The notes under the pieces are model-generated. The model did no database searches, was not told where the DNA came from, and saw nothing but the letters and a program-made list of their open reading frames with translations. This document shows positions 1-22,930 of a DNA stretch of 22,930 nt, one piece after another. Numbering within the stretch: position 1 is the first letter of the stretch; each line of letters opens with the position of its first letter. The translations under genes and the position numbers were made by a program. The stretch lies in assembly GCA_033762295.1 (NCBI GenBank), contig JANRLW010000021.1, positions 1 through 22,930 of the forward strand, in the 5' to 3' direction. The DNA comes from Capsulimonadales bacterium. Its GTDB lineage: Bacteria; Armatimonadota; Armatimonadia; Armatimonadales; Armatimonadaceae.

Positions 1-413
1 ACAGTGAACACAACCGAGCGCAATTCGGCGACGGCCAGCGCGTCGGCACGGCGCATCTGTGCGGAGGCTACCCCGCGCCGCGCTGTGCGCGTCCCGTTCA
101 CCTCCAGCGGTTGCTGGAAGAGAACCTCCGTGTCGGAGCCGCCCTGGACCCCACCCGTTAGGGCAGGGTTAAAGAGCGCGGTCGGGTTGGTCAGGTTGCC
201 TGCGGCACGGACCCCCTGGCGGGCGGCGGACACGTCGCGGACAGCGGCGGCGAGGCGGCGGTTGTTGGCGACGGCAACGCGCACCGCGTCGTCAACGGTC
301 AGCGACGGGGCCGTTGACGACGCCGCAGGCGTGTCGGGCGGCTGCTGTTGGTAGACCGATATGATGGCGGCGGGGGCGACCTCACCGCCGATGGGTGGAA
401 ACGGGAATGGCAA
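1..413 (-). CDS. TolC/CzcC-family outer-membrane efflux protein, 5' part (runs off the window)
   Basis: Not in the ORF track. TTG at 413 follows AGGAGG. Translation ...SLTVDDAVRVAVANNRRLAAAVRDVSAARQGVRAAGNLTNPTALF...LFQQPLEVNGTRTARRGVASAQ... matches the OEP/CzcC N-terminal pattern. An in-frame TGA at 447-449 prevents a more upstream start. Confidence 0.85.
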   Translation of the reverse strand, partial: MPFPFPPIGGEVAPAAIISVYQQQPPDTPAASSTAPSLTVDDAVRVAVANNRRLAAAVRDVSAARQGVRAAGNLTNPTALFNPALTGGVQGGSDTEVLFQQPLEVNGTRTARRGVASAQMRRADALAVAELRSVVFT

Positions 414-416
414 TCT

Positions 417-543
417 GCTCCTCCTGACGAAACGTGAAGTTGGTCGTCAGGCGGGAGGCATGAAAAGGGCGTGTACGAAAGCAACGCGCGGCAAAGTTCC
501 GACTCGGCTTGACGACCGTGATGACAACGGTTGTCAGGAGAGC
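417..543 (-). promoter_or_regulatory. Putative translational attenuator (alternative stems over the Shine-Dalgarno of the TolC-like gene)
   Basis: mRNA segments: 1 UGACAACCG (536-528), 2 CGGUCGUCA (518-510), 3 CCUGACGACC (451-442), 4 UCGUCAGGAGG (430-420). Pairings 1:2, 2:3 and 3:4 are all possible, and segment 4 contains the SD. Confidence 0.65.
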
Positions 544-1019
544 GGCGGAGCGCGAGGAGAGGCGGGGGAAGCAGCGAAATCAGGCGTCGGAGGCGGACCA
601 CGTGCCTCGACGGGAGTGACATCGCGCTCGCCGACGAACGGCTCAGGGGCGTTCAGCGATGCCACAGGAGGCAAAGCGACGAGCAACGGGTACACAGACG
701 CTGGGGTGGAAACATCCACAGCGGGGGGTTGCTCGTCGGACGCACCGATGACCATGCGGCAGTCGCATGGCGCGGGGCACATAGTGGGCCTCGTCTCACC
801 CTTCGCAGACACCGCGCTGTCGGTTACCGATTCGCACTGCGAATCGCGTTCGACAGATGGCGCGTCACAGCAACAGAAGAACGGCGTGTACCCGCAAGCG
901 CGGCCCTCGCAATACCACGTCACCGCGACGCGAGCGAACGCCATCGGCATGGCAAAGGCCATGACGAGCAGGGTAGCCAAGAGCGGCTTCGGCATTCGAT
1001 AGCGATGGGTGCGGCGCAC
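534..1019 (-). CDS. DUF2946/CruR-like Cys-rich leader protein with C-terminal RGPP/RAPP arrest motif
   Basis: N-terminal hydrophobic signal, Cys clusters (CEGRAC, CCC, CPAPCDC), Pro-rich linker, ending ARGPPP...SPRAPPLS*. Lies directly upstream of an outer-membrane metal transport gene. Confidence 0.75.
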   Translation of the reverse strand: MRRTHRYRMPKPLLATLLVMAFAMPMAFARVAVTWYCEGRACGYTPFFCCCDAPSVERDSQCESVTDSAVSAKGETRPTMCPAPCDCRMVIGASDEQPPAVDVSTPASVYPLLVALPPVASLNAPEPFVGERDVTPVEARGPPPTPDFAASPASPRAPPLS

Positions 1020-1025
1020 GGCTTC

Positions 1026-1031
1026 ATTGTA
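1026..1031 (-). promoter_or_regulatory. -10 box TACAAT, probably for a leaderless transcript starting at GTG 1019
   Basis: TACAAT-N6-GTG on the minus strand with no SD in between. Confidence 0.5.
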
Positions 1032-1089
1032 CCTCTGTCGCCCCCGCGCTACAACTGTATCTGCGGGGGCGGCACGGAGCGGGGTTGCG

Positions 1090-1818
1090 TCAGGAGCCGA
1101 CCGCCTCGGCGACGGCCTTCTCGACCTCCTTGAGATCGACCTTGCCCGCCCAGTGGCGGACGATCTGCCCGTCCTTGACCAAGATCACCGACGGGACAGC
1201 CTTCACCCCCCACTGCTGCCAGACAGGGGCATCCGCCGCCGCGTCGAGCAGGATCGGGTAGGTGTACTTGGTCTTCTGTTTGGCGAGGAACGGGCCGACC
1301 TTCTTGGCGCCTTCCTCGTCGATGGACACGCCCACGACGGAGAACTTGCCGCCCGCAGCGTACTTCTGGTGCAGGCGCTGGAGTTCGGGCATGGCCTTGA
1401 CGCACGGCCCGCACCACGTCGCCCAGAAGTCCACCAGCAGCACCTTGCCGCCCGCCGCAAGCCCCGTTAGCGTGACCTTCTCGCCCGCCGCCGCTGTCGC
1501 GGTCGGGAGCGAGAACGCAGGCGCGGGCCGCGGCACGGGGGCGGGCAGGTAGGCGTTGGGGTCCTTGACGAACGCCTCGACCTCCTTCTTCGAGCAGAAG
1601 TAGTAGGTCTTGCCCTTGTACGCGACGGCGCCTGCGGGCTTCTCCTCGCCGTGCTCCTCGCCGTTTTGCGAGCAGATGAAGCACTCCGCCTTCGCGGGCA
1701 GCTTGTCCTTCACGACGACGGCCTTTTCTTGGGCGTGTGCCGTCGGCGGCGGGGCCGCAAGGAGCAGGCCGAGGGCAACGCCGACCGCCGCCCCGAGCCT
1801 TCCCGTGTTATTGTTCAT
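1090..1818 (-). CDS. Exported YHS/TRASH-domain plus TlpA-family thiol-disulfide oxidoreductase fusion
   Basis: Signal peptide ending AHA. CFIC...YKGKTYYFCS...F.KDP..Y is YHS/TRASH-like. LLVDFWATWCGPCVKAMPEL and WGVKAVPSVILV are TlpA/redoxin motifs. SD AAGG upstream. Confidence 0.9.
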   Translation of the reverse strand: MNNNTGRLGAAVGVALGLLLAAPPPTAHAQEKAVVVKDKLPAKAECFICSQNGEEHGEEKPAGAVAYKGKTYYFCSKKEVEAFVKDPNAYLPAPVPRPAPAFSLPTATAAAGEKVTLTGLAAGGKVLLVDFWATWCGPCVKAMPELQRLHQKYAAGGKFSVVGVSIDEEGAKKVGPFLAKQKTKYTYPILLDAAADAPVWQQWGVKAVPSVILVKDGQIVRHWAGKVDLKEVEKAVAEAVGS

Positions 1819-1832
1819 GTCGTTTTACCTTC

Positions 1833-2549
1833 TCAAAAGTTCTGCGCGAACGCGAAGCCGAGCCGCTTGTTGAACGCGGCGACGAGCGAGAACGTCCGCC
1901 CCCTGCGGTCCGACCACGAGAGCGTCGTGTGGCCGTACTTGCCGTCGCACATCGGCAGGAGCGTCACCGAGTCGGAGAGCGCGATGCTGGCCCCGAACGG
2001 GACCAGCAACTCGCGGCCCCATTCCGAGTAGGAGAGGCCGAGGTAGGGCGCGACACGCCCCCGCTCGCCGCCGATCTGCTTCTGCGCGGTGACGAAGTAG
2101 GCCATCCCCGACGGCGTCCCGATGCGGTCCGAGCTGAACCCCGCGATGATCCCTGCCCGCGTCTCCGTCTCGGTCTGGAGGAAGTAGTTGCCGATAGGGT
2201 TCAGCGTCTCGTCGGGCGCGTTCGGGTTGTACTCCAGGCCGAGTTGCAGGCGCGGGGCGACCCGCGCCGAGAGCGTGGTGCGCCAGCGCGGGCGCTCCTC
2301 GCGGGTGTTGACGTATCGCTGGCTGAACTGCCACTTGCCTTGAATGCCGCTCGCACGGAGCGGCGACCCCTCGCCAGGTCACCCCGTTCACGGGGGGAGA
2401 GTGGAGCGGAGCCGCTGCCGCTGGTCCTGCGCCCTGTCGGGCGCGGCGGCGGTGGGCGGCTTCTCCTGCTCCTGAGCGCGGGCGGCGGGCGCGGCGGACA
2501 GCAGCAGTGCCGCCGCAGCCGCGCCCGTCATGTAGCGGGAGAAAAACAT
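1833..2549 (-). CDS. Putative outer-membrane beta-barrel selenoprotein A, 238 aa, U54-T-G-U57
   Basis: Signal peptide (MFFSRYMTGAAAAALLLSAAPAARA). TGA at 2390-2388 and 2381-2379. The frame then stays open into the tracked ORF 1833..2105. Amphipathic beta strands and C-terminal Phe. Paralogous to 3170..3877. Confidence 0.8.
2346..2364 (-). promoter_or_regulatory. Candidate bacterial SECIS hairpin for gene A
   Basis: GCCGCUC-CGUGC-GAGCGGC: 7-bp stem with GU in the loop. The loop begins 21 nt after the second UGA and 30 nt after the first. Confidence 0.55.
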
Positions 2550-2560
2550 CGGGTTCGGAC

Positions 2561-2719
2561 CTACGCCTTTTTCCCCGCGTCGCTGGCGCAACAGGCGCAC
2601 CCACACGAGCAGGTGCAGGCGCCGCCAGCGCAACAGTCCGTCTGTGCGCAGCAGGCGCAGTCGTCGGGACAACAGGAGCAACACGCGGCTTCGTGAGCCA
2701 CAGCAGTCATGGAGGTCAT
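2561..2719 (-). CDS. Metallothionein-like peptide, 52 aa, 15 Cys
   Basis: Not in the ORF track. SD GAAAGGA, then MTSMTAVAHEAACCSCCPDDCACCAQTDCCAGGACTCSCGCACCASDAGKKA*. Fits neatly between arsR and gene A. Confidence 0.85.
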   Translation of the reverse strand: MTSMTAVAHEAACCSCCPDDCACCAQTDCCAGGACTCSCGCACCASDAGKKA

Positions 2720-2748
2720 GGTTCTTTCCTTTCGCTGGCCTTGTTCGT

Positions 2749-3078
2749 CTACTTGCCCGACACGAACGCGGCGATGTGGACCAGGGCGTCGGGGCGGACG
2801 CGGCAGTGGACGACCCGCCCGCGGCGCTCGGTGGCGATGAGGCCCGCCGCCCGCAGCTCATTCAGGTGGTGGGTCAGCGTGGACGGGGCGCAAGGCACCT
2901 GGCAGCGGATGCGGCAGGCGGTCACGCCGTCGCACTCGCCGCAGCACGTCCCGCTGTCGGTATCGTAGCCACAGGTCGGCCCGCAGCAGCGGATGCACTG
3001 AAATACGGCCAGCCGCGTCGGGTCGGCCAGGGCCTTAAAGATAGTCGCCAGATCGGGCGCGACGGGTTCCTCGGGCAT
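2749..3078 (-). CDS. ArsR/SmtB-family metalloregulator with a Cys-rich insertion
   Basis: FKALADPTRL...APSTLTHHLNELRAAGLIATERRGR is the winged-HTH signature. 11 Cys in total. Confidence 0.92.
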   Translation of the reverse strand: MPEEPVAPDLATIFKALADPTRLAVFQCIRCCGPTCGYDTDSGTCCGECDGVTACRIRCQVPCAPSTLTHHLNELRAAGLIATERRGRVVHCRVRPDALVHIAAFVSGK

Positions 3079-3082
3079 CAGC

Positions 3083-3129
3083 TAACCTTTCGACGAACAT
3101 CGAAATTTTCGATGTTCGTCGAAAGGTTA
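3083..3129. promoter_or_regulatory. Perfect 23-1-23 inverted repeat, likely double ArsR operator
   Basis: TAACCTTTCGACGAACATCGAAA-T-TTTCGATGTTCGTCGAAAGGTTA. Each arm contains TTCGA-N6-TCGAA. It spans the -10 box and SD of arsR. Confidence 0.8.
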
Positions 3130-3152
3130 TCACGGGCGGCGGCGAGTGTCAA
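3124..3152 (-). promoter_or_regulatory. Sigma70-type promoter for the arsR operon
   Basis: TTGACA (3152-3147), 17-nt spacer, extended -10 TGa-TAACCT (3129-3124). Confidence 0.75.
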
Positions 3153-3169
3153 CCCCGCCGCGCGAGGCG

Positions 3170-3877
3170 TCAATGGTCGGCGGTGCCGAGCGGGAAACTC
3201 GCCGCCGCGAGAGGGCCGATCTTATTGCCCCTTGCCGCCACGATCCCGAGGCGGATCGGTACGCCTCCGACAGTGCCCACCTGGCCGACGAGTCCCAGGT
3301 TGACGTAGCGACCGTCGAACTGCGCGGACAGGTTCAACCCACGCGCGACGCGGACGTTCGCGCCCGTGAGGAAGCGCCAGCGATCGCGCTCGTTGCTGAC
3401 GACCGCCGTGCCGATGTAGAGCGACAGCGGCAGCCTCGTGTTCTCCTCAATGTCTTTAGCGAGCGTGGTGAACAACCCCGACCGTCCCCCGCCGAGCGAG
3501 TCGGTTAGTACGCCCGTCGTCCAGGCGGGACGCGCCGCAGTTTCGGGGAGCAGGGTGTACGTCGCCAGGGGCCTGACAATGGACTGCTTCCACAGGTAGC
3601 CGAAGCCGACCTCAAGCCGCGGCGTGACGCCGTAGCGGACGAAGGTTTCGGTCTTGCCTGCGAGGCCGTCCGAGTGCATGGTGGCGATGAGAAGCCGCTT
3701 CTGCGGCAGTGTGGCCCCGACTGAACCAGTCGGGTTCCCGCTCTGGGCGGAATATCCAGAGGCGGGTCACAGCGGTCACGGAGGCGCGGACTGGGCGCGG
3801 GCCGCGGACGGTGCGCCAGCTACGCCCGCGAACAGCACGAGGGCGGAAATCCACCCCGCGCGGGACACTGGGATCAT
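3170..3877 (-). CDS. Putative outer-membrane beta-barrel selenoprotein B, 235 aa, U34-P-L-U37
   Basis: SD AAGGAG and ATG at 3877. Signal peptide ending AARA, then QSAPP. TGA at 3778-3776 and 3769-3767. The frame stays open into the tracked ORF 3170..3679. Amphipathic beta strands. Paralogous to gene A. Confidence 0.8.
3716..3766 (-). promoter_or_regulatory. Tandem hairpins after the UGA pair of gene B (candidate SECIS)
   Basis: CCCG-C-CUCUGG/CCAGAG-CGGG (3766-3737) starts immediately after the second UGA. A perfect 8-bp stem CCCGACUG-GUU-CAGUCGGG (3734-3716) follows. Confidence 0.45.
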
Positions 3878-3912
3878 AAGGTTCTCCTTGGGGATCGGGA
3901 GCCGACGGTATA

Positions 3913-3939
3913 GGCGGGGCGGGAGATTCCCGCCCCGCC
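3913..3939 (-). terminator. Intergenic 12-bp GC hairpin (attenuating terminator or mRNA stabiliser)
   Basis: GGCGGGGCGGGA-N3-TCCCGCCCCGCC, 11 nt after the stop at 3951. No real U-tract. Confidence 0.45.
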
Positions 3940-3950
3940 GTGACGGACTC

Positions 3951-4499
3951 CTACTTCGCGGCGGGCGCGGCGCAGCAGGTGGCACTGGTGTGGTTGGCAC
4001 GGGGGGCGCTGGCCTGCTTGTCGGCTTTGTCGCCGCAACATCCGCCCGTGGGACAGCCGCACTCAGCGGTGCAGACGCCCTTCGCGGAGTCGCAACAGGA
4101 CTTGTCCGCCTTGCAGCAGCCCACGACCGAACAGCAGTTCCCTTTCGCACAGCAGTTGCCGCCAGAGCAACAAGACGAAGCCGCCTTCGTTCGGGCGGCA
4201 GGGCTACGTCCGCTGGCTGCGGTGGTAGAGGCGTTGCCCGTCGTTACCACCGCCTGAGACGCCCAGACGGACCGCTTGCCGACGGTCACGAGGTAGTCGC
4301 CCTTGCCGCCAGGCGTCGAGGCGACGGCAGGAGCGGCGGCGGGGCGGGCGCAACAGGCGGTTACGCGGCTGCCGTCGCTACGGGAACCGCCAGAACCCGC
4401 GACCGACGACGCGGGGACGAAAGACACAGCCGCAAAGACGAGAGCGGCGACGGCGAACGGCGCGGAAAGCGCCGCGTTCTTGATTCGGATGACGTTCAT
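3951..4499 (-). CDS. Exported Cys-rich metallothionein-like protein (19 Cys, 8 CC doublets)
   Basis: SD AGGAG. Signal-peptide-like N-terminus. CC-x4-CC-x4-CC-x4-CC-x5-CC run. Confidence 0.8.
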   Translation of the reverse strand: MNVIRIKNAALSAPFAVAALVFAAVSFVPASSVAGSGGSRSDGSRVTACCARPAAAPAVASTPGGKGDYLVTVGKRSVWASQAVVTTGNASTTAASGRSPAARTKAASSCCSGGNCCAKGNCCSVVGCCKADKSCCDSAKGVCTAECGCPTGGCCGDKADKQASAPRANHTSATCCAAPAAK

Positions 4500-4500
4500 G

Positions 4501-4646
4501 TTCTTCTCCTGCCCTATCGTGTCCGATGAGGCCAGATGGACGGGCGCGGGCGGGGTGCCAGTAGGCGAGCAAGCGACAAGCGCGAGCGCACCGAGGCGCC
4601 ACCAGCCGCCAGCGCGACAGCGACGATAGCCGTGTCAGGAGAAGAA
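4501..4646 (-). promoter_or_regulatory. Long-range anti-SD stem joining the leader's last codons to the SD of 3951..4499
   Basis: UUCUUCUCCUG (4646-4636) is the exact 11-nt complement of CAGGAGAAGAA (4511-4501). An inner stem CUAUCGU (4629-4623) pairs with ACGAUAG (4520-4514). Confidence 0.7.
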
Positions 4647-5066
4647 AGGGGGACCGCGGGCGGGTACGGCCCCGACGGGCGGGGCGCGAGGGGCGACCGA
4701 GGTGAGAAGGAATGGCATCACCGCGACCTCGGTGGTGACGGGCACCCCGATAGCGGGTGGGGCGGGAACCCAGGCGGCCGACGGGCCGAGATCGGGAGTC
4801 ACCGCAGCGACGGCGGGCGGTTGCTCATGGTCGGGCGTGATACGCAGGTCACAGCAGCCAGGGCTGGTCAGCGCGTAGCGGTCGCTGCCGTCCGCGCCGA
4901 CCGTCACGGCGACGGCGCAGCACGAGTCGCGGTTCTCGGCGTCGGCGACCACGGGCGGCATCGGCTCGCCCGTCATGCGGCACACGAGCGTCGGGGCGGC
5001 GGGCAACGTGAAGAACGTAGCCAGCAGGCAGAGTACCGTATGGAGGGCCAGCACCCGACGGAGCAT
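4635..5066 (-). CDS. Second DUF2946/CruR-like Cys-rich leader protein with RAPP/RGPP motif
   Basis: Hydrophobic N-terminus, LVCRMTG, DSCC, PGCCD, Pro-rich linker, ending PRAPPVGAVPARGPPFFS*. ATG 5066 is preferred over TTG 5075 because it lies 7 nt after TATATT. Confidence 0.75.
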   Translation of the reverse strand: MLRRVLALHTVLCLLATFFTLPAAPTLVCRMTGEPMPPVVADAENRDSCCAVAVTVGADGSDRYALTSPGCCDLRITPDHEQPPAVAAVTPDLGPSAAWVPAPPAIGVPVTTEVAVMPFLLTSVAPRAPPVGAVPARGPPFFS

Positions 5067-5073
5067 CAGGATC

Positions 5074-5079
5074 AATATA
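5074..5079 (-). promoter_or_regulatory. -10 box TATATT, probably for a leaderless transcript starting at ATG 5066
   Basis: TATATT-N7-ATG with no SD. Confidence 0.5.
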
Positions 5080-5953
5080 CGGCAGATGGCACGGTTTTAG
5101 TTCCCGCAGGCTGCGTCCGTCGTGTCGGTCAGCGGACGCGAGCGGGGACTCACTGGCTCAGGAAGGCACTCCATTCGAGGGGCGGCGGTCTGTTAGGGGT
5201 ACGCGCTCGGCCCTTGCGTCGGTGTTATGTTGGCGGCGTGGCTCTACGAGGCGGGGTGGAACACGCGCAGGGAGTGCCTGGCGGTTGCTCTGCGTCAGGT
5301 GAACCATGCGCCGTAGGCGAGAACAGACCACCCATAGATGCCTTATAGTCGGGTGTCAAAAACTGCCAGCCCGTTCGGACTTCATGACGGCGTTCGGAAC
5401 CGTCGTTCCGAGCGGCGGGGAATACCTCAACACCGTCAATGGGACACACGCTTCAATGCAATAGCCCTTTGGCTGGACGAGAACACCCTTTGTAGCCGTT
5501 TGTAGGCGAGCCATGATAGATGAGCCGCGCCCCTTGCTGGAATGAGCCTGAAAACGCCCCTGTCAGCACTTTGCGGTTCAAGGCTTTGACTTTCCACTCG
5601 ACGCGACAGCCAGTGCGCGTCCTACACTTTCTCTGCGATTGCGGCAGGAGGCACTTGCGCGTCGGTTCAACAGGGTCTGGTTCACGACGTTTCCCCGACC
5701 GACAAACTGGCGCGGTGGCTCGGCTACGGCGGGGCCAGGGTACCTCGCCGTCGCCGCGCCGTAGTTCTACTGGGATTGGTTACTCGGTCCCGCGCACACT
5801 CGACATCGCCCCGTTGATCTGCTACTAAACGAGTCAGAGCGGCGTAGCAACAGTCGTCGTGAGCATCGAAGAAGACGCGAAAAATAGGTGGCGGCGATTC
5901 TGTGCCGAATGGATGCGGGCGGCACGAGAACGCGGGGAAGCACCCTCTAAAAA

Positions 5954-6271
5954 ATGGGTTGCCAACCTAACAAGCAGGTAATAAAACCAGTGCCCCGCGT
6001 GACCCGACCGACCCGACCCGAACCCGCCCAGACGAAGATTGAGGCCGCTCTCGCCGCCTACCGCGCCCGCCTGACCGCCACTGACTACCACACCGCCGCC
6101 GCGCGGGTAGAGGAATTGTCCGACGCGGCCCTTAGCCCCGTCCTACGCGCCCGCTACGCGGAATGCCTGCGTTCAGCGGCGGCGCGGCCTGACTGCCCGC
6201 ACAACGCGAATCTCTTGGCCCGTCGCTACCTGATAGACCCCGAAATGATGGTGGGAGCCGTAGCCACTTGA
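5954..6271 (+). CDS. Small hypothetical protein convergent with the recombinase (start may be GTG 5990)
   Basis: Helical Ala/Arg-rich ORF with GC3-biased codons from about 5990. It fills the gap before the recombinase stop. Confidence 0.5.
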   Translation: MGCQPNKQVIKPVPRVTRPTRPEPAQTKIEAALAAYRARLTATDYHTAAARVEELSDAALSPVLRARYAECLRSAAARPDCPHNANLLARRYLIDPEMMVGAVAT

Positions 6272-6330
6272 CTATCCGATCCCGCTGGGCCGCCAACGAC
6301 GCACGGCGGCCCAGCAGGGTCAGCTCTCGC

Positions 6331-8652
6331 CTATTCGCTCTCCTCGCGCATCTCCATGCCCAACATCTCCTCGCGGGAGGTGGGAAGCGTGATGACACGC
6401 CTGCCGCGCTCGCGACCGATTTTGAGTGGGACGGGAATAGGCGGGGCGGCGGTGACCTTGAGCAATATGTAGCACGACAGGCTGGCTTCCTCCTCTGCGG
6501 GGGAGTACCGACTCAGGCCATCCGCGGTGACCTTCCCCCGATCCTCGCTGAATCGCACCGTGAGGATGCGCTTCAGGAGCGCGTTCCGCGAGTTCACTGT
6601 CTCCGCGGCTCTCGCGTCGGCCCTGAGCTGGTCCACGTCCGAGATCGGCTCGGCCCGCTCCACGGCGGCCAGGAGCGACCGCGCTTGCTCGCCCTCAGCG
6701 CGGAGGCGGCGTAACTCTTCCTCATCGCTTGCGAGTAGCATCTGGAGCATCATGTCCACGTGCGAGGCCATGTACCCCGACCCCATCAGTTCTCGCGCCT
6801 TGGCCTCCGCCTCGGCGCGACGGGCGGGCCGCGCCTCGGCGACCGCCCGCATCTGGGCGGCCTCCCGCGCTTCCAGTGCCGCAACCTGTTCGCGTAACCT
6901 GTCGCGTTGCATCCCCGACCTCAGCGATGCGAGGAGGTCGTCGAGCTGGTCTGTCAGGAGCGAGTCGAGGAACGCCTCCACGTTCCAGTAGCCGATGTGG
7001 ATGCCGCGATGTGGGTGCGCCTTCCGCCACGCGCCGTTGGCACTGCAATAACAGATGTGGGTGGAGGTGCCCTCCCGCCGCTTTTCCTGGGCTTTCAGTT
7101 GCGGGCCGATGGGCTTCCCACACACGCAGTACAAGACGCCCGTCATTAGGTGGGCGCGATCATTCAGGCGGATTTGCCCGCGCTCCTTTTTGGGGATGCG
7201 GTCGCCGTACCGATGTTCCTGGGCGCGGCGGGACTGCTCTTCGTGGAGGCGTTGCCACCGAGCACGGTCGGCGGTGCGCCCGTCTTCGAGGACCAACACG
7301 GGCGGGTGACGCGACGGTAACGTCAGCCCGTATCCCTTTACGTCCCCGACCATGAGCGGGTTGCCGATCCAGTCGCGCACCGTCGATGCGCCAGCCAGCA
7401 GTTCCCCGTGCCGCTCGTACACCGCCGTACAAACGCCTGTGAATCCCAGCCCGCTCTCATAAAGGGCGACCGCATCCCTCACCACCTCCATCCACCGAAC
7501 GTCCGCCACGACGCGGCCCCGCCCGTCCCGCTTCAGCCAGCGCGGCAATTTGTACAGCATCCCCTGTTGGAGTGCGGCGACCTGTCCCATGATGACCTGG
7601 CGGGTCAGGCGCGAGATGTAGTCCTCCGCGAGATGACCGAGGAGCAGGACTTTGAGCTGTTCCATGCTGTCCTCCGCCGACAGGGAGAACGCTTCCAGCG
7701 TCCCGACGACCGAGACACCGTGCCGCTCGAATATCTCCCCCAACGCTATCTGGATGTCCACGGAGCGGACGAGGCGGGTCAGTTCAGTGACGGCGACGGT
7801 CGAGAAAGCGGCGATATGATCCACGAGGATCGTCAGTGCGGGGCGGTATTTCGGAGCGGAGCGGGGCCGAGCATCGCGGCGTTCGGCGGGAATTAGGGCA
7901 AAATGCTCTTCGAGTTTTTCGACGCCCGCGAAGTATTTTTCGACGCGCATTCTACGGTATTCGTCCGTGGCCTCTCGCTGGTCGGGCCACGGTTCCACCG
8001 CCGTGCGATGGAACCGCTCGTACCGTCTGGCGCGTTTCTCCGCCATGCGACGGATCAGGTCTGGGTCATAGTGCGGCCAGCCGCCTGGCAACCCCGCGTC
8101 GCAGAAGACGAAGAAGCACTGTCCCGTGCGGACGAATAGTTCAACGCCCTTGCCGATCTGCACGGCTTCCGAGAAGCGCGGATCACCCTGAGCGAGTTCG
8201 GCGATTTCCTCGCGGTCCACCGCTTCTGCCTCGGTGTCGAGGTCAGGGAGCGACAACCCCTCGGACTTGTCGTCGGTGGCGTTGGTTCGCTCGGCGATCT
8301 CCTCCATCGCCTCGGCGAGCGAAGGGCGGTAGCGGGACTTGAACCGCTGGTCGTCGGATGACACGCGATCAACAAGTGCGCCGAACCTGCCACGCTCGTC
8401 AGGCTGCAGGTGGACGATCTCGCCCGTGCGCTCGTCAGTGATGGCGAGGATGGGACCGAGGACGCACAGCGCGGCGCGGTCGCCGTTCATCCGCGTCAGG
8501 GCCATTTTGGGCCGCATGAGGGTTTGGACCGCGCGAACAAGTTCGGTCACGGTCGGCGCGGGCGGCAGTCGCGGGTCAGGTTCGAGTGGCGTCCCCGCAC
8601 GGGCGGGGGCGATGACAGGTCGGTACGAGGCATTCGAGGACGGATCGTTCAA
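6331..8652 (-). CDS. Large serine recombinase (resolvase, recombinase, Zn-ribbon and coiled-coil domains), about 773 aa
   Basis: DRVSSDDQ (catalytic Ser motif), FCDAGLPG, YRPAL, ELTRLVRS, GHLAEDYISRL helix E, STVRDWIGNPLMVG, HLMTGVLYCVCG..YCS. Start placed at TTG 8652 after TATATT..GGGAG. The tracked extension to 8799 overlaps the host gene. Confidence 0.88.
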   Translation of the reverse strand: MNDPSSNASYRPVIAPARAGTPLEPDPRLPPAPTVTELVRAVQTLMRPKMALTRMNGDRAALCVLGPILAITDERTGEIVHLQPDERGRFGALVDRVSSDDQRFKSRYRPSLAEAMEEIAERTNATDDKSEGLSLPDLDTEAEAVDREEIAELAQGDPRFSEAVQIGKGVELFVRTGQCFFVFCDAGLPGGWPHYDPDLIRRMAEKRARRYERFHRTAVEPWPDQREATDEYRRMRVEKYFAGVEKLEEHFALIPAERRDARPRSAPKYRPALTILVDHIAAFSTVAVTELTRLVRSVDIQIALGEIFERHGVSVVGTLEAFSLSAEDSMEQLKVLLLGHLAEDYISRLTRQVIMGQVAALQQGMLYKLPRWLKRDGRGRVVADVRWMEVVRDAVALYESGLGFTGVCTAVYERHGELLAGASTVRDWIGNPLMVGDVKGYGLTLPSRHPPVLVLEDGRTADRARWQRLHEEQSRRAQEHRYGDRIPKKERGQIRLNDRAHLMTGVLYCVCGKPIGPQLKAQEKRREGTSTHICYCSANGAWRKAHPHRGIHIGYWNVEAFLDSLLTDQLDDLLASLRSGMQRDRLREQVAALEAREAAQMRAVAEARPARRAEAEAKARELMGSGYMASHVDMMLQMLLASDEEELRRLRAEGEQARSLLAAVERAEPISDVDQLRADARAAETVNSRNALLKRILTVRFSEDRGKVTADGLSRYSPAEEEASLSCYILLKVTAAPPIPVPLKIGRERGRRVITLPTSREEMLGMEMREESE

Positions 8653-8678
8653 GTCGGCTAACTCCCGAATATAGATTC

Positions 8679-8728
8679 GGCAGATGAACAGACTTTTTGG
8701 AGTAGGTTTGCAGTTTGGAGAGACTGCC
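8679..8728. other. Probable attL/attR junction
   Basis: Transporter-like hydrophobic sequence stops after ..LSKLQTY. A 50-bp segment bounded by GGCAG/CTGCC is centred on TA 8703-8704, within the Tyr45 codon. Confidence 0.55.
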
Positions 8729-8836
8729 CATATCCAGCGGATGAAATCGCTGGACCAGCGCGCCCGCCGCGACCAGCAACAGGATCGGCACCAGGACATT
8801 GACGAACAACGTGCCGATATCGTGAAGAAGGTTCAC
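8702..8836 (-). pseudogene. 5' fragment of an AEC (auxin efflux carrier / membrane transport) family transporter interrupted by the element
   Basis: MNLLHDIGTLFVNVLVPILLLVAAGALVQRFHPLDMGSLSKLQTY resembles an AEC N-terminus, followed by unrelated sequence to a stop at 8576. The start is 1 nt after the upstream gene's stop. Confidence 0.75.
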
Positions 8837-8837
8837 G

Positions 8838-9485
8838 TCAGGCGGACGCGCTTTCGGCGGCGATAATCAGGTCGCGCACGCGGGCGGCGGTCAGGGCGCC
8901 CTGGCGATACCACTCCTCGGCGGCACGGATGATGACCGGAAGCAGTGGCCCCTTGACCAGATCGAACGCGCAGGCGTTGTAGTAGTGACAGAGGGCGCGT
9001 TTGGTCATCAGCAACAGCTTCTCCGCCTCCGCGTTCTCGTCCGGCGATTCGAGAAACTCGAAGATCTCATGGACCCGGACGACGGCGTTGACATCGTCGG
9101 TCAGGCCCAGGCCGCCGGTATCGCCCATCACCCGACGCGCCTGCGCCATACGGCTCTCCGGGTGGGCGGCGAGCGTTTCCGCCGCCGTGGCGGCGTAGCG
9201 GACGATAATCTCCCGACCCAGCAGGTTGAGATAATCGGCGTACCGCTCGGTTTTCATCGTTTCCCGTTCCGGCGCGATGGCGGTCAGGTACTCGTCCATC
9301 GCGTCGTTCAGCACCGCCGTAATAAAGCCGTCCTCCAGCCCCACATAGGAGGCGACGACCGCGATGGTGATTTTGCGATAGTTCAGGACGTCGGCAAGAC
9401 GCGGGGCGAACGCGTCCTCGTCGGCCGCTTCCGTCTCCGAAAACGGTTCTCCCTCGAAGGCTTCGTCATCGTATTCCTCGCTCAT
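8838..9485 (-). CDS. Hypothetical acidic helical protein
   Basis: Long ORF with host-like codon usage. ATG 9485 follows GGGAG. Confidence 0.75.
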   Translation of the reverse strand: MSEEYDDEAFEGEPFSETEAADEDAFAPRLADVLNYRKITIAVVASYVGLEDGFITAVLNDAMDEYLTAIAPERETMKTERYADYLNLLGREIIVRYAATAAETLAAHPESRMAQARRVMGDTGGLGLTDDVNAVVRVHEIFEFLESPDENAEAEKLLLMTKRALCHYYNACAFDLVKGPLLPVIIRAAEEWYRQGALTAARVRDLIIAAESASA

Positions 9486-9597
9486 CGATCCACTCCCACG
9501 CTCCACGGGAAATTTCTCGTCCGGATCGATGGATTCCTTTGACGGCGGGCCGTTTCGATGCCGGGGAACGGTGAGTTTGTGTCACAATGCGATTGTG

Positions 9598-10386
9598 ATG
9601 AACCACCGGATCGCTTTTTCGACGCTCGGGTGTCCGGAGTGGGACCTCGATCGGATTCTGCGCGGCGCGACCGAATACGGGTACGATGCCGTGGAACTGC
9701 GGGGGTACCGCGACCGGATCGACCTGACGCAGGCCGAACCGTTTCTTCCGTCGCATCGGGAACGGACCCGCCAGCGGTTCGCCGAGGCGGGGATCGGAAT
9801 CTGCTGCGTGTCGTCGTCCGGCGTCGTGGCCGAGGGCAACCTGGATCACGTCCGGGCGCATGTCGAACTGGCGCGTGACCTCGGCGCGCCCCTGGTGCGC
9901 GTGTTCGGCGGCAATTTGCCGGAGGACGAACCGCGGGAGGAAGCGCTCGATCGCTTTGCCACGACCTTGCGAGCGTTCGGTGAGGCGGCGCGAGCCGAAG
10001 CCGTGACGATCGTCCTGGAGACGCACGACGCCTTCTCGGTCGGACAGGCGGTCGCCGAACTGCTGGAGCGAACCGCGCATCCGTCCGTCTTCGCCCTCTG
10101 GGACCTGCACCATCCTTATCGCCAGGGAGAAAGCCCGGAGGAAACCGATCATTATCTGGCGGGAAAGGTGCTCCACACCCATCTGAAGGACAGCCGGAAC
10201 GGAACCTATACGCTGCTCGGGGAAGGGGATGTGCCGCTGTTCGCCATGCTCGATCTACTGGCGCGGCGCGGGTATGAGGGAGTGCTCTGCCTGGAGTGGG
10301 AAAAACGGTGGATATCGAGCCTGGCCCCGCCCGAAACCGCCTTTCCGCAGTTTGTATCGGTCATGAAGCGTTATCTCGCCGGGTGA
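9598..10386 (+). CDS. Sugar phosphate isomerase/epimerase (xylose isomerase-like / AP endonuclease 2 TIM barrel)
   Basis: AFSTLGCPEW, GYDAVELR, LETHD, LWDLHH, HTHLKD, GEGDVP, LEWEKRW motifs. CACAAT at 9583-9588 lies just upstream of the start. Confidence 0.9.
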   Translation: MNHRIAFSTLGCPEWDLDRILRGATEYGYDAVELRGYRDRIDLTQAEPFLPSHRERTRQRFAEAGIGICCVSSSGVVAEGNLDHVRAHVELARDLGAPLVRVFGGNLPEDEPREEALDRFATTLRAFGEAARAEAVTIVLETHDAFSVGQAVAELLERTAHPSVFALWDLHHPYRQGESPEETDHYLAGKVLHTHLKDSRNGTYTLLGEGDVPLFAMLDLLARRGYEGVLCLEWEKRWISSLAPPETAFPQFVSVMKRYLAG

Positions 10387-10397
10387 TCGTCGGGAGA

Positions 10398-10428
10398 ACT
10401 CCTCGCCCCGTTCTCCGGGGCGAGGAGT
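10398..10428. terminator. 13-bp hairpin between convergent genes
   Basis: ACTCCTCGCCCCG-TTCTC-CGGGGCGAGGAGT. Confidence 0.6.
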
Positions 10429-10442
10429 AAGGTTACGAGAGG

Positions 10443-11312
10443 TTACGACTTGATCGCTTCCGCGCCGCCGACGATTTCGGCGATCTCCTTGGTGATGTTG
10501 GCCTGACGCGCCCGGTTCAGGGAAAGGGTCAGTCCGGAGATCATCTTGCCGGCGTTGTCGGTCGCACTGCTCATGGCGGTCATCCGGGACCCGTGTTCGG
10601 ACGCCACCGCTTCCAGCATCGCCTGGTAGATCAGAACGTCCACATAACGCGGCAGGACGCGTCCGAGGATGCTCTCGGCATCCGGCTCGAAGAGGTAGTC
10701 CTCTCCGCCGATGCCCGGTTCGATGTCGTCGGTCTCCGGGGCGATCGGGAGCAGCGGGATGGAGACCGGACGCTGGGTCAGGGCGGAGAGGAACTTGGTA
10801 TAGACGAGGTAGACCGCGTCGACCTCGCCGGAAACGTAAAGTTCGCGAACCTTTCGCCCGATCGCCTGCGCCTCGGCAAACGACGCACCGGTCATGTTCA
10901 TATCGTACTCGGCGACGACCGGATACGGACGGCGGCGGAAGAAGTTGTGCCCCTTGCGTCCGACGACCAGAACGCGAGTGATGGACGGATCGTACGGTTT
11001 GAGGACCTCCGACGACTTTTTCAGAATGTTGGTGGCGTAAGAGCCGCAAAGACCCCGGTCCGCCGTGATCGTCAGAACGCCGATTCGGACCGGCTCCCGA
11101 ACTTCGAGCAGGGGATGCGTGACCGATCCGCCGACCGCTCGACCGAGGGAAGCCATCGCCTCCCGCATCTTTTCACTGTAGGGGCGTGCCGCCTGAACGC
11201 GATCCTGAGCGCGTTTCAAACGGGCGGCCGCCACCATTTTCATCGCTTTGGTGATTTGCTGGATATTTTTCGCCGTGCGAATACGCGAGCGAATCTGACG
11301 CATGGAAGCCAT
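10443..11312 (-). CDS. atpG: F1F0 ATP synthase gamma subunit
   Basis: ITKAMKMVAAARL, TADRGLCGSY, SEHGSRMTAMSSATDNA, NRARQANITKEIAEIVGGAEA. Confidence 0.98.
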   Translation of the reverse strand: MASMRQIRSRIRTAKNIQQITKAMKMVAAARLKRAQDRVQAARPYSEKMREAMASLGRAVGGSVTHPLLEVREPVRIGVLTITADRGLCGSYATNILKKSSEVLKPYDPSITRVLVVGRKGHNFFRRRPYPVVAEYDMNMTGASFAEAQAIGRKVRELYVSGEVDAVYLVYTKFLSALTQRPVSIPLLPIAPETDDIEPGIGGEDYLFEPDAESILGRVLPRYVDVLIYQAMLEAVASEHGSRMTAMSSATDNAGKMISGLTLSLNRARQANITKEIAEIVGGAEAIKS

Positions 11313-11519
11313 CGGGCTGTTAACTATTCTCCTGGGTTATTTTCCGCTTTGTTCCCTTATTGTACATCGATGCGCCCTCCGAGAAAAGCCCCCGGTGAAA
11401 CACCTCGATCGCTTCGGGTGACCTGTCAAAAAAACCGGAATGCGAACGGGCAGCGGCTCCGGAAAGGAGATTGGACGCTTCGCAATACAATATTTCGGAA
11501 AACCTCGGGAGAGTGACGG

Positions 11520-12593
11520 ATGTTTCGACGGCGATGGGGTGTTTCGACGGCTGTGTGGGCGTTGCTCGTGGCGCTCGGAGGCGTCCTCTTGCCGGGGAGC
11601 GTCGCCGGGGCGCAGGCGACCCAATCGACCGGACGCCCGGTTCGAGGAACAACGGTCAAACCGGACCGGCGTCTGACGCTGCTGCTGACCGTCGCGTCGG
11701 TTCCCGGTCCCGGACAGGCCATCGTCCGCCCGATCGCCTCCGCGTCCCTGCCGAAGCCGGAGGGACTGCCGGAAGCCTTTCCCCTCCGCATAACGCCGAA
11801 AACCGTCTTTCACCTGCCCGACGGTCGCTCGACTCCGTTTCTGCCGGACGAGACGCTGGTCGTTCGCGTCGATCTGTTTGCCGCACCGACATTTCGGGGC
11901 GAGGCGCGCGAAATGTGGGATGTTCCCTCCTATGACGCCTACCAGCGGCTGAGAAAGGAGGTGGCGGTGGGCACGGTGAGTCGGGCGCCCGTCGCCGACC
12001 AGCGGCGCGGCGTACTGGTCGTGACACGAGAGGATGAAACACTGGCGGAGTACCGGGTGACCGAAAAGTCACGCTTTTGCCGGGGCGATGTCGAGGTGCT
12101 GCCGTCGGTCTACGCCGTCGGGACGCGGGTGGCGGTCAAGCCGCGAGCGTTGCCCTCCGGCGGCGCGATGGCCGGAATCGTCGCCGAATCACCGGCGGCG
12201 CTGGACCGGGCTTACCGGGATACGCTCACCGTCTGGCGCGGCGTTCTCGAGCGTGTGGAGATCGGGGCGTTCTATTTCGTCCTGCGCCGGGACGATGGAG
12301 CCAAACGCCGTGTGCGATTCCCGAAAATCATCCGGATCATGACCGAGGAGGATGCAAAGAAACGTCCCCTCACCGGGCGAATCTACCAGTTTGCCGAGAT
12401 CATCGAACACCCGATTCTGGTGCGTCTGGTGCGCGGCGAACGTCCGGACCCGGACGGGACGCGGACGGCGGACAAAATCTATCTGATCGGGGGCAAAGGC
12501 TCCCCGGTGACGCCCCCGAAACCGGTCGTGCCGCCCGGAGCCTCCGAGTTACCGAAGCCGGGGACGCCCGCCGCGAAAGGCGAAGCCTCCTGA
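11520..12593 (+). CDS. Exported hypothetical protein with repeated OB-fold-like (DUF5666-like) segments
   Basis: Signal peptide. Repeated G.V....L.V......(I/V)T..(T/S).F patterns and a Pro-rich tail. Confidence 0.7.
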   Translation: MFRRRWGVSTAVWALLVALGGVLLPGSVAGAQATQSTGRPVRGTTVKPDRRLTLLLTVASVPGPGQAIVRPIASASLPKPEGLPEAFPLRITPKTVFHLPDGRSTPFLPDETLVVRVDLFAAPTFRGEAREMWDVPSYDAYQRLRKEVAVGTVSRAPVADQRRGVLVVTREDETLAEYRVTEKSRFCRGDVEVLPSVYAVGTRVAVKPRALPSGGAMAGIVAESPAALDRAYRDTLTVWRGVLERVEIGAFYFVLRRDDGAKRRVRFPKIIRIMTEEDAKKRPLTGRIYQFAEIIEHPILVRLVRGERPDPDGTRTADKIYLIGGKGSPVTPPKPVVPPGASELPKPGTPAAKGEAS

Positions 12594-12706
12594 CCGCTTA
12601 TAAGCCGAGGGGCTTACGCCCTTATTCGCCAGCCGTCCTGAAAAAAACGGAACAGGCTCCGTGAGGTGCTGTCAATCGTGGCAGAAACGGCGGAGGCGAT
12701 GGAACG

Positions 12707-14248
12707 ATGAGCAGATTGGTGGCGCGGTTCTGGTGGATCGGGTTGGTCGTGGTGGCGGTGGGAGGAGTGTTATTTATGCGCTCCCGCCCCCGGGCGATCG
12801 CCACGGCGCATCCGGTCCGAAAGACGGTGGTGGAATCCCTTTCCGTGGCCGGACGGGCGCGAGGTCAGGTGGAAACCAGCGTCGGCGCGCAGGTGAGCGG
12901 GCGCGTCGCCGGGGTTCCGGTGCGGGAAGGGGATCGCGTGAAGGCCGGACAGATACTGGCGCGTCTGGATGACACGACCCTGCAGCAACAGGCGCGTCAG
13001 GCCGAAACCGCCGTCCTGACCGCCGAGGCGCAGGTCGCGCAGGCGACGGATGCGATCGCGACCGCCGAGGCGAACCTGACCCTGGCGTCCCGCCGCCCGC
13101 TCTCCTCCGATATCGCCCGACTGAAGGCCGACATCGCCCAGAACGTGGCGGTGGCGGAGGCTAAACTGGCGGGTGCGCGGCAGCGGTTGGCCGAATTGAA
13201 AGAGGGCGCGACGCGCGAGGTCCGACAGCAGATCCTGGCGCAGGTGGCGCAGGCGAAGGCCAACCTGGAACAGGCCGAACGGGATTATCGCCGGCAGCAG
13301 GAACTGGTGCGGGAAGGTGCGGTCGCGCAATCCGCCGCCGACAACGCGCAGACCGCCCGCGATGTGGCCCAGAAAACCTACGACAACCTGATCGCCCGGC
13401 AGGCCGAAGTAACCGTCGGAACCCGTCCGGAACAACTGGCACAGGCGGAAGCCGAGGTCCGGGCGGCACAGGCGACGGTCGCCGGCGCCAGGGCGTCCGG
13501 CGCGGCTCAGTTGCGCTCTTTGCTGGCGAACCCGCGCCCGGAAGATGTCCGGGTCGCGCGGGATCGGGTCGCCGAGGCGCGTCGAGGCAGAGAGGTCGCC
13601 GAGGCCCGTCTGCGGGAAGCGCGGATCGCTCTCGATGTCGCCCGCAGTCGTCTACGCGACGCATTGGTCACCGCGCCCTTCGACGGAATCGTTACCCAGA
13701 TCGTCACCGAGGCCGGAGGCGTCACCGGACCCAACCAGCCGATCGTTCGACTGGTGCGATTCTCCGTCCCCGAAATTCGAATCGACCTGGATGAGGTCAA
13801 CCTGGGCAAAATCCGACTCGGGCAGGAGGCCATCGTCACCTCGGAAGCCTTTCCGACACGGCAGTTTTCGGCGCGAATACGCGAGATCGGCGCGCAGGTG
13901 GATGCCGAGCGGGGAACGGTCGAAGTCCGTTTCGATCCGGTCGATCCGCCCGACTGGCTCCGCCCCGGACAGACCGTCTCCGTCAATATCATCGTCGATC
14001 AGGGAACCGAGCGCTGGACCGTTCCTCTGGTCGCCGTGACGACCGTCGGCGGAAAATCGTCCATGCTCGTCATCGAAAACAGCCGGGTCGTTCGAAAGCC
14101 GATCGAAATCGGCTCCCCCGGACCCGAAGGCGTTCCGGTCCTCACCGAATTGACCGGGAAGGAAGAGGTTGTGCTGAATAACACCGGCGTCACGGTGGGT
14201 ATGGCGGCGACGCCGCAGCCGACGAACGACACGGCACCGAAGAACTGA
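12707..14248 (+). CDS. Efflux membrane-fusion / periplasmic adaptor subunit (HlyD/MacA-like) with long coiled coil
   Basis: N-terminal TM, VSGRVAGVPVREGDRVKAGQILARLD, APFDGIV, LRPGQTV. Confidence 0.93.
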   Translation: MSRLVARFWWIGLVVVAVGGVLFMRSRPRAIATAHPVRKTVVESLSVAGRARGQVETSVGAQVSGRVAGVPVREGDRVKAGQILARLDDTTLQQQARQAETAVLTAEAQVAQATDAIATAEANLTLASRRPLSSDIARLKADIAQNVAVAEAKLAGARQRLAELKEGATREVRQQILAQVAQAKANLEQAERDYRRQQELVREGAVAQSAADNAQTARDVAQKTYDNLIARQAEVTVGTRPEQLAQAEAEVRAAQATVAGARASGAAQLRSLLANPRPEDVRVARDRVAEARRGREVAEARLREARIALDVARSRLRDALVTAPFDGIVTQIVTEAGGVTGPNQPIVRLVRFSVPEIRIDLDEVNLGKIRLGQEAIVTSEAFPTRQFSARIREIGAQVDAERGTVEVRFDPVDPPDWLRPGQTVSVNIIVDQGTERWTVPLVAVTTVGGKSSMLVIENSRVVRKPIEIGSPGPEGVPVLTELTGKEEVVLNNTGVTVGMAATPQPTNDTAPKN

Positions 14249-14289
14249 TAATTTCCGGGAAATACCGAAAGGAACAGGCGGAACGGGCG

Positions 14290-15537
14290 ATGCGTTTCGA
14301 GACTCAACTGGCAATACGCCACCTGGCGCATGGCGGCGGGCAGACCGCCCTGACGGTGGCGGCCGTCGCCATGGCGGTCACCGTCATCATCTTTATCAAT
14401 TCGCTGATTACCGGCGTTCAGGAACGGATTCTGAAGGATCTTCTGGGATCGCTGCCGCATATCACCGTCAAACCGCTGGACGACAAGCCACGAATCCTGG
14501 CGAAGACGCAGTATGTCGCACAAGCGACGGACGCTCTGCTGGGAACAAACCAGCAAAAACAGGTCCAGCAGCGCAGCCAGATCGAGAACTGGAAGCAGGT
14601 GGAGCAGGAACTGGCGCAGTATCCGGATGTTCGCGTCATCGCCTCGGCGGTTCGGGGAAACGCTTTTCTGATCCGGGGAGCCAAACGACTGGGCGTGACC
14701 GTGTCCGGAGGGGACCCTCCGGCACAGGAGAAGATCGTCGGTCTGCAGGAGAATATGATCGCCGGACGATGGCTCGATATCGGACCGGAGGACTGCGTCC
14801 TCGGCTGGCGTCTGGCGGACGAAGCCGGAGTCAATCTCGGTGACCGGGTACGGATCGAATCGGCGCAGGGGGTGGTTGCCTACTACCGCATCGCCGGTAT
14901 CTTCGATACGGGCAACAATCAGGCCGATTTCGGGCAGGTGTATGTCAATCTGCGCGCCGCCCAGTCGCTGTTCGCCACCAATCAGGAGGTCTCCTCGATC
15001 CTGATCCGCCTGAACGACCCGTTTCGGGCGAACGAAATCTCCGATCATATCGCCGCCAGCCTGCCGTATAAAACCGAATCCTGGATGCGCGAACAGGCGT
15101 TCATCGTCAATGCCTTTCAGTCGCAGAACTCCACGCGGATCATGATCTGCGGGTTTGCGCTGATGGCATCGGCCTTCGGTATCGCCTCCGTCCTGATCGT
15201 TTCGGTGGTGCAGAAATCCAAACAGATCGGCATTTTGAAGAGTATGGGGGCAAAGGACCGTCAAATCCTGATCACCTTCACGCTGGAAGGGTTGTTCATA
15301 TCGCTGCTCGGATCGGCGGTCGGTTCGGTCCTTGGCTTCCTTATGCTGAAATCACTGGAAAACATCCCGCAGGCGGCGCGCTTCGGCAAGGCGGACAAAC
15401 TGTTCAACATCATCTATGACCCGGAAATCTTCCTGAGTGCCTGCGGCGCGGCGATCGCCGCGACCCTTCTGGCGGCAATCCTCCCGGCGCGTCGGGCGGC
15501 CGGAATGAACCCGGTCGAGGTAATCCGTGGCGCATAG
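14290..15537 (+). CDS. ABC transporter permease (MacB/FtsX/LolC-E family)
   Basis: TM1, periplasmic domain, SVVQKSKQIGILKSMGA, ILPARRAAGMNPVEVIR. Confidence 0.93.
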   Translation: MRFETQLAIRHLAHGGGQTALTVAAVAMAVTVIIFINSLITGVQERILKDLLGSLPHITVKPLDDKPRILAKTQYVAQATDALLGTNQQKQVQQRSQIENWKQVEQELAQYPDVRVIASAVRGNAFLIRGAKRLGVTVSGGDPPAQEKIVGLQENMIAGRWLDIGPEDCVLGWRLADEAGVNLGDRVRIESAQGVVAYYRIAGIFDTGNNQADFGQVYVNLRAAQSLFATNQEVSSILIRLNDPFRANEISDHIAASLPYKTESWMREQAFIVNAFQSQNSTRIMICGFALMASAFGIASVLIVSVVQKSKQIGILKSMGAKDRQILITFTLEGLFISLLGSAVGSVLGFLMLKSLENIPQAARFGKADKLFNIIYDPEIFLSACGAAIAATLLAAILPARRAAGMNPVEVIRGA

Positions 15538-15713
15538 TGGAAATTAATCTACTTAATTTTATTGTCATTAAATAGATTTAGTTTTCAAATATTCGGATTA
15601 TATGGGAACATGGGGTCGCCGCGCGGAGTCGAACGGAGCGATGGTATGTAAAAAGGAGGGCTGATGGAAACGTTGGCCATCCCATCGTCCGGAAGAGAAA
15701 GGAAAATCAGACG

Positions 15714-16394
15714 ATGATGAATCGACAACACGCCGCGTATCTGACGGCGTTCTCCGCGTTCGCGCTCGGAGCCGCCCTGCCCGTTCGGGCGCAGGACACC
15801 CCGCCGCCCGCCACGCAGGACCCCGCCGCTCCGCAGAACCCGGCCAACGCACAGGGCGGTATGCTGTCCCAGATGGTCACAACTCTGAACCAGCAGGGCA
15901 ATGTGACGATCCTGGCCGATCGCTCGGTCGCATCCCAAACCGTCGCACCCCTGACCGGTCGGTTTGAAAATGTCGAGCAGGCATTGACTCAGTTGACCCG
16001 ATCGCTGCCGACCGGCACGGTTTGGGCAAAGGTCTATCTCCCGTCCGAGGGAACCACGACCACCTCCACCCGCTGGAACGCCGACCTGCTCACCGATTAC
16101 GTTCTGATTCAGTCCCGCCTGTTCGGGACGGGGACCGGCTCCGACGCCACGGCATCGGCCGGAGCCGTGGAGATCATGGGCAAGCGGTTGAGCGGACGGG
16201 ACGCGAGCAACGTGGTCTCCGCTCTGAATCTGAAACCGGTCTATGTCATCTATAACCCGACCCTTCGGACCAATCGGGACGGACAGACCGCACCGGGCAC
16301 GACGACGACTCCCTCGACGGAAACGCCGCAAACGGTCGATCCGAATGCGCCGGTCACGACACCGGCTCCGGTCCCGCCCAACCCCGGTCGTTGA
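15714..16394 (+). CDS. Exported hypothetical protein
   Basis: SD AAGGA, signal peptide ending VRA, Pro/Thr-rich termini. Confidence 0.75.
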   Translation: MMNRQHAAYLTAFSAFALGAALPVRAQDTPPPATQDPAAPQNPANAQGGMLSQMVTTLNQQGNVTILADRSVASQTVAPLTGRFENVEQALTQLTRSLPTGTVWAKVYLPSEGTTTTSTRWNADLLTDYVLIQSRLFGTGTGSDATASAGAVEIMGKRLSGRDASNVVSALNLKPVYVIYNPTLRTNRDGQTAPGTTTTPSTETPQTVDPNAPVTTPAPVPPNPGR

Positions 16395-16411
16395 TCGTTC
16401 TGCCGTAAGTG

Positions 16412-16451
16412 GAACCGAACGGGAGCGGCGATCGCCGCTCCCGTTCGGTTC
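16412..16451. repeat. Perfect 40-bp palindrome between convergent genes (probable bidirectional terminator)
   Basis: GAACCGAACGGGAGCGGCGA|TCGCCGCTCCCGTTCGGTTC. Confidence 0.75.
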
Positions 16452-16466
16452 GAGAGCGACGGAGCG

Positions 16467-18188
16467 TCACCGGCCTCCGCCGGATGAGCCGGATGACGGT
16501 TGCGATAACCCTTTGATTTGCCCCTCGGTAACCGACAGCGTGCGGTTGATTTCGTCGGTGACGAACGATTCGGTCCGCCCCCCCGGCCAGACGATCGTGA
16601 TCCTGACCGAGGTCGCGGAACCGAGGCCGATGTGTACCCGCGGATCGTTGGAAGCCAGATAGGAACCGTCCGCGTAGCACCAGTAGGTGCGCTTTTTCCC
16701 GGCGATGTCGGCAATCACTCGGGCGCCGTAGGCGTTTCGCGTTTTACTTTTGCCGGTCAGCTTCAGGGAGAGATAATTGCCGACGTTCGGTGTCTCGTTG
16801 TGAAGGAGCAACGGGGAACCCTCTCCGTCGACCACCAGCGCATCCTGACGACCGTCGTTATCGTAATCGCTGATGGCGAGCGCTCTGCCGACGATCGGCC
16901 GGGTCAGCGCCTTTCCGCTTCGCTTGCTGATATCCTCGAAGCGCTGTCCATCCTCGTTGCGAAATAGTAATGTCGGCTCCCGGTAGGTACGCGTCGGCTC
17001 GTATTGTTCCACATTGTCGGCGATGTAGCCGTTGACCATCATCAGGTCGAGGTCGCTGTCGTTGTCGAAGTCAAAGAGTTTGGTGCCGAACGTGAGAAAA
17101 AGCCGACCGACCGAGGCGACTCCGTACGAATCGCTGCGATCGGTGAACAGGTTGCTCCCCTCGTTCATCAGGACCAGTTTGTTTTCGAGAGTGAAGGTGC
17201 CGATCACGATATCCGGACGGCCGTCTCCGTCGATGTCGCCGCGATCGACGCCCATTCCTCCGTAAGGCTTTCCGTTCTCGGTGAAGCCGACACCGGACAG
17301 TTCCCCGATATTCCGGAAGTCTTTCCCGGTGTTATACATCAGGTCGCTGGGCACTTCATCATTGGGCAACATCAGGCTTTGCCGTCCCTGACCGTCCGTA
17401 TCCAGGAAAATCGCCCCGAGAACCTTTCCGGTGGACGCCTCCATCTTCATGGTCCGGCTGATATCGGCAAAACGGCCGCCGCCGAGGTTACGAAACAGGA
17501 CACCCCGGTGCGCCTTATAGACGGTCGGGGAGCAGCTGGTTTTAAAGTCCTTGACATTGCACAACTGGACGGTTTTCGGACCGAAATCGACGTAGTTGCC
17601 GACAAAGAGATCGAGTCTGCCGTCGTTGTCCACATCACCGAAGGTGCAGGCGCTGCCCCACGGTTGCGCGGGAATCCCGGCCGAGCGGGTTACGTCCGCG
17701 AACCGTGCGCCCTTTTCATTATGCAGGAGCCGTCCGCCCCGGTAGGCCGACAGATAGAGGTCGTCAAAACCATCGTTATCGTAGTCGCCGACCGCGCACC
17801 CCATCCACCAGCCGGGGGCGAGCGCGGGCAGGACGGTTGTCGTGACGTCGGAGAATTTTCCTTTCCCGTCGCCCCGGAACAGGGCGACCCTCTGCGAGAT
17901 CAGCAGGATATCCGAGTTACCGTCGCCGTCATAGTCGAGGAATGCCGCCCCGCCGCCCATCCCCTGAAGAATATTGATAGGGCGGGAGCCGGGGATCTCA
18001 TGGCGAAATTGCAACCCCGCTTCCGCCGCGACATCCGTAAACCGGGCCGCCTCAGGCACGGGGGGCGGGGGAGCGGCGGACGGCATCCCGCCGACGGAGG
18101 AGATAGGTGCGGGACACCCGGCGCAGAGCGGAAGGACGCTGCCCAGACAGGCAAGAAACGAAACGGACAGGAAGGGACGGTCCCGCAT
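16467..18188 (-). CDS. CRTAC1-family protein (FG-GAP/VCBS repeats plus ASPIC/UnbV domain)
   Basis: Repeated DYDGDG/DYDNDG/DVDNDG/DFDND motifs and C-terminal GSYLASNDPRVHIGLG...WPGG. Confidence 0.93.
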   Translation of the reverse strand: MRDRPFLSVSFLACLGSVLPLCAGCPAPISSVGGMPSAAPPPPVPEAARFTDVAAEAGLQFRHEIPGSRPINILQGMGGGAAFLDYDGDGNSDILLISQRVALFRGDGKGKFSDVTTTVLPALAPGWWMGCAVGDYDNDGFDDLYLSAYRGGRLLHNEKGARFADVTRSAGIPAQPWGSACTFGDVDNDGRLDLFVGNYVDFGPKTVQLCNVKDFKTSCSPTVYKAHRGVLFRNLGGGRFADISRTMKMEASTGKVLGAIFLDTDGQGRQSLMLPNDEVPSDLMYNTGKDFRNIGELSGVGFTENGKPYGGMGVDRGDIDGDGRPDIVIGTFTLENKLVLMNEGSNLFTDRSDSYGVASVGRLFLTFGTKLFDFDNDSDLDLMMVNGYIADNVEQYEPTRTYREPTLLFRNEDGQRFEDISKRSGKALTRPIVGRALAISDYDNDGRQDALVVDGEGSPLLLHNETPNVGNYLSLKLTGKSKTRNAYGARVIADIAGKKRTYWCYADGSYLASNDPRVHIGLGSATSVRITIVWPGGRTESFVTDEINRTLSVTEGQIKGLSQPSSGSSGGGR

Positions 18189-18189
18189 T

Positions 18190-19443
18190 TTACCTTGCCC
18201 CTGGGCGTTCCAGAGCCGCCCGCTCCTGCTGAGCCACGGCGTCGTTCGGATTTCGGGCGATCAACTCCTCGTATTGAATCAGAGCCGGTCGCAGAAGATC
18301 CTTGGAGACATACCAGCGGGCAAACGCCAACCGGGTCTCGCGGTCATCCGGAGTTTCATTCAGTTTGGCCTGGAATCGCCGGAGTTCGGCCTGATCCTCG
18401 TAGGCTTTTCGATGCCGGGTCAGGGTTGCCTCCGCCTTCGCCTCCTGCCCGAGAAAGCGGTAGGTGCGTCCCAGCAGGAAGAGAAGGTCCGGGTTGTTCG
18501 GGGCGATTTTATCCGCCGTCTCAAAATAGGCGAGCGCGTTTTTCCAGTCCTTCTGCCCGTAGTACGAGCGGCCAATCAGGAACTCGACAGTGAATCGGTC
18601 CATCTGGCGGAGCGATTCTGCGCTTTTCCTCGCGGTTTCGAGGATATCTCGGGCCTTCGCATACTCCTCCGACGTACGGGCGGTCAGGACGGAGGCTTCT
18701 CCCAGATACAGCGACCGCTCCGGAAGGTTCGGGAATCGCTCGCGGAGATGATTCGCCAGTTTCAGCGCCTCCTGATGCTTTTTATTGGCAATATATGCCT
18801 GATAAAGCCCGACCATCGGCCAGGCGGAATCGGGCATCAACGCGCGTGCGCGCAGATAGGAGACTTCGGCCTCTCCGGCGATTCCCTGATCGAGGCAGAG
18901 ATCGCCGCGCAGCGCCCAGGCATCCCCAAAATCGGGTTTCAGTCGGGTGGCGCGATCGGCATCGAGCCAGGCGGATTCGGTGTGGCGGGCATCCCGTCGC
19001 AGCGCCGCCCGTTCGAGGTAGACGCGGCTGTCCTCGGGATGACGACGAAGGAAGTCGGTGAGGATGGCGTCCGCCGCTCGAAAATCGGCGATTTCGTAGG
19101 TGGATCGCGCCCACCCGATCCAGGCATCGGCGCGGTCCGGAGCCAGTTCGCAGGCGTGCTGGAACGCTTTGACCGCCCGGGGCCACTGTTCGCGTTGACG
19201 GGCCTCGGTGCCCAGGCGAACGAACAGTTCCGTCTCCTCAAGATGCCGGGGAGCGGCGGCGGCAAGCTCCTCGATCGATGCCGTCCGCAACCAGCGTTCG
19301 AAGGAGAGACGCCGGACTTGCAGAGTGACCGCGATGACCGCGACCAGAAGGAGCGTCCCGAGAAGAAAAAGGATCGTTGGCCGCCGCCGGGGCTCCGGTG
19401 GCGAAGTAGGGGACTGTATTGTTGCCATGACCGACATCGTCAT
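18190..19443 (-). CDS. Membrane-anchored tetratricopeptide repeat protein
   Basis: N-terminal TM and multiple TPR-like units (A...F..A.EL.PD.ADAW). Exact start uncertain. Confidence 0.88.
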   Translation of the reverse strand: MTMSVMATIQSPTSPPEPRRRPTILFLLGTLLLVAVIAVTLQVRRLSFERWLRTASIEELAAAAPRHLEETELFVRLGTEARQREQWPRAVKAFQHACELAPDRADAWIGWARSTYEIADFRAADAILTDFLRRHPEDSRVYLERAALRRDARHTESAWLDADRATRLKPDFGDAWALRGDLCLDQGIAGEAEVSYLRARALMPDSAWPMVGLYQAYIANKKHQEALKLANHLRERFPNLPERSLYLGEASVLTARTSEEYAKARDILETARKSAESLRQMDRFTVEFLIGRSYYGQKDWKNALAYFETADKIAPNNPDLLFLLGRTYRFLGQEAKAEATLTRHRKAYEDQAELRRFQAKLNETPDDRETRLAFARWYVSKDLLRPALIQYEELIARNPNDAVAQQERAALERPGAR

Positions 19444-19544
19444 TTTAAGGGAAAACGAACGGAAACGAACGAGGCACGGCGGGAAAGTAGAAGTTTCCCG
19501 TCATGCCCCATTCTGCCGGTTTTGTGTGAAAGGAACCGGAAACC

Positions 19545-19769
19545 TTAGCGAGCGCCCTGCTGCGAACCGCCCATCCTGGAGAGGATCTGCTGTTTCTGCG
19601 CTTCCGGAATCTTGGGATTGTTCTTGATCTCGTCGATTTTTTTCTGATCGAGTTCCTTGCTCTTTTGCGGATCGTATTTCACGACCGTTCCCTGATCCTG
19701 ATTGGCGCAGCCGGCTCCCAGAAGGAGCAGGGCGACGACGAAAGCGGTCTGCCAGCGAATGGACATCAT
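19545..19769 (-). CDS. Small lipoprotein
   Basis: SD AAGGGAG and lipobox-like LLLGAGC. Lies directly after the DUF1559 gene. Confidence 0.8.
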   Translation of the reverse strand: MMSIRWQTAFVVALLLLGAGCANQDQGTVVKYDPQKSKELDQKKIDEIKNNPKIPEAQKQQILSRMGGSQQGAR

Positions 19770-19787
19770 GATTTCTCCCTTAGAGAT

Positions 19788-20669
19788 TTACCAGAGGTTG
19801 CCGTGAACCGACTGAATCCAGAGGTTCCGGGAAAAGCTCAGAGAACCGCGCTGCATCGCCTTGGAGTGTCCGTCGAGGAAGGTGACGTTGCACGTGCCGT
19901 TATGGCGATAGCGGGGGCGGAGGAAGCAGGATCGGTCCCAGGTCCAGTTCTGACCGCCGGTCGCCAGGTCGCAGTCTCCCCAGTTGCGAACGAGCGCGCC
20001 CTTGCAGACGGCTTCATTGGCCGAACCGTCGGCGCACCGGCCGACGTCGGCATTGACGTTGATCGTGCCGCAACCGTTGTTGGCCGGTCCGTCGTAGGTG
20101 CAGACGCTGGCGTCGGCGAAGCTCCACTGGTCGGTTACGATCTCCATCCAGTTACCGTTCCCCGAGTTCGCGCCCTTATCGGCAAGGGCCAGAATATCGG
20201 CCGGTCGCTCGACGGCCGCCATACGAACGTAGTTGGTCGTAACGGTCCAGTTGCCATCGCCGTCCCAGTCGGTGTCGCCATCCGGGAACACGGACGCATT
20301 CCAACCGAGATGGTTATCCTGCGCCGGATTCAGAGCCGACGGGCAGGACCAGACACCCCCCTGGGAGGTGCCGTTGCCGTTCCGAATATAGGCGTTGAGC
20401 ATTTCGTAGATATGCGGGTAGTTGCCGTTGGCGTCCACCTGACGCGGATTTTGCCGCATCGGATAGACTTCGTCGTAGTCCTGAACGTACATGACGACGG
20501 CGAGTCCCAGTTGCTTGGTGTTGGAAAGGCAGGAGATGGCCCGGGCTTTTTCGCGCGCCTGGGCAAAGACCGGGAAAAGGATTGCCGCCAGGATGGCAAT
20601 AATGGCAATGACGACGAGCAGTTCGATCAGCGTGAAGGCATGGCACCGAGCGGACGGATTACGAAACAT
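19788..20669 (-). CDS. DUF1559 / prepilin-type N-terminal cleavage-methylation protein with C-terminal H-X9-DG motif
   Basis: [43 protein letters not shown] and [17 protein letters not shown] 20669 follows GGAGG. Confidence 0.95.
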
Positions 20670-20871
20670 CAGTCTTCCTCCATTAGATGACGATGAATAG
20701 AAATGCAATCACATCAGGGTCGGAAGGCAGGGGGAGGTGGAGGGAACGACATCTGTTCGTTGCCGCATTCCATAGCGACGTGACCGGCCTGCTTCGACCC
20801 GGGTGTTAGGGTGAGTATAGCACAAACCGTTTCGCGTGTCCATAACCGAACCGAAAATTGTCAGTCATCGC

Positions 20872-20913
20872 CGATCGTAAGGAGAGGCTTCGCGGAGCCT
20901 TGCCTTACGATCG
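20872..20913 (-). terminator. Hairpin downstream of 20938..21636
   Basis: CGATCGTAAGG/CCTTACGATCG outer stem with AGGCTTC/GGAGCCT inner stem. Confidence 0.5.
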
Positions 20914-20937
20914 AAACGAAGCGACTCCGGGGGGAAT

Positions 20938-21636
20938 TTAAGGGGTGTTTCCGGTGGGCGCGTACCAGAGCGTCAGCAGGCGACCGTTACGGGCGTCCAG
21001 GGTCACGGTGACCGAGCGGGCGGCGCGTCCCGGAGAAGCGGTCCGGAAATTAAAGGTACGTGTGGAATCTCCGTCGACACCCTCCACCGAACTGCGGGAG
21101 CGGAGCGTGAGCGAGGAACCTTTCATCTTTCGACCGTTCAACAGATGCAGGTAACGACGGGCGAACCGTTCGGCCTGAGCGCCGGTCAGGCGACCGGAAC
21201 CGTTCCGTTGGCCGTCCTCCGGGCGAGGAAGCGCGTTCGCCCCGAAGACCATGCCGGTATCGGCATCGATCCGAAGGGAATAAGCGGCGGTAGCCGTTCG
21301 ACACGTCGCTTCCCACACGCGAATCGGGCACCCGGAACTGACCAGGAACGCGGTCGTTCCCTCCGAACCGGTCACCTCCGCCGGTTCTCCGGTAATCAGG
21401 GCGCAATGATCGCCGGCGATTTCGCGTGCCTCGGCGCGGGACATCTCGCCCAGGGTCTCCCGGTCGGGGAGGGTGAGTCGCTGCGCCAGCGCCGACATAG
21501 CGGTACCGGCGAGCAGGAGGAAAGGGGCGAGAACCATCACCGGAACGACGGGACTCGCGCTTCCCGGTCGGTGCATCGTCGGATTTGTTCTACAGGGGTT
21601 TGTTCTACGGATCGTGCTCTTCGAAAACGGCATCAT
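20938..21636 (-). CDS. Exported hypothetical protein with two PepSY-like segments
   Basis: Hydrophobic signal. MSRAEAREIA...IDADTGMV and LTGAQAERFA...LDARNGRL repeats. Start uncertain. Confidence 0.6.
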   Translation of the reverse strand: MMPFSKSTIRRTNPCRTNPTMHRPGSASPVVPVMVLAPFLLLAGTAMSALAQRLTLPDRETLGEMSRAEAREIAGDHCALITGEPAEVTGSEGTTAFLVSSGCPIRVWEATCRTATAAYSLRIDADTGMVFGANALPRPEDGQRNGSGRLTGAQAERFARRYLHLLNGRKMKGSSLTLRSRSSVEGVDGDSTRTFNFRTASPGRAARSVTVTLDARNGRLLTLWYAPTGNTP

Positions 21637-22073
21637 CCACCTCTCTCATGTGTGTTTAGTTGACATTATTGCTATTCGGAACGCAAAAAAACCTTGCGAT
21701 AAGGAGAAAGGTCCGCTCTGGCGGGGGAACGTCAGCGTTCGGGGATCAGTAGCCTTCCGTCCATCGGAGAGGGGGCTGGCAGGGCGGGGACGGCCGCGCC
21801 CGGGTTCATGACGAGTTTGTGTCCTTCCGGGACCCTCGTTATGATTGATTTATGTAAATGAAACAATCTCCGATGGTTAAGACGGGGTTTCCGGAAGAAG
21901 GTTTCAGATTTTCGAACGCGATCCGTTTGCCGGTCGGGATTCGGAGTCGGATTTACGGACGGTGGCCTGCCGGTAGAGAGAGTGGTATTCGGCAGGCCAC
22001 CGTGCGCAGGAGGCGACCGACGCAATCCTCGGGAGTGGTCCCTGTCCGGTGCGTCGGCGGGCAGAGGATCGTC

Positions 22074-22340
22074 TTACTGAGGATTGCCGACGATGGTGAA
22101 CGGGATGAGTCCGCGGCGGGTGGCTTCGCGAAACGCCTGTACCCGGTTGGTGACATCGAGCTTCTCGTAGATGTTAGCCAGGTGGAAGTCGACCGTTCGC
22201 TTGGAAACGAACAGAAGGTCGGCTACTTCCTTACTGGATTTACCTTCAATCACCAGCGTCAAAACCTCGATTTCGCGCTTGGTGAGTTTAACATTTTGCG
22301 CTGTCTCCGACGATAAATTGTTAACGGCGTATGTGTTCAT
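22074..22340 (-). CDS. Stand-alone LuxR/GerE-type HTH transcriptional regulator
   Basis: LTKREIEVLTLVIEGKSSKEVADLLFVSKRTVDFHLANIYEKLDV.NR. ATG 22340 follows GAGGA. Confidence 0.93.
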   Translation of the reverse strand: MNTYAVNNLSSETAQNVKLTKREIEVLTLVIEGKSSKEVADLLFVSKRTVDFHLANIYEKLDVTNRVQAFREATRRGLIPFTIVGNPQ

Positions 22341-22621
22341 GTAAGTCTTCCTCACTGTAATAGTGAGAGGCATCTGCGCGCCTCCGATTTCATTCTTGCC
22401 ATATCGGAACGTCTTCGACACACGCTTTTTTACGGGGTATCCGCGGAATCAAGCCGTTTCGGACGAAAATTTTACCGGGAATGCGAAATTCCACACCGAA
22501 GCCGCCCCCCCGACAGTTCGGACAGGAGGCAATGAGGAAGCAGAAAACGATTTTATACCAAACTTATTCTACTATTCCTGTGGTCGTTGTTGCTTCGGTG
22601 TGAGGAATTACCGTTTCCGAA

Positions 22622-22651
22622 TTGACACTCCCGGATTCGGTGTCGTAGAAT
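22622..22651 (+). promoter_or_regulatory. Sigma70-type promoter for the response regulator
   Basis: TTGACA-N18-TAGAAT. Confidence 0.6.
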
Positions 22652-22789
22652 AGCGATATCGTAGCAACGAACCGTTCGGGGCGGCTTCGAGACGCTTTTC
22701 GTTCTCCTCACATTTCTACCAGGCAATTTGCGTGCCAGAAGCGTCCGCCCTCGTGCCCGACGTCCGAAATTTCGCGAAAGGATTGGGCT

Positions 22790-22930
22790 ATGCCTCGCAT
22801 TCTGGCTGTGGATGATGAACCGAACATCGTACGTTTGATTCAGGTGAACCTGGAACGTCAGGGGTACCAGGTGGAGACGGCGAACAACGGCCGGCAGGCA
22901 TTGGAGAAGATTCGCGCCAATCGCCCCGAT
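22790..22930 (+). CDS. Response regulator receiver domain, 5' part
   Basis: SD AAGGA, then MPRILAVDDEPNIVRLIQVNLERQGYQVETANNGRQALEKIRANRPD. Confidence 0.92.
   Translation, partial: MPRILAVDDEPNIVRLIQVNLERQGYQVETANNGRQALEKIRANRPD

Follow-up and report, generated by a model that had tools for sequence, protein, structure and literature searches.

Putative paired selenocysteine (UxxU) motif on two exported beta-barrel paralogues from an Armatimonadota genome

Genes and features of the locus

The window analysed, a 22,930-nt stretch of contig JANRLW010000021.1 from a Capsulimonadales bacterium (GenBank assembly GCA_033762295.1), includes two genes, here designated A and B, that each carry a pair of in-frame TGA codons (Table 1). 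In gene A these are codons 54 and 57, in the context STLPP-U-TG-U-PGEGSP, and in gene B they are codons 34 and 37, in the context QSAPP-U-PL-U-PASGY, where U marks a TGA. The N-termini of both products are signal-peptide-like and end in ARA/Q, and the motif of gene B is just 5 residues past the predicted signal-peptide cleavage site. Beyond the second TGA the frame remains open for 181 codons in gene A and 198 in gene B, as compared with the ~180-200 codons given in the initial annotation of this DNA, and re-reading of the sequence and translations agrees with the gene structures and double-TGA contexts described there.

The two genes had also been regarded as paralogous but highly diverged. 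The predicted proteins align by BLASTP over 185 residues with 25% identity (E 7e-5), and at the level of sequence this resemblance is weak yet detectable and well beyond chance. A third copy of the family, 77% identical to gene A, is found on contig C35 of the host genome. In the family tree, gene A belongs to clade II ('UTGUPGEG' type) and gene B to clade I ('UPLUPASG' type). It is strongly supported that A and B are paralogues that diverged long ago and belong to a so far unannotated family of small outer-membrane barrels in Armatimonadota.

Table 1. Coordinates of the features in the window.
Feature	Position	Strand	Details
Gene for exported YHS + TlpA/ResA-like thioredoxin	1090..1818	minus	Begins 15 nt past the gene A stop
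Gene A	1833..2549	minus	ATG 2549 to TGA stop 1835-1833; 238 aa plus TGA stop; predicted signal peptide, N-terminal arm with putative U54-x-x-U57, ~12-strand beta-barrel
SECIS-like hairpin of gene A	2346..2364	minus	Stem GCCGCUC/GAGCGGC (7 bp), loop CGUGC (2357-2353)
Putative Sec codons of gene A	2379..2390	minus	UGA-ACG-GGG-UGA; UGAs at 2390-2388 and 2381-2379
Cys-rich metallothionein-like ORF (52 aa)	2561..2719	minus	Between the ArsR gene and gene A
Gene for ArsR/SmtB-family metalloregulator	2749..3078	minus	Cys-rich insertion; NCBIfam NF033788, 63.2 bits (cut-off 55); Pfam HTH_20
Perfect 23-nt inverted repeat, AT-rich	3083..3129		Arms 3083-3105 and 3107-3129, 100% complementary
Gene B	3170..3877	minus	ATG 3877 to TGA stop 3172-3170; 235 aa plus TGA stop; predicted signal peptide, putative U34-x-x-U37, barrel paralogous to that of gene A
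Gene B hairpin 2 (SECIS candidate)	3716..3734	minus	Stem CCCGACU/AGUCGGG, loop GGUUC (3727-3723)
Gene B hairpin 1	3736..3752	minus	Stem UUCCGC/GCGGGA, loop CCAGA
Putative Sec codons of gene B	3767..3778	minus	UGA-CCG-CUG-UGA; UGAs at 3778-3776 and 3769-3767
Gene for exported Cys-rich protein (182 aa)	3951..4499	minus	Upstream of gene B

Conservation of the TGA pair

Among relatives, exactly two in-frame TGAs were found at the same place in all 17 strong matches to gene A (E below 1e-38). A family profile was run against 301 sampled Armatimonadota genomes, 54 of which gave a match; the matches are spread over at least 10 taxonomic families, and 47 of them contain two in-frame TGAs and 8 contain one. 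The initial annotation had proposed a search for homologues with CxxC, CxxU or UxxU at this position, and all three forms occur: UU is read at the two motif columns in 41 of 81 distinct full-length members, CC in 21, CU in 11 and other combinations in 8. The TGAs of gene A align with Cys-x-x-Cys in three homologues (P0086, P0089 and P0110), as seen in the pair PTCAGCAGEAR and PTUTGUPGEG. Homologues of gene B include UPLU, CPLU and CPLC forms, with Cys at the first position in L028, L046 and L047 and at both positions in P0065 and P0074, and RCPLCVAGGF and RCPLUVAGGF form a further Cys/Sec pair. On the family tree, the three forms are intermingled. Hence, both a Cys/Sec pair and TGA-bearing homologues in other organisms, by which selenoproteins are recognised (PMC13188914), are on hand for this family. 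One aligned row, P0098, reads C-x-x-W, where the Trp may be real or may stand for a TGA that the source pipeline translated with a different code.

Homologues with residues other than Cys at these positions had been named in advance as evidence against selenocysteine. Such homologues are present in a single genus, where Gly and Ser/Thr replace the two putative Sec residues in paralogues that are 40-42% identical, and many other homologues have Cys. This subfamily consists of paralogues that lost the motif, and its existence indicates that the Sec/Cys pair is not indispensable to the barrel.

The TGAs could alternatively be true stops, belonging to pseudogenes, arising from assembly errors, or serving as a terminator or attenuator ahead of a barrel that is started internally. 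The output of gene callers would accord with this, as 62 of 62 database homologues are 133-175 aa fragments that begin past the TGAs. However, the TGA pair and the frame on both sides of it are kept in 47 genes from many families, down to ~30-40% identity, and a signal peptide, which an internally started barrel would lack, is invariably encoded ahead of the TGAs. The alignment of the TGAs with Cys and the covarying hairpin that follows them (see below) also argue against termination, which is considered extremely improbable. The same database entries bear out the expectation that standard annotation would truncate these genes and, being cut after the TGAs, they are missing the signal peptide. 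Armatimonas rosea, which can be cultivated, has such a truncated homologue with 72% identity (P0006).

Selenocysteine machinery

A search for the selenocysteine machinery, suggested together with the original proposal, found selA, selB, selC and selD, as expected of a genome that encodes selenoproteins. The host, a member of the Armatimonadaceae, encodes SelA (439 bits), SelB (318 bits, above the cut-off) and one tRNA-Sec(UCA) (69.9 bits). Its SelD gene has a single in-frame TGA, located at the usual CAGU site, with a GGGCC-GUC-GGCCC hairpin after it. Given that TGA is also the ordinary stop codon of genes A and B, code reassignment is excluded. An above-threshold Rfam match on contig C107 (47.7 bits), considered as a second tRNA-Sec-like gene, proved to be an ordinary tRNA-Ser(UGA).

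Across the sampled genomes, SelA (called at E<=1e-30) is present in 40 of the 42 with TGA-bearing matches, compared with 157 of 301 overall. Two further genomes (G243 and G150), in which CxxU forms were seen only on inspection, both have SelA and bring the total to 42 of 44. In the family to which the host belongs, TGA forms and SelA occur together in 8 of 8 genomes and are both absent in 5 of 5. Two genomes that lack both SelA and tRNA-Sec, each 98% complete, have the CxxC form. G214, an exception to the link with SelA, has a tRNA-Sec at 80 bits. In G281 (92% complete), which carries UxxU and CxxU forms, the searches gave only a 32.7-bit partial match for SelA and no tRNA-Sec above threshold.

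In a rival reading, one or both UGAs are read as Cys by a tRNA-Sec-like tRNA-ReC (SelC*), together with SelB and the same SECIS, to give a CxxC or CxxU product. Genes for tRNA-ReC-like molecules that read UGA as Cys are described in PMC13582414 for each of five Armatimonadota genomes that carry UxxU hydrogenases, with the remark there that Cys might then be inserted at one or both UGAs, and CxxU and CxxC forms are common in the present family. However, ARAGORN identified 58 tRNAs in this assembly, among them a single tRNA-SeC(UCA) and a single tRNA-Cys(GCA), the latter ordinary and 73 nt long. The Rfam tRNA-Sec model gave 20 matches at E<=1, every one of them that tRNA-Sec or an ordinary tRNA, although the genome is 94.5% complete and a further gene may be missing from the assembly. 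Decoding as Cys is regarded as quite unlikely.

SECIS-like hairpins

The bSECIS model, as set out in PMC13188914, has a loop of 3-9 nt with G in the first two loop positions, a stem of 4-16 bp, a distance of 16-37 nt from the UGA and a minimum free energy at or below -7.5. The hairpin of gene A falls within this model, with a 7-bp stem, a G/U-containing loop that begins 21 nt past the second UGA and 30 nt past the first, and a folding energy of -12.4 kcal/mol, which none of 200 shuffles matched in stability. In 30 distinct homologous segments of the gene A type, 88.6% of cells pair, as compared with 43-50% when the windows are slid; this figure retains L056 and L063, in which the hairpin is located 4 nt further upstream and was counted as unpaired. 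Compensatory changes were found in 6 of 7 pairs, giving 39 compensatory cells, a number reached by 0 of 500 shuffles, and the same helix was predicted independently by RNAalifold. A small helix drawn by RNAalifold around the second UGA (columns 11-22) has pairs that never vary and was set aside as uninformative.

Gene B has two hairpins after its TGA pair. Hairpin 2 is the SECIS candidate, with a folding energy of -12.4 kcal/mol (0 of 200 shuffles as stable), and its loop begins 39 nt past the second UGA and 48 nt past the first, which exceeds the 16-37 nt range of the bSECIS model. In 10 homologous segments, 98.6% of cells pair, a percentage biased upward by centring the windows on the best stem, and compensatory changes are seen in 6 of 7 pairs. 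Hairpin 1 (-6.7 kcal/mol) begins 14 nt past the second UGA, its loop lies 20 and 29 nt from the two UGAs, and there is no G in the first two loop positions. It is present in most sequences of the gene B type, as judged by eye and with RNAfold, and may be a structured spacer.

The UGA pairs of genes A and B thus very probably encode selenocysteine. The proposal of a new UxxU selenoprotein family on exported barrels, made in the initial annotation, gains strong support from the Sec machinery, the Cys-aligned TGAs and the covarying SECIS-like hairpin. SelB and tRNA-Sec would recode each UGA, directed by one hairpin that lies within the gene past the second UGA.

Predicted fold and family assignment

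An AF2 model of the gene A product has 12 strands at residues 73-237 (pLDDT 70.7, pTM 0.66), and the N-terminal arm is modelled at pLDDT below 50. The closest folds are KdgM (Z 15.8), a COG4313 channel (Z 15.5) and FapF (Z 15.4; Foldseek E-value 1e-5). The signal peptides and the ~12-strand model, with Z of 15-16 to known barrels, are in line with the exported barrel predicted earlier. The antiparallel strands together with a signal peptide place the protein among 12-strand outer-membrane barrels, which is an assignment of fold class only and not of sequence family. Omp85/BamA is encoded by the host genome. KdgM/NanC, the COG4313 channel, FapF and autotransporter translocators provide the best folds (Z 13-16 over 151-169 residues) but have no CxxC/UxxU arm, and A and B lie outside their sequence families.

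Pfam and NCBIfam scans of A, B, the Cys forms and forms fused to YHS domains left the barrel family unmatched. For A and B there was no NCBIfam family and no Pfam hit at E<=1, and for the YHS-fused UxxU forms and the Cys forms there was no NCBIfam family at E<=0.01. The curated cut-offs of known selenoprotein models (NF041115, NF041384, NF041027 and others) were not reached by the family; P0103 scored 23.4 bits with NF041384, against a cut-off of 70, by way of its YHS domain. No PDB sequence was hit at E<=1 in a profile search.

Gene neighbourhood and possible function

The exported thioredoxin encoded next to gene A includes TRASH-like CxxC...C and WCGPC motifs. It is matched by Pfam YHS, Redoxin, AhpC-TSA and Thioredoxin and, below the cut-offs, by NCBIfam TlpA/ResA-like models. 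Such a gene adjoins the barrel gene in 12 of 12 distinct same-family loci with flanking sequence, and is also found beside it in many loci across the phylum, following the barrel gene in nearly all cases; C46, C49, C75 and WCxPC are invariant among the homologues. An ArsR/SmtB gene lies upstream of the barrel gene at seven further loci (L015, L017, L018, L023, L086, L048 and L050). The 23-nt inverted repeat is situated immediately upstream of the ArsR start codon and is a candidate operator, or a candidate terminator of gene B. By tblastn, the 182-aa Cys-rich protein is matched at L027 (58% identity) and L018 (40%), in both cases ahead of family genes; Pfam and NCBIfam scans of it gave no match. 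The 52-aa Cys-rich ORF likewise had no Pfam/NCBIfam match, and no tblastn match at E<=1e-3/1e-4 in the relatives' loci searched.

In some family members, one or two YHS/TRASH metal-binding domains are fused before the CxxC or UxxU arm. Of 10 wider neighbourhoods inspected, 4 have metal genes beside the module. In G230 these are CsoR, a CopA-like ATPase and an RND pump, in G167 two P1B ATPases, in G006 an OEP together with a CusB-like protein and an RND pump, and in G060 a P-type ATPase. The other 6 show no metal genes.

The periplasmic N-terminal arm very probably carries a redox- or metal-active pair in the form of CxxC, CxxU or UxxU. The diselenol arm may capture a periplasmic soft metal ion, most likely Cu(I), which would be handed to or through the barrel. 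The neighbouring YHS-TlpA-like thioredoxin would keep the selenols reduced or exchange metal with them. Control of the operon may lie with the ArsR/SmtB metal sensor encoded alongside. A copper or soft-metal function of the family is close to an even call.

The same selenoprotein might instead use its UxxU arm as a redox element rather than a metal ligand, for example as a redox-gated channel plug, as a chalcogen-oxyanion handler, or as a periplasmic module that reduces peroxide, disulfides or polysulfide and is itself recycled by the TlpA-like thioredoxin. Most of the bacterial U/CxxC/U selenoproteins given in review tables are redox proteins, the partner always has a thioredoxin fold with WCxPC, and FapF, one of the nearest folds, is a barrel that carries an N-terminal plug; the neighbourhoods lacking metal genes would also fit. 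However, the partner always has a YHS/TRASH metal-binding module with invariant Cys, YHS domains are fused to the barrel arm in several lineages, the regulator is an ArsR/SmtB metalloregulator, and copper ATPase, CsoR and RND genes adjoin the module where metal genes are found. A purely redox role is accordingly held to be rather unlikely, and the preferred explanation, that of Sec-bearing barrel paralogues with presumed soft-metal handling, is as a whole considered probable.

Comparison with known systems

SelL, with which the motif had been compared in the initial annotation, is a thioredoxin-fold protein of aquatic eukaryotes. It shares UxxU with A and B, but its fold, domain of life and SECIS type are unrelated. 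It is also not the closest comparison, as the UxxU motif is known in several bacterial families listed in review tables, and the fold of A and B is a beta-barrel. Like those families, A and B have a UGA pair three codons apart aligned with CxxC, a downstream hairpin in the coding region, a tree on which the Cys and Sec forms are mixed, and a link to sel genes. Whereas known UxxU families have thioredoxin, ferredoxin or hydrogenase folds, the motif of A and B is on the predicted disordered arm of a beta-barrel.

The claim that a UxxU motif on an outer-membrane barrel is new holds for the two-Sec form, but not for selenoprotein barrels in general, given that the GSU2204/MtrB-PioB family, an outer-membrane barrel with one Sec, is already included in review tables. 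That protein is a much larger barrel of the porin-cytochrome type and has no sequence match to A and B. No description of the present family was found in the literature on Armatimonadota selenocysteine or on outer-membrane, YHS or porin selenoproteins, and term searches of the review tables from 2022 and 2026 gave no sign of it in either.

PcoB/CopB, described in PMC12509749 as a barrel with a disordered N-terminal metal-binding region needed for copper efflux, resembles A and B in the disordered arm before the barrel and in its metal-resistance gene neighbourhoods. The gene A model matches PcoB (7pge) weakly, with a Z of 8.4, within the common range, and an rmsd of 4.5 A over 151 residues. 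PcoB uses His and Met where the A/B family has Cys/Sec, its partner is a multicopper oxidase rather than a thioredoxin, and there is no sequence similarity. The TlpA-ScoI/CoxB and ResA systems likewise include an exported TlpA/ResA-like thioredoxin, which at the A/B locus is presumed to reduce a CxxC/UxxU client. They differ from this locus, where the thioredoxin has a YHS domain in addition and its client is presumed to be the arm of an outer-membrane barrel. TlpA is connected with Sco proteins and copper.

Significance

With this family, the bacterial selenoproteome would gain a phylum-wide double-Sec family that is absent from Pfam and NCBIfam, and for which public annotation is systematically wrong. 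The periplasmic arm of an outer-membrane barrel, beside a dedicated thioredoxin, would be a new site for Sec chemistry. An undescribed envelope metal system, combining a diselenol-arm channel, YHS-TlpA recycling, an ArsR-type switch and two Sec residues under a single SECIS, can be proposed tentatively, as somewhat doubtful in its entirety.

The close spacing of two UGAs with one hairpin bears on SECIS distance rules. If the assignment is correct, two Sec residues are inserted nine nucleotides apart under a single SECIS, and the ~50 natural genes, in which the loop distance ranges from 21/30 nt to 39/48 nt, would form a ready-made series for the reach of SelB. The interleaved UxxU, CxxU and CxxC forms represent natural experiments on what Sec buys over Cys, and the Sec arm together with its dedicated thioredoxin points to selenium-dependent metal handling in the envelope.

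Paired in-frame TGA codons in gene A and gene B

The products of gene A and gene B have signal-peptide-like N-termini ending in ARA|Q, and each gene contains two in-frame TGA codons (UGA1 and UGA2; U, putative Sec). The frame remains open past the second TGA for 181 codons in gene A and 198 codons in gene B, and the products share 25% identity across 185 residues (E 7e-5); the coordinates and by-eye alignments of the initial annotation are correct. As both genes terminate in TGA, this codon remains an ordinary stop in the host. Gene A and gene B lie on contig C21 of the host assembly, and the names borne by database homologues assign the host to the Armatimonadaceae, close to Armatimonas rosea. 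The initial proposal of a UxxU selenoprotein family is supported by conserved TGA pairs, Cys homologues, a covarying hairpin and co-occurrence with SelA, and it is very probable that this unannotated family is genuine.

Features of the gene A/gene B region and related host loci
Feature	Position	Strand	Details
Gene A	ATG 2549 to TGA stop 1835-1833	minus	
Gene A in-frame TGAs	2390-2388, 2381-2379	minus	...LRSTLPP-U-TG-U-PGEGSPLRASG...
Gene A hairpin	2364-2346	minus	-12.4 kcal/mol; loop 21 nt from UGA2, 30 nt from UGA1
Cys-rich ORF, 52 aa	2561-2719	minus	MTSMTAVAHEAACCSCCPDDCACC...; Cys in CC, CxC and CCxCC runs
ArsR/SmtB metalloregulator	2749-3078	minus	Between gene B and gene A
Perfect 23-nt inverted repeat	3083-3129		TAACCTTTCGACGAACATCGAAA / TTTCGATGTTCGTCGAAAGGTTA; between gene B stop and ArsR start codon (3078)
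Gene B	ATG 3877 to TGA stop 3172-3170	minus	
Gene B in-frame TGAs	3778-3776, 3769-3767	minus	...ARAQSAPP-U-PL-U-PASGYSAQ...
Gene B covarying hairpin	3734-3716	minus	39 and 48 nt from UGAs, beyond model range 16-37
Gene B weaker, gap-filling hairpin	3752-3736	minus	Loop CCAGA
Exported protein, 182 aa	3951-4499	minus	Cys-rich C-terminal half (CCSGGNCCAKGNCCSVVGCC...)
ORF with resolvase domain, 822 aa	6331-8799	minus	Serine recombinase
Third family copy (L086)	G000 contig C35:38852-39463	minus	77% identical to gene A; two TGAs
Host SelD (L011)	G000 contig C128:21777-22718		One in-frame TGA; usual CAGU site

When gene A was used to search 40 relatives in six frames, 14 of 24 host-family genomes gave matches and none of 16 sister-family genomes did. 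Exactly two in-frame TGAs are present in each of the 17 matches scoring E below 1e-38, the C35 copy included, and every one of these reads ...PPUTGUPGEGSPLRASG.... Relatives of gene B with UPLU were also found, and one (L028) is CPLU, which gives a Cys/Sec pair for the first position of the motif. A profile of 20 family members matched 54 of 301 sampled genomes of the phylum; 47 matches have two TGAs and eight a single one, with at least ten families represented. Several matches scored as stop-free are fragments beginning downstream of the motif, and inspection revealed C-P-L/M-U immediately upstream of three of them.

Cysteine homologues and family history

The 62 database hits to gene A all measure 133-175 aa, with query coverage of 54-72%; hence the Sec forms are present in protein databases only as truncated versions, as the initial annotation had anticipated. 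A profile search run exhaustively over 1.84 billion representatives gave 215 hits; where the N-terminus is covered, both motif positions are Cys, as PTCAGCAGEAR (P0086, P0089, P0110, P0123 and P0147), CPLC (P0065, P0074, P0119 and P0186), or CPFC, CPVC and CPIC. The named homologues belong to Armatimonadota or Fimbriimonadaceae and are labelled hypothetical or 'YHS domain-containing'. With CPLU, both the CxxC and CxxU forms that had been suggested as a check are therefore represented.

Residues other than Cys at the TGA positions had been named as evidence against the proposal, and these occur in one group, whereas many other homologues have Cys. Four loci of genus g7 (L030, L031, L032 and L035) form a third subfamily, 40-42% identical to gene B and without TGA, that has G-PL-S/T at the motif and keeps the barrel and flanking arm (SAPG-G-PL-S/T-PSAGWAAQ). 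The alignment indicates a natural loss-of-motif variant, in which Gly and Ser/Thr replace the Sec or Cys of relatives.

Among 81 distinct motif-covering members aligned to the profile, the motif columns are UU in 41, CC in 21, CU in 11 and other in 8, with UC absent; two labels were corrected by eye, and these counts are not frequencies, since protein databases miss Sec forms and the best-matching loci were picked. In a quick maximum-likelihood tree the family falls into two deep clades (SH-aLRT 100 each), one gene A-like (56 rows: UU 37, CC 15, CU 1, other 3) and one gene B-like (25 rows: CU 10, CC 6, UU 4, other 5). Given the well-supported branches of this tree, the UU state must have changed at least four times. 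This topology indicates that gene A and gene B are old paralogues and that Sec and Cys have been swapped repeatedly at the motif during family history. In the metagenomic protein P0098 (209 aa) the motif is PAC-VG-W-PGEG, as against PTU-TG-U-PGEG in its sister L083; the Trp could be genuine, or could be a TGA translated by the source under another code.

Hairpins downstream of the TGA codons

In a gap-free alignment of 30 distinct 66-nt gene A-like segments, a helix (columns 33-39/45-51) begins 14 nt past UGA2. Pairing is seen in 88.6% of cells, as compared with 43-50% after the partner strand is shifted 1-3 columns, two sequences with the hairpin 4 nt further upstream being scored against the structure. 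Compensatory changes occur in six of seven pairs (39 cells; equalled in 0 of 500 shuffles), and RNAalifold draws the same helix unprompted. The stems vary (GCCGCUC/GAGCGGC, GUUGCUC/GAGCAAC, GCUGUCC/GGACAGC, GGCGAUC/GAUCGCC), as do the encoded peptides, and the loops are CGUGC, GGUUC, GGUGC or GGG. The gene A hairpin satisfies the bacterial SECIS model as set out in the accessible text of PMC13188914 (loop of 3-9 nt with G within the first two positions, stem of 4-16 bp, spacing of 16-37 nt, MFE at or below -7.5).

Gene B-like genes also have a covarying hairpin (loop GGUUC or GGUCC), located further from the UGAs. In ten sequences 98.6% of cells pair, a value inflated by centring the windows on the best stem, and compensation is seen in six of the seven pairs. 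In the CPLU-[AV]GG subgroup, the hairpin is again 15 nt past the UGA. How one element could serve two UGAs is a question also raised for UxxU hydrogenases in the accessible text of PMC13582414.

Selenocysteine machinery

The Sec machinery proposed as a check was found in the host assembly (5.16 Mb, 94.5% complete), which encodes SelA (439 bits), SelB (318 bits, above cut-off), a single tRNA-Sec(UCA), and a SelD that is itself a selenoprotein with a GGGCC-GUC-GGCCC hairpin 12 nt downstream of its TGA. Alternatively, the UGAs could be read as Cys via a tRNA-ReC-like tRNA, genes for which are reported in the accessible text of PMC13582414 for 5/5 Armatimonadota genomes with UxxU hydrogenases. However, each of the 20 sequences in the host that match the Rfam tRNA-Sec model (E<=1) is either the single tRNA-Sec or an ordinary tRNA, and the sole tRNA-Cys is a normal one of 73 nt. 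As this survey shows no second tRNA-Sec-like gene, Cys recoding is unsupported in the 94.5%-complete host assembly and is considered very unlikely. Sec insertion follows the established mechanism.

SelA (E<=1e-30) was detected in 157 of the 301 phylum genomes, and in 40 of the 42 whose profile matches bear in-frame TGAs; inclusion of G243 and G150, SelA-positive genomes with CxxU forms recognised only by inspection, gives 42 of 44, these being plain counts from related and hence non-independent genomes. A tRNA-Sec scoring 80 bits is present in one of the two SelA-negative exceptions, G214 (86% complete). The other, G281 (92% complete), yielded no SelA beyond a 32.7-bit partial match, and no tRNA-Sec above threshold; this genome has one CxxU and one UxxU family gene (L047 and L080), and its congener G300 has SelA. 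Co-occurrence is exact in the host's family, where all eight sampled genomes bearing the barrel family are SelA-positive and the other five have neither. The CxxC form is found in two 98%-complete genomes without SelA and tRNA-Sec.

Predicted barrel structure and relationship to known selenoproteins

A barrel with an N-terminal arm, as initially suggested, is predicted by an AlphaFold2 model of the gene A product built from the 20-member alignment (pLDDT 70.7, pTM 0.66), with twelve strands over residues 73-237 and an arm at residues 24-69 (pLDDT under 50). The best Foldseek hits are FapF (E 1e-5), designed 12-strand barrels, OmpG and KdgM, and a structural search against representatives gave KdgM (Z 15.8), a COG4313 channel (Z 15.5), FapF (Z 15.4) and autotransporter barrels (~Z 14). 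The barrel matches no Pfam or NCBIfam model, and a profile search found no sequence relative among PDB sequences. By the usual topology of such barrels, the arm of the gene A product would face the periplasm. Omp85/BamA was found in the host genome, and an outer membrane with barrel assembly is therefore expected.

Term searches of the selenoprotein tables in two reviews, of 2022 and 2026, turned up UxxU for no groups other than Prx-like proteins, NF041115 and the FmdB family, and found no mention of Armatimonadota. Their one barrel selenoprotein, GSU2204/MtrB-PioB, is like the gene A/B family in fold type but has one Sec rather than two. No description of the family was found in the open-access texts searched.

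Operon context and predicted function

A gene for an exported protein with YHS/TRASH-like and TlpA/ResA-like thioredoxin parts starts 15 nt past the gene A stop, and C46, C49, C75 and WCxPC are invariant in its homologues. It adjoins the barrel gene in 12/12 distinct same-family loci with enough flank, at the C35 copy, where the order ArsR - barrel - YHS-thioredoxin is as at gene A, and in many phylum loci. Several lineages carry one or two YHS domains as a direct N-terminal fusion to the CxxC or UxxU arm. The ArsR/SmtB regulator (74-89% identity in relatives) recurs upstream of the barrel elsewhere; it has an unusual Cys-rich insertion (CIRCCGPTCGYDTDSGTCCGECDGVTACRIRCQVPC) ahead of the HTH. 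The adjacent inverted repeat, AT-rich within a GC-rich genome, is a candidate ArsR operator or terminator.

The 52-aa ORF looks metallothionein-like from its sequence, has no Pfam/NCBIfam match and is absent from the relatives' loci searched. L027 and L018 have genes similar to that for the 182-aa exported protein, located upstream of their family members. The resolvase ORF is a few kb from the operon, and the operon region could form part of a mobile element or flank one. Metal genes accompany the module in four of ten wider neighbourhoods examined, namely G230 (CsoR, HMA-ATPase, RND pump), G167 (two P1B ATPases, YHS protein), G006 (OEP, CusB-like protein and RND pump directly downstream) and G060 (P-type ATPase), and are absent from the other six.

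The YHS-thioredoxin, the ArsR/SmtB regulator, the YHS fusions, the metal neighbours and the Cys-rich ORFs together point to soft-metal handling. We tentatively assign the family, at close to even chances, to envelope soft-metal handling, most likely of copper, in which the thioredoxin would reduce the arm or serve as its metal partner. An analogy is PcoB, described in the accessible text of PMC12509749 as a barrel preceded by a disordered N-terminal region required for copper efflux, but that region is His/Met-rich, and PcoB reaches only Z 8.4 against the gene A model. The main functional rival, a purely redox role of the UxxU arm, is rather unlikely. The protein module is new, and the envelope metal role proposed for it would be new as well.
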